From: Candidatus Aenigmatarchaeota archaeon
GTDB lineage: Archaea > Aenigmatarchaeota > Aenigmatarchaeia > PWEA01 > JACQIF01
Reading direction: 5' to 3'
Length of the DNA stretch: 64,000 nucleotides
Assembly: GCA_016432325.1 (NCBI GenBank)
Contig: CP066684.1
Location: forward strand, 352,001 to 416,000
The position numbers and the translations under genes are program-made. The notes beneath the pieces are model-generated. The model saw only the letters and a list, made by a program, of their open reading frames with translations, made no database searches and was not told where the DNA came from. This document shows, piece after piece, positions 1 through 64,000 of the stretch; position 1 is the first letter of the stretch, and each line of letters opens with the position of its first letter.

Positions 1-842
1 ACACCGCGCATCTTTATCTTCAGTTTTGTTATCTTTTCTATAGAGAGCTTGACGCGCTGGCGCTTCGCGGGCAGTCCGAAAGCCGAGCTGTCGACGGCCT
101 CTATCAACTTCGCATCGAGACCGAACACGCCCGCTACGGCAACGGCCCAATCATAGCGGTTGACGAAGTCGGAACCAACGACGTTGTATGTTCCCATCCT
201 TCCTTTATCGATAAGATCCAGAACCGCGTTTACGAAGTCAGGAATGTATGTCGGCGAGTTGTACCAGTCGCGCGGCTCGCGCACGCTCTCGCCTGCGCGC
301 ATCTTCTCGACCGCGCGCAAAACGGTGTTCGTCTTGTGCCACGGTTCCACGAGCCCGTAGGGCTGGGACGTACGAACGATGAGATGTTTGAGGCCCGACG
401 CACGCACGAGCTCCTCGCCTTTGAGTTTCGTGGCGCCGTAATAGTTTATCGCGTTAGGGATGTCATCCTCTGCGTACGCGTCCTTGGAACCATCGAAGAC
501 CGCTTCGGTAGAGACGTAGACGATTTTCGCGTTTGCCGTTTTGCAGGCGTTTATCACGTTTTCTGTTCCTTGCACGTTCACAGCATCGGCCAGCGCGCGA
601 TCCGTCTCGCACAGGTCGACGTTCGTCAATGCGCTGCAGTGCACCACGACACGCGGCTTGACCATCGATATCAGTTCAGAAACGGCCTTCGCGTCACGAA
701 TGTCCAAGGGGTGCGCGACAACTGTGCTCTGCCGCGGGTTGCGGCTCGCGTACGTGACGATGGCCTCGTCCCCCCGCGCGGCGAACGCCTTGGCCAACGC
801 GTAACCGAGCGTGCCGCTGCCTCCTGTGATGAGTACGCGCAT
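1..842 (-). CDS. dTDP-4-dehydrorhamnose reductase family (RmlD-like SDR), runs off the window
   Basis: Manual translation (not in ORF track): MRVLITGGSGTLG...ALTNVDLCE...YVSTEAVFDG...NYYGATKLKGE; Rossmann and YxxxK motifs. Confidence 0.85.
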   Translation of the reverse strand, partial: MRVLITGGSGTLGYALAKAFAARGDEAIVTYASRNPRQSTVVAHPLDIRDAKAVSELISMVKPRVVVHCSALTNVDLCETDRALADAVNVQGTENVINACKTANAKIVYVSTEAVFDGSKDAYAEDDIPNAINYYGATKLKGEELVRASGLKHLIVRTSQPYGLVEPWHKTNTVLRAVEKMRAGESVREPRDWYNSPTYIPDFVNAVLDLIDKGRMGTYNVVGSDFVNRYDWAVAVAGVFGLDAKLIEAVDSSAFGLPAKRQRVKLSIEKITKLKIKMRG

Positions 843-893
843 ACAAGAGGAACGGCTGTAGGCTTTATATTGCTTGCGCACGAAGCTTCTGCC

Positions 894-2147
894 ATGAAAA
901 TCGGCCGCTACAAAAAGAACGACCGCTGCCGCGCCTGCGACAGCACGAGCCTCAAGATGTTCCTCGATTTGGGGCTGATGCCTCTGATAAACAACATGCT
1001 GAACGAAGAGCAGCTCAAGGACGCCGAGAACGAACCACATTATCCTCTCGAAGTGTATCTTTGCACCAACTGCGGGCTCGTCCAGCTCATACACGTCGTG
1101 CCGCCGGAAGACATGTTCTCTCATTACGTGTACCTCACGTCGACGTCTTCAACGATGGTCGCGCATCTGAAGGGGATGACAGACGACATCTACGAACGCT
1201 TCCTGAAGAGCAAGACCGAAGCGATGGCCGTGGACATAGGCAGCAACGACGGCACGCTCCTGAAGGGCTACCTTCCGCACGGCGTGGACGTGCTGGGCAT
1301 CGACCCGGCCGTTAACGTGGCTGAACTCGCAAACAAGTCCGGCGTGCGCACGATGGTGGCATTCTTCGGCGAGCAGACGGCAAAAGACGCGGCCAAGGCT
1401 TTCGGCAAGGCAGACGCGATAACGGCCACGAACGCCTTCGCGCACATAGACGACTGGGCGTCCGTGATACGCGGCGTCGACGCTCTCCTGAAGGACGACG
1501 GAGTGTTCGTGATAGAAGCGCCGTACCTCGTCGACCTGATAGACCACACCGAATTCGACACGATATACCACGAGCATCTTTCGTATGTCTCTCTCACGCC
1601 GCTCACCAAGCTCTTCCCCAAGTTCGGCATGGAGGTCTTCGATGTAAAGCGCCTCCCCATCCACGGCGGCTCTCTCAGAATCTTCGTCTGCAGGAAGGAC
1701 GCGCACAAGATTACGAAGAACGTCACAGCGATGCTCGAGGACGAGGAGCAGCGCAAGCTGACGGAACTCGAAACCTACAAGCAGTTCGCCAAGCGCGTCG
1801 AGGACCTGAAGACGGACTTCGTCAAGATTCTCCAAGGCTTCAAGAAACAGGGTAAGCGCGTGGCAGGCTACGGCGCGGCCGCCAAGGGGAACGTCCTCCT
1901 GAACTACTTCAAGGTCGGCCCGGAGACAATAGACTTCATCGCCGACAAGAATCCGCTGAAACAGAATCTATATACGCCGGGAATGCACATACCCGTTTAC
2001 GCGCCGTCAAAGATAGCAGAGGAAGAGCCCGACTATCTGGTCGTGCTGGTCTGGAACATCGCCAAGGAGATTATGGAAGAGCAGCGGGCGTACAAAGAAA
2101 ACGGCGGCAAGTTCGTCGTCCCGATACCGAAGCCGACGGTCGTTTGA
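894..2147 (+). CDS. NDP-hexose C-methyltransferase (Zn-binding N-domain, SAM domain, C-methyltransferase C-domain)
   Basis: CRAC...CTNC Zn motif, DIGSNDG, YHEHLSY, HGGSLR, GYGAAAKGN; start moved to ATG 894, downstream of a TATA at 864-869. Confidence 0.9.
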   Translation: MKIGRYKKNDRCRACDSTSLKMFLDLGLMPLINNMLNEEQLKDAENEPHYPLEVYLCTNCGLVQLIHVVPPEDMFSHYVYLTSTSSTMVAHLKGMTDDIYERFLKSKTEAMAVDIGSNDGTLLKGYLPHGVDVLGIDPAVNVAELANKSGVRTMVAFFGEQTAKDAAKAFGKADAITATNAFAHIDDWASVIRGVDALLKDDGVFVIEAPYLVDLIDHTEFDTIYHEHLSYVSLTPLTKLFPKFGMEVFDVKRLPIHGGSLRIFVCRKDAHKITKNVTAMLEDEEQRKLTELETYKQFAKRVEDLKTDFVKILQGFKKQGKRVAGYGAAAKGNVLLNYFKVGPETIDFIADKNPLKQNLYTPGMHIPVYAPSKIAEEEPDYLVVLVWNIAKEIMEEQRAYKENGGKFVVPIPKPTVV

Positions 2148-2204
2148 TTCCTCTTCGAACTGCGTTCCGGTGTCCTATTTAAAACTTTCTCCCGTTATAC
2201 CTTA

Positions 2205-2873
2205 TTGGTAATCATGCCTTTCGTAAAGCGCGTAATTTTCGACATGGACGGCACGCTGGTGAACAGCATGCCAACGTACACAGGCGCCTTCGCGGATGTT
2301 ATGGGGAAACGCGGTGTTCCCCGCGACGAGGCTGGCTCTTTTCTCATAAACTCGGCTGGAACGCCACTGCAGCAGCAGTTCTACGCATTGATCGGAAAGC
2401 ACGACATCAAGGCAGATATCGATGAGTGCACAGCCGAGTTCTGGGAGATAGTTAAAAGGTCGACTCCTGTCGCTTTTGCAGATACGGAAAGCGTCGTACG
2501 CACGCTGCGCAACCAAGACCGCAGGCTGTACATAACCACAGGCACCAAGACAGAAGAGGCGAAATTGCGCCTCGGGGCCGTGGGTATAGCACATTATTTC
2601 GATTTGATTCTGGGAGACGGCGGAGGCCTGACGAAAGGGCCGGAACACATGGAAGCCATAAGGAAGCATCTTGGAGAAGACAACTTCGAGAGGTCCGCTG
2701 TCTACGTCGGAGACGGCCCCGCCGACATGCGGTTCGCGACAGAAGCGCGCATAATCCCCATAGGGATCACGCACACAGTGCAACGGCAGAGACTGGAAGA
2801 CGCAGGAGCCCTCCGCGTCATAGACTCTCTGGACGAACTGCCGCCGCTGCTCGCAGAACTTGACGTGGCCTAA
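2205..2873 (+). CDS. HAD-family hydrolase/phosphatase
   Basis: FDMDGTL motif I, TT motif II, K motif III, GDGPAD motif IV. Confidence 0.85.
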   Translation: MVIMPFVKRVIFDMDGTLVNSMPTYTGAFADVMGKRGVPRDEAGSFLINSAGTPLQQQFYALIGKHDIKADIDECTAEFWEIVKRSTPVAFADTESVVRTLRNQDRRLYITTGTKTEEAKLRLGAVGIAHYFDLILGDGGGLTKGPEHMEAIRKHLGEDNFERSAVYVGDGPADMRFATEARIIPIGITHTVQRQRLEDAGALRVIDSLDELPPLLAELDVA

Positions 2874-2921
2874 ACGCGCTTTTATAGGCTTCTTCTGTAT
2901 TTTGGTTGTTTGGGTGTGCAT

Positions 2922-3596
2922 TTGAGAATCTACGCTATAATACCTGGGCTCAACGTGGCCGGAACAGTGGGCCCTGTCGTCAGGGAAACCAGAAGACATG
3001 TCAACCGCGTCATTTTCGTCGACGACGGCTCTACTGACAAGAGCGGCGCCGTCGCCAAGAAGGCGGGCGCGCATGCCATCGTACTGGATAGAAACTACGG
3101 AAAGGGCTTCGCTCTTCGCGCAGGAATGAAGCAGGCGCTCAGGGAAGGCGCGGACGTAATCATTACTCTGGATTCCGACGGCCAGCACTATCCGAAATAC
3201 ATTCCGGCGTTTCTCCGGGCGTTGCGCGACGCGGACGTCGTGATAGGCTCGCGATACGCGGGACGCTTCTACACCCTCACGAGAAACGTCATAGGCAATT
3301 ACGGGTTGAGTTTCATCACAAACATCCTCGCGTCAGGCCCGCAGGGATTCTTGCGCCACAGGTGGATAGCCGACACGGAGTCAGGCTTCCGCGCCTTCCG
3401 CGCTGGCGCCCTCCGCAGGATGGACCTTCGGGGGATGAGATACGAAATAGAGGCCGAATGTGTCTACGAAGCCATGAGAAAGGGCTTAAAGGTCGTGGAA
3501 GTGCCGATCGTCACGCGTGCGCGCATAAAGGGAGTGCGCATCCGCGACGGTGTCAGCAACGGCCTATATTTATTCAAGAAGGCGTTTAGGCTGTGA
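2922..3596 (+). CDS. GT2 glycosyltransferase, polyprenol-phosphate mannosyltransferase (DPM1)-like
   Basis: VDDGSTD, NYGKG, TLDSDGQH, DTESGFR; TTG start after GGGTG. Confidence 0.85.
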   Translation: MRIYAIIPGLNVAGTVGPVVRETRRHVNRVIFVDDGSTDKSGAVAKKAGAHAIVLDRNYGKGFALRAGMKQALREGADVIITLDSDGQHYPKYIPAFLRALRDADVVIGSRYAGRFYTLTRNVIGNYGLSFITNILASGPQGFLRHRWIADTESGFRAFRAGALRRMDLRGMRYEIEAECVYEAMRKGLKVVEVPIVTRARIKGVRIRDGVSNGLYLFKKAFRL

Positions 3597-3604
3597 GTGG
3601 TTGA

Positions 3605-5167
3605 ATGGAAATAAGGAAAGAGACCCTCAAGAACGTGGCGTGGCTGTCCTTGCTGTTCATATGCCTCGGTTCGATATTCTACTCAGAGGCGCTGGTAAGT
3701 GAGCGCACGACGATACTGTTCGGCGACGAGGGGTATTGGGGCGTTCTGGGCAAATGGACGGCCCAAACGATGAAATTGCCGACAGACCCCATCTATTCGG
3801 GCGGCACGAACGTCTACACTGAAAAGTTCACCAACACGTACCTGCACGCGCTGTTCACGGCCGGCCTGTTCAGGCTTGGAGGGGAGCCGCTCGTCAAAGC
3901 GTCCAGTCCGTTGCTGGTGTTGATGACGTCTCTTCTTGTGTTCGTATTCGTCAGGCGCATGTACGGCATAGAGGCGGCCTCTTTCTCTACCATCCTGTTC
4001 GCGTCCTTGCCATCCGTCGTAACGCACGGCGTCTTGCTGTACTCAGACATGCTCCTGACGCTGTTCGTTCTCGCCTCCTTCGTGCTTCTTCACAGAGGTC
4101 TTTCTGGCAACAGCTCCAAACACCTGCTCCTTGCAGGAATATTCGGAGGCCTTGCCATGCTGACCAAGGAGAGCGGCTTCCTCCTGATGCCGCTGTATGC
4201 GCTGGCGATCCTGACGTTCGACAAGAAACTCGACGCGCCGTTCCTGAAGAAGTGCGCCGTTGTCGCCGGCGCAGCGCTTCTGGTAGCGCTGCCTTGGTAC
4301 GGCATCCACAACTACCTGCAGTTCGGTACTCTGGGATCCATCCCGATAGTAGGCAGCGCTGTGGTGGAGTACACAGGCACAGGCCTCCAGTCCGCGGCAG
4401 AGTTCGCCGGCCGAACCGCGGGAGGCGGCACAGAAGCGTCGGTGACAGGATACGGCCTTCTGAACTACGCGTCGTTTGCGTACACGATAGGCGTATTCTT
4501 CCTCGCGATAGGCGGCTTCTCTTACATGGCATACAGCAAGCGCAAGCAGGATTACTTGTGGCTCCTTTTCACACTTCTGCTCTTCGCAATCCCGCTCTAT
4601 CTCGGCAACTGGAGGGCGGAGGACGCCGCGCGTTTCACGCTTCCGGCCGCACTCGGCTTCGGCGCGGCGGCAGGGCTCTTCTGCAGTGAGATATACAAGA
4701 ACCTCAGGACCTTCGGCGGAACCGCGGGCAAAATCGCCGCCGTATCGTTCGTGCTGGTACTGACGCTCACTACCGCGCTGACCGGCGTGGCCAAGGCGGA
4801 CGGTCTCGCCGGAATAAAGGTCTTTCCCCAGGGATTCTACGACGGATGCGATTGGATAAGAGAGAACACGCCGCAGGACGCCGGGTTCATGACCCTCTGG
4901 TCGAGCCGCGCCGCCTACCACTGTGAACGCGATTTCTACTGGTCTCACCTGCCGGACTTCAACGACATAATCCTCGGCGACGCAGACCTGACATACACGA
5001 AGCTCAACGAGCATGGAATAGACTACATATACATACAGAAGTTCTCGATAAGCTTCCAGCCCCTCGTGGAGTCTTACCCACTGGAGTTCGTAAGGAAACT
5101 GGAAGATACAGACAAATACGAGAATGTATACGAGAACGCAGACGTCATAGTGTTCAAGGTGAAATGA
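3605..5167 (+). CDS. GT-C membrane glycosyltransferase (ArnT/PMT-like) with soluble C-terminal domain
   Basis: Multiple TM helices, GDE loop, YSD, GLAMLTK motif. Confidence 0.75.
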   Translation: MEIRKETLKNVAWLSLLFICLGSIFYSEALVSERTTILFGDEGYWGVLGKWTAQTMKLPTDPIYSGGTNVYTEKFTNTYLHALFTAGLFRLGGEPLVKASSPLLVLMTSLLVFVFVRRMYGIEAASFSTILFASLPSVVTHGVLLYSDMLLTLFVLASFVLLHRGLSGNSSKHLLLAGIFGGLAMLTKESGFLLMPLYALAILTFDKKLDAPFLKKCAVVAGAALLVALPWYGIHNYLQFGTLGSIPIVGSAVVEYTGTGLQSAAEFAGRTAGGGTEASVTGYGLLNYASFAYTIGVFFLAIGGFSYMAYSKRKQDYLWLLFTLLLFAIPLYLGNWRAEDAARFTLPAALGFGAAAGLFCSEIYKNLRTFGGTAGKIAAVSFVLVLTLTTALTGVAKADGLAGIKVFPQGFYDGCDWIRENTPQDAGFMTLWSSRAAYHCERDFYWSHLPDFNDIILGDADLTYTKLNEHGIDYIYIQKFSISFQPLVESYPLEFVRKLEDTDKYENVYENADVIVFKVK

Positions 5168-6177
5168 CGATGGCCCTCGAAATTCTGTCCGTGGCGCTGC
5201 TGGCGTTTCTCACGACGCTCTTTTTGCTGCCGCGCTTCAAGGCGTACTTGGAGAATTCGGGCGTCGTAGGCACGGACGTTCAGAAGGCCGACAAGCCGTG
5301 GATGGCCTCTTCTGGCGGGCTGCCCGTCGTATTCGGCTTCCTCGCAGGCGTCCTGGCGTTCGTCTTTTTCGACGGGTTCCTGCTGTTCTTCAAGACAGAC
5401 CTTGCCAAGATATTCGCCGGCACGCTGTCTGTTGTTCTGGCGATGCTTGTTGGACTTCTCGACGACATACACTCGCGACGCAGGGGCTCGAGGCGTCTCG
5501 GCGTCCATGTCGGTCTCAGGCAGTGGCAGAAGCCTCTCCTGACGCTCGCCGCGGCCGTGCCTCTCATGGTCTCGAAAGCCGGAGTGACGCTGATATCCGT
5601 CCCGTTCTTCGGCAACGTGGACTTTGGCGTCTTGTATCCCCTGTTCCTCGTGCCTGTGGCCGTCGTCTGCGTCACGAACGCGGCAAACATGCTGGCAGGC
5701 ATGAACGGCCTTGAGGCAGGCATGGGTTCTGTGGCGCTGCTGGGCGCAGGGACTTACGCCCTCATCTCAGGCAATCTCGAAGGCGCGGCCATAGGACTCT
5801 CCGCTGGCGCCGCGCTGCTGGCCTTCCTCGTCTTCAACTTCTATCCGGCGCGCATACTCCCCGGAGACAGTTTGACGTACCTGATAGGCGCCGCCTTCAT
5901 TGCAACCATAATCGTCGGCAACATCGAAAAGTTCGGAGCCATCGTCTTCATGCCTTGGATCGCGGAAGCGTTCCTCAAACTGCGCTCGGGCTTCCGGGCT
6001 GAATCCGTGGGAGTGCTGCAGCCGAACGGCACGCTCAGGTCAAAGCACGACAAGATATATTCGCTGACGCACGTCGGAATGAGACTCGGTCTCACCGAGA
6101 AACAGATAACGACATCCCTGATACTTCTGGAACTCGCGCTCGTGCTGCTGGCGTTCAGATTCGTAACAACCGTTTAA
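5164..6177 (+). CDS. UDP-GlcNAc:dolichol-phosphate GlcNAc-1-phosphotransferase (AglH/Alg7-like)
   Basis: GLLDD, NAANMLAGMNGLEAG, FNFYPARILPGD. Confidence 0.85.
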   Translation: MTMALEILSVALLAFLTTLFLLPRFKAYLENSGVVGTDVQKADKPWMASSGGLPVVFGFLAGVLAFVFFDGFLLFFKTDLAKIFAGTLSVVLAMLVGLLDDIHSRRRGSRRLGVHVGLRQWQKPLLTLAAAVPLMVSKAGVTLISVPFFGNVDFGVLYPLFLVPVAVVCVTNAANMLAGMNGLEAGMGSVALLGAGTYALISGNLEGAAIGLSAGAALLAFLVFNFYPARILPGDSLTYLIGAAFIATIIVGNIEKFGAIVFMPWIAEAFLKLRSGFRAESVGVLQPNGTLRSKHDKIYSLTHVGMRLGLTEKQITTSLILLELALVLLAFRFVTTV

Positions 6178-7117
6178 CGATGCCCATGGAGACTCCAAGC
6201 AATATCGCATATGTCCTGAGAACCGATATCATAGGCGACGCCAGTCCCACCAGAGGGTCTTTCTGCAGGGAGTAGAGCGCGAGGGGGAGCGTCCCCAAAA
6301 GAAGGGCCAGAACGGCTGTCGCAAATGGAAAAGGACTCATTACGCGCAACGTCCATCCGATGAACAGAAGGGGGATGACGCCTGCCAAGGCTATCTCAAA
6401 CAACAGGGAGGGCGGCTTGTAGGTGTCCTTCCCGAGGTTGCCCGGGTGTTTGGAATAGAGCGACGCTCCCCAGTATCCGCGACGGAACTTCTGGGAAAGA
6501 TATTTGTGCAACGTCTGCGGATGCCTGTGCGCTACGCGCGCTCTCGGATTAAACGCGATCACGTATCCCTTCTTCGTCAGCCTGTACGAGAGTTCCGCGT
6601 CTTCGGCCTCCTTCTGCGCGGGGTCGAATCCGCCCATGTCCCGCAGCGCGGCGCGCCTTATCGCCGCGGAGTATGTGGCCAACGAATTGATGCCCTTCCT
6701 TTCGAAACGCCTGTAGCGAAGTTCTATCTCGTACTGGGCGTACCGCGACACCACCGTTCCCTTCGAGCCTGCGTATACTCCCTGAACGGCGTCCGCCCCC
6801 TTCTCCACTGGCCTCAGCATCTCCCTGAGCCAGCCGCGTTCAGGCACGCAGTCAGCATCCAGAAATACCACCGTGTCCCCGCGGGCGCGCGACCAACCTT
6901 CGTTTCTTGCGACGGCAACGCCTTCCCGCTTCGTACGTTTGATGTGAACGACGCCGCGGCGCGCACGCACAATGCGTTCTGTATCGTCGTCAGAGGGATC
7001 CGTCACTACAATGACTTCGTAGCCTCTCCGCGGGTAGTCCTGCCTCAGGACCGCGTCAAGGCACTGGCCCAGCGTGCGGGCCGCATTGTATGCCGGAATT
7101 ATGACAGAAGCTTCCAT
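6155..7117 (-). CDS. GT2 glycosyltransferase with C-terminal TM segments
   Basis: SVIIPAYN, FLDADC, GGFD...ED. Confidence 0.85.
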   Translation of the reverse strand: MEASVIIPAYNAARTLGQCLDAVLRQDYPRRGYEVIVVTDPSDDDTERIVRARRGVVHIKRTKREGVAVARNEGWSRARGDTVVFLDADCVPERGWLREMLRPVEKGADAVQGVYAGSKGTVVSRYAQYEIELRYRRFERKGINSLATYSAAIRRAALRDMGGFDPAQKEAEDAELSYRLTKKGYVIAFNPRARVAHRHPQTLHKYLSQKFRRGYWGASLYSKHPGNLGKDTYKPPSLLFEIALAGVIPLLFIGWTLRVMSPFPFATAVLALLLGTLPLALYSLQKDPLVGLASPMISVLRTYAILLGVSMGIVKRLLRI

Positions 7118-7133
7118 ACACTAAGAGCGGAGG

Positions 7134-7187
7134 CAACGCTTTTAAGGCTTTGCATGGAGCGAAGCCTAAAACAACGCTTTTAAGGCT
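7134..7187. promoter_or_regulatory. Duplicated BRE-TATA (CAACGCTTTTAAGGCT x2) with intervening inverted repeat, between divergent genes
   Basis: 16-bp direct repeat at 7134-7149 and 7172-7187. Confidence 0.55.
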
Positions 7188-7207
7188 CTCGATGCCCAAT
7201 CGCTGGT

Positions 7208-8293
7208 ATGATAGTGATAACCTACGGCACCATAGGCGAGCTCGTCAAGCTGTCTTCCCTGATACGTCACTTGAAGGCGCACGGAACAGAATTCGTGACA
7301 GCCAACCTCAACCAGCACGGCTTCTCAGGGACGCATGAGGCTCTCGGCCTGCCAAAGCCCGACTATCAGGTTGGGGTTTCCCTTCGCGAGCTCACGTCGT
7401 CGCGACTGAGACTCCTGCCCGGCCTTTTGAAATGGCGTTCGGAAGCGATGCGCCTGCTGGCGGCAGCAATGGGCATGCACGAACGGTCTGTGGTGGTCGT
7501 GCACGGCAATACCCTTTCGGCCACGACGGCGATGGACGCGTATAGAAAGAGAAGGCGCCTCAACGACCGTCTCGTTCACGTCGAGGCAGGCGTCCGCGCC
7601 ATATATCCGCGAAAACCCGACATCAACAACTGGAGGCGCGCGGCTCTGGCAGACCGCATGTACCGCAAAGGCGACCGTCTGGCAGATCTTAATCTCGCCG
7701 TGATGAAGAGCAGCGTGAAGAACCTCCGCAAAGAGGGAATAGGAAACGTCGTTTACGCGCAGGACCCGATGGTTGAAATCGTCCGCGACGCCCTTGCCAG
7801 AAAGTCCACCATGCGCATTCCGAAGGAAAGGTACGTTCTGGTCAACGTCACAAGAAGCGTGGACAGCAGGAAAAAGGCGCGTGAGATGCTGAGAGTCATG
7901 GAACGTTCGCGCTTCCGCTTCGTCTTCACATCGCGACCCAAGCTCATGGACAAGCTCAAGTCTTACGGTTTGTACGAGGCGTGGCACGCCCTGCCAAACC
8001 TTCATATGGCAGGTTCGGTGAGTTTTGCAGACATGATACACTTGCGCGCGCGGGCCGCGGCGTCGATGACGGACAGCAACTCGATGCAGGAGGAGTGCGC
8101 CGTTCTGCGCAACCCTTGTATCGTCACGAACGACTTCATCCAGTTCCCCGAACTGCTGAATAGCATGCACGTGACAGGCGTTGATACGGAAGCGATGCTG
8201 AACGCGTTGGAAAGCCCGCGCAAGAAATGGCCGAAGATAGGGGACGGCCGCGCGACAGCGCGCATGGCGCAGGCTATAGAGGGACTCGAATGA
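7208..8293 (+). CDS. UDP-N-acetylglucosamine 2-epimerase family protein (divergent)
   Basis: YGT..ELVKL, VHGNT, HVEAGVR, TDSNSMQEE, IGDGRAT. Confidence 0.75.
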   Translation: MIVITYGTIGELVKLSSLIRHLKAHGTEFVTANLNQHGFSGTHEALGLPKPDYQVGVSLRELTSSRLRLLPGLLKWRSEAMRLLAAAMGMHERSVVVVHGNTLSATTAMDAYRKRRRLNDRLVHVEAGVRAIYPRKPDINNWRRAALADRMYRKGDRLADLNLAVMKSSVKNLRKEGIGNVVYAQDPMVEIVRDALARKSTMRIPKERYVLVNVTRSVDSRKKAREMLRVMERSRFRFVFTSRPKLMDKLKSYGLYEAWHALPNLHMAGSVSFADMIHLRARAAASMTDSNSMQEECAVLRNPCIVTNDFIQFPELLNSMHVTGVDTEAMLNALESPRKKWPKIGDGRATARMAQAIEGLE

Positions 8294-9381
8294 GAATAGT
8301 GATGACAGGCTACACGACCCCGAACAGCGGCGTGACTGGAATGGGCCTCGGCATCAGCAAGTACACGTACAACGTGGCCCGCGAACTCGTCGGCATGGGC
8401 CACGACGTCACGCTCTACGTTCGCGCCGATTACGAACCCAAGGAGGACTGGATTAAAACGGTCAAGACGCCGACCAAGGTGTGGCTCGCCTACCCAACGT
8501 TCCTCCAAAAAGCGGTCGCGCACGAACGCGCAGACGTCTTCCACGGAGACTACATCCACACAGGCATGGCACTCCTCAAGGCAAACAAGCACCCGCTTGT
8601 CGTGACGGTTCACGATGTGATACCTTTCATAGAACCGCATCCGCTGAAGGACGCTTTCTACGTCTGGTTGCACAAGAGACGCCACATGATTCTCCAGCGC
8701 GAGGCAGAGGCGCTTATCGTGCAGACGGGTTACATGAAGAAAAAGACGGTCGAAACGACGCGCGCCGACCCATCGAAGGTATTCTACGCGTTCTCCGGCG
8801 TCGATCTGGACTACTACTATCCTAAAACGATCGCAAAAAAGAAGGGCATAATAAAGATAGGATACCTGGGCGGAATAGACGGACGGAAGAATGCCGTTCT
8901 TCTGGTCCGCGCGTTCGCCCTGCTCTCGAAGAAGTATAAAAACATCGAGCTGCACATAGGAGGGTCAGGACGCACGCTCGATGCGCTGAAGGCGTTGGGC
9001 GTCGAGCGCGCCTATTTCCACGGCCGCATTCCGCAGGGCAAGGAGAACGATTTTTTGAACGCTCTCGATATTTTCGTCTTCCCGTCGCTGCAGGAAGGCT
9101 TCGGCCTGATGCAGATAGAAGCGATGGCCGCCGGCCTGCCTGTCGTGGGCACGACGGCCTGCACGTCCCCGGAACTAGTGGACGGCGCGGGCCTCATGGC
9201 CGAGCCGACGCCCGAGGACGTCGCCGCAAAAGTCGAGACGCTCGTCAATGATGAGACACTGCGCAAGAGTCTGGGCCGAAAGGGCCGCGAGCGTGCGCGC
9301 CTGTTTTCGTGGAGGAAAATAGCGGAGGGGACGCTTGAAATCTACAAAACCGTCATTGAGCGCTACGCGTCTACCACTTGA
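8290..9381 (+). CDS. GT4 glycosyltransferase
   Basis: FPSLQEGFGL..IEAMAAGLP (EX7E); ATGA overlap with upstream stop. Confidence 0.9.
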   Translation: MRIVMTGYTTPNSGVTGMGLGISKYTYNVARELVGMGHDVTLYVRADYEPKEDWIKTVKTPTKVWLAYPTFLQKAVAHERADVFHGDYIHTGMALLKANKHPLVVTVHDVIPFIEPHPLKDAFYVWLHKRRHMILQREAEALIVQTGYMKKKTVETTRADPSKVFYAFSGVDLDYYYPKTIAKKKGIIKIGYLGGIDGRKNAVLLVRAFALLSKKYKNIELHIGGSGRTLDALKALGVERAYFHGRIPQGKENDFLNALDIFVFPSLQEGFGLMQIEAMAAGLPVVGTTACTSPELVDGAGLMAEPTPEDVAAKVETLVNDETLRKSLGRKGRERARLFSWRKIAEGTLEIYKTVIERYASTT

Positions 9382-10240
9382 GCTCGTTCCTTTGTATCTT
9401 GCCCGTCAGGAATTCCCACGTCGCTGTGAAATAGTTCTTGTCAAAGCGCACGATATAGTATCCTGTTATCACTATCATCATCGGGAACGAGCGGAGCCAC
9501 ATCAGTGGCGTCCAGTGCTTGAGCAGGAAGCGGTAACGGTTGCGGTGCGCACTCAACGAAAGACCGGCGCCCCACCGTTTCATCGAGCCGCCGTGCTTGT
9601 GGTACACGCGCGCTTCAGGGCAGTAGTACATCTTGTAACCGGCCTCTTTCAATCTCCACGTCAAATCCGCGTCCTCGTAGTAACCGGGGAAGAAACTCTC
9701 GTCGAAATATCCGAGCTTTTTCAGAACTTCCATGCGGAATATGACTCCTCCTCCTCCGACGTGCTCTATGTACTCGTGCTCGCCGTAAGCGTCCGCAGGC
9801 GCGCCTGCGCCGCGGCGGGCAATCATCGAGCCGTAGGTGAGCTGCGTCCCTATCATGTCAATCTTCGTGCCATCCCAGCTGAGAATTTTGCTCTGCACGA
9901 CCGCCACGTCCTGGTGTTCGTCCAGTTCGCGCACAAGAATCTCCACGTAGTTCGGCATGAGTTTCATGTCGTCGTTCAGGGCGAGAACGTATGGCGTCTT
10001 GGCCGCGCGAAGGGCGGCGTTGATTCCACCCGCAAAGCCGAGGTTCTTGCCGTTCTCGATGAGTACGATCTTCTTTTGCCCGGCGAGCTTGCGCAGTTCT
10101 TCTGTGCTGCCGTCCGTTGAACCGTTGTCTGCGATAATGACATCGAAGTCCCTGTACGTCTGCGTTTCCAACGACTCCATGAGCACCTTGACGTTCTCGA
10201 AGCCGTTCCAGCAGACCAAAGCAACTGAAACCTTGTTCAT
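9371..10240 (-). CDS. GT2 glycosyltransferase (rhamnosyltransferase-like)
   Basis: DNGSTDG, NLGFAGG, LNDD, YYEDADL. Confidence 0.9.
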   Translation of the reverse strand: MNKVSVALVCWNGFENVKVLMESLETQTYRDFDVIIADNGSTDGSTEELRKLAGQKKIVLIENGKNLGFAGGINAALRAAKTPYVLALNDDMKLMPNYVEILVRELDEHQDVAVVQSKILSWDGTKIDMIGTQLTYGSMIARRGAGAPADAYGEHEYIEHVGGGGVIFRMEVLKKLGYFDESFFPGYYEDADLTWRLKEAGYKMYYCPEARVYHKHGGSMKRWGAGLSLSAHRNRYRFLLKHWTPLMWLRSFPMMIVITGYYIVRFDKNYFTATWEFLTGKIQRNELKW

Positions 10241-10247
10241 GGAATTG

Positions 10248-10898
10248 TCACTGCCGCACTTCTTCCTTTCTCTCGAGTAAATAATAGATCTCGTAAGCCA
10301 ACATATTGGACCACAGACGGGCAAAGCGCGCGGCGAAGGGCAGATGCCTCAACGGACCCCTCACGACGTAGTGAGTGCGCACGACGGAAAACTCGGGAGC
10401 GAAATTCTCCCTGACAAATTTCTCTGCCAGAGGCACGTTGAACATGTAGTGGTGACCGAACTGGCTCACTCCTATCGTGGACCTGCCTGCGAGAATGAGG
10501 AGCCTTTGGAAGTAGACGACCTCGTTGGGCAGGCCGACGACGATGTGGCGACGCGCGATTCTCTTGGACTCTTTTATGATGCGCTGCTGCGCGTCGAAGT
10601 TCAGGTGCTCGAGTATCTGGGACAGCACAACAACGTCGTAACTCCTGCCATCCGCAGGAAGCCTCTTCACTTCGTTGAGGTCGCAGTCGATGTCAGGCGT
10701 CGCGTTTCCGTCTCCGGCCCCCTCGGGTTCCCCGCGTTCGCCGGAGTAGACGCGCTTGTTGACGTTCACGTACGTCCGCGGTTTCAGTATGCGCTCCACT
10801 TCAGACTGGCCCCCTCCTATGTCAATGACGCTTTCCGGCTTCTCCTCCGGAAAGAAAGACGAAAATACGTCGCGGAAGACTTCCTCTCTCCATTTCAT
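10248..10898 (-). CDS. Class I SAM-dependent methyltransferase
   Basis: IDIGGG, YDVVVLSQILEHL. Confidence 0.75.
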   Translation of the reverse strand: MKWREEVFRDVFSSFFPEEKPESVIDIGGGQSEVERILKPRTYVNVNKRVYSGERGEPEGAGDGNATPDIDCDLNEVKRLPADGRSYDVVVLSQILEHLNFDAQQRIIKESKRIARRHIVVGLPNEVVYFQRLLILAGRSTIGVSQFGHHYMFNVPLAEKFVRENFAPEFSVVRTHYVVRGPLRHLPFAARFARLWSNMLAYEIYYLLERKEEVRQ

Positions 10899-10910
10899 AC
10901 AGACCTTTGG

Positions 10911-11618
10911 TCAGCCGAGATTATTTAAATGCAGACGGGGGCGAGCCTGCTCAGACACGTCCTTCACGCACACCATCTCAAAGGCGCGTTCCGGGCGGTT
11001 GCGCACGAACAGTTGCGTGACGTCAGATACGACAAGCCAGAAGAGCGACGGCCAGAAACGCAGGCGAGCGCACTCGCCACGCAAAGGTTTCCAACCGTTG
11101 AGGCCTATCACGCGATAGCCGCGCCTGCGCATCTCTGCAACGGTCCACCCGGATTTGTGCTCCTGCCAGGGGTTGCCCTCCTCAGGGCCCTGGGGCAGGA
11201 AGCCTACAGGCGTCTGTATTATCACGCGCTTTTTTGCGAGCTTCTCCATCATCTCTATCAGGCGCACGCCGTCCCTCTTCTTCAGGTGCTCGACGACGGC
11301 CGAAGCGAGCACGCAGTCAAAGGACTTGGGCCCGAACTTCCTGCCTGCCGCGAGGATGTCCATCCTGTAATATTTCTTGTGGATGCGCTTGCGCCTGCTC
11401 TCTTCAATGCTCGGGCCGAAGGCGTCTATGCCGACGGTCTCCATTCTCCCCGAGAACCGTTTTATCGGCGAGTCGTCGCCGCATCCCACGTCAAGAAGGC
11501 TCTTGCAGTCCCCGACAGCCTTTTCAAGCTCGACCGGGTAATTTGGCAGTATCTTCACGTAAACCGCGTCGTACAGGCTCTTGAGCAAACCCATAGCGTT
11601 CCGTTCGTGAAGTTCCAT
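10911..11618 (-). CDS. Class I SAM-dependent methyltransferase (glycan-associated)
   Basis: LLDVGCG, FDCV..VVEHL, NPWQEHKSGW. Confidence 0.8.
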   Translation of the reverse strand: MELHERNAMGLLKSLYDAVYVKILPNYPVELEKAVGDCKSLLDVGCGDDSPIKRFSGRMETVGIDAFGPSIEESRRKRIHKKYYRMDILAAGRKFGPKSFDCVLASAVVEHLKKRDGVRLIEMMEKLAKKRVIIQTPVGFLPQGPEEGNPWQEHKSGWTVAEMRRRGYRVIGLNGWKPLRGECARLRFWPSLFWLVVSDVTQLFVRNRPERAFEMVCVKDVSEQARPRLHLNNLG

Positions 11619-11647
11619 TTAAATGCGTTGCGGGGCAACGTGGAATT

Positions 11648-12382
11648 ATGATGCTGATAACAGGCGCAAGCGGCAAGCTGGGGAAAGAACTGGTCAGGCT
11701 GTTTCCAGAAAGCCTGACGCCGTCCCATTCGGAGTTGCCTATTGAAGACAAGGCCGCGGTGTCGAAATACATTGCTTCCCACAAACCCGACACAACAATA
11801 CACCTGGTCGCCATGACCAGCGTACCGGGCTGCGAGACCGACAAGGAGAAGGCGTGGAAGATAAACGTCGAAGGCACGCGAAACATGGTGGAAGCCCTGA
11901 GATTGCACTCTCCGGGATGCCGTTTTGTACTGATGAGCACGCCGTGCGTATTCGACGGCGACGACGAATCTCCGAAAGACGAGTCGTGCGTACCCTCACC
12001 AGACAACTTCTACGGGTTGACCAAAACCGTTCAGGAGGCCGTCGTCTCCTCAAGCGGCCTGAAGCACCTGATTGTCCGCGCCAATTTCATCCCGTATGAG
12101 AAATATCCGCACGCAAGGGCGTTCATTGACAGAAAGTCGACGTATCTATTCGCCCACAATGTCGCGCGCGGCATACGCGACGTGATGGACGCGGGTCTCA
12201 CAGGCATCGTGCACATAACAGGCGACCGCGTGCTTTCGATGTACGAACTGGCGAAGATGTGCCCGGACTCCGCGGACGTAGAACCGACAACAATGGAAGA
12301 ATATTACAAGACCAACAGCCACAGGCTCACGAAGTCGATGATAATAACAAGTGATAGATGGAATGCCTACAGGATAGGCTAG
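11648..12382 (+). CDS. Second RmlD-like NDP-sugar reductase
   Basis: ITGASGKLG, VPGCE, VFDG, NFYGLTK. Confidence 0.8.
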   Translation: MMLITGASGKLGKELVRLFPESLTPSHSELPIEDKAAVSKYIASHKPDTTIHLVAMTSVPGCETDKEKAWKINVEGTRNMVEALRLHSPGCRFVLMSTPCVFDGDDESPKDESCVPSPDNFYGLTKTVQEAVVSSSGLKHLIVRANFIPYEKYPHARAFIDRKSTYLFAHNVARGIRDVMDAGLTGIVHITGDRVLSMYELAKMCPDSADVEPTTMEEYYKTNSHRLTKSMIITSDRWNAYRIG

Positions 12383-12383
12383 C

Positions 12384-13304
12384 TCATATCTCGCTGGGCA
12401 CGGTTTGCGAGCCGGGCAACCATTCTCCTATCAGTTCCTTTATCCGGGCCTGCGTCAGGCGGTCCGTGTTGTGGCTGCCGTATTCCCAGCGCTTGCCGCC
12501 CTGGTGCTTGGGCGTGACTATGAAGTGCCCGTCCTCTTCCACGGTCTTCGGCATCTCGTCCTCGCTGACCAGGAGTTCGTGGAGCTTTTCTCCGGGACGC
12601 TCTCCTACGACGCGTACGTCTGCAGAGAAGCAGGCCGCAAGGTCCCCGACAGTACAGGCCGGCGATTTCTTGACGAAGACGTGGCCGTTCGGTTCGCTCT
12701 TCATCGCCTTGTCTATGAGGCCAACCGCCTCTTCCAGCTTCATCAGGAAGCGTGTCATGTCCGGATTCGTGATTGTCAGAGGCTTGCCCTGCGCGACGAG
12801 CTTGTGGAACATCGGTATGACGCTGCCGCGCGAGCCGATGACGTTTCCGTAGCGAACGCAATTGAAACCGGCGTTGATGAAGAGCTTTTCCTGCAGGGCC
12901 TTGGAAATGCCGTAAGTGTTCACGGGCTTGACGGCCTTGTCAGTGCTTACGCCAACGACCGGCACGCCGAACTCGTGGCACACGTCCAGCACGTTCTTCG
13001 CGCCGAGGACTTCGGTCTGTATGGCCTGCCACGGATTGGCTTCGCACACCTCTATGCGCTTCATCGCGGCCGCGTGTATGACGAATTCTGGTTTGTGGAC
13101 ACGGAACGCGGAGCGCAGGCTGTACTTGTCGCGGACGTCGCCTATCACGTACGAGAACTCCGGGTACTTGCTGTGCATCTGGGACTGCTTGAACTCGTCG
13201 CGGCTGAAGACTATCATGTCCCACTTGCCCATGTACTGCTCGGCCAGCTGGTGACCGAGACTGCCGCTGCCCCCGGTGATGAGTACGCGCATGTTACCAA
13301 ACAT
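12384..13304 (-). CDS. UDP-GlcNAc 4,6-dehydratase (PseB/CapD-like)
   Basis: ITGGSGSLG, SRDEFKQ, HAAAMK, STDKA..PVNTYG..K, RYGNVIGSRGSV, RPGEKLHE. Confidence 0.9.
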   Translation of the reverse strand: MFGNMRVLITGGSGSLGHQLAEQYMGKWDMIVFSRDEFKQSQMHSKYPEFSYVIGDVRDKYSLRSAFRVHKPEFVIHAAAMKRIEVCEANPWQAIQTEVLGAKNVLDVCHEFGVPVVGVSTDKAVKPVNTYGISKALQEKLFINAGFNCVRYGNVIGSRGSVIPMFHKLVAQGKPLTITNPDMTRFLMKLEEAVGLIDKAMKSEPNGHVFVKKSPACTVGDLAACFSADVRVVGERPGEKLHELLVSEDEMPKTVEEDGHFIVTPKHQGGKRWEYGSHNTDRLTQARIKELIGEWLPGSQTVPSEI

Positions 13305-13409
13305 GTCTCGAATGCAAGATTTAAATAGGGATATTGGTGCCTTGTGGCCCTTTCCCGGAGTGAAGACGCGGACGTCTTCTTTTATAAGCCTTTTCTACAA
13401 ACCCTCTTC

Positions 13410-14516
13410 ATGAAGATAACGTACGTCCTCGAATACTTCCCGCCGCACATAGGAGGCGTCGAAACGCTCTTCGACAACCTGACGCGCGGCGTGGCGCGCT
13501 ACCACGACGTCGACGTCTTCACGATGGCCGTTCCTGGAGCGCCCGCTATCGAACGCACGGGTCGCCGCACAGTGCGTCGCGTGCACGCGCGCTCGCGCCA
13601 TGCGTTCATAACAAAGTTCCCTGCGGCCGCGAAGCTCGTGCGCAACGCGGATATCATACATACCACGACGTTCGTCGCCGCTGGAACTGCGTGGTGGGCG
13701 AACCTCCTCGTCAAAAAGCCTCTCGTGCTTACCTTCCACGAATCGTGGGGCCGGCGCTTCTTCGAAGTGCAGCCTCCGCACAAGGCCGTTGTAAACTACG
13801 TGTTAGAATCGTTGATTAGGAAGCTATACAGGAACTCTGCAATCGTGACGCCGAGCGAATACTCGCGCAACACTCTCATCGGCCACGGTATCCCAGGGCG
13901 CAACATCCGTGTGATATCACACGGAATAGACCACGGGATTTTCAACACGTCCGTACAACCTCTTGCGCGCTTCGATTTCCCCACGTATCTCTTCTTCGGT
14001 CGGGCCGGCATCTCGAAAGGACTGGAGTATCTTCTGGACGCCGTTCCGTTCGTTGTCAAGGCGGTGCCGAACGCGAAGCTGCTTCTCATGGTGAGCCGCG
14101 ACAGGGACTACAGGCGCGTCGCCGGGAAGATACGCGCTCTGGTGTCTGCAGGAATGGCCATAGAGCTCGAGCCGCGCACGTCCGCGCAAGAGGTCGCGTC
14201 CGCGATACGCTCCGCGGACGTGGTCTGCGTTCCCTCGATATCGGAAGGGTTTGGCTTCAGCGCCGTCGAAGCACAGGCGTGCGGCGTTCCTGTCGTTGCA
14301 AGCGATGCAGGAAGTTTGCCCGAGGTCGTGGAAGGCGGCGTGCTCGTAGAACCGCGCAATCCAAAGAAATTGGCACAGGGCATCGTGAGGCTTCTCAAAG
14401 ACGAGTCTCTGCGCAAGCGGCTCGGCGAACGAGGCGCGCGTCACGTGAAGCGTTACACGTGGGAAGCCTGCGTGCGCGAGCATCTGAAACTCTATAAGGA
14501 GGTCGTGAAGGGATGA
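13410..14516 (+). CDS. GT4 glycosyltransferase
   Basis: PPHIGGVE, PSISEGFG...EAQACG; TATA at 13380-13387. Confidence 0.9.
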   Translation: MKITYVLEYFPPHIGGVETLFDNLTRGVARYHDVDVFTMAVPGAPAIERTGRRTVRRVHARSRHAFITKFPAAAKLVRNADIIHTTTFVAAGTAWWANLLVKKPLVLTFHESWGRRFFEVQPPHKAVVNYVLESLIRKLYRNSAIVTPSEYSRNTLIGHGIPGRNIRVISHGIDHGIFNTSVQPLARFDFPTYLFFGRAGISKGLEYLLDAVPFVVKAVPNAKLLLMVSRDRDYRRVAGKIRALVSAGMAIELEPRTSAQEVASAIRSADVVCVPSISEGFGFSAVEAQACGVPVVASDAGSLPEVVEGGVLVEPRNPKKLAQGIVRLLKDESLRKRLGERGARHVKRYTWEACVREHLKLYKEVVKG

Positions 14517-15493
14517 ACGAACGCAAAGTGTCCGTACTTATCGTAGGCAGAAACGAAGAGGCGAATCTTCCAAGGCTTTTCGATTCTCTAAAGAAGCTGA
14601 CCTATCCGAAGAAGAACTACGAAATCGTGTACATAGACGACGCATCTTCGGATAAGAGCGCCGCAATCGCAAAACGCTACGGCGCGCGCATCTTCCGCAC
14701 GCGCGCGCGTCTGGGCCGCGGGGGCATCAGGAACTTCGCTCTGACAAAGGCTCGCTATCCTGTAATCGCATGGATAGACGCGGACTGCGAGGTCGTGGAT
14801 GCAGACTGGATACAGGATATGCTCGTGCACCTCCGCGGCCGCACTGTGGGCGTGTCAGGCCACCAGTTGCGACCGAAAGGCGGGCTGCCGCGCCTGATAT
14901 CGTATCTTCCAGGCATGCTCATCGAGACCGAACGCGTCGGCACCGCGCAATGGGCCCCTACCACGAGCAGCGCGTTTCTCAGGAAGCCCCTGCAAGACAT
15001 AGGAGGCTACAGGAACGACCTCATCACCGCAGAAGACCTCGAAATATGCGCGCGGCTGCGCAAGCGCGGATACACCTTCGTCCACACGCCCCGCGCGCGC
15101 ATTGTGCACCACTTCCGCGCCACGCTTCCCGGCTTCATCAAACAGCAGTACGAACGCGGGGTTTTCGGAGCCGCGCTGAAGAGGAACTCTGAACGCAAGA
15201 CCCTGTTTGACGTCGCCTTTAACGCGAGTTATCTCATCGCGGCTCTGACAACTGTTCTTGGTTTCGCCTATCCGGTCCTTTTCATACCGTCGCTAGTCGC
15301 GCCCGCGCTGTTCTACACCGGACTTGACGGAGTCGGCTTCTTCCCCAGAATCGTGTGGAGATACATGAAAGAGGAGAAGAGTCCTCTGGGAGCCGGCGCG
15401 CTTGTCGCGCTGAACTACATAAAAAACGCCGCGCTCTTCGCCGGCGTGCTCGCATACCAGTTAACCCACGCCGGCCGTGGCGTTGGCAAGTGA
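14513..15493 (+). CDS. GT2 glycosyltransferase
   Basis: IDDASSD, WIDADC, AEDLE, C-terminal TMs. Confidence 0.85.
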   Translation: MNERKVSVLIVGRNEEANLPRLFDSLKKLTYPKKNYEIVYIDDASSDKSAAIAKRYGARIFRTRARLGRGGIRNFALTKARYPVIAWIDADCEVVDADWIQDMLVHLRGRTVGVSGHQLRPKGGLPRLISYLPGMLIETERVGTAQWAPTTSSAFLRKPLQDIGGYRNDLITAEDLEICARLRKRGYTFVHTPRARIVHHFRATLPGFIKQQYERGVFGAALKRNSERKTLFDVAFNASYLIAALTTVLGFAYPVLFIPSLVAPALFYTGLDGVGFFPRIVWRYMKEEKSPLGAGALVALNYIKNAALFAGVLAYQLTHAGRGVGK

Positions 15494-17962
15494 ATCCATC
15501 CGGAGCTCGTATATCTTTATGACGCCGTTGTCGTACACCTGCGTGAAGCGGTCGAACGTGTCTTCGTAGAAGTACATGCGCGTGAGCATCGTATTCTCCA
15601 GCTGCGGCGGTATCCAGACAAGATACGAGTAACCCGGGTGGACCCAGACCGTGCCGGACAGGGTGGCATTGGACTGGGAGCTGAGAGATATGGCAACGGG
15701 CTTCCCGTCCATGTCGACTATCTCTTTCGAAAAGACCGTGGGTTTGCCTCCGATGCCTGCGATGACAACCGGAATCTCCCTGCCGCCCACCTCCTGGAAC
15801 GTTACGTTGATGTTCTGCTCATAGCGATAAACGTTCGGCTGCAACGTCGCGGCGTCGTACTGCACGGACTGGAGATTAAACTGCCCGTAGAGGGTGCAGT
15901 CGCCTCTGCTTGCAGAGGATATGGCGCCGGATGCGTCGCAGCCCGTGCCGAAGAACTGCAGCCACTGGAACTTGCCTATCAGGTCGTCTGACGTAATCCA
16001 GTACATCTCACTCGCGTCTCCGCGGTATTTGAGCAGCGTCTGCGCGGCCGCGTTCTCGTCGGTGGTGGAGAATATGGATCCCAGGTCCACTATCCTTGTA
16101 TTAAGGCCCGGCCTGCAATCGCCTTCCGCACAGTGAGCCCCGTCGGCTATGACGCGCCTGTGGGCAAAACCCGTTATCTGGTGGCCCGGGTCCCACCACG
16201 TTCCCACGACCGCGTCTGCGCTCGTGCTGTCGCGCAGCCATGTGAGAGCGGCTTCCCAGTTGCCGTCGAGCTCTCCGCCTCCTGACATAGATGCAAACTG
16301 GACGCCCCCCGAAACGGCTATCACCGTCGCCACGGCCATCGTAGCAAACATAAGCGCCTTTGGGAACACGTCTGCCGTCTCTCCTTCCTTGAAGCCGCGC
16401 ATCGCATACGCGATGAGGAAAACGATCGCATGCACGGCCACGTTCCATGTGGGGTCCAGGCCGAAACCGAGACGCGCCCACGCGACGAAGTTCAACAGCA
16501 TCGACAAGACAATCGCCGCCAGGATTAGCCAGCGCTTGCGGAAAGACAGAGAGAGCACGGCCATCGACGTGAGCGTCACCAGCATCAGGGCGGCCATGGG
16601 ATTGTAGAACACCATCCACATCGCGGAAAAGAAGACGGCTGCCACAGGAAATGCGTAGCGGCCCAGCTTGATGACGTCCCTGTGCATCTCGGACAGTGCG
16701 ACGCCGGCGGCCACGGCAGCCGCAGGGGCGAACACGAGCATGAAACGAACGCCCTGCGTGATGGACACCAAGCTCAGCGCAGACCACGTCAGTAAAAGGG
16801 AGCCGAGCATCCGTTCCCTCTTCAGCATCAATATCGCGCCTGCCAGCGTCAGCACAACGGAGATCGACAGGTTGGCAAACAGCGGGGCGATGTTGTTGGA
16901 GAATATCGCAGTGTGCTGCAGTTCCGCGACTGAGATGTTGACTATCAGAACGCTCGTTGGGTCCTGGGAAAACTTGAACAGGAATTCGAACTGCTGCCAC
17001 GCGGAGTAGCCGAGCAGCTGGGCCGCCGTAAGGCCGATAGCCATCGCCACAGCGAGCGGAGAGGCTTTCTCCACCAGCGCCTGGAAGTTCTTGGGGTTTA
17101 CGTGCCTGACCACGACCAAGAAGGCACCTGCTCCGAGCGCGATGGCGACGAAAAGACCGACAACGCCCAGCGCCGCCGTTGCGGGAACGAGCCAGAAGAG
17201 CGTTGCGGCCCCGATGAATGCCCCGCCAGCCGCAAGGGCTCCCAGAGAGGCCCACCGCCCGTGCGCGGCCTCTTCGAGCAAAGCGTACAAAAAGACAGAC
17301 GCGATGGCTATGAACGGGACGTATACGCCGGGTCCCCACGCGAGCGCGAAGAGCATCATTCCGATTGCCGCTATCAGGACTTCAGACCATGCGACGCGGC
17401 CGCGTTCGAGCAGGCCTTTCAACGTCGCCCGCTTGAGCACCCGGACAAACAGGTACATCGTGAATATTGAAAAGAAGATGACGACCGTGTCGGTATCGTA
17501 GAAGCCGGCCATCGTACGTGACAGAATCGCAGGACTTATCCCCACGAAAAGCGCCGACAGCACGCCTGCGTTCTTGCCTGAAAGTTCCCGGCCGAGGAAA
17601 TACGCCGGGACGACAGCAATCGCCCCGTAGAACGCCGTGAGATATTTGACGAACGCGAAGAGGTCGACAGAAGGCGCGAAGACCGCAAACAGCTTGTAGA
17701 GGTACGCGGACACGTAGTACATGAGAGGCGGCGCGTTCGTCGGACGCCCGGGCGGATAGTACGAGAGTCCGTCCCAGTCGGGCAGCACGCCGTGCTCGAC
17801 TATGTCTTCCGTGTACCTGTAGTGGAAAAACGGGTCGAAGGCCTGTATATATTTCATGTCCGCTGTCGCGAGACGAACCTGGAACGAGAGCAGGAGTATC
17901 AGAACCAGCAGCCCGGCCTTCCAGTGGTTGCGAACGAACGCCTCGGCTTTCTTCAATTCCAC
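15461..17962 (-). CDS. aglB: Oligosaccharyltransferase AglB (STT3 family)
   Basis: FDPFFH, GFYDTD, SVAEL, RF, WWDPGH, DLIGK; many TM helices. Confidence 0.92.
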   Translation of the reverse strand: MELKKAEAFVRNHWKAGLLVLILLLSFQVRLATADMKYIQAFDPFFHYRYTEDIVEHGVLPDWDGLSYYPPGRPTNAPPLMYYVSAYLYKLFAVFAPSVDLFAFVKYLTAFYGAIAVVPAYFLGRELSGKNAGVLSALFVGISPAILSRTMAGFYDTDTVVIFFSIFTMYLFVRVLKRATLKGLLERGRVAWSEVLIAAIGMMLFALAWGPGVYVPFIAIASVFLYALLEEAAHGRWASLGALAAGGAFIGAATLFWLVPATAALGVVGLFVAIALGAGAFLVVVRHVNPKNFQALVEKASPLAVAMAIGLTAAQLLGYSAWQQFEFLFKFSQDPTSVLIVNISVAELQHTAIFSNNIAPLFANLSISVVLTLAGAILMLKRERMLGSLLLTWSALSLVSITQGVRFMLVFAPAAAVAAGVALSEMHRDVIKLGRYAFPVAAVFFSAMWMVFYNPMAALMLVTLTSMAVLSLSFRKRWLILAAIVLSMLLNFVAWARLGFGLDPTWNVAVHAIVFLIAYAMRGFKEGETADVFPKALMFATMAVATVIAVSGGVQFASMSGGGELDGNWEAALTWLRDSTSADAVVGTWWDPGHQITGFAHRRVIADGAHCAEGDCRPGLNTRIVDLGSIFSTTDENAAAQTLLKYRGDASEMYWITSDDLIGKFQWLQFFGTGCDASGAISSASRGDCTLYGQFNLQSVQYDAATLQPNVYRYEQNINVTFQEVGGREIPVVIAGIGGKPTVFSKEIVDMDGKPVAISLSSQSNATLSGTVWVHPGYSYLVWIPPQLENTMLTRMYFYEDTFDRFTQVYDNGVIKIYELRMDSLANATAGVG

Positions 17963-18025
17963 CCGTTCACCACCGCTTTGTGCACATCCGCAGGATTTAA
18001 ATGGTTACTGCCCCCAAGGGCGGTA

Positions 18026-18071
18026 TTTGCGAACCCTCGGTTCGCAAACTTACGAACCGCTGTTCGTAAGA
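18026..18071. repeat. Double-hairpin palindromic element (copy 1)
   Basis: TTTGCGAACC-CTC-GGTTCGCAAA followed by CTTACGAAC-CGCT-GTTCGTAAG. Confidence 0.7.
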
Positions 18072-18239
18072 ACTTTAAAACGGCGCACGGTTTTAAATAT
18101 CCGATATGCGATAATACAGCAGGGCACTGGCATGAGACCCATTCTCCATCTCGACGAGGACACTGGTCCAGAGGACTATCCTGACGGAGTAGACCCAGAA
18201 CCGCAGCCCGACGAAAACGTATGATACGGTGGACACCAG

Positions 18240-18401
18240 ATGCTTGACAAAGACTACGTCGAAGTGGTTCTCAAATATCCCATGAAGATGGAACGGAAAC
18301 TCCTCACACAGATAATGGAATATTCGGACTTCGTCGTGGTGCAGGAGCGCTACTCATGGTATTCGGGGAGGAAGGATATCCAATCCGAATGGCTTACCTG
18401 A
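18240..18401 (+). CDS. Small hypothetical protein (53 aa)
   Basis: Manual ORF MLDKDYVEVVLKYPMKMERK...EWLT, GGTG upstream. Confidence 0.4.
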   Translation: MLDKDYVEVVLKYPMKMERKLLTQIMEYSDFVVVQERYSWYSGRKDIQSEWLT

Positions 18402-18518
18402 ATGCCGCACAAATAACGCTTATAAATAGCTTACTTCTACACCTACAATTCCGGCGAGACGCATGATAATCCTGTAACCGTCGGTTCCGGATTATCACGA
18501 GTATATTGGTGAAGTTCG

Positions 18519-18812
18519 ATGATAATACCCAAAACGATGCACCGCTACTGCGAGAAGTGCAAGAAGCACACCGAGCAGAAGGTCAGGCGCGAGAAGGTGG
18601 GCGCCACGAAGAGGCGCACGATGGCCGGCGGCCAGCGACGCTATCTGAGACTCATGAAAGGCTATGGAGGCTTCCCGCGCCCGGATCCGAAAGGCCGCGA
18701 AAAGCCGACTCGCAAAGTGGACATCCGCTACGCATGCCTGGTCTGCAAGAAAGAGCACATCATAGGACAGGGCTTCCGCGCCAAGAAATACGAGATAGGA
18801 AAGGGTGAATAA
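18519..18812 (+). CDS. rpl44e: 50S ribosomal protein L44e (eL42)
   Basis: YCEKCKKHT...KGYGG..RP...KPTRK..CLVCKK. Confidence 0.95.
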   Translation: MIIPKTMHRYCEKCKKHTEQKVRREKVGATKRRTMAGGQRRYLRLMKGYGGFPRPDPKGREKPTRKVDIRYACLVCKKEHIIGQGFRAKKYEIGKGE

Positions 18813-19002
18813 TATTCCAATACAACAGCGCGTCACGAGTTCAAAGTTCGTGGAAGTCGAGTGCCAGAAATGCAAGAACGAGCAGGTCGTCTTTTCGAAG
18901 CCGTCCGCTGACATAAAGTGCCTTGTTTGCGGAGAAGTCCTTGCCAAAGCGACGGGCGGCATCGCCGACTTCCAAGCCAAGATAAAGAGTCTTCTGGATT
19001 AG
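18805..19002 (+). CDS. rps27e: 30S ribosomal protein S27e
   Basis: SKFVEVECQKCKNEQVVF...CLVCG..LAKATGG. Confidence 0.95.
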   Translation: MNNIPIQQRVTSSKFVEVECQKCKNEQVVFSKPSADIKCLVCGEVLAKATGGIADFQAKIKSLLD

Positions 19003-20003
19003 ACGTACGCGGTCTCCCACGTCTTCAGCCCTTCGTAGTCGAACGACACAGTCATCGTCTCGAATCCTTTCCTTTTCAGGTCCCGCGCAAGCAGAGGCCT
19101 TTTTCCGGGGCCGCATAGGAACAACATAAAACCGCCGCCTCCGGCTCCCGTAACTTTACCTCCGAGGACGCCGTTGTCGCGAGCGTGCCTGTAGAGGTCG
19201 TCCAGATGTCTGTTCGATATCTTGGCGCTGAATCTCTTCTTCGTTTCCCATCCTTCGTGGAGCAGTTCCCCCAACCTAATCAGGTTTCCTGACTCCAGAG
19301 CGTCGCGCGCAGAGAATGCGATCCTCTTGGTCTTGTGAAACTCGTCTGTCGCACCTCTCTGGTCCTTGATTATGTCGCTGCCGCTTCCTATTGAGCGGCC
19401 TCCGGTATAGACGAGAAGCAGGTGCTGCTCCAAATCTAGGCGCGTCTGCTCATCCACGCGCAACGGAGTGACGCGCACGTTGTCCTTTCCGAACGTAATT
19501 CCGTTGAGTCCTCCATACGCTGCGGCGTACTGGTCCTGCTTGCCTCCTGCAACCTTCAGCTCTTCCCTCTCAAGACGCAGCGCGGTCTCTGCCATGCCGT
19601 GGCGCGACATCCCCCTGCCGTCGAGTCCGTCAAATGCTCCGACAAGAGAGACGAAGGCTGACGCGGAGCCTCCCAAACCCGACGCAGGAGGCACCTCTGT
19701 GAAGAAGGAAACGTCGACGCCGCGGCCTTTTGTGTTCATCCCCCGCACAGCAGCCTTGAGGAGGTCCATGTCTTTGTTGCTAGTCATGCTTTCCTGGGAA
19801 GCGAATCGACGAGTCTGCAAGAGGTCTCCAGATGTGATAACGATCTCTCTGTTACCCGTAGGCGCAAGAGTGGTGTGCGCGTAAAGTCTTATCGCGCCCG
19901 AAACGACGTAGCCGCCGTGCTCGTCGCAGTACGGAGGGACGTCAGTGCCGCCGCCTGCGAAAGAGATTCTCATGGGCGCGCGGCTGCGAATGGGCATGCG
20001 CAT
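18999..20003 (-). CDS. GHMP sugar kinase (HddA-like heptose-7-phosphate kinase)
   Basis: APMRISFAGGGTD, PPASGLGGS, GKQDQY, GAGGGG. Confidence 0.85.
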   Translation of the reverse strand: MRMPIRSRAPMRISFAGGGTDVPPYCDEHGGYVVSGAIRLYAHTTLAPTGNREIVITSGDLLQTRRFASQESMTSNKDMDLLKAAVRGMNTKGRGVDVSFFTEVPPASGLGGSASAFVSLVGAFDGLDGRGMSRHGMAETALRLEREELKVAGGKQDQYAAAYGGLNGITFGKDNVRVTPLRVDEQTRLDLEQHLLLVYTGGRSIGSGSDIIKDQRGATDEFHKTKRIAFSARDALESGNLIRLGELLHEGWETKKRFSAKISNRHLDDLYRHARDNGVLGGKVTGAGGGGFMLFLCGPGKRPLLARDLKRKGFETMTVSFDYEGLKTWETAYV

Positions 20004-20050
20004 TGGACTGCTTGTCCAAGTTATTTATACGTTGCGCGCCAGTTCATTCC

Positions 20051-20821
20051 ATGGTATTCAGACGCAACAGGTTCCCCCAGACAAGCGAAATCGTCATAGG
20101 CACTGTGAAGGCCGTCAACCCGTATTCGGTTTTCGTAAGACTTGACGAGTACCCTGCAGAAGGCATGGTCCATGTCTCAGAGGTCGCCAGAAAGTGGGTG
20201 CGCGACATCCGCACCTTCGCCAAGGAGGGCGGCAAGGTCGTCTGCGTTGTCATGGGCGTCGACGAACAGAAGGGGCACCTCGCCCTTTCGATGAAACGCG
20301 TTTCCGACGGCGAGAAGAACCGCCGCCTGCAGGAGTGGAAACGCGACCAGAAGGGAGAGAAGCTGCTTGAGAAAGTCGGGGAGAAAAAAGGGCTGAAACT
20401 CAATGAAGTATACGAGAGCGTCGGCTTCGACATACAGGACGCATTTCGCGACATGCTCGAGGCGTTCGAGACCGCGCAGAAGGACGTAACGCTCTTGGAA
20501 CGCAAGGGCTTTACAAAGGAATGGGTTTCTGTTCTCAGGGAAATCGCCGATGAAAATCTCGAGATAAAGGAGAAGGAGATAAGGGGCGTCCTGGAAGCGA
20601 AGCTCTACACTCCTGACGCCATCGACACGCTGAAGCGCGCGTTCGGGGACGCGGCCAAGAAGCACGGCGTCTCGATACGCTACGTCTCTGCGCCCCGTTA
20701 CTCAATAACGTTCACGACTGCCGACCCGAAGAAGGGGGACAAGCTGGTGAACGGGGCCGCCGAAGAAATAATGAAGGCCGTGCGTTCGCAAGGCGGCGAG
20801 GCTTCGTTTGAGATGGAGTGA
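20051..20821 (+). CDS. eif2a: Translation initiation factor 2 alpha subunit
   Basis: S1 domain GMVHVSEVARKWVRDI, YVSAPRY; operon context. Confidence 0.92.
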   Translation: MVFRRNRFPQTSEIVIGTVKAVNPYSVFVRLDEYPAEGMVHVSEVARKWVRDIRTFAKEGGKVVCVVMGVDEQKGHLALSMKRVSDGEKNRRLQEWKRDQKGEKLLEKVGEKKGLKLNEVYESVGFDIQDAFRDMLEAFETAQKDVTLLERKGFTKEWVSVLREIADENLEIKEKEIRGVLEAKLYTPDAIDTLKRAFGDAAKKHGVSIRYVSAPRYSITFTTADPKKGDKLVNGAAEEIMKAVRSQGGEASFEME

Positions 20822-20827
20822 GCACGC

Positions 20828-20980
20828 ATGAAGAAATGCTTCTCTTGCGGGCGTTACACGTTCAAACCCGCCTGCCCGGCCTGCGGCACGAAGACGCGCG
20901 ACCCCAAACCGGTGCGCTTTTCTCCCGAAGACCGCTACGGAAAGTACAGGAGAATGGCGAAGGCGGCACGGAAGGACTGA
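20828..20980 (+). CDS. nop10: H/ACA RNP protein Nop10
   Basis: Manual [23 protein letters not shown]...[15 protein letters not shown]. Confidence 0.92.
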
Positions 20981-21024
20981 TGTAACATATTTATAACCTA
21001 CTGGGCAACTCTCATCGGATTTCC

Positions 21025-21810
21025 ATGCAAACCTATATCCGCGTTCTGGAGAAACCAAAACTAAAGAACCCCATACTAATCGAGGGTCTGCCCGGAATAG
21101 GCAACGTCGGCCGCATCGCCGCCGGATACCTCATCGAAGAGCTGAAGGCCAAGAAGTTCGCCGAGCTCTATTCTCCTCACTTCCTGCCTTACGTGCTGCT
21201 GCACGACAACGTGGCCGAAGTCCTCAAGAACGAATTCTACTTCTGGAAAAACCCGAAAGGCGACGACATCATAATACTCGTCGGCGACTCGCAGGCAGGG
21301 GACCCCAGCGGCGTCGGCCACTACGAGGTTGTCGAGAAGATACTGGATTTCTGCCAGGAGCTCGGCGTCAAGAAGATATTCACCCTTGGAGGATTCGCCA
21401 CCGGCGAGATAGAGGAGATGAAGGGCATCGAAGTGCTGGGAGCCGTCAATGAGGCCAAGCTCGCCAAGACGTACGCGTCCGCAGGCGTGAACTTTTCAGA
21501 CACCGCCTCGCGCATCGGCATGATAGTGGGCGCGACAGGCCTGCTGATAGGTCTCGCGAAGCAAAGGAACATGGAAGGGGTCTGCCTGATGGGCGAGACC
21601 GCGGGCTTCCCGATTCTGACGGACCCGAGAGCCGCGGAGAAGGTCCTGCAATCCCTCGCCAAGATGCTCGGCGTCGCGGTCGATTTGGGAACCCTCGACA
21701 AGCGCGTCAAGGAGATGGAGGAGTTCCTCAAGAAGATAGAGAAGATGCAGCAGAAGGCCATGAAACAGCTCACGACCAAGGAGGGCGAGAAGCTGTCGTA
21801 CATCGGCTAG
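21025..21810 (+). CDS. Proteasome assembly chaperone (PAC2 family)
   Basis: IEGLPGIGNVG, TLGG, CLMGET, DPRAA; conserved position after nop10. Confidence 0.9.
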   Translation: MQTYIRVLEKPKLKNPILIEGLPGIGNVGRIAAGYLIEELKAKKFAELYSPHFLPYVLLHDNVAEVLKNEFYFWKNPKGDDIIILVGDSQAGDPSGVGHYEVVEKILDFCQELGVKKIFTLGGFATGEIEEMKGIEVLGAVNEAKLAKTYASAGVNFSDTASRIGMIVGATGLLIGLAKQRNMEGVCLMGETAGFPILTDPRAAEKVLQSLAKMLGVAVDLGTLDKRVKEMEEFLKKIEKMQQKAMKQLTTKEGEKLSYIG

Positions 21811-21854
21811 GCCTGAAAACTGCGTTTAAATACTTGTCTGCGGGTCAGGGTGTT

Positions 21855-22091
21855 ATGACTGCAACAGAGGGGCTCATCGGCCGCGTTTTCAATCCGGAAC
21901 GCGTCACCAAGTTCGAGAAGACCAGAATCATAGGAGCGCGTGCGCTGCAGATAGCCGTGGGAGCGCCGCTGCTCATGGAGATAAAGGGAAAGCTCACCGA
22001 GCCCATAGACCTTGCAAAGATGGAGTTCGCCGAAGGCGTGATACCAATATCAGTCCGCAGGGCCATGCCCAAGAAGCTGGAGAAGAAGTGA
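21855..22091 (+). CDS. rpoK: RNA polymerase subunit K (Rpo6)
   Basis: TKFEKTRIIGARALQIAVGAP. Confidence 0.93.
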   Translation: MTATEGLIGRVFNPERVTKFEKTRIIGARALQIAVGAPLLMEIKGKLTEPIDLAKMEFAEGVIPISVRRAMPKKLEKK

Positions 22092-22095
22092 ATTC

Positions 22096-22299
22096 ATGGA
22101 ACCTCAGGAAATTAGCGAACACGACCGCAATATTATCAGAGCTCTTCGAATCCCCCACGTGCACGGGTGCACCCTTGTCGCAGAGTTTGGTGAGCCCGAA
22201 GATAGGTCGTGCTGCGACGCGCGCAGAGAGCTCAGGGATTATCTTAGAAAGAAGGGCCTTGTCAGAGACGGCTTCGAACAGGACATACCATACAAGTGA
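22096..22299 (+). CDS. Small hypothetical protein, paralog of next ORF
   Basis: 67 aa, aligns by eye with 22296-22499. Confidence 0.6.
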   Translation: MEPQEISEHDRNIIRALRIPHVHGCTLVAEFGEPEDRSCCDARRELRDYLRKKGLVRDGFEQDIPYK

Positions 22300-22499
22300 T
22301 GCAAATGGTTGTACTAAGCGAGAGCGTCCGTAACATCAGAGTCGCAATGATTCCTCTAGGAGATGACGGCTGCACAGTCTTCAGCGAATACAACAACGGA
22401 GAATATTCCGCCGGAGACGACTTCCTGCAGGACTTGATCTACGATGGCCTGTTGGTAGACGGACTGCGAAAGCGCTCTGATATTCCAGGAAAATGCTAG
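22296..22499 (+). CDS. Small hypothetical protein, paralog of previous ORF
   Basis: 67 aa, GTGA overlap with previous stop. Confidence 0.6.
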   Translation: MMQMVVLSESVRNIRVAMIPLGDDGCTVFSEYNNGEYSAGDDFLQDLIYDGLLVDGLRKRSDIPGKC

Positions 22500-22606
22500 C
22501 CGTGTTCTTTCTTCTGCCGCGCTTCAAGCCAGTTCCATGCTATCAGGGCAATCATCAGGAACGTGCCGCCGAATATCGCTATCGCGGTGCCCAACTGGTT
22601 TGGCAT
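22496..22606 (-). CDS. Small single-TM protein (36 aa)
   Basis: MPNQLGTAIAIFGGTFLMIALIAWNWLEARQKKEHG; TATA about 25 nt upstream. Confidence 0.5.
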   Translation of the reverse strand: MPNQLGTAIAIFGGTFLMIALIAWNWLEARQKKEHG

Positions 22607-22664
22607 GCGATAGGTGCGGAAAAAGCGTTTAAATACGTGACTAATACACCAACAGTGTGATTGC

Positions 22665-23261
22665 GTGAGTGAAATGACAGAACTTGCAGACAGAAACTTG
22701 TATCTCGCGGCAGGCGTGCACATCGGCATGCGCGAGAAGAACAAGGAGATGCTCGAATACGTGTTCAAGAGGCGCGCGGACGGCTTGAGCGTACTGGACA
22801 TCGAGAAGACCGACGTGAAGATAAAGGCCGCGGGCTCCTTCCTCGGGCGCTTCACTCCTTCAAAAGTTCTGGTCGTGAGCAGGAAAGCCGCGGGACACAA
22901 GGCCGCGATGCGCTTCTCAGACGCAACGGGCGCGCGAAACATCGTAGGCCGCTTCATGCCCGGCGCGTTGACCAATCCTTCTTTCAAGGACTATTTCGAA
23001 GCGGACGCCGTAATACTCATAGATCCTGCGTCAGACAAGCAGGCTCTCAAGGAAGCGATTCAGCGCGGCATCCCCGTGGTGGCGCTCTGCGATACGTACA
23101 ACGGCGTGGAGTTCATAGACCTCGTGATTCCGACCAACAACAAGGGCAAGAAGGCGGTCGGACTCGTTCTCTACCTCTTGGCAAAGGAGATGATCAAGGC
23201 GCGCGGAGCGGACGACGCCACTGTCGCTTCTCTTAATCTAGAAAGGTTCCAGGAAGAGTAG
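22665..23261 (+). CDS. rps2: 30S ribosomal protein S2 (uS2)
   Basis: YLAAGVHIG, GRFMPGALTNP, IPTNNKG. Confidence 0.95.
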   Translation: MSEMTELADRNLYLAAGVHIGMREKNKEMLEYVFKRRADGLSVLDIEKTDVKIKAAGSFLGRFTPSKVLVVSRKAAGHKAAMRFSDATGARNIVGRFMPGALTNPSFKDYFEADAVILIDPASDKQALKEAIQRGIPVVALCDTYNGVEFIDLVIPTNNKGKKAVGLVLYLLAKEMIKARGADDATVASLNLERFQEE

Positions 23262-23304
23262 GCCCGATATACGCCAATTTAAACTCGTTTATCAAACCAA
23301 TCCC

Positions 23305-23889
23305 ATGCAAAAAGACAATCCAGCAGACATGTACCCCAGGCTGAAGCGCGGCCCGCAGACTCTCTTGCAGAAAGACATCGGTCTCATCCTCGCCTACACA
23401 GGCGTCTCTGACGGCTGGCGCGTCATCGAGGGCGGCACAGGCTCAGGCGCTCTGACAATCTATCTGGCCAACGCCGTGCGTCCGTCAGGCAAGGTCTACT
23501 CCTACGACTGGCGGCCAGAACACCAGAGCGTGGCCAAGCACAACATCAATCCCACGTCGTTGAAGAGTTTCGTGGTTTTCAAAGAGGCCGACATCTACGA
23601 GACGGATTTCACAGAGAAGGACGTGGATATGGTGACGCTGGACGTCGCAGAACCGTGGCACGTCTACAAGGCCGCCAAGAACTCCCTGAGAAGCGGCGGT
23701 TTTCTCGTCACGTTCATACCCACGTACGAGCAGCTGAAGAAGTGCACGCGTTCTTTGGCGCGTTCCAAGTTCCGCGACATCAAAGTCGTCGACTGCCTGT
23801 TGAGGGAATACAAAGCCGAAGAAAACTCCACGCGCCCGGAGAGCACAGGAATAATGCACACGGGATTCCTGATATTTGCGAGGAAGTGA
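23305..23889 (+). CDS. trmI: tRNA (adenine-N1)-methyltransferase TrmI, copy 1 (short)
   Basis: KRGPQ...KDIG, EGGTGSG, LDVAEPW, TRP...HTGFL. Confidence 0.88.
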   Translation: MQKDNPADMYPRLKRGPQTLLQKDIGLILAYTGVSDGWRVIEGGTGSGALTIYLANAVRPSGKVYSYDWRPEHQSVAKHNINPTSLKSFVVFKEADIYETDFTEKDVDMVTLDVAEPWHVYKAAKNSLRSGGFLVTFIPTYEQLKKCTRSLARSKFRDIKVVDCLLREYKAEENSTRPESTGIMHTGFLIFARK

Positions 23890-23923
23890 TGCAGAGGACT
23901 GTTGTGGCGCACGCGCCCTCGTA

Positions 23924-24388
23924 TTACCCGCCACCGCCGCCTCCGTCGCCAATCGGTTCTGTTGAAGACAGAGCGCCCATAAGCGCGTCGTACGCCTGCG
24001 GGAAACTCTCTCCGACAAAGGGTAGGACTGATTTGTCCGTTGCGTCGTATTTTATTCCCAAGTAGACCTTGTTGTCTCCACCTTCGGCGAAGATATGCCT
24101 GCCTTTCATAATCCAGTCGTCCACAGGATCCGACGCATACTCTTGGCCGCGTTCGTATCGAGGGTGCCTGAGACCCTCCCATGATAGGTAGTCGAAGGAT
24201 ACGGCCGCCAGCGCGCTCTCGACAGTCGGCATTCTCGCGCCGGCCTTTACACGAGTCCTGGCCCGCGGATTGGGGCTAACGAGCACGGCTTCTCTCAAGT
24301 CGTTGCCGACCTTGCGTACCTTGAGGGCGAGGCCCTTTTGCAGGGCCGCATCGATGCCGCCGAAAAGGTATCTTGCATGATGGGTCAT
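23924..24388 (-). CDS. Hypothetical protein
   Basis: 154-aa ORF with poly-Gly tail, no motif recognised. Confidence 0.55.
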   Translation of the reverse strand: MTHHARYLFGGIDAALQKGLALKVRKVGNDLREAVLVSPNPRARTRVKAGARMPTVESALAAVSFDYLSWEGLRHPRYERGQEYASDPVDDWIMKGRHIFAEGGDNKVYLGIKYDATDKSVLPFVGESFPQAYDALMGALSSTEPIGDGGGGGG

Positions 24389-24435
24389 TCTACATCACCA
24401 GTGACGCGCATATTACACTATCGATGAAAATCTAT

Positions 24436-24915
24436 TTATAGAACGTAATCGTGAAGCACGTCCGTTCGCCCTGTGAACGCCTCTCCAGTCGCGGGCTGCG
24501 GCTTGTACGAAGGAATCATGTGCAGAATCTTCCTGACGAACGGCTCCTTTGGTTCCTTCGGTTCCCGCGGCTTCATCTTCGTGAGCAGCCACGACGCGTG
24601 CGCCGAGCCGAGAGCTATGCCGGGCGCAGCGTCGCGGAACAGGTCATTGAAGAAGTACAAAGGAAGGTCATATGCAGGGTTAACGACTTCAATTGCCTTT
24701 TGCACCGCATAATCGAACACGTACACCGTCCCCTCTGCGGCGGCTGTGGCGACGGCACTCGTACCAACCGCGCGCAGCGACTTTTCTACTCGGCTCGTCA
24801 CGGCGTCACCCGCCCTGCGGTTGATCAATTCGGCCCATCCGCCGCCGTACATGAGACCGAACACGTAACCGAAGACGTTCTGAGCTCCGTAATGCACGAG
24901 CTTCCCTTCCTCCAT
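24436..24915 (-). CDS. Hypothetical protein (possibly membrane-associated)
   Basis: ORF with upstream TTTAAAT; no motif recognised. Confidence 0.55.
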   Translation of the reverse strand: MEEGKLVHYGAQNVFGYVFGLMYGGGWAELINRRAGDAVTSRVEKSLRAVGTSAVATAAAEGTVYVFDYAVQKAIEVVNPAYDLPLYFFNDLFRDAAPGIALGSAHASWLLTKMKPREPKEPKEPFVRKILHMIPSYKPQPATGEAFTGRTDVLHDYVL

Positions 24916-25075
24916 GAAATCAACAGAGCAATTGGACGAAAACAATTTAAATGCTTAACCATTCCAAACGTTTTGGGTGCAATTCATTACAACTACGAAA
25001 GCCGACTTCACTCCTTTCCGCGAGTACGCGGAGACGCACGAGAGTCAGAACAGACGAACTTGTCTGGAAAGATGA

Positions 25076-26260
25076 TTACATTCGCAAACCAGTCTGTTCC
25101 AAGTGAACCCGTCCTCCAACCATGACAAACAGCACAACTGCCGCGACAAGCGCGCACATCATGAACACCGCGCTTTCCCCGGAAATCACCATGGCGGCGC
25201 CTAGGGCTGTCGGTCCCACCACGCTTCCCGCGGTTTCTATGACCTGCATCGCGCCCTCAACCCTGCCGTAGTGCGAACTTTGCGCCAAGCGTGTCACGAT
25301 GCCCTGCGACGAGAGCGTGACCAACTGAGTGACCACGCCTATCAGGAAGGCCAGAGCGAGTTGGGCCTCGTACGCCACGAACCCGAGCGCGGCAATCAGC
25401 GGCACCAGCAGGGCCGTGCCGATGAATATGGAGTTCGTTCCCAGCCTGTCCGCAATCCCTCCCAGCCAGCGGGAGAAAAGCGCGGGAATCGTGAAGACAG
25501 CGGTGATGAGTATGACCTGCTGGAGAGTGCCTCCTTCGGTGTAGACGTATATGGGAATGAAGAACGAGACTATCGTTCCGAGAAATCCCAAAAAGAGGAC
25601 GAAAAATCCGGCGTACTTCAATCCCTTATTCCATTTCATCACCGCGGGCACGAAGGACCCGTATGTTTCCAACAAGTTCGTGCCTGAGGTTTTCTTCATG
25701 TCAGGCGGCAGGCCGAAATAGATTATGAGCAACGCGGCGACGGCCATTATGGATACGGCCGCAAACATCATGTGAAGCGGCACGTAGGCGACGGCGAAAA
25801 GGCTCAGCAGGAGAGCCGCCACCCACCAAAAGTTCGACACTGTGTCAAAATACCCGAAGGTCGTGGCTATGATTTTCCGCCGGGCGTGCCTTCGTATGTA
25901 GGTATTTCTTCCCACGACGTCAAGCGCATAAGCAGGTCCGTTCAGGAATCTTGCGGCTATGACCAATGAGACCGAACCGAACACCCCGGCCAGAACGTAT
26001 CCCAGTCCGATGATGGGATAGAGAAGCAGTCCGATGAGAACCAGCGTTCTGGCGCTCGTCCTGTCGCCCAGCGCTCCGGCAAAGGGCAGGAACAGAAGAA
26101 ACGAGACGTAGTAGGCCGCGGTCAGGAGGCCCGCCGAAAGATAATCCTGGGTGAACTGGTAGAGGAATATGGGTATCAGTGCCTCCACGAATCCCCATCC
26201 GAACCATCGCACGCCAGTCGCCCACGAGAGGACTTTGATGCCGTTGGGAATTTGTTTCAT
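25076..26260 (-). CDS. MFS transporter
   Basis: About 12 TM helices, GALGDR..R and GGIADRLG motifs. Confidence 0.85.
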   Translation of the reverse strand: MKQIPNGIKVLSWATGVRWFGWGFVEALIPIFLYQFTQDYLSAGLLTAAYYVSFLLFLPFAGALGDRTSARTLVLIGLLLYPIIGLGYVLAGVFGSVSLVIAARFLNGPAYALDVVGRNTYIRRHARRKIIATTFGYFDTVSNFWWVAALLLSLFAVAYVPLHMMFAAVSIMAVAALLIIYFGLPPDMKKTSGTNLLETYGSFVPAVMKWNKGLKYAGFFVLFLGFLGTIVSFFIPIYVYTEGGTLQQVILITAVFTIPALFSRWLGGIADRLGTNSIFIGTALLVPLIAALGFVAYEAQLALAFLIGVVTQLVTLSSQGIVTRLAQSSHYGRVEGAMQVIETAGSVVGPTALGAAMVISGESAVFMMCALVAAVVLFVMVGGRVHLEQTGLRM

Positions 26261-26313
26261 GAGATGGCCTCGATGGTTATGGCGCCCCTTATTCAAATAG
26301 CGTGCGCCGGATT

Positions 26314-26883
26314 CTATTTAGGCCCGGGAAGCGGCACGCGCCTGAACTTTGCCCTTTCGACGCACGAATTGTTGGTCATATTCTGGTGCCGCAGGAGGGC
26401 CAGCGCCTCCTTATGCAGTGTGCGGGTGGAGCTGGACTCGACGCACTCCTCTATCACGTAGGTGAACATCCCCAAATCGAAGGCCTCGTATGCGGTGGCG
26501 ATTATGCAGTCGTTCGTGTCATAACCCGCGACGTGGACCTCATCTATCTTATGCTTCCTGAACAGGGCGGCAAGGTCCGGCTTTCCCTTGAACGCGGATT
26601 TGGTCTCCTTTTCTATGCGCACCGACCCCAGCGTGCGCAATGCCTCGGCCAAGACAGGGACCGTGAAAAAGCCTGCGTTCCTAGGGCATGTCCATTTCTG
26701 CTGCCTGTCCCAGATGCCGCCGCGTTCCGCGTGGAACAGCGCCTCCGCATAAAGATTGTAATCGACGCCGTCAAGAAGGCGCCTGATGTTTTGTATTACG
26801 TGCCTGTTTCCGCGGTTGACGAAGGCCGGCTGGACGTCGACAACAATCAACGCGCGCCTTCTGCCCGTGTCTGGTATCCGCAT
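26314..26883 (-). CDS. Isochorismatase-like cysteine hydrolase
   Basis: ALIVVDVQ, K..SAF, GYDTNDCI (D-K-C triad). Confidence 0.85.
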   Translation of the reverse strand: MRIPDTGRRRALIVVDVQPAFVNRGNRHVIQNIRRLLDGVDYNLYAEALFHAERGGIWDRQQKWTCPRNAGFFTVPVLAEALRTLGSVRIEKETKSAFKGKPDLAALFRKHKIDEVHVAGYDTNDCIIATAYEAFDLGMFTYVIEECVESSSTRTLHKEALALLRHQNMTNNSCVERAKFRRVPLPGPK

Positions 26884-27058
26884 GCAAGTAGCATCACTCG
26901 CGGTCTTAATAAGACTGCGGAAACGAGATGCACAAGTCCGCTTCGGTCATCGGTGGCTGGAGCAATCGAATGGGCTACAAGAAGATATTGTGGGCGGTGG
27001 CGAGAAAGTAATGTTTAGACGCAGTTGCAGCGATCAATCAAGTATTTAAGTTTGCACG

Positions 27059-27751
27059 TTGAACCTGACAGAGGCGAAAGATGTGGGTTCCAAAGCCGCG
27101 GTTATTGAACGAACGAATGTTCTGAAAGATGATTATAAAACGATTGCAAACCGGGGAGGCATACGAATCGTTCTGAACTACTTCGGTTTTCCAACTGTGT
27201 CCAGAGAAGCGGAATCTCTTGGACCGACGAAGCTTGTTGCATACCCATACGTCACGCTTGGCGGGCCTCTCGGAATCAGCGGCGAATCTCTAGCCTTCTG
27301 GACGAACGAAAGTAATGGAGAAGCGAGTTTGGAGGCGGCAATGCAATCCTCCATCGAGCAGTCAGCAGGATTACAATCCTTAAGACTCAGAACGCCAACA
27401 TCCCTGTCTTACCACAAGAACGACTGGTCTTCTGTCCAAGCGCCGTGGATGCTTCACCCCTTCTTCGAAGAAGAGTGGGTAAAAAACGACGGCACGACCG
27501 TTGAAGATGTATTGGTGCCGTTCCTAGCACATAGAATGAATACCAAATTGGACCATGATGGAAAAGGCCCTGTTACTCTTTATGTCCTCGATCCGTCATG
27601 GGCGGACGTCTTGGAGAAAATGGAGGCTGGGTTGGGTTCCAAAATGCGCTATGAGAAAACTGTTAATCTTCTCCATTCGCCTGTCACAGAAGAAATAACG
27701 TTGGAAAGGTTTAAGCAAAATTTAGAAGCACACAGAAAAGGTTCGCGCTAA
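27059..27751 (+). CDS. Hypothetical protein
   Basis: 230-aa ORF, more AT-rich than neighbours. Confidence 0.55.
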   Translation: MNLTEAKDVGSKAAVIERTNVLKDDYKTIANRGGIRIVLNYFGFPTVSREAESLGPTKLVAYPYVTLGGPLGISGESLAFWTNESNGEASLEAAMQSSIEQSAGLQSLRLRTPTSLSYHKNDWSSVQAPWMLHPFFEEEWVKNDGTTVEDVLVPFLAHRMNTKLDHDGKGPVTLYVLDPSWADVLEKMEAGLGSKMRYEKTVNLLHSPVTEEITLERFKQNLEAHRKGSR

Positions 27752-27863
27752 CCATTTAGTCTAATTTACAGCATTCTGCTCATCCAGACGAACTCGTGCC
27801 CTCAGGATATCTCAGGCCGGATGTCTTTAGCGCCATTTTATTCTCCTTCGCCAATTCTATCCC

Positions 27864-28700
27864 ATGATACTCCGCCACCCTTCAGCCGCAGGCCAGTACT
27901 ATCCGCGCGACCGCGTCTCTCTGGAACAGACGCTGACGGCGCTCACGCGCCGCGTGCGAACTCCTAAAAGAACGGTCCTCGGGGCTCTGGTGCCGCACAG
28001 CGGTGTTACGTACTGCGGAGAAACGCAGGCTTACGCGTACAAGTCCTTCGCCGGCTCGCCAATCTTCGTCATAATCGGCGCGAACCACGCGCGTCTGGGC
28101 GCACCCTACGCGATAATGACTCAGGGAACATGGGCCACGCCTCTGGGGAACGTCGGCATCGACAGCGAGCTTGCGAAAGCGATTGCGTCCAAAGCGCCCA
28201 TCCTCGCCAACGACATTCAAGCCTTCACGCAGGAACATTCCATAGAGACGCAGCTCCCGTGGCTGCAGCACCTCTTCCGCGACGTCGCATTCGTGCCGAT
28301 AAGCATCTACGGCGATGACGCCACCGCTTACAGGACGATCGGCGTTGCGATTCGTGCGGCCGCGAAGGAGACGGGCCGTTCCATCGCCGTGATTGCATCT
28401 TCGGATCTGACGCGCTACGGCGCGTCTTTTGCGTTCGCGCCGGTAGAAGGCGATGCCGCTCTCGACTGGATAAAGGAAACCGATCAGGCTGTGCTGGAAG
28501 CAATCGCGAAGATGGACGTCGAAACGCTTCTTAACGCCGCGGAAAGGACGAACTTATGCGGTCTCGGAGCGATAGCAACGATGCTCTACGCCTGCATGGA
28601 GGTCTCTACAGGAGGCACGCTGCTCCAGTACGCGACGTCTTTTCCCATAACACGCACGACGAGCGCCGTTACGTCGTACGCGGCTGTCGTGATGGAATAA
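27864..28700 (+). CDS. MEMO1 family protein (AmmeMemoRadiSam protein B)
   Basis: AGQYYP, PHSG, WATPLG, EHSIE, SSDL, CGLG. Confidence 0.9.
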   Translation: MILRHPSAAGQYYPRDRVSLEQTLTALTRRVRTPKRTVLGALVPHSGVTYCGETQAYAYKSFAGSPIFVIIGANHARLGAPYAIMTQGTWATPLGNVGIDSELAKAIASKAPILANDIQAFTQEHSIETQLPWLQHLFRDVAFVPISIYGDDATAYRTIGVAIRAAAKETGRSIAVIASSDLTRYGASFAFAPVEGDAALDWIKETDQAVLEAIAKMDVETLLNAAERTNLCGLGAIATMLYACMEVSTGGTLLQYATSFPITRTTSAVTSYAAVVME

Positions 28701-29579
28701 TCAAGCCGTCAGCACCGCGAGCGTTATCGCGGCGGCGAGCGTGACGACGAGACCTATCTTCTGGTGATTGAGCAGACGCTCCTTGTTGACCAGCAAACCG
28801 AGCAGCGCAGCAAGCGCGATATAACTCTCGGACAGCGCGACAGATATTGCGATGGGTATGAGGCTTGTCGCGTAAGCGAACAGCACCCACGCGCCGTTGT
28901 CCAGAAGCGTGGAAGAGAGAACGAGCCTCGGATTGTGGCCGACGTCGCTTATCAGCTTCGCTATGCGACGTTTATCCGAGAATATGTAAGCTCCGCAGAG
29001 CATTGCGATAATGCCGTGCGCGAACCATATCGTCACGAGGGGGTCCGTGACGCGCGACGCAAGGCCGACGAGGAATGTTCCGATGCTCATGAAGAATGCG
29101 CCTGCAACGGCCAGCCACACGCCGCGTTCGAGCCACGCCTGCTTGGACAGGTGGTGCGCCTTGACAGCTACCATCACTATGCCTGCCAATATCAGGCCGC
29201 TCAAGCCGAGTTGCACAGGCGTAAGCGACTCTCTCAGTATGCTGAAAGCCAAGAGTATCGTAATCGGCACCTCAAGCGCCAGAACGGGCTCGACAACGGC
29301 TATCTTGCTCTTTTTCAAAGCCTCGAAATAGAAGATGCCTGCGAGGAACAGAGTCAAGCCGGCCCCGGACAGAACGGGCAGATCCGCGCTCTGGAAAGAG
29401 AAGAGCGAAGGTATTTCTTTGTAGATGAAGGGAAGCAGCGCGACCGTGCTGAATGCCGTGATGGCGAACAGCTCTTCCCAGTCGCCTATCCTGCGCGTCG
29501 TTCTCTGTATCAGGAAGTCTCCGAAACCCCAGAACAGCATCGCTCCGAAAGCCGCCAGCACTCCCAGTTCCAAAACCAT
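28701..29579 (-). CDS. EamA/DMT family transporter
   Basis: About 10 TM helices in two repeats. Confidence 0.85.
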   Translation of the reverse strand: MVLELGVLAAFGAMLFWGFGDFLIQRTTRRIGDWEELFAITAFSTVALLPFIYKEIPSLFSFQSADLPVLSGAGLTLFLAGIFYFEALKKSKIAVVEPVLALEVPITILLAFSILRESLTPVQLGLSGLILAGIVMVAVKAHHLSKQAWLERGVWLAVAGAFFMSIGTFLVGLASRVTDPLVTIWFAHGIIAMLCGAYIFSDKRRIAKLISDVGHNPRLVLSSTLLDNGAWVLFAYATSLIPIAISVALSESYIALAALLGLLVNKERLLNHQKIGLVVTLAAAITLAVLTA

Positions 29580-29629
29580 GCGCTGCGTACGTGTTAAGCC
29601 TTTTTATTCGTATCGTCCGCACGTGTTCC

Positions 29630-31303
29630 ATGGACCTCGATACCGAAATACTCATGCACGCGCTGCGCAACGCGCTCATGCACAAGGGCCGCGCGAACGA
29701 GGGCGCCGTGATATCAAAGATAATCGGCGCGCATCCGGAACTGCGCAAGGACGCCAAGCGTACGGGCGAACTCGTGAAGCGCGTGGTCGGGGAGGTAAAC
29801 TCATTGAGCGAACCGGCGCAGATGGAAGAGGCGTTGCGTCTTGGCGTCTCGCTTGAACATGAGGCGAAGCCCGAACGGGAAGGCTTGCCCGACCTTCCGA
29901 ACGCGCAGGAGGGCGCGGTCGTCACGCGCTTCGCCCCGAATCCCAGCGCACCCCTGCACCTCGGACACTCGCGCGCTCTCCTGCTGTCGGGACTCTACGC
30001 AAAGAAGTATAACGGACGCTTCATCCTGCGCTTCGACGACACGGATCCCCGCACGAAAACGCCAATGAAAGAAGCGTACGACTGGATTCTAGAGGACGTG
30101 CGCTGGTTCGGATTTGAGCCTGACGCAATCGTGCACGCCTCAGACCGGATGGATACTTACTACAAATACGCCGTGGAACTCCTGCGCAAGAGCCACGCCT
30201 ACGTCTGCGACTGCGACACGGAGAAATGGAAGGAGCTCACGCTCGCGAAGACGGCGTGCCCGTGCCGCGCGCGAGACGCAGGCGCCCAGCATGAACGCTG
30301 GCTGAAGATGATTAACGGCGGTTACAAAGAAGGAGAGGCTGTCGTGCGCATCAAAACCGACTTGAACCACGCTGACCCTGCGATGCGCGACTGGCCGGCC
30401 CTGAGAATAATCGACGTTCCGCACACGCGAACCGGAACTGAGTATAGGGTCTGGCCCCTCTACAACCTCGCGTCTGCGATAGACGACCATGAGTTCGGCG
30501 TCACGCACGTATTCCGCGGACAGGAGCACCAGGCCAACGCGGAAAAACAGGCCTATCTCTTCAAACACATGGGATGGAAAGAACCTGACGTAGCAACGTA
30601 CGGACGACTCTTCGTCAAGGGCATCGCGTTGTCAAAGAGCGAAATCGTCAAAGGCATGAAGGCCGGAACGTACAACGACTGGGAAGACCCGCGATTGGGG
30701 ACGCTGCGCGCGTTGCGGCGCCGCGGCTTCCAGCCGGAAACGCTCGTGCATTTGATAGAGCATGTCGGCATAAAACCGAACAACGCGACAATATCCATGG
30801 AGAATCTTGCGGCGGAGAACAAGAAGTTCGTCGATTTCCGCGCGAATAGATACTATTTCGTCGCGAGTCCTGTCGAGTTCACACTCTCCGGAAAGTTCAC
30901 GAAGAAAACCGCTGAAGTGGCTCTGCATCCGGAAGACGAGGCGCGTGGAGCGCGCACGCTGAACGTGAAGAGTAAGATTCTTCTCGACGAAAAAGACGTC
31001 GACGCGTATGGAGGCAAAGAGGTCCGTCTCAAGGGACTTTTCAACGTGAAGGTCGACGTGAAAAACAAGACATTGACTTATACGGGCGAAGCGCTGGAGC
31101 GCGAGACTCCGAAGATACACTGGCTGCCGGCCGAGGAAACGGTCGCGTGCACCATCGTTATGGACGATGCAAGCGTCCTCCAAGGCAAGGCCGAAAAAGG
31201 CGTAACGAACGAACTGATAGGCAACACCGTCCAGTTCGAGCGTTTCGGTTTTGTGCGCATCGACAACAAGGAGCCGTTCGCAGCGTACTTCAGCCACAAA
31301 TAG
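29630..31303 (+). CDS. gltX: Glutamate--tRNA ligase (archaeal type)
   Basis: TRFAPNP, HLGH, RFDDTD, LSKS, QFERFGF. Confidence 0.95.
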   Translation: MDLDTEILMHALRNALMHKGRANEGAVISKIIGAHPELRKDAKRTGELVKRVVGEVNSLSEPAQMEEALRLGVSLEHEAKPEREGLPDLPNAQEGAVVTRFAPNPSAPLHLGHSRALLLSGLYAKKYNGRFILRFDDTDPRTKTPMKEAYDWILEDVRWFGFEPDAIVHASDRMDTYYKYAVELLRKSHAYVCDCDTEKWKELTLAKTACPCRARDAGAQHERWLKMINGGYKEGEAVVRIKTDLNHADPAMRDWPALRIIDVPHTRTGTEYRVWPLYNLASAIDDHEFGVTHVFRGQEHQANAEKQAYLFKHMGWKEPDVATYGRLFVKGIALSKSEIVKGMKAGTYNDWEDPRLGTLRALRRRGFQPETLVHLIEHVGIKPNNATISMENLAAENKKFVDFRANRYYFVASPVEFTLSGKFTKKTAEVALHPEDEARGARTLNVKSKILLDEKDVDAYGGKEVRLKGLFNVKVDVKNKTLTYTGEALERETPKIHWLPAEETVACTIVMDDASVLQGKAEKGVTNELIGNTVQFERFGFVRIDNKEPFAAYFSHK

Positions 31304-31336
31304 CCGTTTATAAAGCAGCTCTCACAGGAGATTTTC

Positions 31337-31900
31337 ATGGTAGGACGCATGTGGTGGAAGGTAAAGGCCTCTCTGATGGAACCTTCAAAGATGTTCAATA
31401 CGGTCTCCAAGGAAAGGGGCCTCGGCGAGCCCGTGAAATATCTGGCTGTCGTGTCTCTGGTCTCTTCGTTTCTCGCATCCGTGCTCGCCTTTCCCGGCGA
31501 CGTCGCGATGATATCATTGGTCTTCGCGGCGTTCTACGCGATGACCGTCGCGGGTTCGTTTTTTGTCGCGCTACTGACGCACGCGTGCTCGATGCTCCTC
31601 GGAGGCAAGGGAACGTACGAAGCCACGTACAAAGCCACGGCCTACGCATATACGCCGAGCGCGCTGTTCGGGTGGATACCCGTCGCCGGTTTCCTTGCCC
31701 ACGCGTACGGTTTGTACGTGTATGCCAAAGGGATATCGCGCCTTCACAAGGTCACGATGGGAAAGGCTGTTGCGATAGTCGTAGTTCCCCTGGTTCTGGT
31801 ATACATAGTATTCGTCGTGTTCCTCGCCGTTCTCCTCCTGGCTTACGCGCCTTACCTCAATGCCGGCGGGCTCCAGCCCGGATTCACCGGCTTGGTGTAG
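31337..31900 (+). CDS. YIP1 family membrane protein
   Basis: EPSKMF, LGGKGTY..T...AY..TP, GI. Confidence 0.8.
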   Translation: MVGRMWWKVKASLMEPSKMFNTVSKERGLGEPVKYLAVVSLVSSFLASVLAFPGDVAMISLVFAAFYAMTVAGSFFVALLTHACSMLLGGKGTYEATYKATAYAYTPSALFGWIPVAGFLAHAYGLYVYAKGISRLHKVTMGKAVAIVVVPLVLVYIVFVVFLAVLLLAYAPYLNAGGLQPGFTGLV

Positions 31901-32231
31901 GCGACTGCTGTTCTGTCATGTAAGACCACACAGGCGGCTGTTCGCTTTTCCTCTTCTCCAGAATTGACATGATCCCCGAGACGAGCGTTATGAGACCAAC
32001 CAAAGCTATGACGATTCCTGCGGCGCGTATCGTTCCTGCCGACCCCTGTATGCCTTGCAGTATCGGAACAACTTCTGGCGCGAACTCGGTCGCTCGCGGT
32101 ATTGCGACAGGAGCCTGCGTCTCGACGGCGCCTGCGACGCTGAAAAGTCCGACTCCGATGACAATCAGGAGAATCCCTATCAGAACAAGCGCCACATATC
32201 GAAGCAGTTCCGCGTCGAACTTGAGGGGCAT
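31884..32231 (-). CDS. Hypothetical two-TM protein
   Basis: Two hydrophobic segments. Confidence 0.65.
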   Translation of the reverse strand: MPLKFDAELLRYVALVLIGILLIVIGVGLFSVAGAVETQAPVAIPRATEFAPEVVPILQGIQGSAGTIRAAGIVIALVGLITLVSGIMSILEKRKSEQPPVWSYMTEQQSPTPSR

Positions 32232-32337
32232 GGATATACGTGCCCGTTGTTGCCTTTAAAGCTTCTGCTTTAGGCTTCCCTCCGCGGTCGCAAAGCCTTT
32301 AAATACCTTACCTTCGTTCCTAGACTACCAATGAACA

Positions 32338-32425
32338 ATGATGTGCGTCTTAACGCGCTGAAGGAGGCGTTTGAAACTGCGGTTTCGCGCCTCCCGGTTC
32401 GTATTAACGCACTGAAGGAGGTGTT
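32338..32425 (+). promoter_or_regulatory. rpl7ae leader: kink-turn-like motif, duplicated RBS and anti-RBS hairpin
   Basis: ATGATGT-GCGT-ctta-ACGC-G-CTGA; 26-nt direct repeat 32346-32371 / 32400-32425. Confidence 0.6.
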
Positions 32426-32428
32426 CGT

Positions 32429-32842
32429 ATGGCTGAAGATTTGAGTAAGATTTCCGAACAGAATGTTCGGAATACTTCGAAAGAGGACCTTTCGAAGAAA
32501 GCGCTTGAAGCGGTCGAACTTGCAAGGAGCACCGGTTCCCTCAGAAGGGGAACGAATGAAGTTACAAAGGCGGTAGAACGCGGACAAGCAGAACTGGTCG
32601 TTATAGCAAAAGACACGGATCCGCCTGAAGTGGTCATGCACTTGCCGCCGCTCTGCGAGGAGAAGAACATTCCGTACGTTCACGTGCCTAACAAGGAAGA
32701 GCTCGGACGCGCTTCTGGGATAGAAGTCAAGTGCGCCGCTATCGCAATAGCCAAGGCAGGCGAAGCGAAGAAACTGATAGACGAAATAAGAAAGGCGAAT
32801 GGCATGGAGAGCAAATCGCCTAAGGAAAAAAAGAAAGAGTAA
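32429..32842 (+). CDS. rpl7ae: Ribosomal protein L7Ae (eL8), with 16-aa N-terminal insertion
   Basis: [36 protein letters not shown]. Confidence 0.95.
32451..32498. repeat. Double-hairpin palindromic element inserted in frame in rpl7ae (copy 2)
   Basis: 48 nt, bounded by AAGA repeats; homologous to 41928-41978. Confidence 0.75.
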
Positions 32843-32852
32843 GGTGATTTGA

Positions 32853-33056
32853 ATCCCAGTCGATGCCGTTCCGGCCGAAGTCGTTCAGTTGCTCGGACGC
32901 AGCGGCGTCAAGGGAGTCTTCAAGGTTCGGGCGAAGGTATTGGAAGGACCGGACAAGGGAAAGATTCTCCTGCGCAACGTCATGGGCCCCATACGCAAGG
33001 GCGACATACTGATGCTTCGCGAGACTGAGATGGAGAGCGCCGGCGGGTTCGGTTAA
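32853..33056 (+). CDS. rps28e: 30S ribosomal protein S28e (probable ATC start)
   Basis: Manual translation [17 protein letters not shown]...[32 protein letters not shown]; rpl7ae-rps28e-rpl24e order. Confidence 0.92.
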
Positions 33057-33065
33057 GGCGATTTT

Positions 33066-33248
33066 ATGGACTGCACATTCTGCGGCGAAACAATGCAACG
33101 GGGAAAGGGAAAGATTGTCGTCAAGAAGACCGGCGAAACGTCCGCATACTGCTCTTCAAAATGCGAGCACAACGCGCTTCTGGGCCGCAGCGCAAGAAAG
33201 ATTCAGTGGACGCGCGTGTCGCGCGTCGCCAGAGGCAAGGAGAAGTAA
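33066..33248 (+). CDS. rpl24e: 50S ribosomal protein L24e
   Basis: CTFCG...GKG...YCSSKC...R..RKIQWT. Confidence 0.95.
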   Translation: MDCTFCGETMQRGKGKIVVKKTGETSAYCSSKCEHNALLGRSARKIQWTRVSRVARGKEK

Positions 33249-34751
33249 TCAAGACACTCTTCTGACCAACGGCGTTGGAATGCGCTGCGGGACTTCGAGC
33301 GTTAGCGCACCAGACGCATCCGTCTTCTCGATGAATTTGTGTGTTCGCCTGCCCATGTCATCGATTCCTGTCAGCATCCATTCATTTTCCGGTTCAACTA
33401 TGGGATCCATCGGTTGGTCCGAGTGTCTGTGGAGCAGCGAGTACTCGTCCATCGTCAGCATGCGAACGCGGTCGTCTTCGATGCTCATTCTCCACGCCAC
33501 GTTTCTCCATCCCGGCGCGACCTTGCCGATGGTCACTATCGCCTCGGCCCCGCTGCCGTAGAATCCCAGTCCCACGTATTTGCCTTCTAGGCGCTCTCCG
33601 TGAATCGCGGCTTGCTTGAACATGGAAGCGAGGGCGATGGGCTGAGACGCCGTATAAGCGTTTCCTGTGGACCGCGACCATACGACCGAGTCCTCAAAAA
33701 CGCTGTCCATGTAGTTCCTGAACGGCTTGACCTGCCTGAGCTTCTTCATATGATCGCTCATCGCCTTGTCAAAAGCCTTCACAGAAGAGAACGACTCCAA
33801 AAGCGGTTCCTTCCCTATTTCCGCTTCTATCTCTTCGCCTTCGGCCGTGCCGCGGATGTCGTGGAGGAACCATCTCGCCATTCCCTTGCGTCCCATGTCA
33901 GGGAACGGTATGTGCAGAGCCGCCTTTCTCATTACGTCTTTCATCGGTTGGTTTTTGCCGACAATTCCCTTCCTTCTCGCAATTGTGCGCGCGGCGTCAG
34001 CGGCGTCGCGCATTGTATCCTGATAAACGTCTATTGACAACTGGCTGTCGACGAGAGGCATCTCCGCGTGGGATTCGAAACTCGTCGCGCCTCCCGGACT
34101 CCTGACGGCCATCTTGGTGGGCTTCCAGAAATCGTATGCGTCCCTCGAACTGTAGCCGCGCACTTCCGGGTCGAGCACGAGCAGTCTCGGATCTTGCTTT
34201 ATCCGTATGGCGACTCCGCCGAACCCGCCTGTTATCTCTCCTGCGCTGCCGAGAGGATATTTGCCATGGTCGACGGCCACTACGATGGCCTCTCTCCCGC
34301 TGACTCCCGGAGACGGATCCGCGAGTATCCAGTCCGCGCAGTCCAGAATGGCCGCGCCTGCGGCGTTGCACGCGAACTTGTACTCCATGGTATGCCAATG
34401 GTTCGTCCTGCTGGAACCAAGGTTCTGTCCAAGCATTCCCTTTACGTCTGTGGTGAACGGTTTGGCGTTATCGTAAGAACTCTCGGTGGCGCCGTACAGC
34501 CTGCCGATTTGCTCGGGCTGTATGTCGTTCTGAGCCATCAGCCGATAGACCGCTGTCGCGCCCACCGTCGCGATCGTTTGGCCTCCATCGGGAACTGCCG
34601 CATGCTGCACTCCGAGATGACGCAATTTCCCTTCGAACTCTTCGGCAGAAAGCTTTCCGCGTCTCGCCTCGATAAACTCCTCGCCCAAAAGGTCCAAACG
34701 CGTGGCTGGTACGTAGACGTAGATATCGTCGATACCGACAGACCTTGACAA
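33249..34751 (-). CDS. mvaS: HMG-CoA synthase (bacterial/haloarchaeal MvaS type)
   Basis: VGIDD, ATES..DNAKP, KFAC (catalytic Cys), HIPF, GNAYTAS, YGSG; TTG start after a purine-rich RBS. Confidence 0.85.
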   Translation of the reverse strand: MSRSVGIDDIYVYVPATRLDLLGEEFIEARRGKLSAEEFEGKLRHLGVQHAAVPDGGQTIATVGATAVYRLMAQNDIQPEQIGRLYGATESSYDNAKPFTTDVKGMLGQNLGSSRTNHWHTMEYKFACNAAGAAILDCADWILADPSPGVSGREAIVVAVDHGKYPLGSAGEITGGFGGVAIRIKQDPRLLVLDPEVRGYSSRDAYDFWKPTKMAVRSPGGATSFESHAEMPLVDSQLSIDVYQDTMRDAADAARTIARRKGIVGKNQPMKDVMRKAALHIPFPDMGRKGMARWFLHDIRGTAEGEEIEAEIGKEPLLESFSSVKAFDKAMSDHMKKLRQVKPFRNYMDSVFEDSVVWSRSTGNAYTASQPIALASMFKQAAIHGERLEGKYVGLGFYGSGAEAIVTIGKVAPGWRNVAWRMSIEDDRVRMLTMDEYSLLHRHSDQPMDPIVEPENEWMLTGIDDMGRRTHKFIEKTDASGALTLEVPQRIPTPLVRRVS

Positions 34752-34946
34752 GCAGCTCCCTCGAAAGGACTCCCGATTAGGCGTGAACGCGATATATACG
34801 CGGCTTCGGCCATTGACGAACGCGACGTCGCTTGGTGCTAGAGGGCCGTATAGCCGTCCGTTGGGCACGAAAACGGGCCCATAGGACCTTTCTTGAACAC
34901 GATGCGTTTTTAAGCATGCGCTCCCACCAAGAAATCGGGTATCCTT

Positions 34947-36671
34947 ATGCCAATCCGCCAACCCATCGTATCAGTACTTGGCCACGTCGACCATGGAAAG
35001 ACAAGCCTGCTGGACCGCATTCGCACATCGTCCGTTGCAGCGAAGGAAGCCGGCGGCATCACGCAGCACATCGGCGCCACTGAGGTGCCGCTCTCCACGA
35101 TAAAAGAGATTTGCGCGTCGCTGCTCAGGGAACAGCAGATTAAGATTCCGGGCCTCTTGTTCATCGACACGCCGGGACACGAAGCGTTCACGACGCTGCG
35201 TCGCCGGGGCGGTTCCATCGCCGATCTGGCCGTTCTGGTCGTCGACGTAACAGAAGGCTTCCAGCCGCAGACCATCGAATCGCTGACGTTCCTGCGCGAG
35301 TTCCGCGTGCCGTTCATCGTAGCCGCAAACAAGATAGACAAAGTCCGGGGTTGGGTTCGCCACGCAGGCACGTTCGCGGATTCATACAAGAAACAGAACA
35401 AGGAGACGCGCGAACTGCTCGACAACAAGATATACGAGCTGATGGGGCAGCTGAGCGAGCACGGCTTCGTGGCCGACCGCTACGACCGCATCTCGGACTT
35501 CAGGTCAACCGTCATTATCGTGCCTGTATGCGCGGCGAATGGCGAAGGCGTCCCGGAATTGATGGCGATGCTTATCGGTCTCGCGCAGCAATTTTTGACG
35601 CAAAAGCTCGAAATAAAGGGCGACATAGGCGCCGGTTCTGTCTTGGAGATAAAGGAGGTCAAAGGCCTCGGAACGACGATAGATGTGATACTTTATGACG
35701 GCGTCGCGCGCAAGGGCGACTTCCTGGTCATTGGAGGAGAGACGCCGATAGTGACGACGGTCAAAGGCATATTCAAACCGCGGCCGCTCGCCGAGATGCG
35801 CGTTGAGAGGCAGTTTGCTCCAGTCGATGAAATCATCGCGGCGGCCGGCAGCAAAATGGTCGCGCCGAATCTTGAGGGAGTCATACCGGGCTCGCCCATA
35901 CGCGTCGTTCCGCACAAGAGCGACGTGGATGCGGCTGTGCGCGAACTCAAGCGTGAGGTCGAAACGGTGACGTTCGAGAGCAGCAACGACGGCGTGCTCG
36001 TCAAGGCGGACACTCTCGGCGCTCTTGAAGCGATGATAAAGATTATCACATCCAAGGGAATTGCGATAAGGAAGGCCCGTATAGGCCCCGTATCGCGCAC
36101 GGATGTGATGGAGCAGCGCGGCGTGGCCGAACCGTACAACGTGGTAATCTTCGCGTTCAACGTTCCTGTCGCGCCGGAAGCCGAGGCGCTCAGGGAGAGC
36201 GTCCATATCTTCGCCGGCAACGTGATTTACAGGCTCATCGAGGACTACGTCGCGTGGACGCACACCAGAAAGGAGGAGCTCAAGCTTGCGCGCCTTGAAG
36301 GAGTGGTGCGCCCAGGGAAGATAAGGCTCCTGCCCGGGATGGTCTTCCACGCGGCCAAACCCGCCATAGTCGGCGTTGAAGTTCTCGGGGGTCTGATAAA
36401 ACCGGGATACTCATTAGTGAAGGAAGGACGCATCGTGGGCCGTTTGTTGCAGGTGCAACACGAAGGCGCGAACGTTCAGGAGGCAAAGACCGGCGACCGT
36501 GTCGCCGTATCGATAGAGGGAGCCACCGTAGGCCGCGGTTTGGAAGAACGCGACGTTCTATACACTCTGCAGAGCAAGGAGAACGTCAAGAAGCTCGAAG
36601 AGCTTAAAGACCTGCTCACGCGCGACGAGATTGACGTGCTGGAAGAGATAAAGGGGCTCATGGGCGGCTAG
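34947..36671 (+). CDS. infB: Translation initiation factor aIF5B (IF-2)
   Basis: GHVDHGKT, GGITQHIGA, DTPGHE, NKID. Confidence 0.96.
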   Translation: MPIRQPIVSVLGHVDHGKTSLLDRIRTSSVAAKEAGGITQHIGATEVPLSTIKEICASLLREQQIKIPGLLFIDTPGHEAFTTLRRRGGSIADLAVLVVDVTEGFQPQTIESLTFLREFRVPFIVAANKIDKVRGWVRHAGTFADSYKKQNKETRELLDNKIYELMGQLSEHGFVADRYDRISDFRSTVIIVPVCAANGEGVPELMAMLIGLAQQFLTQKLEIKGDIGAGSVLEIKEVKGLGTTIDVILYDGVARKGDFLVIGGETPIVTTVKGIFKPRPLAEMRVERQFAPVDEIIAAAGSKMVAPNLEGVIPGSPIRVVPHKSDVDAAVRELKREVETVTFESSNDGVLVKADTLGALEAMIKIITSKGIAIRKARIGPVSRTDVMEQRGVAEPYNVVIFAFNVPVAPEAEALRESVHIFAGNVIYRLIEDYVAWTHTRKEELKLARLEGVVRPGKIRLLPGMVFHAAKPAIVGVEVLGGLIKPGYSLVKEGRIVGRLLQVQHEGANVQEAKTGDRVAVSIEGATVGRGLEERDVLYTLQSKENVKKLEELKDLLTRDEIDVLEEIKGLMGG

Positions 36672-36782
36672 GCTGTCCGGGACTCGGCCGCGAAGCCTAT
36701 AAATCATTTCGTTCTCCATTCAGTGCATGGACGCCGGGAAACCATTGGTTTCAATCGTCCATTGAGTAGACGGTGAAGTTCA

Positions 36783-37391
36783 ATGGACGTACTTGACGCT
36801 ATCCAGAAAAGGCGCTCTGTCACGGAGTTCCAGGAAAAGAAGGTGGAAATGGAGAAGGTAGGAGTCCTTCTGGAAGCGATACGATGGGCTCCTTCTGCCG
36901 GCAACAGGCAGCCATGGGAAGTCGTCGTTATCGATGACCGGAAAACCATAGAGGATCTCGCGGATATCGCCCACAACCAACATTGGTTAAAGAAGGCGCC
37001 TCTGGTCATGGTGGTCTGCATCAACCACAAGCTGGCCGAAGGGACCTTCGGTGTCCGCGGAAAGAACCTTTACGCCATCCAGGCCACGGCCACGGCCGCC
37101 GAGAATGCGATGCTCACGGCGACCGAACTGGGACTGGGAACGTGCTGGATTGACGTCTACGATGAAGAGAAGGCGTCACGGCTTCTGGCCTGTCCCAAGC
37201 ACACTGTGCCTGTGATTGCGTTGGCCGTCGGATATCCGCTGGCTGTCCCAAAGCCTCCTCCCCGCTATGAGATAGCGTCCTTCTCCTACTACAACGGCCA
37301 CGGCAAGCTGCTCGAGTTCGAGTGGAAGGGCATTGCAGAGCACCTGAAAGAGTTCAAGGAGAGATTGCTGAAGAGCCTTGAGAAGTACTGA
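36783..37391 (+). CDS. Nitroreductase family protein
   Basis: KRRSV, APSAGNRQPW, GLGTCW, VGYP. Confidence 0.9.
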   Translation: MDVLDAIQKRRSVTEFQEKKVEMEKVGVLLEAIRWAPSAGNRQPWEVVVIDDRKTIEDLADIAHNQHWLKKAPLVMVVCINHKLAEGTFGVRGKNLYAIQATATAAENAMLTATELGLGTCWIDVYDEEKASRLLACPKHTVPVIALAVGYPLAVPKPPPRYEIASFSYYNGHGKLLEFEWKGIAEHLKEFKERLLKSLEKY

Positions 37392-37415
37392 AGACGGAAC
37401 CGACGTCTGCTAAAA

Positions 37416-37505
37416 TCAGATGAAGACTGCTATAAGCATAACCATTATCCCGGCCAAGACCAAGAGCCTCTGGTTCTGCCTGGCGTACCAACCCATACTG
37501 TTCAT
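37416..37505 (-). CDS. Small single-TM protein (29 aa)
   Basis: Manual ORF MNSMGWYARQNQRLLVLAGIMVMLIAVFI; TTAAATA about 30 nt upstream. Confidence 0.4.
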   Translation of the reverse strand: MNSMGWYARQNQRLLVLAGIMVMLIAVFI

Positions 37506-37603
37506 AGGTCTCGCACTAGTTTAGTAAATGATAGTTATTTAAGCGCGTTGTGTCTGCTCCACAACGAATTGATAAGCCATTCTCTCGTGAACGCAGAATA
37601 GTA

Positions 37604-37751
37604 GGAAGGGCGTTCCATACTTACCTGCCTTGGGGTAGGTTGGGTAAATGATGGAAGGGGTTCTTCCATACTTACCTGCCTCGAATTAGGTTGGGTAAGT
37701 GATGGAAGGGCGGGGTGTGGGGTGGTAGAATAGGATCGATCCGCCCTTCCA
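37604..37751 (+). ncRNA. Candidate structured RNA: two tandem 51-nt hairpin repeats plus a third stem
   Basis: TTCCATACTTACCTGCCT...AGGTTGGGTAARTGATGGAA x2; G-U pairs only on + strand. Confidence 0.4.
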
Positions 37752-37828
37752 GTGTGGGGGTGTGTCATTGAATGACAATGATGATGCGGTTTGTTCATTT
37801 TTCCGCATACACTGGACACACTTGATTC

Positions 37829-37878
37829 ATCCCGTGCAAAATAACGGGATAGGAGCGTACAACATTCTGTACGCCCCT
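37829..37878 (-). terminator. Two hairpins downstream of ftsZ
   Basis: ATCCCGT/ACGGGAT and AGGAGCGTACA/TGTACGCCCCT. Confidence 0.35.
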
Positions 37879-37894
37879 CGTTGAAACAATGGGT

Positions 37895-39028
37895 TTACCT
37901 TATCATGGGTATTCCGAGGCTGTCGGAGTACGACACCGAGGAGCTCTCCCTGGTTTCCGCGCGGCCCAGCACGTACGGGCTCTTCACGCCGGTCACAATC
38001 GTTATGACCTGCACGCGGCCGTTGAACTCAGGCAGTACGCGCGCTCCCCAGATGACCTGCGCTTCAGGGTTGAGGTGCTTTATCACGTACTCTCCAATGG
38101 TGTTGATCTCTTCCAGCTTCAGGTCTTCTCCGCCGATGACCTGCACAATCGCCCCGTTGCCTCCTGCAATGTCCGCTTCGAGCAAGGGGTGCTTCAGGGC
38201 TTTTGCCACGGCCTGCGAGGCGCGTGCGCCAGAGTCGTCGTCTCCTATGCCTATCAGAGCTACGCCACCCGAGTGCATTATCGCCTTCACGTCAGCGTAG
38301 TCCAGGTTCACGAGCGACGGCTGCGTTATGGTCTCTGTAAGACCCTTTATCATCGTCGATACGAGCTCGTCTGCGACAGCGAACGCCTGCTTTACGGGCA
38401 GGTCGCCTGCGTACTGCAGCAGCTTCTGGTTCTCTATCACGATTACCGTGTCTGCAGCCGCGCGGAGCCTTGAAAGGCCGTCTTCTGCCTTGTTTATGCG
38501 GGTTCCTTCCATCTTGAACGGCATCGTCACCGTCGCTATTACGATGGCGCCCATCTGTTTCGCGATTTCGGCCACAACAGGCGCGCAACCCGTTCCTGTT
38601 CCGCCACCGAGCCCTGTCGTTATGAAGAGCATGTCGCAGCCGTCGAGGGCTTCCTTTATCTCGCGCCTGCTCTCCTCCGCGGCCTTGCGGCCTACCTCAG
38701 GATATCCTCCTGCTCCGAGACCCTTGGTAAGTTCCTTTCCTATCAGAATCTTCTTGTGGGCCTTTATCGAAGACAAGTGTCTGGCGTCTGTGTTCAGCGC
38801 TATCGTGGACGCTCCTGATATTCCCATTTCGGTAAGCGTGTTTATCGTGTTTGAACCGCCGCCTCCGCAACCCGCAACAAGTATGCGTGCCTGGTGCATC
38901 TCGAGTCCGAACTCCTCGCTTATCTTCTGGGCGTCAGAGCCTGTCGGTCCGCCTGCCAGAGAAGCCTGCTTCTGTGTTCCAGCGGCGCCGAATGTTTTTT
39001 CGAATGCGTTCTGTATTATTGAATCCAT
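37895..39028 (-). CDS. ftsZ: Cell division protein FtsZ (FtsZ2 clade)
   Basis: GGGTGTG tubulin signature; ETITQPSLVNLDYAD. Confidence 0.95.
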   Translation of the reverse strand: MDSIIQNAFEKTFGAAGTQKQASLAGGPTGSDAQKISEEFGLEMHQARILVAGCGGGGSNTINTLTEMGISGASTIALNTDARHLSSIKAHKKILIGKELTKGLGAGGYPEVGRKAAEESRREIKEALDGCDMLFITTGLGGGTGTGCAPVVAEIAKQMGAIVIATVTMPFKMEGTRINKAEDGLSRLRAAADTVIVIENQKLLQYAGDLPVKQAFAVADELVSTMIKGLTETITQPSLVNLDYADVKAIMHSGGVALIGIGDDDSGARASQAVAKALKHPLLEADIAGGNGAIVQVIGGEDLKLEEINTIGEYVIKHLNPEAQVIWGARVLPEFNGRVQVITIVTGVKSPYVLGRAETRESSSVSYSDSLGIPMIR

Positions 39029-39163
39029 TTCAAATCCTCCCTCCTTTGTTTTTGATGACTTTTGGTGATCGTGAAGTTCTCACGGTCCCCCGATTTGTAG
39101 ACTGTAAAATATACTTTCGAGCGTAGATACGCTTTTTAAGTACCTTTTACAGACTATCCTCTA

Positions 39164-39323
39164 GAAGTTGTTTGCCCAAACTCTTCCGGACACTTGCCCA
39201 AGTGTTCTTCGTTACCAAATTCGGTGCGTGAAGGTTTCACGTGAACCCGTTGCCCAACGGGTGCAGTCCAATCGTTTGCCCGAACGAAGCGGATTGCGAG
39301 TGTGAAACACGGTTTCTGCACGG
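39164..39323 (+). ncRNA. Candidate structured ncRNA with four GCCC-tetraloop hairpins
   Basis: Four different stems closed by TT-GCCC-RA; TTTTAAG TATA about 25 nt upstream; T-rich 3' end. Confidence 0.55.
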
Positions 39324-39493
39324 TTTTAGTGTTTTTACTACCCGTGAGGACGCCTTATAAACATTTGTATAATGGAGAATATACATCCGACTAGACGAAT
39401 TGCAAATCGACAACTTACGAAGTTCTTGGAAAGCGAGGAAGTTCGAAACGCGTGCACATTCCGACAAAACGTGAAGGTTGCCGTCGCGCGGTC

Positions 39494-40069
39494 TTACTGT
39501 TTCTTCGGCCTTTCGAGCGCGTTGATTCTCTTGAGTTCACGCTCTATCTTGTCTATCGCGCGCTCGACGTCCGCGACGTTGCGCCCGCCTGTGCAAACTA
39601 TCTTCCCAGAGCCGAAAAGAAGGAACGCAACGTTGGGTTCGTCCATCCTGTAGACGAGGCCCGGGAACTGTTCGGGTTCGTATTCTGCATTCGGCAGGGA
39701 AAACGCTATCTCGTTAAGCTTGAGCGTGCCTTCGATGCGGGCCGAAGCCACTATATTCTCTATCCGTATCTTGGGCTTGTCGTTGATTTCGACCCCGATG
39801 CTCTTTATCGCTTCGATAACCTTGCCCATCGCTTTCCGCGCGAGCGCAGGCGAGCGGGCGCCTGTGCAGACGACCTTGCCGGAAGTGAATATCAGGGAAG
39901 CGGCCTTGGGCTCCTTCATGCGATAGACGAGGCCGGGGAACTGTTCGGGTTCGTATTCTGTGCCGGGAACCCTGGCGACAAGCTTGTTGAGCGGGACCTT
40001 GACGTTCAGAGTAGCTGACGCAACCACGTTTTCTATCCGAATATCCTTTGCCGTACGGATGCACCCCAA
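39494..40069 (-). CDS. tbp: TATA-box binding protein
   Basis: Two repeats IENVVAS...EYEPEQFPGLVYRM...SGK.VCTG. Confidence 0.97.
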   Translation of the reverse strand: MGCIRTAKDIRIENVVASATLNVKVPLNKLVARVPGTEYEPEQFPGLVYRMKEPKAASLIFTSGKVVCTGARSPALARKAMGKVIEAIKSIGVEINDKPKIRIENIVASARIEGTLKLNEIAFSLPNAEYEPEQFPGLVYRMDEPNVAFLLFGSGKIVCTGGRNVADVERAIDKIERELKRINALERPKKQ

Positions 40070-40171
40070 AGAACTGAGGGTATATAAAGGGTAGGGTATT
40101 TAAAGGCCGCGGACGGGCATGATTTGACCACTTACAAATGACTATTTAAGCGTTTGGTTGTTCTTTAAGCT

Positions 40172-40558
40172 GTGGCAAAACCGCGATCGAACAGACACCT
40201 GAAAATGAACGAACTCTTGCGTCAAGAAGGACCTATGTTCCACGACGACCTGTCAAAAGCACTCGGTATTAACACGGTCTCCCGCCTGTCTCAGGTGTTC
40301 ATGGATGGCAGGCTGGAAGGCCTGCATGTGGACCGCTTCCTCTACACAATAGGCAAGCAGTTTGGGATTTACTGGTCTACCGGCAACGGCTCTTACAATG
40401 AACGGATGGATAACGTTAACCGTGCCGATGCCGCGGATATGGTGGAACGCAGGATAGGCGCGCCGATAAAGGGCTACCGCGAAAGCCACTTTGCATATCT
40501 AATCCGCGGTCTCAAACGCACCGAAAGCGGCGTGTGGGTCGTGGATGAAGAAGCCTAA
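40172..40558 (+). CDS. Hypothetical protein, possible N-terminal HTH
   Basis: ELLRQEGPMFHDDLSKALG pattern. Confidence 0.55.
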   Translation: MAKPRSNRHLKMNELLRQEGPMFHDDLSKALGINTVSRLSQVFMDGRLEGLHVDRFLYTIGKQFGIYWSTGNGSYNERMDNVNRADAADMVERRIGAPIKGYRESHFAYLIRGLKRTESGVWVVDEEA

Positions 40559-40941
40559 GTCTCGTCAGCAAAGTCCTTGAGCGTCCGCTCACCAAGAAAC
40601 TTCTTCCTCGCGCCTTCCATCGTTCCGGATACGCCCAGAGAGTGGGGTATCACGCGGACGCCGCCTATGCTCGTTATCAGGGCCAGCGCGACGCGCACGT
40701 TCTCTACCTGCACATGGCCACAACGCACGAGGCCGCGCTGCCGCTTCTCGTCCCAGGCGTCCTTGACGAACCATACGTTCGTGCGCGCTGTCCCGAGCTC
40801 GCCCAGAAGAGTCAAAAGCGCATTCCAGAAGGCGTCCACTATCGCATCAAACCTGAGAGGCTTCTCGCTTATGATTTCAAAAGCCAGGTAGCGCTTCTTC
40901 TCGCGCAGGGTAGGAGGAAGCGTTTTCGGTTTGTCCGCCAT
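40555..40941 (-). CDS. rnp2: RNase P protein component 2 (Pop5)
   Basis: PTLREKKRYLAFE, LGELG, GVSGT. Confidence 0.93.
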   Translation of the reverse strand: MADKPKTLPPTLREKKRYLAFEIISEKPLRFDAIVDAFWNALLTLLGELGTARTNVWFVKDAWDEKRQRGLVRCGHVQVENVRVALALITSIGGVRVIPHSLGVSGTMEGARKKFLGERTLKDFADET

Positions 40942-40996
40942 TTACTGGTCACCTCTAATTCTTCCGAGCTGTAAAATTGAAACCGAAGGTTTCATA

Positions 40997-41704
40997 TTAC
41001 TCCTCGACCTCCACGCCCTTGTACAGTATCTTGCCTGCCAGCTTCTTCTTGTTCGCCTGCACGCGCGCCTCGCAGGTGTCGCTCACGGCGCGCATGGACT
41101 CCTCCAGGGTCAGCCCGAGAATCTGCGCCAGGGCCGCGAGTTCACGGGGATCGCGCAACCCCCACGCGTCCTTTGCGCCTGAAGTGACCACGATGGGCGT
41201 GCCGAACTCCTTGCAGAGCATCACGTTGCGTTCCATGTGGTTCAGGACGTGCGTGCGGACGCGCTTGTATGTCGTCAGAAGCTCCCCCATATTCAATTCG
41301 AGCGCAACGCCGTTCTGGGCCGCGCTCTGCGTGACCACGTGGTCTATGCCAGAGTCTACGCGCTTGAACTCGGGATGCGCTATGACGTCGACGCGGCCGT
41401 CTTCGGCCGCGGCCCTGTTTATCGCGTAGTCCCCGCCTGAAACAAGCACGAGCTCTGCGATTTCCCTGTACTTCGCAAGGGCGCGCTTCAGGGTCTTTAT
41501 CGAATCGGCCTGTATTTCCACGGCACCGACAAGCTCGAGGCCGCTTTTCTGCGAGGCGTCGCGCAGACGTTTCCTGAGCTCCCTGAAAGCGTCGAATTTC
41601 TGGTGGTATTCGACGACAGCGAGTCCTGAGAATCCGAGTGTCGCGGCTACCTCGACCGTCTTTTCCAGATCCTGCGCGTGAACGTGCAAGTCATAGAATT
41701 TCAT
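40997..41704 (-). CDS. rnp3: RNase P protein component 3 (Rpp30)
   Basis: FYDLHVH, GGD..INRAA, DHV, TSGA...LRDPRE. Confidence 0.93.
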   Translation of the reverse strand: MKFYDLHVHAQDLEKTVEVAATLGFSGLAVVEYHQKFDAFRELRKRLRDASQKSGLELVGAVEIQADSIKTLKRALAKYREIAELVLVSGGDYAINRAAAEDGRVDVIAHPEFKRVDSGIDHVVTQSAAQNGVALELNMGELLTTYKRVRTHVLNHMERNVMLCKEFGTPIVVTSGAKDAWGLRDPRELAALAQILGLTLEESMRAVSDTCEARVQANKKKLAGKILYKGVEVEE

Positions 41705-41927
41705 TCTATGTTTCCCTCACAGAGTTCGTGAACTCATAAATTTGCATACGTGCGGCTACCCCACAGATTGTTAATGTGAAGAGCCTCTTAAATAACCAAA
41801 AATCTGCCGGGAAACCTGTCCGATATCTTTTTATACTCGGATTGCAACGCATATAATTCTCAAACGCTTCGCGCAAGCGAGGAGAAAAAAAGGAAATGTC
41901 AGAAGAAGGCAATTCCACAGCGGAAGA

Positions 41928-41978
41928 TTTTCGAACATCCTCGAGTGTTCGAAATACTTCGAACCGCCGGTTCGAAGA
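41928..41978. repeat. Double-hairpin palindromic element (copy 3)
   Basis: 51 nt bounded by AAGA repeats; TTTCGAACA/TGTTCGAAA and CTTCGAACC/GGTTCGAAG. Confidence 0.75.
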
Positions 41979-42027
41979 GCACTGTAGTTTCATTCTAGAG
42001 CTCGGCATTTATTAAAGGTGAATTCTC

Positions 42028-42621
42028 ATGGTCAAACATCTCAAACTTGCTTCTCGACTCCAAGGTGCGTGGGAAACCGGACTGACCGGAGAAAAAATAT
42101 CCATAGGCTGCCGCGTTCCCAAGGAATTCTTCGTCACGAGCGGCGCGGGAGAGAGCGACATAACGATACACGCGGGCTCTTTCGACGAGGCGATGCGCGA
42201 CGCGGGAATAGAGAACTACAACCTGATGCACTACTCCTCCATAATGCCCGCGGGCGCGGTCGAAGTCGAGCGCCCGGAAGGCGCTGTGCACGGCTCCGTT
42301 CTGGAGACGATAATGGCCGTCTCCAACAGCGAGACAGGCGTGCGCGCCACGGCCGGCGTCGTGATGGGTTGGGTCTACGACAAGCGCACAGGCAAGAAGA
42401 TCGGAGGGCTCGTCGCGGAACACAACAGCCACGAAGACGAGGAGCACGCCGTGCGGATGCTGCGCGCGAGCGTAGAGAACATGTTCAAGAACAGATACGG
42501 CAACGAAGCGGAATTGCGAGACGTGCGCATCGTGACAAAGAGCATTGTGCCTGAAAAGCGCTATGGCACGGCCATGGTAGTCGTCGGTTTCACCAGTTAT
42601 GAAGTGCCTGTCCTGAATTAG
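42028..42621 (+). CDS. pdaD: Pyruvoyl-dependent arginine decarboxylase
   Basis: SFD.A..DAGIENYNL..YSSIMP (Ser-Ser autocleavage site). Confidence 0.9.
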   Translation: MVKHLKLASRLQGAWETGLTGEKISIGCRVPKEFFVTSGAGESDITIHAGSFDEAMRDAGIENYNLMHYSSIMPAGAVEVERPEGAVHGSVLETIMAVSNSETGVRATAGVVMGWVYDKRTGKKIGGLVAEHNSHEDEEHAVRMLRASVENMFKNRYGNEAELRDVRIVTKSIVPEKRYGTAMVVVGFTSYEVPVLN

Positions 42622-42899
42622 TACCAGTCGACTTCGGGGCCTTTAACGTGTCTCTCCTGTTCGTGGGGCTGACAAGCCTTCTGGAGCTGGACCAGACTGA
42701 CGTGATGCATGGCCATAGCATAGGAGAACGCATCTATCTGTTTTAGCATCTCGGCAACCCGATATCCCAGATCTTCCATTTCCCCACTGGACACCGATGC
42801 GCGAGGACCATAGATAAACATGACTACGTCGCTAGCCGTAGTGCCTGTTTTGAGATTTTCGAAACCACAGTTTCGAATACTCAGAATCGGCGCATTCAT
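42618..42899 (-). CDS. Hypothetical protein, 5' part runs through the repeat element
   Basis: ATG overlaps rpl15e stop; no motif. Confidence 0.35.
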
Positions 42900-42919
42900 C
42901 CATAGTGCCGATTCTGAGA
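42856..42919. repeat. Double-hairpin element at rpl15e 3' end (copy 4), carrying a recoded copy of the gene end
   Basis: Bounded by TGAGA repeats; TTCGAAAC/GTTTCGAA and a 14-bp second stem. Confidence 0.75.
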
Positions 42920-43465
42920 CGGGCGCACTTTCTCCGCGCCTTTGCCGACGCTTCTCATGCCGCGCGACTTCCTTCCCGCAGACGTCAAGCCACGGAATAC
43001 GCGCCCCCTATTGGCTCCGTCAACGACCCACGAGACGTCACGGTCGCTGCGCACCGCCGGATGCGAATAGTCGACGAGAACAATCTCATACCACTCGCTC
43101 TTGCCGTCGCGGCCGACCCAGTATGAATTCAGGACTTCCAGATTGACAAACTTCTTCGCGGCGCGCTCTTCGGCAATCCACTGGTGCGACTTCTTCGGAG
43201 TTGCCCAGCGGCCCATGCTCCTCGGTTTGCGACCGCCCGACCAAGAGGGCTTCTTGCGGCCGCCGACATCGACGCGCACGCGCGCCATGACAAAGCCGGA
43301 CTTCGCCTTGTAGCCCAGCGCACGCGCGCGGTCTATCCGGGTGGGACGTTCGATGCGCGTAACTGTGTTTTCGGAACGCCATTTGATAAGTCTCTGTTTC
43401 CAAAGCTCTCCGAGCGCTTCTTGCGGCTTGTTCCATTTCTCTGCCACATACTTGTAGAATCCCAT
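42896..43465 (-). CDS. rpl15e: 50S ribosomal protein L15e
   Basis: [37 protein letters not shown]. Confidence 0.96.
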
Positions 43466-43633
43466 CGTATACACCTCTTTTGGTTTGCGACCAATCCTTC
43501 AGGCGTGCACGCCCACATCGGAGGTTTAGTGTAGTGAAAACCCAAGCTTTATATAGACGGCGGGACGTAGCAAAAACCATGGGAGCCGCATGAAACTGAA
43601 GTTTCAAAGCTCCCATGAAGAATTGGTGATGTC

Positions 43634-43849
43634 ATGGGAGCCGCGCTGAAGTTCGTGTTCGGGCTTGTCTTGCTTCTTGTGGGACTCTACCTGATCGCGC
43701 CGATCGAGATACTCTCCAAACCTGCGCTGTTCGACTGGTACGGACCGTTCGTGGCTTTGGCCAAGGGCGCGATACCTCCTTTCCTCATACTGCTCGGCAC
43801 GCTCATCGTGTGGATTGAAGGCGAAGAGCTGAAGAGCGGGAAGAAGTAA
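43634..43849 (+). CDS. Small two-TM hypothetical protein
   Basis: GGTGA RBS; two TMs and WIEGEELK tail. Confidence 0.7.
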   Translation: MGAALKFVFGLVLLLVGLYLIAPIEILSKPALFDWYGPFVALAKGAIPPFLILLGTLIVWIEGEELKSGKK

Positions 43850-43888
43850 GAGGTATAAATCCTTTATTGTCGTATTCTCCGTGTAACC

Positions 43889-45007
43889 ATGATATATGCA
43901 GATTCTGGAGTTGACATCGAACTCGGGGACGACGTGTCGAAGGTTCTTTACGAGGCGGCAAAGCATACATGGAACAACCGCAAGGGCCGTCTTGGAGAAG
44001 TCGTGGAACTTTTCGAAGATTTCTCGGGCCTAAGAGCCGTCAACGTAGGCGGTCTTCCAGCAGACGCGTACATGAGCCTGGGATTCGATGGTGTCGGAAC
44101 CAAGATGGAAATCGGCGAGAGGATATCAAAGCACGATACGGTCGCCTATGACCTGTTCGCGATGGTGTGCGACGACGCCGTCGTGCGCGGTGCCGAGCCA
44201 GTTCTTATCGGCTCCATTCTCGATGTCCGCAGCCTCGGGGAAGAAGACAATTCTTACATGAAGTTTGTCAAGCAGCTCGCCACTGGATACATAGGCGCCG
44301 CCAAGGAGGCCAACGTCGCCGTAGTCAATGGAGAAGTCGCCGAGCTCGGCGCGCGCGTCAGCGGTTACGGGTCTTTCAACTACAACTGGGGAGCCGGCGT
44401 CGCCTGGTTCGCCAGAAGGAACCGAATGTTCACGGGCCGTGAAATAGTGGAAGGCGACTATCTCGTCGGCCTCCGTGAAGAAGGATTCAGGTCCAACGGA
44501 CTGTCGCTCGTAAGGAGGATTATGAAAAAGGCGCACGGCGATGACTGGCACGAGGAGAAGCACAACGGCAAGAATTTGGCCGAACTCGCCCTTCATCCCT
44601 CCCGCATTTACACTGGCGCGGCCGTCGAAATGTTTGGAGGATTTGACTGGAAACCTCGAGCGTCCGTCCACGGAATCGCGCATATAACAGGTGGCGGTGT
44701 CCCTGGCAAACTCGGAAGGGTTCTAAAGCCCAGAGGCTTGGGCGCGAACATAACAGACCCGTTTGAGCCGGCGGACCTAATGCTCCACTGCCAGGAGATT
44801 GGAGATGTAACGGACGCAGAAGCCTACAGAACCTGGAATATGGGACAGGGCATGATAGTCATAACAGACGAACCAGAAGACGTCGAACGTGTTGCCAAGA
44901 AGCGCCGGATAAACGCTAGGCGCATAGGCAGAGTATCCGCACGACCGGGCATACAGATAGCGAGCAAGGGACTAAACGCGAAAAAAGACGGCGTACTCTC
45001 GTTCTGA
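43889..45007 (+). CDS. purM: AIR synthase (phosphoribosylformylglycinamidine cyclo-ligase)
   Basis: YADSGVDI, DGVGTK, GEVAE, SNGLSL, HITGGG, TWNMGQGM. Confidence 0.9.
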   Translation: MIYADSGVDIELGDDVSKVLYEAAKHTWNNRKGRLGEVVELFEDFSGLRAVNVGGLPADAYMSLGFDGVGTKMEIGERISKHDTVAYDLFAMVCDDAVVRGAEPVLIGSILDVRSLGEEDNSYMKFVKQLATGYIGAAKEANVAVVNGEVAELGARVSGYGSFNYNWGAGVAWFARRNRMFTGREIVEGDYLVGLREEGFRSNGLSLVRRIMKKAHGDDWHEEKHNGKNLAELALHPSRIYTGAAVEMFGGFDWKPRASVHGIAHITGGGVPGKLGRVLKPRGLGANITDPFEPADLMLHCQEIGDVTDAEAYRTWNMGQGMIVITDEPEDVERVAKKRRINARRIGRVSARPGIQIASKGLNAKKDGVLSF

Positions 45008-45063
45008 CGGAATAGCGGCACGCCACACGTTCGGCTTATTATCTTTCTCTGCATAATGTTTCT

Positions 45064-46353
45064 ATGAAAGTCATTCCCGCGTCCCTGTGCGTCCGCTGCA
45101 AAGGCGGCAAGAATCTATGCGGTCTCGGTTACTGCCCCCTTCTCTCGCGCGTCCGGCTGAAGCCCACGTTCGACGCAACGCTCAAGGAGGAGTTCTTCGG
45201 TCCCAGCACGAACGTCTTTGTCGGGAGGTACGGCTACCCGCGCGTCAACGTCGGGCCTCTCAGCGTCATACAGATGGGCGATACCGACATGGACGTGATA
45301 GATGACCCTTCCAAATGGTTCGGGATGCCTTATCAGAAAATAATAGAGATGCGCTCCCTGATGATGCGTTCTGAGAAAAGAAACGAAGTCCGCGCGCGTA
45401 CGCGCTACGTGGAGGAAAACCAGTTGCTCGCTCTCGCGCAGAAGCCCGTGGACGTCGAACTCCATTTCAAGAAGAAACCCGTCTACAAGATGGACTTCTC
45501 CGACGTACACCAGCCGATGGGCCCGAGCGCGCGGCTGCAGGAGATGAAGATTGCCGGAAACGTAAGCGTGTCTCGCGCCGTCGAAGGCGTAACGAACGAC
45601 GAGTTGAAGGCGCGCGAAGCGATGGTAACGCTTTACCAGAAGGACGAGAGCGTCTACAAGATAATGGCCGTGCTTTCCTCAGGCGCGCTGGGCGTGCGCG
45701 ACAAGAAGCTCGTGCCGACGAGGTGGTCCATAACGGCGGTCGACGACACGCTGTCGAAGCACCTGCTCCAAAGCGTGCGGACGTACGCGCCGATAAACGA
45801 GTATCGCGTTTACGAGTCAGAATTCCTTTACAACCGTTTGTGCGTGCTCCTCGCGCCGGGCTCGTGGGAGTACGAAGCGTTCGAATCGTGGGCGCCTGGC
45901 TCGATGTGGGCGCGTTTCGCCAAGGAGTACTACATCATAGAGGAGTACGAATCGCATGAGGGTCGCAGCGACTACGCGGACGAGATGGGAGGATGCTACT
46001 ATTCGACTCGGCTGGCCGTGGCCGAAGCGCTCGCCGCGGAACGCCGACAGGCCCGTTGCATAGCCTTCCGCGAGGTGGACGACGGTTACATAATTCCGGT
46101 TGGGGTGTGGCAGGTCCGCGAGAACGTAAGAAACGCGATGCGCTCGGCGCCGCGGCGCTTCGCCACTCTCGAAGAAGCGTTAACGTACATACAAACCAGG
46201 ATGAAGATTCCTATGGACGCGTACAAGAAGCGGTCGCGCATTCTTGTGCAAAAGAGGCTGTCGGACTTCACGAGCAAAAGAGTGAAGCCCGAAACGGCAA
46301 CTTGGGAGGATTCCGTATCAATTGCACGAAGCGAACCGAGAAGCCTTAAATAA
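45064..46353 (+). CDS. nreA: Nre family DNA repair protein (DUF650/651)
   Basis: CVRCKG...LCG..CP, FVGRYGYP, LVPTRWSITAVDD, VGVWQVRE, PIP-like QKRLSDF. Confidence 0.88.
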   Translation: MKVIPASLCVRCKGGKNLCGLGYCPLLSRVRLKPTFDATLKEEFFGPSTNVFVGRYGYPRVNVGPLSVIQMGDTDMDVIDDPSKWFGMPYQKIIEMRSLMMRSEKRNEVRARTRYVEENQLLALAQKPVDVELHFKKKPVYKMDFSDVHQPMGPSARLQEMKIAGNVSVSRAVEGVTNDELKAREAMVTLYQKDESVYKIMAVLSSGALGVRDKKLVPTRWSITAVDDTLSKHLLQSVRTYAPINEYRVYESEFLYNRLCVLLAPGSWEYEAFESWAPGSMWARFAKEYYIIEEYESHEGRSDYADEMGGCYYSTRLAVAEALAAERRQARCIAFREVDDGYIIPVGVWQVRENVRNAMRSAPRRFATLEEALTYIQTRMKIPMDAYKKRSRILVQKRLSDFTSKRVKPETATWEDSVSIARSEPRSLK

Positions 46354-46373
46354 GTTCCCTCGCATTCACACTC

Positions 46374-47324
46374 ATGGAGTTCTTCGCCGACAAGTCATAC
46401 GTGAGCCGTCTCCTGACAAACGCCGACAGGCCCGCATACGCCGTTGACGTGAACGGCCTGCTGGCGCCCCAGGGAAAAATGGCCGAACGCACGACTCTGT
46501 TGGCGTATTATAAAAAGATCGGCAGGAGCACGCTGGACGACGCCGTGATGAAGTTCCCGAGGAGTATGCTCATACGGGCTGGTCTTGTCAAGCCTTCGAG
46601 GGAAGAGCTGGAGATACTCGACCTCTACTACAAGAAGAGCGGCGTCTCCAAGAAGCGGGCCGTGTATGGCGACGCGCTCGACCCTACTCTCCAGTTGATG
46701 GGAGACGCGGCGCTGTTTCTCAGAGGCGAGCCCGCCGAACTGCTCGAAAGGGACATCAACGTGGGTTTCGTGATGAGCGCCATGTACGAAGAATCCAAGC
46801 CGTTCATAGAGGAGATAAGAAGCATCCCGCGAACGCGAGCCATGTTCGTCTCAGGAGGCACCCCCGGCCAGATAGTCCGGAGGATGGCAGAGGCGTGGCG
46901 TTACGACGACTATATCGCACCCGCACTGGAGATTAAGAACGGCAGGTTCACAGGACGATTCGAAGGCAGCTACCAGGATGCAATAAACCTGAGACTCTCA
47001 CGCGCCCTCTGGGAAGACGAGCAGCTGAGAGGAAAGGTCGAAGAAGTCCATCCTGACATGCTCGTCCTGTGGGGCCACGACGAGGAGGATGTGGAGAAAA
47101 GAGCCTTCCTTGACAAGCTGAACGAACCGAACAACTACGTTCTTTTCGGCGTCAGGCCCTATGCCAAAGGCGTTCCGAGAAAGATTCTCAAGAAAGAGGA
47201 AGAGGCATTTGACAGGATTGCCGGCGGATTCGACGTGGTTTTCGACGACCTTCCCGAAGCGACGAGCTTTCTGCACGAAATACGCATGGAGATACACAAG
47301 AAGGACGCGGCCGTAAAGCACTGA
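46374..47324 (+). CDS. Divergent HAD-fold (SerB-like) protein
   Basis: VDVNG, VSGG, LEIKNGRFTG, GHDEED. Confidence 0.55.
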   Translation: MEFFADKSYVSRLLTNADRPAYAVDVNGLLAPQGKMAERTTLLAYYKKIGRSTLDDAVMKFPRSMLIRAGLVKPSREELEILDLYYKKSGVSKKRAVYGDALDPTLQLMGDAALFLRGEPAELLERDINVGFVMSAMYEESKPFIEEIRSIPRTRAMFVSGGTPGQIVRRMAEAWRYDDYIAPALEIKNGRFTGRFEGSYQDAINLRLSRALWEDEQLRGKVEEVHPDMLVLWGHDEEDVEKRAFLDKLNEPNNYVLFGVRPYAKGVPRKILKKEEEAFDRIAGGFDVVFDDLPEATSFLHEIRMEIHKKDAAVKH

Positions 47325-48512
47325 TCACTTCGCCGCCGAAATTATCTCCACCACGTCCCCGTGCTTCAGCGCGTGCTCGCGACCGATGCGCTGGCGCGTG
47401 CGCACGTCCATCGCGTACAGGAAGTTCTTGGCGAAGTCCGTGTGTATGCGCGCGGCGAAATCATAAGCCGTCGTGCCGGGCGGCATCAGGAAACAGTCCG
47501 GCATCACTCGTCCTTCCGAATCCTCCAGCTTCCCGATGCCCCCGGGGAATATCGCGATATACTTCAGGAAATCGAAGACCGCGCGGTCGAGAACGTCCTG
47601 AACGCCTGTGGAACCGAAGCGGGCGAGCAGACTTTGTATCTTGTCAAGAGCCTCTTTCTGTTTCGTGTTGAGCTGCTTCTTTGTTTCGAACTTCCCCTCT
47701 CCCGGGTGGTATTCGACCAGCTCTCTCTTCGCCGCCTCGCGCAGCGCGAGTTCGGCGTCCGCGGCGCACGCTATTATCGTGTACGACGGGAACGCGTCGC
47801 GAAGGCGTTCAAGATTCTTCTCCGAGTCCGGCATGTCCATCTTGTTCGCGGCAATGAGAATCGGCTTCGTCTTCTTGCGCAGCTCTGTGGCGACGGTCTT
47901 CAGCTCCTCTTCTGTCCACTTGTCTATAGTCTTCTCGTGCAGGCGTGTTTTGTGCATGACGTCCTTGACGTGCTCGTCTGTGACGCGGAACGCGCCCATC
48001 TGTTTGACGAGCGTAGCCTCTGTCTTCTCTTTCGTCTGCACCGCGGTGCGCGCGAGCTTGTCCCAGCCTTTCTTCAGGATGCCGAGATACCAGAGGTCTA
48101 TTTCCTCTTCGAGGAAGCGCACGTCGTTGACAGGATCGTATCCCGTCGTCGCCTCGCCACGTTCATTCGTCATGCCGGAGGCATCGACGATATGCACCAG
48201 AACGTCGGCCTGGTTCAAATCGTTCAAAAACTGGTTCCCCAGTCCTTTCCCTTCGTGCGCGCCTGGCACGAGCCCTGCGACGTCTAGTAGTTCCACAGGC
48301 ACGTACCGCGTGCCGTCCTTGCAGTAACCGAAACGCGGGTTGCACTGCACTCCGAGGTCGCGGTCCGAGCACTTGACGCGCACGTAGCCGACGCCGCGGT
48401 TGGGTTTTATCGTGGTGAACGAGTAAGATGCGATCGCCACGTCTGCAAGCGTGACGGCCTTGAAGAACGTGCTCTTGCCGCACGAAGGCTTTCCTACGAT
48501 ACCGATGAGCAT
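47325..48512 (-). CDS. OBG-family GTPase (archaeal YchF/Ygr210-like) with TGS domain
   Basis: GKPSCGKST, FTTI.PN, DVAGLV, NKMD, IHTD. Confidence 0.92.
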   Translation of the reverse strand: MLIGIVGKPSCGKSTFFKAVTLADVAIASYSFTTIKPNRGVGYVRVKCSDRDLGVQCNPRFGYCKDGTRYVPVELLDVAGLVPGAHEGKGLGNQFLNDLNQADVLVHIVDASGMTNERGEATTGYDPVNDVRFLEEEIDLWYLGILKKGWDKLARTAVQTKEKTEATLVKQMGAFRVTDEHVKDVMHKTRLHEKTIDKWTEEELKTVATELRKKTKPILIAANKMDMPDSEKNLERLRDAFPSYTIIACAADAELALREAAKRELVEYHPGEGKFETKKQLNTKQKEALDKIQSLLARFGSTGVQDVLDRAVFDFLKYIAIFPGGIGKLEDSEGRVMPDCFLMPPGTTAYDFAARIHTDFAKNFLYAMDVRTRQRIGREHALKHGDVVEIISAAK

Positions 48513-48563
48513 ACACGACGTTCTGACGTCGATTATTTAAGCGATTGTTGAACAAGCATACGC

Positions 48564-49139
48564 ATGTGGCTAGTCGACGTCTTCCACAAGATGCGGCGCG
48601 GACCTCAGATTCTGACGCAGAAGGACATAGGACTCATACTCGGGATGACAGGCGTGTCGAGCCCGTGGCGCGTGGTCGAGGCCGGCTCAGGCTCAGGCGC
48701 GCTCACGATGTTTCTGGCGAATGCAGTGCAGCCCAAAGGTCGCGTCTACTCATACGACTGGCGCAGCGAACACCAGGAGATCGCCAAGGAGAACGTCAAA
48801 CGCGCCGGGCTCACGAAATACGTGGAGTTCATTCACGGCGACATCGCCGCAGGAATCGAACAAAAGGACGTTGACATGGTTGTTCTGGATTTGGCAGAAC
48901 CTTGGCTGGTAGTGCCGCATGCCGAACGCGCACTGAAGGAAGGGAGCTTCTTCGTGTCTTACGTGCCGACGTTCGAGCAGATGAAGGAAACAGTGACGAC
49001 GCTCAGAGGCCACAGGTTCACGCGAGCGAAGGCGTACGACTATTCGATGCGCGAGTATCAAGTGGAAGAGAACGCCACGCGGCCCGAGAACATGGGCCTC
49101 GTGCACACAGGATTCCTTATATTCGCACGAAGAATCTAG
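48564..49139 (+). CDS. trmI: tRNA (adenine-N1)-methyltransferase TrmI, copy 2 (short)
   Basis: RRGPQ...KDIG, EAGSGSG, LDLAEPW, TRP...HTGFL. Confidence 0.88.
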   Translation: MWLVDVFHKMRRGPQILTQKDIGLILGMTGVSSPWRVVEAGSGSGALTMFLANAVQPKGRVYSYDWRSEHQEIAKENVKRAGLTKYVEFIHGDIAAGIEQKDVDMVVLDLAEPWLVVPHAERALKEGSFFVSYVPTFEQMKETVTTLRGHRFTRAKAYDYSMREYQVEENATRPENMGLVHTGFLIFARRI

Positions 49140-49825
49140 CCGGCCGCGTCGCCGCTTTTCATCCGCTTTCCGAGGATTTTCTTTATGTGGGGCAGCGTAT
49201 CGTCGTACACGTGCGCGCTGGTGGAGAACGTTGAAATGGCGCCGAGACGCGCTCCGAGCTTGCCCGCGACGTACTTCTGCAGGACGTACGTCTGATAGAT
49301 ATTCGCGGGCCAGCCGAAGAACATGTCGTTGCTTCTTATGAACGCAGTCGCGTTCAGGGCTCCTTCGCGCAGCTTGAAGTCGAAGGCTACTATGCCCGGC
49401 ATCTCCCGCCCGCTTGCCTGCGAATCATGCCGCGTGTCCCACGTCAGCAGAACGGCTCGTCCCGTCTCCGGACGATTCTTGAGCAACGGTATCAGAAAGT
49501 CGTCCACCTGGTTTTTGCTGTCAACGTTGAAGAGTCTGGGGCCGTATGTGTAAATGTAGTTCCTAGTTTTGCCCGTGGGCATGACGCACTCCTCTATCTC
49601 CTCCAGCGAAGGATACACCCACCTTCCCAGCGAGTTTAGGGCGGTTATCGGTTCCTCTATCCTCTTTGCAACCTGAAGGACTGTCACGAGCAGATTGAGG
49701 CAGTCTATCGAATCCCTTTGCCTGTGGTGCACCGGTTTGCCGTGCTGCATCACGTACGCGAGCACGCTCTTCCACGCCTTCAATGCGTCTTGTGATATGA
49801 TCTCCAATGGAAACGCCTCACGCAA
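49136..49825 (-). CDS. Thymidylate-synthase-like protein lacking the catalytic Cys
   Basis: YTYG.RL, NQ, RA...WD, MPGI (PC to PG), RSND, AN, SAHVY; TTG 49807 is an alternative start. Confidence 0.8.
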   Translation of the reverse strand: MREAFPLEIISQDALKAWKSVLAYVMQHGKPVHHRQRDSIDCLNLLVTVLQVAKRIEEPITALNSLGRWVYPSLEEIEECVMPTGKTRNYIYTYGPRLFNVDSKNQVDDFLIPLLKNRPETGRAVLLTWDTRHDSQASGREMPGIVAFDFKLREGALNATAFIRSNDMFFGWPANIYQTYVLQKYVAGKLGARLGAISTFSTSAHVYDDTLPHIKKILGKRMKSGDAAG

Positions 49826-51419
49826 ACGTCTGCAGATTCTTCAGTTCGCCTTTGGGCGCGTCGGCCTCGTATGCGAAGAAAGGCAGCCTGTAAGTACTCA
49901 GCAGTATGTTCACTTCTCTAAGCGCCTCCTCTGGATTTGACTCGCCTTTCTTATGCAGAGTCATCTGGAAGCCGCCGCCTAACATGTCCGACAGCAGTTC
50001 TTTCGAGCGCACGTTCTCCCGGAAGCCGTCGGAATGGAAGTCTCTGAGAGACGAAATCTCGAGACGGTCGCGGTTCAACGGAGTTGAGAAGAGACCTGCC
50101 GGCGTCGACGGGTTAACCATCGAGAAAACGGCCTGGAAGCGTGTTGGCATGCCGCACGACACGTAAATGTCCTCTTGGCTCGTGCAGAACGCGCGCGTAC
50201 GCTTGCGCATTATCCTGAAGACGCCCTCCATCACGCCCGAGTCGTACGCAGTCCGCAAGAAATCGTAGTTCCAGAAGCGTATGTAGTCCCTTGCTATCAT
50301 AAGAGCGTCCCTGCCGCCTGAGAGGTTGAGCAGGTGCTTGAAGCACGCGTCTGTCCTGCGCGCCTGCATCGAACTGGCGGAGAAGAGCGTTTTGAGAGTT
50401 CTGTGCATCAGGTCTTCAAACGCGTTGAATGAAAACTCCGCAGACTCGCAGAACTTCTTTATGTCCACCATGAGAGTCGTCTGGGCCGCGACCAGCGCCT
50501 TCGGCTGTTTGTCCAATGCCAGCCATTCCGCGTCGTCGAACGTGTAAGGCCCCGCCTTGCCCATCAAATATGGGGATTTCACAATATCCTTGTTCTTGAA
50601 GAAGACCTTCCTGGCCTTGTAGACGTTGAAGACCTCCTCGAAAAATTCGTAGTTGCCCTGAAGTTCTTTCGTGCTGGTTTCAAAGATGAACTTCACCGTG
50701 TGTTCAGCCGGAGCGTTCATCTTGAGCATCTGCAAAAGCCTCTGCCTGCCCTGCGGGCTGAGCTGCGACGGATCGACGATTACACTGAACCGGCGGTCGA
50801 AGTCCTTGCAGTCCACAAGCATCCGCTTGCAGAACTCGACCAGCTTTTCCGCCGAGTTCGCGTTGACGTGATTGGTGAAGTTGTTGACCGCGATGACGTC
50901 GTTTATCTCCGAGTAGAGGGGAGCCGCGGCCCTGTAGAGGGAAGAGAGGTCCTCCATGTCAAGCACGACGGCGTTTGCGCTGTCAAGCCAAGCCTCGCCC
51001 CCGAAACGGACGGCTATCTTCTTTTCCTCAAACGCCCCCGTGGGAAGGTTTGCGACGCGCGGCTTAGACAAAACGAGACGCCTCTTCCTATAGTCTCCGA
51101 AGACTATCTCCTCGTCCCCGTCGATGTCAAGCGCGTAGTATTTCTCGCCGCTCGTGTCCGTCCGCGTAACGCGCACCAGCTCTTTCTCGATAAGCCTGTT
51201 CAGATGGTAGAGGACGCGCCTGTGAAGCTGGGCCTTCATGCCCTTGGCCCTCCTGACTTCCTGAGGTGGCACGTATTGGCTTGTCAGGACCTTGTCTATC
51301 CTGGAGAATTCGTCTGCGTAAACGACGGAAGCAACATCCGACGTGGACATCCCTTCCTGCCTTCCCCTGAAAGCCAGCAGGACGTCTTGAGAACGCTTTT
51401 CCTTCACGATCCCCACCAA
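49818..51419 (-). CDS. Large hypothetical protein with N-terminal winged-HTH-like domain
   Basis: MSTSDVA...LHRRVLYHLNRLIEKELVRV...GEKYY; overlaps the ThyA-like gene. Confidence 0.7.
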   Translation of the reverse strand: MVGIVKEKRSQDVLLAFRGRQEGMSTSDVASVVYADEFSRIDKVLTSQYVPPQEVRRAKGMKAQLHRRVLYHLNRLIEKELVRVTRTDTSGEKYYALDIDGDEEIVFGDYRKRRLVLSKPRVANLPTGAFEEKKIAVRFGGEAWLDSANAVVLDMEDLSSLYRAAAPLYSEINDVIAVNNFTNHVNANSAEKLVEFCKRMLVDCKDFDRRFSVIVDPSQLSPQGRQRLLQMLKMNAPAEHTVKFIFETSTKELQGNYEFFEEVFNVYKARKVFFKNKDIVKSPYLMGKAGPYTFDDAEWLALDKQPKALVAAQTTLMVDIKKFCESAEFSFNAFEDLMHRTLKTLFSASSMQARRTDACFKHLLNLSGGRDALMIARDYIRFWNYDFLRTAYDSGVMEGVFRIMRKRTRAFCTSQEDIYVSCGMPTRFQAVFSMVNPSTPAGLFSTPLNRDRLEISSLRDFHSDGFRENVRSKELLSDMLGGGFQMTLHKKGESNPEEALREVNILLSTYRLPFFAYEADAPKGELKNLQTFA

Positions 51420-51434
51420 CGTTGCTTTCTGTAT

Positions 51435-51550
51435 AACCCTGAAGCTATTTAATCCCCGTTTCAGGATAATCCTGACACAGTTGTACTTTATTCTGACACG
51501 CTGAAAACAGAAGCGCTCCGTTCAGGGTTTCGTAGTATCGTGTCAGGATA
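51435..51550. promoter_or_regulatory. Candidate operator cluster ATYCTGACAC (two direct, one inverted)
   Basis: 51469-51478, 51490-51500, inverted 51539-51550; palindrome TCAGGATAATCCTGA. Confidence 0.45.
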
Positions 51551-51595
51551 GCTCTTGCGGCGGGCATTAAGTGCGTCCCTGATGCAGAAGGAGGC

Positions 51596-52210
51596 GTGCC
51601 AGCCGTATCAGAATCGTTTGATGCAATCGGCCTCTCCGAATACGAAGGGCGGGCATATGCTGCTCTTTTGAGGGTTCCCGAAGCCACGGGCCCGTGGGTG
51701 GCTCGCTCCTCGGGAGTGCCCCTTTCCAAAATCTACGAAGTCATGGCCCGCCTTGCAGAGAAAGGATTTGCCCTCTGCGGGCCTGACGCCAAGCCGAGAA
51801 AATACAAGGCAGTAGATCCTTCGATATCAATTGAGGCATTTGTAGAGGCCAGGAAATCGCGTCTCGAGAATGCGAAGACCCTTCTTCTCGCAAGGCTCTC
51901 CACGAAGATGTCCAGCGAGCAGGACAGGAGCATCTGGATTGTGAAGGGCCAGTACGCTGTTGAAACTCTCATGACATCGCTCATAAGGAAAGCCTCGAAT
52001 AGCGTCGTCTACAGGCATTCCTCGGACAGGAACAAATTCGTTCGCGCCAGACTCGAGGAGGTCGCTGCAAAAGGCATTGCCGTGGATTCCAAGCCGAGCG
52101 AGACGACGGCTAACCTTCTGAACGTGGACGGCCGCGAGTTGCTCGTGTACGCAAGCAAAGGCGAAGTGCTCTGGATACGCGATCCGCGCTACCTCAGGCG
52201 AGGCGAATAG
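51596..52210 (+). CDS. TrmB family transcriptional regulator
   Basis: GLSEYEGRAY.ALL, SGVP.SKIYEV...L..KG, PRKYKAVDP. Confidence 0.88.
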   Translation: MPAVSESFDAIGLSEYEGRAYAALLRVPEATGPWVARSSGVPLSKIYEVMARLAEKGFALCGPDAKPRKYKAVDPSISIEAFVEARKSRLENAKTLLLARLSTKMSSEQDRSIWIVKGQYAVETLMTSLIRKASNSVVYRHSSDRNKFVRARLEEVAAKGIAVDSKPSETTANLLNVDGRELLVYASKGEVLWIRDPRYLRRGE

Positions 52211-52241
52211 GTTTTTATACTGCGGCAACCAAACCGCTCTC

Positions 52242-52913
52242 ATGGTCTTTGGAACGCTCAAGAAACTGGTCGGGGGCAAGAAGGAACCGCAGGGCCCGCC
52301 TGTCAGGCCTATCCTCGAATCCAGACCGAGACATCTTCCCCCCGAAGCCGCGCGCATACCCACGCTCGAAGACATTCCCGGCATGCAAGGCCCTCCTGAA
52401 ATTCCTGAGCCTCCTCTGACGCCTTCCATGCAAGGACGGTTTGGAACAACAGTTCCAGAGCCTCCCATGGCTCCTACAATGCAGGGATTGCGTGGAACGC
52501 TTGGCTCGGAATCCCAAATGGCGCCGCAGTCCTCTCCTTTCGAAACGTCTTCTGCAGAACCTCCTTTGCCACCGCAGATGGAGGAACGCAGGAAGCAGAG
52601 AATCGAAACGTTCAGGCGTTCGCGCGAACCGCTTCAATGGCCGCCTCCCCCGGAAGGGAGGTTCGGAACAGCTGTTCCGATGGTCGCGTCAGCGCCTTCA
52701 TCGGAATGGGCTCCGACTCCTTCTCCTGTCACACCACCACAGCAGTGGCCTGCCCCGCAGCAACAGGCTCCGCCCGAACGTCTGCAAAGACGACCGCAAA
52801 CGGTCGAAGGAGGCCTCGCAACAGTCATAGACCATCTCGATCGCATCGAGCAGAGGATAATCGATCTGGACAGGCGGCTCGCGATGTTGGAGAGCGCGGC
52901 AAGGATACGCTAG
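52242..52913 (+). CDS. Proline-rich protein with C-terminal coiled coil
   Basis: Internal repeats PEPP..P.MQG and GRFGT.VP; heptad C-terminus. Confidence 0.7.
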   Translation: MVFGTLKKLVGGKKEPQGPPVRPILESRPRHLPPEAARIPTLEDIPGMQGPPEIPEPPLTPSMQGRFGTTVPEPPMAPTMQGLRGTLGSESQMAPQSSPFETSSAEPPLPPQMEERRKQRIETFRRSREPLQWPPPPEGRFGTAVPMVASAPSSEWAPTPSPVTPPQQWPAPQQQAPPERLQRRPQTVEGGLATVIDHLDRIEQRIIDLDRRLAMLESAARIR

Positions 52914-53116
52914 CGTCTGGCCGTCCTGCGGACGATGATTGAAAACACCGCGCCCAGAGGAGGCACGAGAATGGCCTGCATCCCGACCCACGCCAGATAT
53001 TGGTCCCACGTTGTCTTTACTACGAACAACATGTAAGGTGGCAGCATGACTGTCCAGTAGACGAAGGACATGAGCGCGTCCTTGGCAAACTGCTTCGCGA
53101 ATTCCTTCCGAATCAT
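52910..53116 (-). CDS. Small two-TM membrane protein
   Basis: ATGA-coupled to upstream gene; hydrophobic. Confidence 0.6.
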   Translation of the reverse strand: MIRKEFAKQFAKDALMSFVYWTVMLPPYMLFVVKTTWDQYLAWVGMQAILVPPLGAVFSIIVRRTARR

Positions 53117-53613
53117 TCGAAGACGACCTCCGCCTTCTTTCCCGTGACCGCGCGGACTATCGCTTCCACTTCTTCCTTGCGCAATTGCGGAGGGGCGCTC
53201 CTGCGCTTCACGCGGAGTTTGTAACGTTCACCGTCTGCGCCAAATACCTTGTTTATTCCAACCAACGTGGTTTTTCCCAGAAGTTCCTTCGCAACGTCCT
53301 CCACGGTTCCTTCTTCCACTATCTTGATGCGCTTGCCGAGCCTTTCCTGCAGCGTCGTTATAATCGTGCCTCCCTTGCCTATCATCTTTCCCGCGACTCC
53401 CTTCGGCACAATGAGCAGGATTATGTTATCCACTTCGCGCGCAGACTTGAACCCTCCGGCTTCTATGGACTTGAACTTGTCTTTTAGCGAGTACAGGATA
53501 CGCGATATCTCAATCTCCGTGTGCGTTATCTCGCCAGTATCAAGCTTGCGCTGGCAACCCGCGCAGAGTATGTCCTCGTTTTTCAAACAGACTTCGCAGA
53601 GGGGTGATTTCAT
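53113..53613 (-). CDS. Archaeal NusA-like KH-domain protein with N-terminal Zn finger
   Basis: PLCEVC...LCAGC, IGKGG KH motif. Confidence 0.8.
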   Translation of the reverse strand: MKSPLCEVCLKNEDILCAGCQRKLDTGEITHTEIEISRILYSLKDKFKSIEAGGFKSAREVDNIILLIVPKGVAGKMIGKGGTIITTLQERLGKRIKIVEEGTVEDVAKELLGKTTLVGINKVFGADGERYKLRVKRRSAPPQLRKEEVEAIVRAVTGKKAEVVFE

Positions 53614-53663
53614 GCCTGATGTGAGCGAACAACGTTTATATGCGTTTGCGCGAGCGTCTTCTC

Positions 53664-53912
53664 ATGCCCTCCACAGAAGAACAACTTAAAACGGAAATCA
53701 AGAAATGGACTGCGCGTCTCGACGACTCCCTGATGAACACGCGCGGGACGACTCAAAAAGGAGTTGAATTTCTCACGAACGTCAAGGCGTACCAAGAAGA
53801 CTCCCTTCATTTCATGGAACGCGGCGACCTCGTCCGCGCGTTCGAGGCGCTGCTGTGGGCATGGGCCTATCTGTCCATAGCGAAGGAACTAGAGATGGTG
53901 ATGGAGAAGTAG
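53664..53912 (+). CDS. DUF357 family protein
   Basis: AY..DS.HF..GDLV.AFEA..WAWA.L. Confidence 0.8.
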   Translation: MPSTEEQLKTEIKKWTARLDDSLMNTRGTTQKGVEFLTNVKAYQEDSLHFMERGDLVRAFEALLWAWAYLSIAKELEMVMEK

Positions 53913-53919
53913 TTGTGAA

Positions 53920-53938
53920 GCAGGGCTTCGCGCCCTGC
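53920..53938. terminator. GC-rich hairpin between convergent genes
   Basis: GCAGGGC-TTCGC-GCCCTGC. Confidence 0.4.
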
Positions 53939-53957
53939 TCCGTTTCTTATGCGGCGT

Positions 53958-54386
53958 TTAAACGTCCAGAACCACGAAAGCCTGCCAGCCTTCGCGCGTT
54001 CGTTCGACACGGAACATGTGGTATGTGATTGCCTTCACGTCCACAGAAAGGTCGTGTCTCTTCGAATCCAGCTTTTCTCCGTAGAGCGTGGCTTTGCATG
54101 CGATTTCGCTTATCTCGTCTATCTTAATCTTGCCGAACAGTAGGCGCTCCGCGTCTTTGAGGAACACGAACTCCTGCAGGAAGTTGAACATCAGGTTCTC
54201 GACGTCAGAACCCTCGACGTCTACGGTCTTCGTGACCTTCGTGTGCACGCTCGCGAGGTTGCGGACCATCGTATTCGTCACGGCCAAACCCGCGGATTCA
54301 AAAAGTTCCTTCAGGTCTTTTCCCGAAGCTTCGAATGCAACGTCGGCGAGCGAGACGTCTTCTACGAAATGATATGACATGGTCAT
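53958..54386 (-). CDS. Archease
   Basis: ADVAFEASG, DVKAITYH, VLDV C-terminus; coupled to rtcB. Confidence 0.92.
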   Translation of the reverse strand: MTMSYHFVEDVSLADVAFEASGKDLKELFESAGLAVTNTMVRNLASVHTKVTKTVDVEGSDVENLMFNFLQEFVFLKDAERLLFGKIKIDEISEIACKATLYGEKLDSKRHDLSVDVKAITYHMFRVERTREGWQAFVVLDV

Positions 54387-55936
54387 CCCTTCACGTTGCC
54401 CACAGGGATGAGACGCACCACAGGCTTCGAAATGTCTGCCTTTGCCGTGGCGTCGATGACCTCATCGATGTCCTTGTAAGCGAATCCGGCCTCCTCGGCG
54501 AGGCCCGAGTATGACACGGACTTCACGTAGATTCCTTTCTTTATCATCGGATTTATGACCAGTTCTTCCACTTTTCTTCTCTCTATTGCTCGGGCCTTGT
54601 CTCTCGGCATGTCTCTGGTGTTTCCCACAATCTCGCGTATGGCGCGCGTGCGGGACATCGTGCGCCCCGCGCCGTGGGCCGTCGAACCAAACGTCTGTTC
54701 TTCGGCGCCCTTGGTTCCGACAAGCAGGTACGAACCGGTTTCCATGGACCCGCCGATTATAACGGGCTGGCCTATGTCGCGGTACGCTTTCGGAATATTA
54801 GGGTTTCCCGGGCCGAGAGAACGCGTCGCGCCCTTTCGGTGTATCAGAAGCTTCTTTTTCTTGCCGTCGACCTCGTACTCCTCCAGCTTCGCCGTGTTGT
54901 GAGCCACGTCGTATATCTGTCTCATGCCAAGCGCCTCGGCGTCCTTTCCGAAGATTTGAGCGAAGGCCTCGCGAATCCTGTGCGCTATCATCTGGCGGTT
55001 CGCAAAGCTGAAGTTGATGCCGCACTTCATGGCGGCGAAGTAGTCCTGTCCCTCTTTCGACGTGAAAGGCGCGCAAGCCAGTTCGCGGTCAAGAATCTTG
55101 ATGCCGTACTTGCTCTCCATCACGCTCAGGAAGAGCTGCAGGTAGTCCGTAGCCACCTGATGGCCGAAACCGCGCGAACCGCAGTGGAACATCACGACCA
55201 CTTGTCCGGGGAATATTCCGAGTTTCTTCGCGTACTCCTCGTCGAAGATGTTCTCCTTCTTCACGACCTGTATCTCAAGATAGTGGTTGCCGGAGCCGAG
55301 CGTTCCGACCTGACCGAGCCCGCGCTTAACGGCTTTGTCGCTGACACGCGACTCGTCGGCTCCCTCGGCATTGCCTTCCTCCTCTGTGACGGCTAGGTCT
55401 TCCTTCCAGCCGTATCCCTTCTCGACGCACCATTCCGCGCCGCTGCTTATCATCTCCCTGAACTGACCGTGGCTCAGCTTGGCAAACCCCGCCGCGTCGT
55501 CAAAGGCCGCGGAGCCGACTCCCGCAGGCACGCGGTCATAGAGGAGATTCACGAGCTGCTTCAGCTTGGGCTCGACGTCTTTCCATGTCAAGTCCGTCCT
55601 GAGAAGACGCATGCCGCAGTTGATGTCGAATCCTATTCCTCCGGGAGAGATGACGCCGCCGTTTTCAATATCCATCGCGGCGACGCCTCCTATAGGGAAG
55701 CCGTACCCGGAGTGGCCGTCGGGCATGCACATAGCGGCGCGCACAATTCCGGGAAGAGTGGCGACGTTCGTTATCTGATCAAAGACATGGGCGTCCATCT
55801 CACCGAGAAGTTTTTTTGTGGTAAACACCTGCGCAGGCACGCGCATGCCCTGCTTGAAGGACGTGGGCACCTCCCAAATCACATCGCTTATGCGATTGAA
55901 ATCCGGCTTCTTGAACTCCCTGTCGTGGAAAGACAT
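54383..55936 (-). CDS. rtcB: tRNA-splicing ligase RtcB
   Basis: MPDGHSGYGFPIGG, GFDINCG, GSGNHYLE, HCGSRG, HRKGAT, HGAGR, AYKDI. Confidence 0.96.
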   Translation of the reverse strand: MSFHDREFKKPDFNRISDVIWEVPTSFKQGMRVPAQVFTTKKLLGEMDAHVFDQITNVATLPGIVRAAMCMPDGHSGYGFPIGGVAAMDIENGGVISPGGIGFDINCGMRLLRTDLTWKDVEPKLKQLVNLLYDRVPAGVGSAAFDDAAGFAKLSHGQFREMISSGAEWCVEKGYGWKEDLAVTEEEGNAEGADESRVSDKAVKRGLGQVGTLGSGNHYLEIQVVKKENIFDEEYAKKLGIFPGQVVVMFHCGSRGFGHQVATDYLQLFLSVMESKYGIKILDRELACAPFTSKEGQDYFAAMKCGINFSFANRQMIAHRIREAFAQIFGKDAEALGMRQIYDVAHNTAKLEEYEVDGKKKKLLIHRKGATRSLGPGNPNIPKAYRDIGQPVIIGGSMETGSYLLVGTKGAEEQTFGSTAHGAGRTMSRTRAIREIVGNTRDMPRDKARAIERRKVEELVINPMIKKGIYVKSVSYSGLAEEAGFAYKDIDEVIDATAKADISKPVVRLIPVGNVKG

Positions 55937-55995
55937 TTTATCCCTTTCGATATTCGATGACATGCTTAAATACGCGGGTGGAGTCTCCGTTTCAC

Positions 55996-56643
55996 ATGGG
56001 CTCCAAAGCAGACGCCATTGTAGTTCTTGGCGGCGGTTTGACATCCGACGGCGGCCTCCCCAAGTGGACAGTTGCCCGTCTGGAAGAGGCGCTGAAGCTC
56101 TACACCGGACAATACGTCGTCGTTCTGGGAGGCATGAGCGTACATGTCCCGGCCGTATTGGACGCCGACAAATTTCCCGTATTCGAAGCATTCGTCGAGG
56201 CCGATTATCTCACGCGTCGAGGTGTGGATCCGCTGCGCGTGTTAAAACAGTGGGCTTCCTTCGATACCATAGGAGAGGCATTCTTCACCCGCGTAATGCA
56301 CACAGACCCTCTTAACATCAGGAGGCTTATTGTGATAACATCCGAATTCCACATGCCGCGCACGCGAGAGCTTTTCACATGGATTTTCGGACTCGACGGC
56401 CCCAGGCCTCCTTACGAACTGGAGTTCGTCGCAACACCCAACGAGGGAATGGACGCCGATATCTTGGCTATCCGGCTCGCGAAAGAAGACAAGGCGCTGG
56501 AAGAGATGCGGCCTATCATGAAAAGCGTCCGGAGCATGGAAGAGTTTCACCGCTATCTGTTCTCGCGGCATGGTGCTTATGCCGTGGCGAAGAAAGTCAG
56601 CCGCGAGAGCGGGGATATTCTTAAAACATATAGGAGCGGCTGA
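55996..56643 (+). CDS. YdcF/DUF218 family protein
   Basis: DAIVVLGGG, S.DTIGEA, ITSEFHMPR. Confidence 0.85.
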   Translation: MGSKADAIVVLGGGLTSDGGLPKWTVARLEEALKLYTGQYVVVLGGMSVHVPAVLDADKFPVFEAFVEADYLTRRGVDPLRVLKQWASFDTIGEAFFTRVMHTDPLNIRRLIVITSEFHMPRTRELFTWIFGLDGPRPPYELEFVATPNEGMDADILAIRLAKEDKALEEMRPIMKSVRSMEEFHRYLFSRHGAYAVAKKVSRESGDILKTYRSG

Positions 56644-56679
56644 AGGGGTTTAATAGCAACGACGCCCATACAACCTAAT

Positions 56680-57618
56680 ATGAAGTTCCGCGCTCTGGGC
56701 TCTACGGGTTTGAGCGTCAGCGAGATAGGAATGGGCTGCTGGGCCATAGGAGGCGACCAGTTCGGCAACTCGTACGGGCCCACGGACGACGACGTTTCGC
56801 TGGCCGCGATAAGGAAGGCCGTGGACATGGGAGTCGCGTTTTTCGACACAGCGGACGTGTACGGCCACGGACACAGCGAGGAGCTTCTCGGAAAGGCTCT
56901 CGCGAACGTGCGCGACCGCGTGTTCATAGCGACGAAGGTCGGCTACGATTTCTACCAGAAACGCGGCAAGGTTTTCGATGAAGAATACGTCCGCTTTGCT
57001 CTCGAACAGTCCCTCAAAAGGCTCGGCACGAACTACATCGACCTCTACCAGATGCACAACCCTTCGCTCGCAGAGGCGCAAAGCGAAAACGTCTGTGCGG
57101 TCTTCAGGGAGCTCAAGAAAGAAGGGCTGATACGCCACTGGGGCATTTCGATACACGACCCGAAAGAGGGCGTGATTGCAATCAAGACGACCAAGCCCGA
57201 AACGATTCAGGTCGCCTATAATATATTCAACCAGTCCGCGGCACAAGAGCTTTTCGCGGTTGCGAAAGAGAACGGGGTGGGAATCATAGCACGCGAGCCG
57301 CTGGCCAACGGCTTCCTGTCAGGCAAGTACGACGAGACGTCGACGTTCCAGCCCGGGGACGTGAGGAACGACGCGATTGCCAAAGACACGATCGTCACGT
57401 ACGTGCGCATGGCCCGCCGCGTCCATGAACTGCTCAACGAACGCAAAGAAACTCTTGCGCAGCTCGCGCTGAAGTTCGTACTGCAACACGACGCAGTTTC
57501 CGTGGCGATTCCTGGAGCGAAGACGCCAGAACAGGCCGAGGAAAATGCGATGGCCAGCGACGTAATGCCGCTGCAAACCGGCGAGCTGGCGCGGTTGCGT
57601 GGTCTCTATGCGGCGTAG
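56680..57618 (+). CDS. Aldo/keto reductase
   Basis: FDTADVYG, ATK, IDLYQMH, PLA.G.L, IPGA. Confidence 0.93.
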   Translation: MKFRALGSTGLSVSEIGMGCWAIGGDQFGNSYGPTDDDVSLAAIRKAVDMGVAFFDTADVYGHGHSEELLGKALANVRDRVFIATKVGYDFYQKRGKVFDEEYVRFALEQSLKRLGTNYIDLYQMHNPSLAEAQSENVCAVFRELKKEGLIRHWGISIHDPKEGVIAIKTTKPETIQVAYNIFNQSAAQELFAVAKENGVGIIAREPLANGFLSGKYDETSTFQPGDVRNDAIAKDTIVTYVRMARRVHELLNERKETLAQLALKFVLQHDAVSVAIPGAKTPEQAEENAMASDVMPLQTGELARLRGLYAA

Positions 57619-58114
57619 TTACGCGGGTTCATACAGGGACAAAATTGCCGTGTTAGAGAAACTGCTGGACGGCTTTGAAGGCAAGCGCGTGTTGGAGATA
57701 GGTTGCGGAGGAGGCGAAGTCGTGCGCGCTCTGGAAGATACGGGCGCGATAGCAAGCTGCGCGGACGTTGAAAACAGACACGCAAGCGCTTCTCATGTCA
57801 ACTGTTCCGCGACAGAGATATCGCAGATGTTCGAAGGCGAGAGTTTCGACTGCGTTCTCGCGCTTGCCCTGTTCGGTTCGCCGCTCGCGCAGTGGTGCAT
57901 GGAGAACGGCACGAACCTGCGGGAAACTGAAATGACGATACTCGGGCAGGCTCGCGCTGTTCTGAAACCCGGAGGCCTCTTCATCGTCTACAACGCCGAC
58001 TCCTGGCTTCCGCACCTCACAGAGCTGAAAACGAGAGACTTCGAGGCTACGGGCTTCTCGTTGGAAGCCGCGACAGGGAACGACACGCTGATTCTCAGGG
58101 CGGAAAAGCCATAA
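57608..58114 (+). CDS. Class I SAM-dependent methyltransferase
   Basis: VLEIGCGGG, FDCV, VLKPGG. Confidence 0.8.
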   Translation: MRRSYAGSYRDKIAVLEKLLDGFEGKRVLEIGCGGGEVVRALEDTGAIASCADVENRHASASHVNCSATEISQMFEGESFDCVLALALFGSPLAQWCMENGTNLRETEMTILGQARAVLKPGGLFIVYNADSWLPHLTELKTRDFEATGFSLEAATGNDTLILRAEKP

Positions 58115-58221
58115 GCGTTGCCCGTGGTCGCGCGTCGGGCATCCCTATATAAACCCCGCGCGCCATCTTTTCGCAGGCATTTTTATGCCTTTCCGAGCGA
58201 GATTGCAGAGGTGTTCGTAAG

Positions 58222-58500
58222 ATGCCCGAATTCAAGTCCCCATACACGCGCGGTTACCACCACACGAAGAGCCGCGGGGCCGAGTCCAACGTGATATGCA
58301 GCTTCTGCGGCCGCACAGTGCCGCGCTACAAGACGATAACGCAGTCGCGGGGCTTCCGCCTCAACGACCCCGCCATAATGCAGGCGATGGACGACCGCCG
58401 CTTCATCCACACATTCGCGCGCAAGGAGTACGCCTGCCCGTCCTGCGCGCGCGGCATGAAAATCGTGAAGAAGAGGGACTACGGGAATCAGAGACGATAA
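58222..58500 (+). CDS. rps26e: 30S ribosomal protein S26e (eS26)
   Basis: SRG...V.CSFCGRTVPRYK...YACPSCA...KIV; GAGGTG RBS. Confidence 0.82.
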   Translation: MPEFKSPYTRGYHHTKSRGAESNVICSFCGRTVPRYKTITQSRGFRLNDPAIMQAMDDRRFIHTFARKEYACPSCARGMKIVKKRDYGNQRR

Positions 58501-58532
58501 CCCTTTTTATAGATATGCCGTGTTTATGGTAC

Positions 58533-59132
58533 ATGGTATTTACCGTAAGCGTCCGGGATACGAGAATTCTTGACGAATCTCTCAGGGCGCGTCGGCCAGT
58601 CACTCTGCCCGACGAATGCACGCACAACAGCCATGTTGTAAGACACCTGCTTTCTTTCGCACCGCGAGTACTGCCTGCGTTCGGAAACCTTGACGAAGAG
58701 GACGTGAAGCGCGTCGCGGACTCTGTCGCCTACCTAATGAGACCCGACTTGATAATTCACGGCATGATTGGTATGGGCCCGCGGCCTGTGGTAACCAAGA
58801 CGCTTCCTGTCATTCATGGGGAAGACGGGGTGCACGTCCACCTGAGAAACGACCCGAAGGTTCTGTCTCCTGACTGGAAGCTGGGGAAGAAAAACGAGTA
58901 TCTGTGGAATACGGGCGCCGAACTTTTCAGATGTTATTCGGGGACTCTGAGCGAGATGCCGTACGCCCTTAAGGAACTGGGAGTCGGCACAGACTACATG
59001 AAACCGGCGTTCGGGCTGGCAGACCTGACCGCGTTCCTTCTGGACCCTAGGGACTTGACGGATTACGACTATACGCCTGAGGAGATAGGCCGCTTCACCC
59101 GCACGCTGGTCAAAGAGATGCGTGAGGTATAA
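58533..59132 (+). CDS. Hypothetical protein
   Basis: ORF after TATA at 58504-58510. Confidence 0.55.
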   Translation: MVFTVSVRDTRILDESLRARRPVTLPDECTHNSHVVRHLLSFAPRVLPAFGNLDEEDVKRVADSVAYLMRPDLIIHGMIGMGPRPVVTKTLPVIHGEDGVHVHLRNDPKVLSPDWKLGKKNEYLWNTGAELFRCYSGTLSEMPYALKELGVGTDYMKPAFGLADLTAFLLDPRDLTDYDYTPEEIGRFTRTLVKEMREV

Positions 59133-59164
59133 CCCTTTTTATTCCATCGGAACGTAACTTATAC

Positions 59165-61036
59165 ATGGCTCTGGACATTCTCGGAAAGATACGCAACCTC
59201 AGAGGCGCGCTCAGGCCAATCGCGCCGAAGAAGGCGCCCACATACCAGTTCGTCCTCAGCGAGGCAGGCGGCCTTGTCATCCTTCCTGAAGAAAAAGACA
59301 CCAAGAAAATCAGCTTCACGTACGATCTCATACCTCCTTATTCGCGCGCCCAAATCCGGTGGAGCGACAGCGACCGTTCGCTCGTATATCGCCTCAGCGA
59401 GCCTACGCTGGACGACGCCGAACAGAAGGCCTATAACCTGATAACAACCTCTCTCGTAGAGCTTGTGGACGTCCAGCTGTCGACGATAAAGAACCAGAAG
59501 GAAGCGATGAACTATCTCGAGCAGAAGGTCCGCCAAATCGTTGAAGAACTTGAAATCGTGCTTGACAAGGCTTCCTACAACAAAGTGATGTATTACATCT
59601 ACAGGAACTTCGTCGGTCTCAACAAGATAGAGGCTCTGATGCACGACCCTTACATAGAGGACGTCGGCTGCGTCGGCTACCACACGCCGATATACGTCGT
59701 CCACAAGCGTTACGGCTCCATGCCTACGAACGTAATATACGACAACGAGGACGAGCTCAAGGAGTTCGTCATCAAGCTCGCGGAGAGGTGCGGCCGCTAC
59801 GTCTCGTACGCGGAGCCCCTTCTGGACGGGTCGCTGCCGGACGGCTCGCGCGTCCAGGCGTCCTTGGCAGAGGACGTCACGACCAAAGGTCCCACGTTCT
59901 CTCTGAGAAAGTTCACGAAAGAGCCTATATCGCCCATCGAAATAATAGACCTCAAGACTGCTTCGCCGGAAGTGATGGGCTATCTATGGCTGATAATCGA
60001 GCAGGGCGTTTCGATGCTGATATGCGGCGGAACGGCCACAGGAAAGACGACTCTGCTCAACGCCATAAGCATGTTCATCCCGTCCGAGGAAAAGGTCGTG
60101 TCCATAGAGGATACGCGCGAGTTGCAACTGCCGCACAAGAACTGGATACCGGCAGTCGCGCGCACGGGCTTCGGCGTTCCGGAAGCCGGGGGCGAGCGTT
60201 ACGGGGAGATAGACATGTTCGACCTTCTGAAGGAGTCGTTCAGGCAGAACCCGGACTACGTCATAGTCGGCGAGATACGAGGCAAGGAAGCGTACGTCAT
60301 GTTCCAGGGCATGGCGTCCGGCCACCCGTCAATAGGAACGATGCACGCGGCAGGCGTGGAGACCGTGGTAAAGAGGCTCATGTCTCCGCCCATCGAACTG
60401 TCGCCGAGCCTCGTCGAGATTCTTGACGTCGTCATCACGCTCGTGTTCGCGCAAGAGAAAGGCAAGTCCTCTAGGCGCGTAAAGAACGTCACGGAGATAC
60501 AATCCGTGGAACAGACAGGCAACGCGCGCACAGGAACGGCCTACAGGTGGATACCGGCGAACGACACGTTCGAACCCGGAGAAGGAACGTACGTGCTGAG
60601 CAAGCTCGCGACGATAAAGGGGATACAGCTCGCCGATATGAAGCGCGAAGTCGCGGCGCGCGCAGCCGTGCTCGAGTGGATGTACGAGAACCGTGTGTTG
60701 GGCTGGAGAGATGTCGTCGCGATAATAGACCGCTACCACCAAGACCCGAACGGCGTTCTGGCCGAGCTCGGCTTGGCCCAGAAGGGCCTGCGTTCGACCA
60801 TAGGCAGGCGCGCCGCTGCGAAGTCCATGGCCATACCAGAAGAGCCGCAGAAACCAGCGGAGGTCGAAGAAGAGCCTGCGCCGCCCAAGCCCGAAGCCTT
60901 TGAGATACCGGCTGTGATAAGACCGACGTTCGAGGAGACGCCGGTCGCCGAAACAATCGCAAAACCTTTGAAGAAGGAGGGCGCCAAGAAGCCGCCGGCG
61001 TCCAGAGCCAAGAAGAGGCCCAAGAAGAACTCCTGA
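59165..61036 (+). CDS. Type IV pilus/secretion ATPase (VirB11/FlaI family)
   Basis: LPDGSRV, GGTATGKT, EDTREL, RQNPDYVIVGEIRG, GH..GTMHA. Confidence 0.93.
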   Translation: MALDILGKIRNLRGALRPIAPKKAPTYQFVLSEAGGLVILPEEKDTKKISFTYDLIPPYSRAQIRWSDSDRSLVYRLSEPTLDDAEQKAYNLITTSLVELVDVQLSTIKNQKEAMNYLEQKVRQIVEELEIVLDKASYNKVMYYIYRNFVGLNKIEALMHDPYIEDVGCVGYHTPIYVVHKRYGSMPTNVIYDNEDELKEFVIKLAERCGRYVSYAEPLLDGSLPDGSRVQASLAEDVTTKGPTFSLRKFTKEPISPIEIIDLKTASPEVMGYLWLIIEQGVSMLICGGTATGKTTLLNAISMFIPSEEKVVSIEDTRELQLPHKNWIPAVARTGFGVPEAGGERYGEIDMFDLLKESFRQNPDYVIVGEIRGKEAYVMFQGMASGHPSIGTMHAAGVETVVKRLMSPPIELSPSLVEILDVVITLVFAQEKGKSSRRVKNVTEIQSVEQTGNARTGTAYRWIPANDTFEPGEGTYVLSKLATIKGIQLADMKREVAARAAVLEWMYENRVLGWRDVVAIIDRYHQDPNGVLAELGLAQKGLRSTIGRRAAAKSMAIPEEPQKPAEVEEEPAPPKPEAFEIPAVIRPTFEETPVAETIAKPLKKEGAKKPPASRAKKRPKKNS

Positions 61037-61148
61037 CCTCCTTTCGTCTATTTTATAAACGGACTTGACATAATAGATTTGGTGTTTGGTTGGCAGACAG
61101 AGTAAAAACAGCGGTTTTTAAAGTCCGCCATGCAGAGGTTGGTGAATC

Positions 61149-61853
61149 ATGGCAGACCGAGTAAAAAGCGGCATCCCGGGCCTCGACGACGTCATAGGCG
61201 GCGGCTTCGTCCGCGGCTCGCTGATTCTCCTCACGGGCACGACAGGAACGGGCAAGACCGTGATGGCGTCGCAGTACATATACAACGCGCTGGCCCGCTA
61301 CAAGGAGAACTGCGTCTACATCTCGTTCGAGGAGCGCGCCGAGGACATTAAGAGGAACATGGCCAACTTCGGCTGGAACTTCGAAGAGTACGAGCGCAAC
61401 GGGAACCTGATATTCGTCAAGTACGACCCGTTCCACATGGAGGACATCTACGGGCTCATCGAAAACCACATAAGGGACGTCGGCGCCACGCGAGTCGTCC
61501 TGGACTCGATAACGGGTCTTGGCCTGAACGTGCGCGACCCGTCCGACCTGAGAACGGCCATATTCAACATCGGCCGCATATTGAAGAAACTCGGCTGCAC
61601 GTCCCTGCTGACGTCAGAAACGCCGTCGGACAATCATCTGGTGCTGAGCCGCTACGGCGTCGAGGAGTATGTGGCCGACGATGTCATCGTGCTCTATTAC
61701 ATTCCCGTAGATACGGAGTTCAGGCGCGCCATGACCGTATGGAAGATGCGCGGTTCCGAGCATTCGAAAAAGATACATCCTTTCCGCATCACGGAGAAGG
61801 GAATCACGATATACCCGCACGAGGAGACCGCCCTCAAACTCGAGAGGGGCTGA
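61149..61853 (+). CDS. KaiC/RAD55-family single-domain ATPase
   Basis: SGIPGLD, GTTGTGKT, SFEE, VLDSI, KMRGS.H. Confidence 0.9.
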   Translation: MADRVKSGIPGLDDVIGGGFVRGSLILLTGTTGTGKTVMASQYIYNALARYKENCVYISFEERAEDIKRNMANFGWNFEEYERNGNLIFVKYDPFHMEDIYGLIENHIRDVGATRVVLDSITGLGLNVRDPSDLRTAIFNIGRILKKLGCTSLLTSETPSDNHLVLSRYGVEEYVADDVIVLYYIPVDTEFRRAMTVWKMRGSEHSKKIHPFRITEKGITIYPHEETALKLERG

Positions 61854-61857
61854 GACA

Positions 61858-62736
61858 GTGCTGGAAGAGTTCAAAATATTGGCGGTGCGGCTGTTCGGCA
61901 GGTGGGCCGACCGCTACGCCGCGAGCTTCGAGGGCATCAGAAAGCCCCTGTCAGAGAGCGGCCTCAAAATACTCTTCCGCACCTACGTGTGCATGGTATT
62001 TTTGTCCGCGTTTCTGGCGTTCGCCGTTTCGCTGCCCGTCTCCCTTGCACTGTCGGCGTTCGCCGTAAAGGACGGGGTGCTGACGCCTGTCGTTGCCGTC
62101 GTGTTCTCAGTCTTTGCCGGCTCGCTTGGGTTCATCATAGCATACTACTATCCATCGTCGCGCGCAAGCGACCGCAAGAGGAACATCGCCGCGAACCTGC
62201 CCTTCGCCGTGAACCACATGGCCGCAATAGCCGCGTCAGGCGTACCGCCTAACGTCATATTCAAGCTTTTGGCCGAGTTCGGGGAGTACGAGGAGATAAG
62301 CAGGGAGTGCGCGAAGGTCGTGCGCGGCGTGGAGTCTTTCGGCCAAGACATCACCACGTCCATATCGCAGGTCGCGGCTGACGTGCCGTCGAACGAATTC
62401 CGAGAACTGCTCTACGGAATGCTGTCGATAATCAAGACCGGCGGCAACCTCAAGCTCTACCTGCAGAACCAAGCCAAGGAGGCGCTCTTCTACTACCGCA
62501 TCCGCAGGCAGGAGTATCTCGAGGCCCTATCGACATATGCGGACTTCTACACCGCCGTTCTCATCGCGGCTCCGCTGTTCCTCGTCTCGATACTCGCGGT
62601 GATAAACATAATCGGCGGCAAGCTCGGCGGCCAGAGCATAGACACGATAATGACGCTGGGCATCTTCATCGGCATCCCGGCGATAAACACCATATTCCTC
62701 GGCTTCATCCACGCGACACAACCGGAGCAGGCGTAA
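61858..62736 (+). CDS. Type IV pilus membrane platform protein (TadC/FlaJ-like, T2SS-F)
   Basis: NLPFA..HMAAIAASG, GQD, TGGNL. Confidence 0.88.
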   Translation: MLEEFKILAVRLFGRWADRYAASFEGIRKPLSESGLKILFRTYVCMVFLSAFLAFAVSLPVSLALSAFAVKDGVLTPVVAVVFSVFAGSLGFIIAYYYPSSRASDRKRNIAANLPFAVNHMAAIAASGVPPNVIFKLLAEFGEYEEISRECAKVVRGVESFGQDITTSISQVAADVPSNEFRELLYGMLSIIKTGGNLKLYLQNQAKEALFYYRIRRQEYLEALSTYADFYTAVLIAAPLFLVSILAVINIIGGKLGGQSIDTIMTLGIFIGIPAINTIFLGFIHATQPEQA

Positions 62737-62738
62737 GC

Positions 62739-63665
62739 ATGTTGATAGAACTGGTTCAGAAACTGAAGGACGTGCTCGGCATCAGGCAAACGAAGGGCAA
62801 GAACCGCGGCTACAGCACGCGCTTCGAGAAATGGGCGGGCAAGAGTTCCCAGAGGCAGATACTGGTTTACGGCTCTCTGTTCGCAGGCGCGGCTCTCGTC
62901 ACGATAAGCTTCTTTTTCTTCCAAGGCTCGAGGCAGGCCTTTGCGATACTCAACCTTCTCGGCGCGTCGATAGCGATTGGCCCTTCGATGATCATAAGGT
63001 ACAACGAGTACCGCACGCTCAAGAGGATAGAGTCCACGTTCCCGCAGTTCCTCAACGACATCGTCGAGTCCACGAACGCCGGCCAGACGCTTCCGCAGGC
63101 TATAAAGTCGGCGTCACGCAACGAGTACGGACCGCTGTCCCCGTATGTCAAAAAGATAGCGGCGCAGATAGACTGGGGCATACCCTTCGACAAGATACTC
63201 GAAAACATGGCGTCGAGCCTGAACAGCAAACTGCTGCGCCGAACGGTTTCAACGATAATAGAGACCCACCGTTCCGGCGGCAACATCTCGGACGTTCTTC
63301 GTGCGGTGAGCGAGTCCGTAACGGAGATAGACCGCATACGCGAAGAGCGCAAGGCGCACGTCTACTCGCAGATGATTACGGGATACACGATATTCTTCGT
63401 CTTTTTGGGCGTCATCGTGGGCATGCAGAAGTTTTTGATACCGACTCTCCTGATAACAGGCGAGGGCGCCGCAGGCATCGGCCTTTCAGGCACCGCAGGC
63501 CTCGTGACGCGCTACCAGTTCCTCTTCCAGGCGCTGATTGTGATACAGGCCATATTCTCCGGGTTTGCGATAGGCAAAATGTCAGAGGGATCGATGGTCG
63601 CCGGCGTCAAGCACGTTATCGTGCTCTTCTCGGTCGGAATGATGGCGATAGTGCTGATATTATAA
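62739..63665 (+). CDS. Type IV pilus membrane platform protein (TadC/FlaJ-like, T2SS-F)
   Basis: FP.FL.D, YGPL, WGIPF, SGG, GKMSEG. Confidence 0.88.
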   Translation: MLIELVQKLKDVLGIRQTKGKNRGYSTRFEKWAGKSSQRQILVYGSLFAGAALVTISFFFFQGSRQAFAILNLLGASIAIGPSMIIRYNEYRTLKRIESTFPQFLNDIVESTNAGQTLPQAIKSASRNEYGPLSPYVKKIAAQIDWGIPFDKILENMASSLNSKLLRRTVSTIIETHRSGGNISDVLRAVSESVTEIDRIREERKAHVYSQMITGYTIFFVFLGVIVGMQKFLIPTLLITGEGAAGIGLSGTAGLVTRYQFLFQALIVIQAIFSGFAIGKMSEGSMVAGVKHVIVLFSVGMMAIVLIL

Positions 63666-63667
63666 CG

Positions 63668-63898
63668 TCAACCGCTGCCGGTTTCTATAGAGTCAAGTAT
63701 TCTCTCGGCCTCCACAAACTCGATTGCCGCAGCCCCTCCAGAGGCTATACCAACCGCGTACGTTGGCACGTAGATGAGTGCCGAAGCCGGGCCCGTTGTG
63801 CTCAGTGTCAGTCCTATGCCAACCAACCCGAGGCATATACTAACGAAGACGGAGAAGAATGTCAGTTTTCTTGTATGGAGGGCATCGAGGTATGGCAT
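63668..63898 (-). CDS. Small two-TM hypothetical protein
   Basis: GGAGGTGA RBS before ATG 63898. Confidence 0.6.
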   Translation of the reverse strand: MPYLDALHTRKLTFFSVFVSICLGLVGIGLTLSTTGPASALIYVPTYAVGIASGGAAAIEFVEAERILDSIETGSG

Positions 63899-63903
63899 GT
63901 CGT

Positions 63904-64000
63904 TCACCTCCAAGCTCTCCGCATTCCAGAGAGACCCAACGCTATAAGAGCCACGCCAGCTATCAGTCCGACAGCGGACGTGACGGTGTTCACGGGTGCC
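63904..64000 (-). CDS. 3' end of a membrane protein (partial)
   Basis: ...VTSAVGLIAGVALIALGLSGMRRAWR*. Confidence 0.5.
   Translation of the reverse strand, partial: APVNTVTSAVGLIAGVALIALGLSGMRRAWR

What the first reader, a model, noticed from the sequence alone, without database searches (positions are those of the whole stretch)
49136..51419. Catalytically disabled ThyA-like protein coupled to a 533-aa wHTH protein: candidate nucleotide-sensing regulator
Seen: the ThyA fold keeps RSND, the dUMP-specifying Asn and H-x-Y, but the nucleophile motif PC is PG (GGC at 49394-49396) and RR is GR. It overlaps the stop of a large unknown protein with an ArsR-like wHTH. The pair is divergent from a TrmB regulator. 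Established: the Cys is essential in ThyA and dNMP hydroxymethylases. Inference: a pseudo-enzyme sensing dUMP, dTMP or folate for a transcriptional or defence module.
Basis: partly seen in the sequence, partly recalled or inferred. Interest (0 to 1): 0.72.

Follow-up and report, generated by a model that had tools for sequence, protein, structure and literature searches.

The report
Cysteine-less ThyA paired with RNR-like regulator
A tiny DPANN archaeon carries a tightly linked gene pair encoding look-alikes of the two key DNA-precursor enzymes (ribonucleotide reductase and thymidylate synthase) that both lack their catalytic cysteines; one carries a DNA-binding domain, a conserved DNA palindrome sits on the pair's own promoter, and the pair most likely senses or binds nucleotides in an undescribed way.

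Summary
Observation confirmed. ORF 49136-49825(-) is a compact archaeal-type ThyA-fold protein (PF00303; model pLDDT 89; Z 20-23 to ThyA, MilA and a flavin dCMP hydroxylase). It has Gly144 where the nucleophilic Cys belongs. In 69 species-level relatives this residue is G/S/A, never C, while the dUMP-binding residues persist.

The upstream 533-aa ORF is more than a wHTH protein. Residues ~100-530 fold as a ribonucleotide-reductase-type ten-stranded barrel (Z 24.8 to NrdD). It shows no detectable sequence similarity to RNRs and has no cysteine in the finger loop.

The two genes are adjacent in 69 of 70 genomes. This genome has a separate ThyX and RNR, as do nearly all carriers.

New here: a palindrome TCAGGA-N3-TCCTGA beside the TATA box is conserved upstream of the pair (47-54 of 70 loci, about 150-fold over other non-coding DNA). 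It is present whether an Lrp-like or a TrmB-like regulator lies opposite, and it is unique in this genome.

Best reading: a nucleotide-binding complex without the canonical chemistries that autoregulates its own operon. An enzyme with new chemistry is not excluded.

I found nothing on this pair in the papers searched. Earlier notes of this scan describe the same pair in at least five other genomes.

The parts
49818..51419 (-). Gene 1: 533-aa protein, winged helix fused to an RNR-type ten-stranded alpha/beta barrel. The likely true start is GTG at 51407, where 87% of homologues begin.
   Evidence: ORF. No Pfam or NCBIfam hit. AlphaFold model pLDDT 83.9, pTM 0.72. Foldseek E 1e-8 to NrdD. VIA Z 24.8 over 386 residues to 9d3x NrdD. 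Family of 238 clusters at 50% identity.
51120..51419 (-). Winged helix-turn-helix domain (residues 1-100). Recognition helix LHRRVLYHLNRL; wing G91-E-K93.
   Evidence: VIA Z 8-9.2 to Z-alpha, IclR, MarR and Fur-type winged helices. L65, H66, R67, L70, Y71, L76, G91 and K93 are 86-97% conserved in 183 sequences.
50499..50591 (-). Finger-loop hairpin of the barrel (residues 277-307). The tip is G287-K-A-G290-P-Y292 and there is no cysteine in the whole loop.
   Evidence: The hairpin lies between the fifth and sixth barrel strands of the model. Its position was mapped with the range 146..523 <-> 26..426 of phage S-CBP4 RNR, in which C30, C185 and C196 are the catalytic cysteines (PMC9531940). G287 100%, G290 98%, Y292 96%.
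50265..50279 (-). Conserved motif R381-F-W383-N384-Y at the end of barrel strand G.
   Evidence: R381 98%, N384 93%.
50145..50159 (-). Conserved motif S-C422-G423-M-P425 between strands G and H. It holds the only highly conserved Cys of the family (96%).
   Evidence: Seven of 183 members have V, A or S instead.
49136..49825 (-). Gene 2: Cys-less ThyA-fold protein (229 aa from TTG 49825, or 223 aa from TTG 49807 with a GAGG Shine-Dalgarno).
   Evidence: PF00303 54.8 bits. TIGR03283 111 bits, below the 174.55 cut-off. Model pLDDT 88.8. VIA Z 23.4, 22.2 and 20.5 to 9iqc, MilA and ThyA.
49394..49396 (-). Codon GGC = Gly144, at the position of the ThyA nucleophile Cys146 (E. coli numbering).
51461..51475 (.). 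Perfect palindrome TCAGGATAATCCTGA, the candidate operator. It abuts the TATA-like box of the pair's promoter.
   Evidence: It is the only exact TCAGGA-N3-TCCTGA in the 875-kb genome. The same palindrome type lies upstream of the pair in 47-54 of 70 other genomes.
51446..51453 (-). TATA-like box ATTAAATA of the pair's promoter (inferred).
   Evidence: Read from the sequence. No transcript data.
51540..51549 (+). Extra half-site GTGTCAGGAT, facing the TrmB-like gene. A further GTGTCAG half-site lies at 51493-51499 (-).
   Evidence: The 10-mer occurs 4 times in the genome, 2 of them in this 176-nt spacer.
51596..52210 (+). Divergent TrmB-family regulator gene (204 aa).
   Evidence: PF01978 58.2 bits. 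The closest relative locus L004 has the same neighbour. Most Nanoarchaeota loci have an Lrp/AsnC-like gene there instead.

Best explanation
This is a two-gene operon that encodes a nucleotide-binding complex built from paralogues of ribonucleotide reductase (RNR) and thymidylate synthase. Neither protein can carry out its family's canonical reaction.

Gene 1 joins a winged helix to an RNR-type barrel. The finger loop of that barrel has Gly-x-x-Gly where the thiyl-radical Cys should be. Gene 2 is a compact archaeal ThyA fold that keeps the phosphate-binding and uracil-binding residues of the dUMP site. It has Gly (Gly, Ser or Ala in all relatives) for the nucleophile, Ala/Gly at the position of folate-contact residue F176 of E. 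coli ThyA, and usually Phe for the 3'-OH-binding Tyr.

I propose that the two proteins assemble and bind a pyrimidine (deoxy)nucleotide, and that the winged helix docks on the conserved palindrome TCAGGA-N3-TCCTGA next to the operon's TATA box. Expression of the pair would then respond to that ligand.

Shown: both folds, loss of the catalytic residues across the family, strict gene pairing, conservation and uniqueness of the palindrome, and the presence of ordinary RNR and ThyX elsewhere.

Inferred: complex formation, the ligand, which protein binds the palindrome, the sign of regulation, and the physiological output.
For: - **ThyA side.** Gly144 replaces Cys. The position is G/S/A in 70/70 sequences. 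Y94, R127', P145, R166, S167, D169, N177 and H207 (E. coli numbering) are kept. The remaining changes are C146->G/S/A, F176->A/G and Y209->F in 62/70. Residue 144 is always small, which argues for a pocket that is still occupied rather than for drift.
- **RNR side.** VIA Z 24.8 to NrdD and Z 18-21 to class I, II and O RNRs. Foldseek E 1e-8. No Pfam or PDB sequence hit. The finger hairpin 277-307 has no Cys. There is no conserved C-terminal glycyl-radical motif.
- **Pairing.** 69/70 species-level loci have the ThyA-like gene directly downstream on the same strand. In the Nanoarchaeota sample, 35/35 genomes with gene 1 also have gene 2 next to it.
- **Not the housekeeping enzymes.** This genome has a tandem ThyX and two PF02867 RNR matches. 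Among the 35 carriers, 34 have a canonical RNR and at least 30 have ThyX or a Cys-type ThyA.
- **Operator.** TCAG-N7-CTGA occurs at 3.49 per kb upstream of the pair against 0.023 per kb in other non-ORF DNA of the same loci. The spacer is 7 in 61 of 69 sites. The window's site is the only exact one in the genome and the only promoter-located one.
- **Who binds it.** The same palindrome is present whether the divergent gene is Lrp/AsnC-like or TrmB-like. Changes in the winged-helix wing (KGEK to KNEK or NKEK) go with loss of the palindrome, in 7/15 loci without it against 1/54 with it.
Against: - No ligand, complex or DNA binding has been shown.
- Many polar residues of the barrel are 90-100% conserved (D174, N276, D319, R381, N384, C422, E474, E502). 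That would also fit an active enzyme.
- The palindrome is commoner where an Lrp-like gene lies opposite (41/46 loci) than where none does. The neighbouring regulator could therefore be the binder.
- No other promoter in this genome carries the palindrome, and carrier genomes hold no more sites than non-carriers. A pure regulator would then have no target beyond itself.
- The mapping of the finger loop rests on secondary structure and aligned ranges, not on a residue-level superposition.
Confidence: 0.5

Rival explanations
1. The pair is a real enzyme with non-canonical chemistry (a 'trigger enzyme' that also autoregulates). It would do a Cys-independent, perhaps flavin- or metal-assisted, transformation of a pyrimidine nucleotide in the remodelled ThyA pocket, or a non-radical reaction in the RNR-like barrel. 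The winged helix would only tune the operon's expression.
For: The barrel has many invariant polar residues. The ThyA pocket is intact apart from the nucleophile. The operator appears to serve only the pair's own promoter, as with PutA- or BirA-type enzymes (the comparison is from my own knowledge). The ThyA fold was recently shown to support flavin-dependent hydroxylation (9iqc, Z 23.4; PMC13326640). From established knowledge, ThyX makes dTMP without an enzyme nucleophile.
Against: Every characterised ThyA-family enzyme, the flavin-dependent 5-hydroxy-dCMP synthases included, keeps Cys146 (PMC13326640). No universally conserved substitute nucleophile exists: Cys39 of the ThyA-like protein is present in 60/70 and absent in the window, and C422 of the partner is present in 176/183. 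No cofactor-related gene is conserved nearby.
Confidence: 0.28
2. Split active site: the nearly invariant Cys422 (SCGMP loop) of the RNR-like protein reaches into the ThyA-like pocket and supplies the missing nucleophile in trans.
For: The pattern is complementary: Cys is lost in one partner and 96% conserved in the other. Residue 144 is always small, and the residue at the position of E. coli F176 shrinks to Ala/Gly, which would make room. ThyA active sites already borrow R126'/R127' from another subunit (established knowledge).
Against: Seven of 183 family members have V, A or S at 422 while all other motifs are intact. In L026 both partners lack the Cys (KSVGMP in the partner, PG in the ThyA-like protein).
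Confidence: 0.07
3. The palindrome is the operator of the divergently transcribed small regulator (TrmB-like here, Lrp/AsnC-like elsewhere). The winged helix of the RNR-like protein has another role, such as protein contact or binding of another nucleic acid. This rival concerns only the binder and is compatible with either functional reading above.
For: The palindrome lies in the shared divergent spacer. 41/46 loci with an Lrp-like neighbour have it, against about half of those without. Distances among the Lrp-like genes track those of the pair (r 0.85). The window has extra half-sites nearer the TrmB-like gene.
Against: Two unrelated regulator families (Lrp/AsnC and TrmB) would have to recognise the same 15-17-bp palindrome. 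At least eight loci keep the palindrome without an adjacent Lrp-like gene. The only DNA-binding domain common to all loci is the winged helix of gene 1, whose recognition helix is 86-97% conserved.
Confidence: 0.3
4. The pair is an anti-virus defence or counter-defence module, or a decaying remnant of RNR and ThyA genes.
For: Nucleotide-pool enzymes and their look-alikes are used in several defence systems (general knowledge). Distribution is patchy: 35/151 Nanoarchaeota genomes and 1/201 genomes of the window's own phylum.
Against: There is no meaningful PADLOC match and no relative in IMG/VR contigs. The flanks are housekeeping genes (ArgS, GTPase, tRNA methyltransferase). The pair is single-copy with intact ORFs, and strong purifying conservation extends over 238 clusters.
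Confidence: 0.04

Closest known systems
Archaeal/methanogen-type short thymidylate synthase (NCBIfam TIGR03283; MJ0757 type) and the Cys-containing fused ThyA of the window's own phylum
   Same: Best sequence relatives (31-37% identity over the whole domain). Same compact ThyA fold. Shared motifs YxYG, SRR, IRSND, GWPxN and SAH.
   Different: Those proteins have P-P-C and the window family has P-G/S/A. The score is below the equivalog cut-off (111 against 174.55 bits). F176-equivalent is Ala/Gly and Y209 is mostly Phe. The window family is always paired with the RNR-like gene, and a separate ThyX or ThyA is present in the same genomes.
Class III (anaerobic) ribonucleotide reductase NrdD (PDB 9d3x, 8p23, 4u3e) and minimal class O/Id RNR alpha subunits (7urg, 6dqx)
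   Same: Ten-stranded alpha/beta barrel with a central finger hairpin. Z 24.8 and 24.5 to NrdD, 21.5 to class Id and 19.9 to class O.
   Different: No detectable sequence similarity. No finger-loop Cys, no redox Cys pair, no glycyl-radical tail and no ATP cone. A winged helix sits at the N-terminus. The barrel is much shorter (about 430 residues).
Flavin-dependent 5-hydroxy-dCMP synthases of phages (ThyA homologues; PDB 9iqc; RB69 gp48, DLP3 gp80; PMC13326640)
   Same: Best structural match of the ThyA-like model (Z 23.4, rmsd 2.4, 205 residues). Similar compact size. They show that the ThyA fold can use a cofactor other than folate.
   Different: They keep Cys146 and carry N177D and D169N. 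The window protein has Gly144, N175 and D167.
Transcription factors whose sensor is an enzyme-derived domain, and DNA-binding enzymes that autoregulate (NrdR with its ATP cone, MocR/GabR, NrtR, PutA, BirA)
   Same: A DNA-binding domain is fused to a fold taken from the pathway it presumably monitors. A palindromic operator sits on its own promoter.
   Different: No known example uses an RNR barrel as the sensor or needs a ThyA-fold partner. The comparison rests on recalled knowledge and on inference, not on a test.
Catalytically inactive RNR large-subunit homologues of herpesviruses (M45, BORF2; PDB 7rw6)
   Same: The RNR barrel is kept for a non-reductase, binding role. 7rw6 matches at Z 17.3.
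   Different: Those are viral proteins of animals with clear sequence similarity to class Ia R1. They have no wHTH and no ThyA-like partner.

Membership tests
Thymidylate synthase ThyA (EC 2.1.1.45, PF00303) | ThyA fold and Pfam family score | tested here: met
   PF00303 54.8 bits against a cut-off of 24.3. Model Z 20.5 to Brucella ThyA, 193 residues, rmsd 2.5.
Thymidylate synthase ThyA (EC 2.1.1.45, PF00303) | Nucleophilic Cys (E. coli C146) in the P-C motif | tested here: not met
   Gly144 in the window. G 43, S 17, A 9, C 0 in the family. Aligned to E. coli C146 and to the P-P-C of archaeal ThyA.
Thymidylate synthase ThyA (EC 2.1.1.45, PF00303) | dUMP-binding residues R166, S167, D169, N177, H207 and Y94 | tested here: met
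   R164, S165, D167, N175, H205 and Y94 are each conserved in 63-69 of 70 sequences.
Thymidylate synthase ThyA (EC 2.1.1.45, PF00303) | Arg pair R126'/R127' from the partner subunit | tested here: inconclusive
   The window has G122-R123. 62/70 relatives have R-R.
Thymidylate synthase ThyA (EC 2.1.1.45, PF00303) | Equivalog score for the methanogen-type TS (TIGR03283) | tested here: not met
   111.2 bits against a cut-off of 174.55.
Thymidylate synthase ThyA (EC 2.1.1.45, PF00303) | dTMP synthesis activity or thyA complementation | not testable with these tools
   Needs a bench assay. The genome has a separate tandem ThyX.
Ribonucleotide reductase catalytic subunit (classes I-III) | Ten-stranded alpha/beta barrel with a central finger loop | tested here: met
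   Z 24.8 over 386 residues at rmsd 3.5 to 9d3x. Z 18-21.6 to class I, II, Id and O. Foldseek E 1.4e-8.
Ribonucleotide reductase catalytic subunit (classes I-III) | Thiyl-radical Cys at the tip of the finger loop | tested here: not met
   Hairpin 277-307 holds no Cys and its tip is G287-K-A-G290. The mapping uses strand order and the S-CBP4 ranges and residue numbers, not a residue-level superposition.
Ribonucleotide reductase catalytic subunit (classes I-III) | Sequence-family membership (PF02867 or PF13597) | tested here: not met
   No Pfam or NCBIfam hit at E 0.01. The family profile finds no RNR in the PDB even at E 10.
Ribonucleotide reductase catalytic subunit (classes I-III) | Radical source (C-terminal glycyl-radical motif, AdoCbl pocket or beta subunit) | tested here: inconclusive
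   There is no conserved Gly motif in the C-terminal tail and no activase or beta-subunit gene is conserved nearby. Cofactor binding cannot be tested.
Flavin-dependent 5-hydroxy-dCMP synthase (ThyA homologue, PDB 9iqc) | Diagnostic residues Cys146, N177D and D169N | tested here: not met
   The window has G144, N175 and D167. The criteria come from PMC13326640.
Winged-helix transcription factor | wHTH fold with a conserved recognition helix | tested here: met
   Residues 1-100 give Z 8-9.2 to Z-alpha, IclR and MarR domains. The LHRxxLYHLN helix is 86-97% conserved.
Winged-helix transcription factor | Specific binding to a cognate operator | tested here: inconclusive
   A conserved palindrome lies on the pair's own promoter. 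The binder is not identified, and the neighbouring TrmB/Lrp-like regulator is an alternative.

The most novel reading that the evidence does not exclude
The pair is an active enzyme complex that performs an undescribed, cysteine-independent transformation of a pyrimidine nucleotide. That would make it a third way, beside ThyA and ThyX, of using these folds, or the first non-radical chemistry in an RNR barrel. The complex would also switch its own operon through the fused winged helix.
Probability: 0.2. Interest if true: 0.92.

Novelty: new variant of a known kind. Interest (0 to 1): 0.76.

Why it matters
RNR and thymidylate synthase are among the best-studied enzymes, and both are defined by a catalytic cysteine.

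- **A new kind of family.** Here a whole protein family (238 clusters at 50% identity) keeps the RNR barrel without any detectable RNR sequence signal and without the radical Cys, fused to a DNA-binding domain. It is always partnered with a ThyA fold that has lost its nucleophile but kept its nucleotide pocket.
- **Annotation.** Public records that call gene 2 'thymidylate synthase' are probably wrong. This changes metabolic reconstructions of DPANN archaea, whose dependence on hosts for nucleotides is a central question.
- **If it is a sensor.** It would be the first nucleotide-responsive regulator built from these two enzyme folds.
- **If it is an enzyme.** The chemistry would be new.
- **Testability.** The conserved palindrome gives a concrete handle: binding assays with and without nucleotides.

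Tried and rejected
- **Private mutation or sequencing error at Cys.** Rejected: the change is family-wide.
- **Sole thymidylate synthase or sole RNR of the organism.** Rejected: ThyX and RNR are present here, and in 30 or more and 34 of 35 carriers respectively.
- **Cys422 of the partner as a trans nucleophile.** Weakened by 7/183 exceptions and by L026, which lacks both cysteines.
- **A relocated Cys inside the ThyA-like protein.** Cys39 is present in 60/70 sequences. The window and L004 have Cys42 instead, and 8/70 have neither.
- **A wider regulon.** Only the pair's own promoter carries the site in this genome. Carriers and non-carriers hold equal numbers of TTCAG-N7-CTGAA, 2.2 against 2.1 per genome. 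In G201, one site lies 76 nt upstream of an NT5C-dCMP deaminase pair next to nrdDG. It is a single case and may be chance.
- **Defence or virus origin.** No meaningful PADLOC hit and no relative in IMG/VR.
- **Sequence link of gene 1 to RNRs.** None by Pfam, NCBIfam, a PDB profile search or the 1.8-billion-protein profile search. No fused or longer forms were seen.
- **ESM Atlas.** Its own model is poor (pLDDT 0.42) and uninformative.
- **Mirror-tree comparison.** r 0.88 for the pair against 0.85 and 0.78 with the Lrp neighbour. Not discriminating.
- **N-terminal alignment to E. coli ThyA.** Unreliable. I make no claim about R21, E58, W80 or W83.
- **Literature.** Four searches found nothing on this pair.


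Full report
**1. Observation**

The minus-strand ORF 49136-49825 (229 aa) matches Pfam Thymidylat_synt (54.8 bits, cut-off 24.3). It also matches the methanogen-type TS model TIGR03283, but only at 111 bits against a cut-off of 174.55.

- E-M-P143-G144, with GGC at 49396-49394;
- G122-R123;
- R164-S165-N166-D167;
- N175;
- H205-V-Y207.

The 533-aa ORF 49818-51419 ends 8 nt inside the ThyA-like ORF if the TTG at 49825 is the start. A TTG at 49807, preceded by GAGG, fits the homologues' N-termini better. Either way the two genes are tightly coupled. A TrmB-family gene (51596-52210) is divergent from them.

**2. The Cys loss is a family trait**

Sixty-three homologues at 38-53% identity come from Woesearchaeota, Nanoarchaeota and similar MAGs. 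In an alignment of 27 of them, and in 69 species-level genomic copies, the residue after the invariant Pro is G (43), S (17) or A (9) and never C.

I aligned the family with E. coli ThyA and with six Cys-containing archaeal ThyA domains from the window's own phylum. In E. coli numbering:
- **Kept:** Y94, R126'/R127' (R-R in 62/70; G-R in the window), P145, R166, S167, D169, N177 and H207.
- **Changed:** C146 to G/S/A, F176 to A/G, and Y209 to F in 62/70.

The nucleotide pocket is therefore preserved while the catalytic centre is remodelled. Position 144 is restricted to small residues. The N-terminal third does not align reliably to E. coli ThyA, so I make no claim about R21, E58, W80 or W83.

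The AlphaFold model (pLDDT 88.8) matches three structures best:

| PDB | Protein | Z | rmsd | Aligned residues |
|---|---|---|---|---|
| 9iqc | flavin-dependent dCMP monooxygenase | 23.4 | 2.4 | 205 |
| 5jnh | MilA | 22.2 | 2.2 | 206 |
| 3ix6 | ThyA | 20.5 | 2.5 | 193 |

The 5-hydroxy-dCMP synthases keep Cys146 and carry N177D and D169N (PMC13326640). The window protein meets none of these criteria.

**3. The partner is an RNR-fold protein**

The 533-aa protein has no Pfam, NCBIfam or PDB sequence match. Its model (pLDDT 83.9, pTM 0.72) gives these matches:
- Foldseek E 1.4e-8 to Thermotoga NrdD.
- VIA Z 24.8 (386 residues, rmsd 3.5) to S. thermophilus NrdD.
- VIA Z 18-21.6 to class I, II, Id and O RNRs.
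- VIA Z 12-16 to glycyl-radical enzymes.
- For residues 1-100, Z 8-9.2 to winged helices.

The model has five strands (148-153, 172-178, 210-215, 242-248, 271-276), then a hairpin (277-307), then five more strands. This is the RNR topology, with the finger loop between the two halves (PMC9531940).

The aligned range 146..523 <-> 26..426 of phage S-CBP4 RNR places that enzyme's catalytic residues as follows:

| S-CBP4 residue | Structural element | Model position |
|---|---|---|
| C30 | strand A | about 150 |
| C185 | finger tip | about 290-296 |
| C196 | strand F | about 308 |
| Y420/Y421 | strand J | about 517 |

The hairpin has no cysteine. Its tip, G287-K-A-G290-P-Y292, is the most conserved part of the family (G287 100%, G290 98%). 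The C-terminal tail has no conserved Gly-radical motif.

Other highly conserved residues are D174, N276, D319, R381-x-W-N384, C422-G-x-P425, E474 and E502. C422 lies between strands G and H, not on the finger loop, and is replaced by V, A or S in 7 of 183 members.

**4. Pairing and distribution**

A profile search of 1.8 billion representatives finds 238 clusters. All are about 500-545 aa or fragments. None is fused to another domain and none bridges to true RNRs.

In the GTDB species genomes, 70 loci encode the RNR-like protein. In 69 of them the ThyA-like gene follows on the same strand within -6 to +182 nt (one at 499 nt). The seventieth contig ends 20 nt after gene 1.

In a sample of 151 Nanoarchaeota genomes, 35 carry gene 1 and all 35 have gene 2 beside it. 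In the window's own phylum, only this genome among 201 has it. A second Aenigmatarchaeota MAG (L004, 58% identity) turned up in the species set.

On a midpoint-rooted FastTree, the window and L004 form a long branch nested inside the Nanoarchaeota diversity. Support is 0.6-0.99 along the path. This suggests transfer between DPANN lineages, but the rooting is uncertain.

No relative was found in IMG/VR viral contigs, and there is no meaningful PADLOC match.

**5. Not the housekeeping enzymes**

The 875-kb genome (90% complete) has a tandem two-domain ThyX ORF and two PF02867 RNR matches, and no NrdD.

Among the 35 Nanoarchaeota carriers:
- 34 have a class I/II or class III RNR. Only G211 has none.
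- At least 30 have ThyX or a Cys-type ThyA. None was found in G303, G329, G333 and G335. G271 has only a weak PF00303 match below the family cut-off, apart from its paired copy.

The pair is therefore an addition to the canonical enzymes, not a replacement.

The 176-nt spacer holds a perfect palindrome TCAGGATAATCCTGA (51461-51475), directly upstream of a TATA-like ATTAAATA (51446-51453, minus strand). It also holds further half-sites: GTGTCAGGAT at 51540-51549 and GTGTCAG at 51493-51499.

This is the only exact TCAGGA-N3-TCCTGA in the genome. Of the 19 TCAG-N7-CTGA sites in the genome, it is the only one that lies in a promoter.

The same palindrome type recurs upstream of gene 1 in other genomes, for example TTCAGGAAAATCCTGAA and TTCAGGACAATCCTGAA:
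- 47 of 70 loci carry it exactly.
- 54 of 70 carry it when the flipped CTGAA-N-TTCAG arrangement is included.
- The spacer is 7 in 61 of 69 sites.
- Density is 3.49 per kb, against 0.023 per kb in other non-ORF DNA of the same loci.

The divergent neighbour is Lrp/AsnC-like in most Nanoarchaeota loci. It is TrmB-like in the window and L004, and probably TrmB-like in L022 and L051, judged from their N-terminal motif although Pfam gives L022 no hit. The palindrome is the same in all these settings.

The one DNA-binding domain common to every locus is the winged helix of gene 1. Its recognition helix LHRxxLYHLN is 86-97% conserved.

Loci without the palindrome often have a changed wing, KGEK to KNEK or NKEK (7/15 against 1/54; Fisher 4e-5). 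Related loci are not independent, so this test overstates the case.

Against this reading, the palindrome is also commoner where an Lrp-like gene lies opposite (41/46). The neighbouring regulator therefore remains a candidate binder.

**7. No wider regulon was detected**

Carriers and non-carriers hold similar numbers of TTCAG-N7-CTGAA sites, 2.2 against 2.1 per genome. Extra sites in five carrier genomes are mostly inside genes. One site in G201 lies 76 nt upstream of an NT5C-dCMP deaminase pair next to nrdDG. It is suggestive, but it is a single case.

**8. Mechanism**

- **Best-supported reading (confidence about 0.5).** The two proteins form a nucleotide-binding complex that cannot do canonical RNR or TS chemistry. 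The winged helix docks on the palindrome next to the TATA box, so that the operon is autoregulated in response to a pyrimidine nucleotide.
- **Main rival (about 0.28).** A genuine enzyme with unknown, Cys-independent chemistry that also autoregulates. The many invariant polar residues of the barrel and an operator that serves only the pair's own promoter both fit this.
- **Split active site through C422 (about 0.07).** Weak, for the reasons given in section 3.
- **Defence module or gene decay (about 0.04).** Unlikely.

**9. Comparison with what is known, and novelty**

The closest sequence family is the archaeal short ThyA (TIGR03283). Membership as a thymidylate synthase fails on the nucleophile and on the equivalog score. 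The closest fold for gene 1 is NrdD. Membership as an RNR fails on sequence family and on the finger-loop Cys.

By analogy it resembles transcription factors with enzyme-derived sensor domains, or autoregulating enzymes such as NrdR, MocR, PutA and BirA. That comparison comes from recalled knowledge and was not tested.

Four literature searches found no description of this pair.

Earlier notes of this scan describe the same RNR-like/ThyA-like pair in at least five other genomes. I reached the fold assignment independently before reading them. One of those notes is flagged 'part of it fell', and I could not see which part.
- the palindromic operator with its statistics;
- the co-occurrence table with canonical RNR and TS;
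- the position and exceptions of C422;
- the pocket changes F176 to A/G and Y209 to F;
- the comparison with the flavin-dependent ThyA homologues;
- the nested position of the Aenigmatarchaeota copy.

Noticed in passing
G000:C1:296508-297878 (outside the window): ThyX is encoded as a tandem fusion, with two Thy1 domains in one 529-aa open frame. The same two-domain form (about 450-630-aa frames) recurs in many Nanoarchaeota genomes.
   Followed up: no
G000:C1:308022-312210 (outside the window): Two full-length PF02867 RNR matches lie 1 kb apart, in 1009-aa and 653-aa open frames. They may be two RNR genes or an intein-containing arrangement, and they sit about 10 kb from thyX.
   Followed up: no
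L076-L081 (genomes G063, G125, G070, G106, G042, G034 of the window's phylum): The Cys-containing ThyA of Aenigmatarchaeota is a 470-560-aa fusion. It has an N-terminal domain of about 190 aa (WPxFYxxxLxxGN...CTLWT) and a C-terminal extension of about 90 aa ending in KEGKxFVQDxA. Neither extra domain was identified here.
   Followed up: no
L087:1305-5999 (G201:C1:1379804-1384498): A gene string nrdD - radical-SAM activase - NT5C-type deoxynucleotidase - dCMP deaminase carries a TTCAGGACATCACTGAA palindrome 76 nt upstream of the nucleotidase gene. This is the same operator type as on the RNR-like/ThyA-like promoter.
   Followed up: partly
Loci L008, L010, L011, L014, L015, L018-L020, L025, L034: The Lrp/AsnC-like gene opposite the pair is often present in two or three copies within a few kb (131-aa and about 155-aa forms).
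   Followed up: no
window 52242-52913 (+): A 223-aa proline-rich ORF with repeated PPxxxP and MQG motifs lies just downstream of the TrmB-like gene. It was not examined.
   Followed up: no
L064 (DASPMU010000096.1); L007, L009, L013 and others: Several public records holding the pair are titled 'Alphaproteobacteria bacterium' or 'uncultured Methanosarcinales archaeon', although the locus is of the Woesearchaeota/Nanoarchaeota type. These are probably mislabelled or mis-binned MAG contigs.
   Followed up: no
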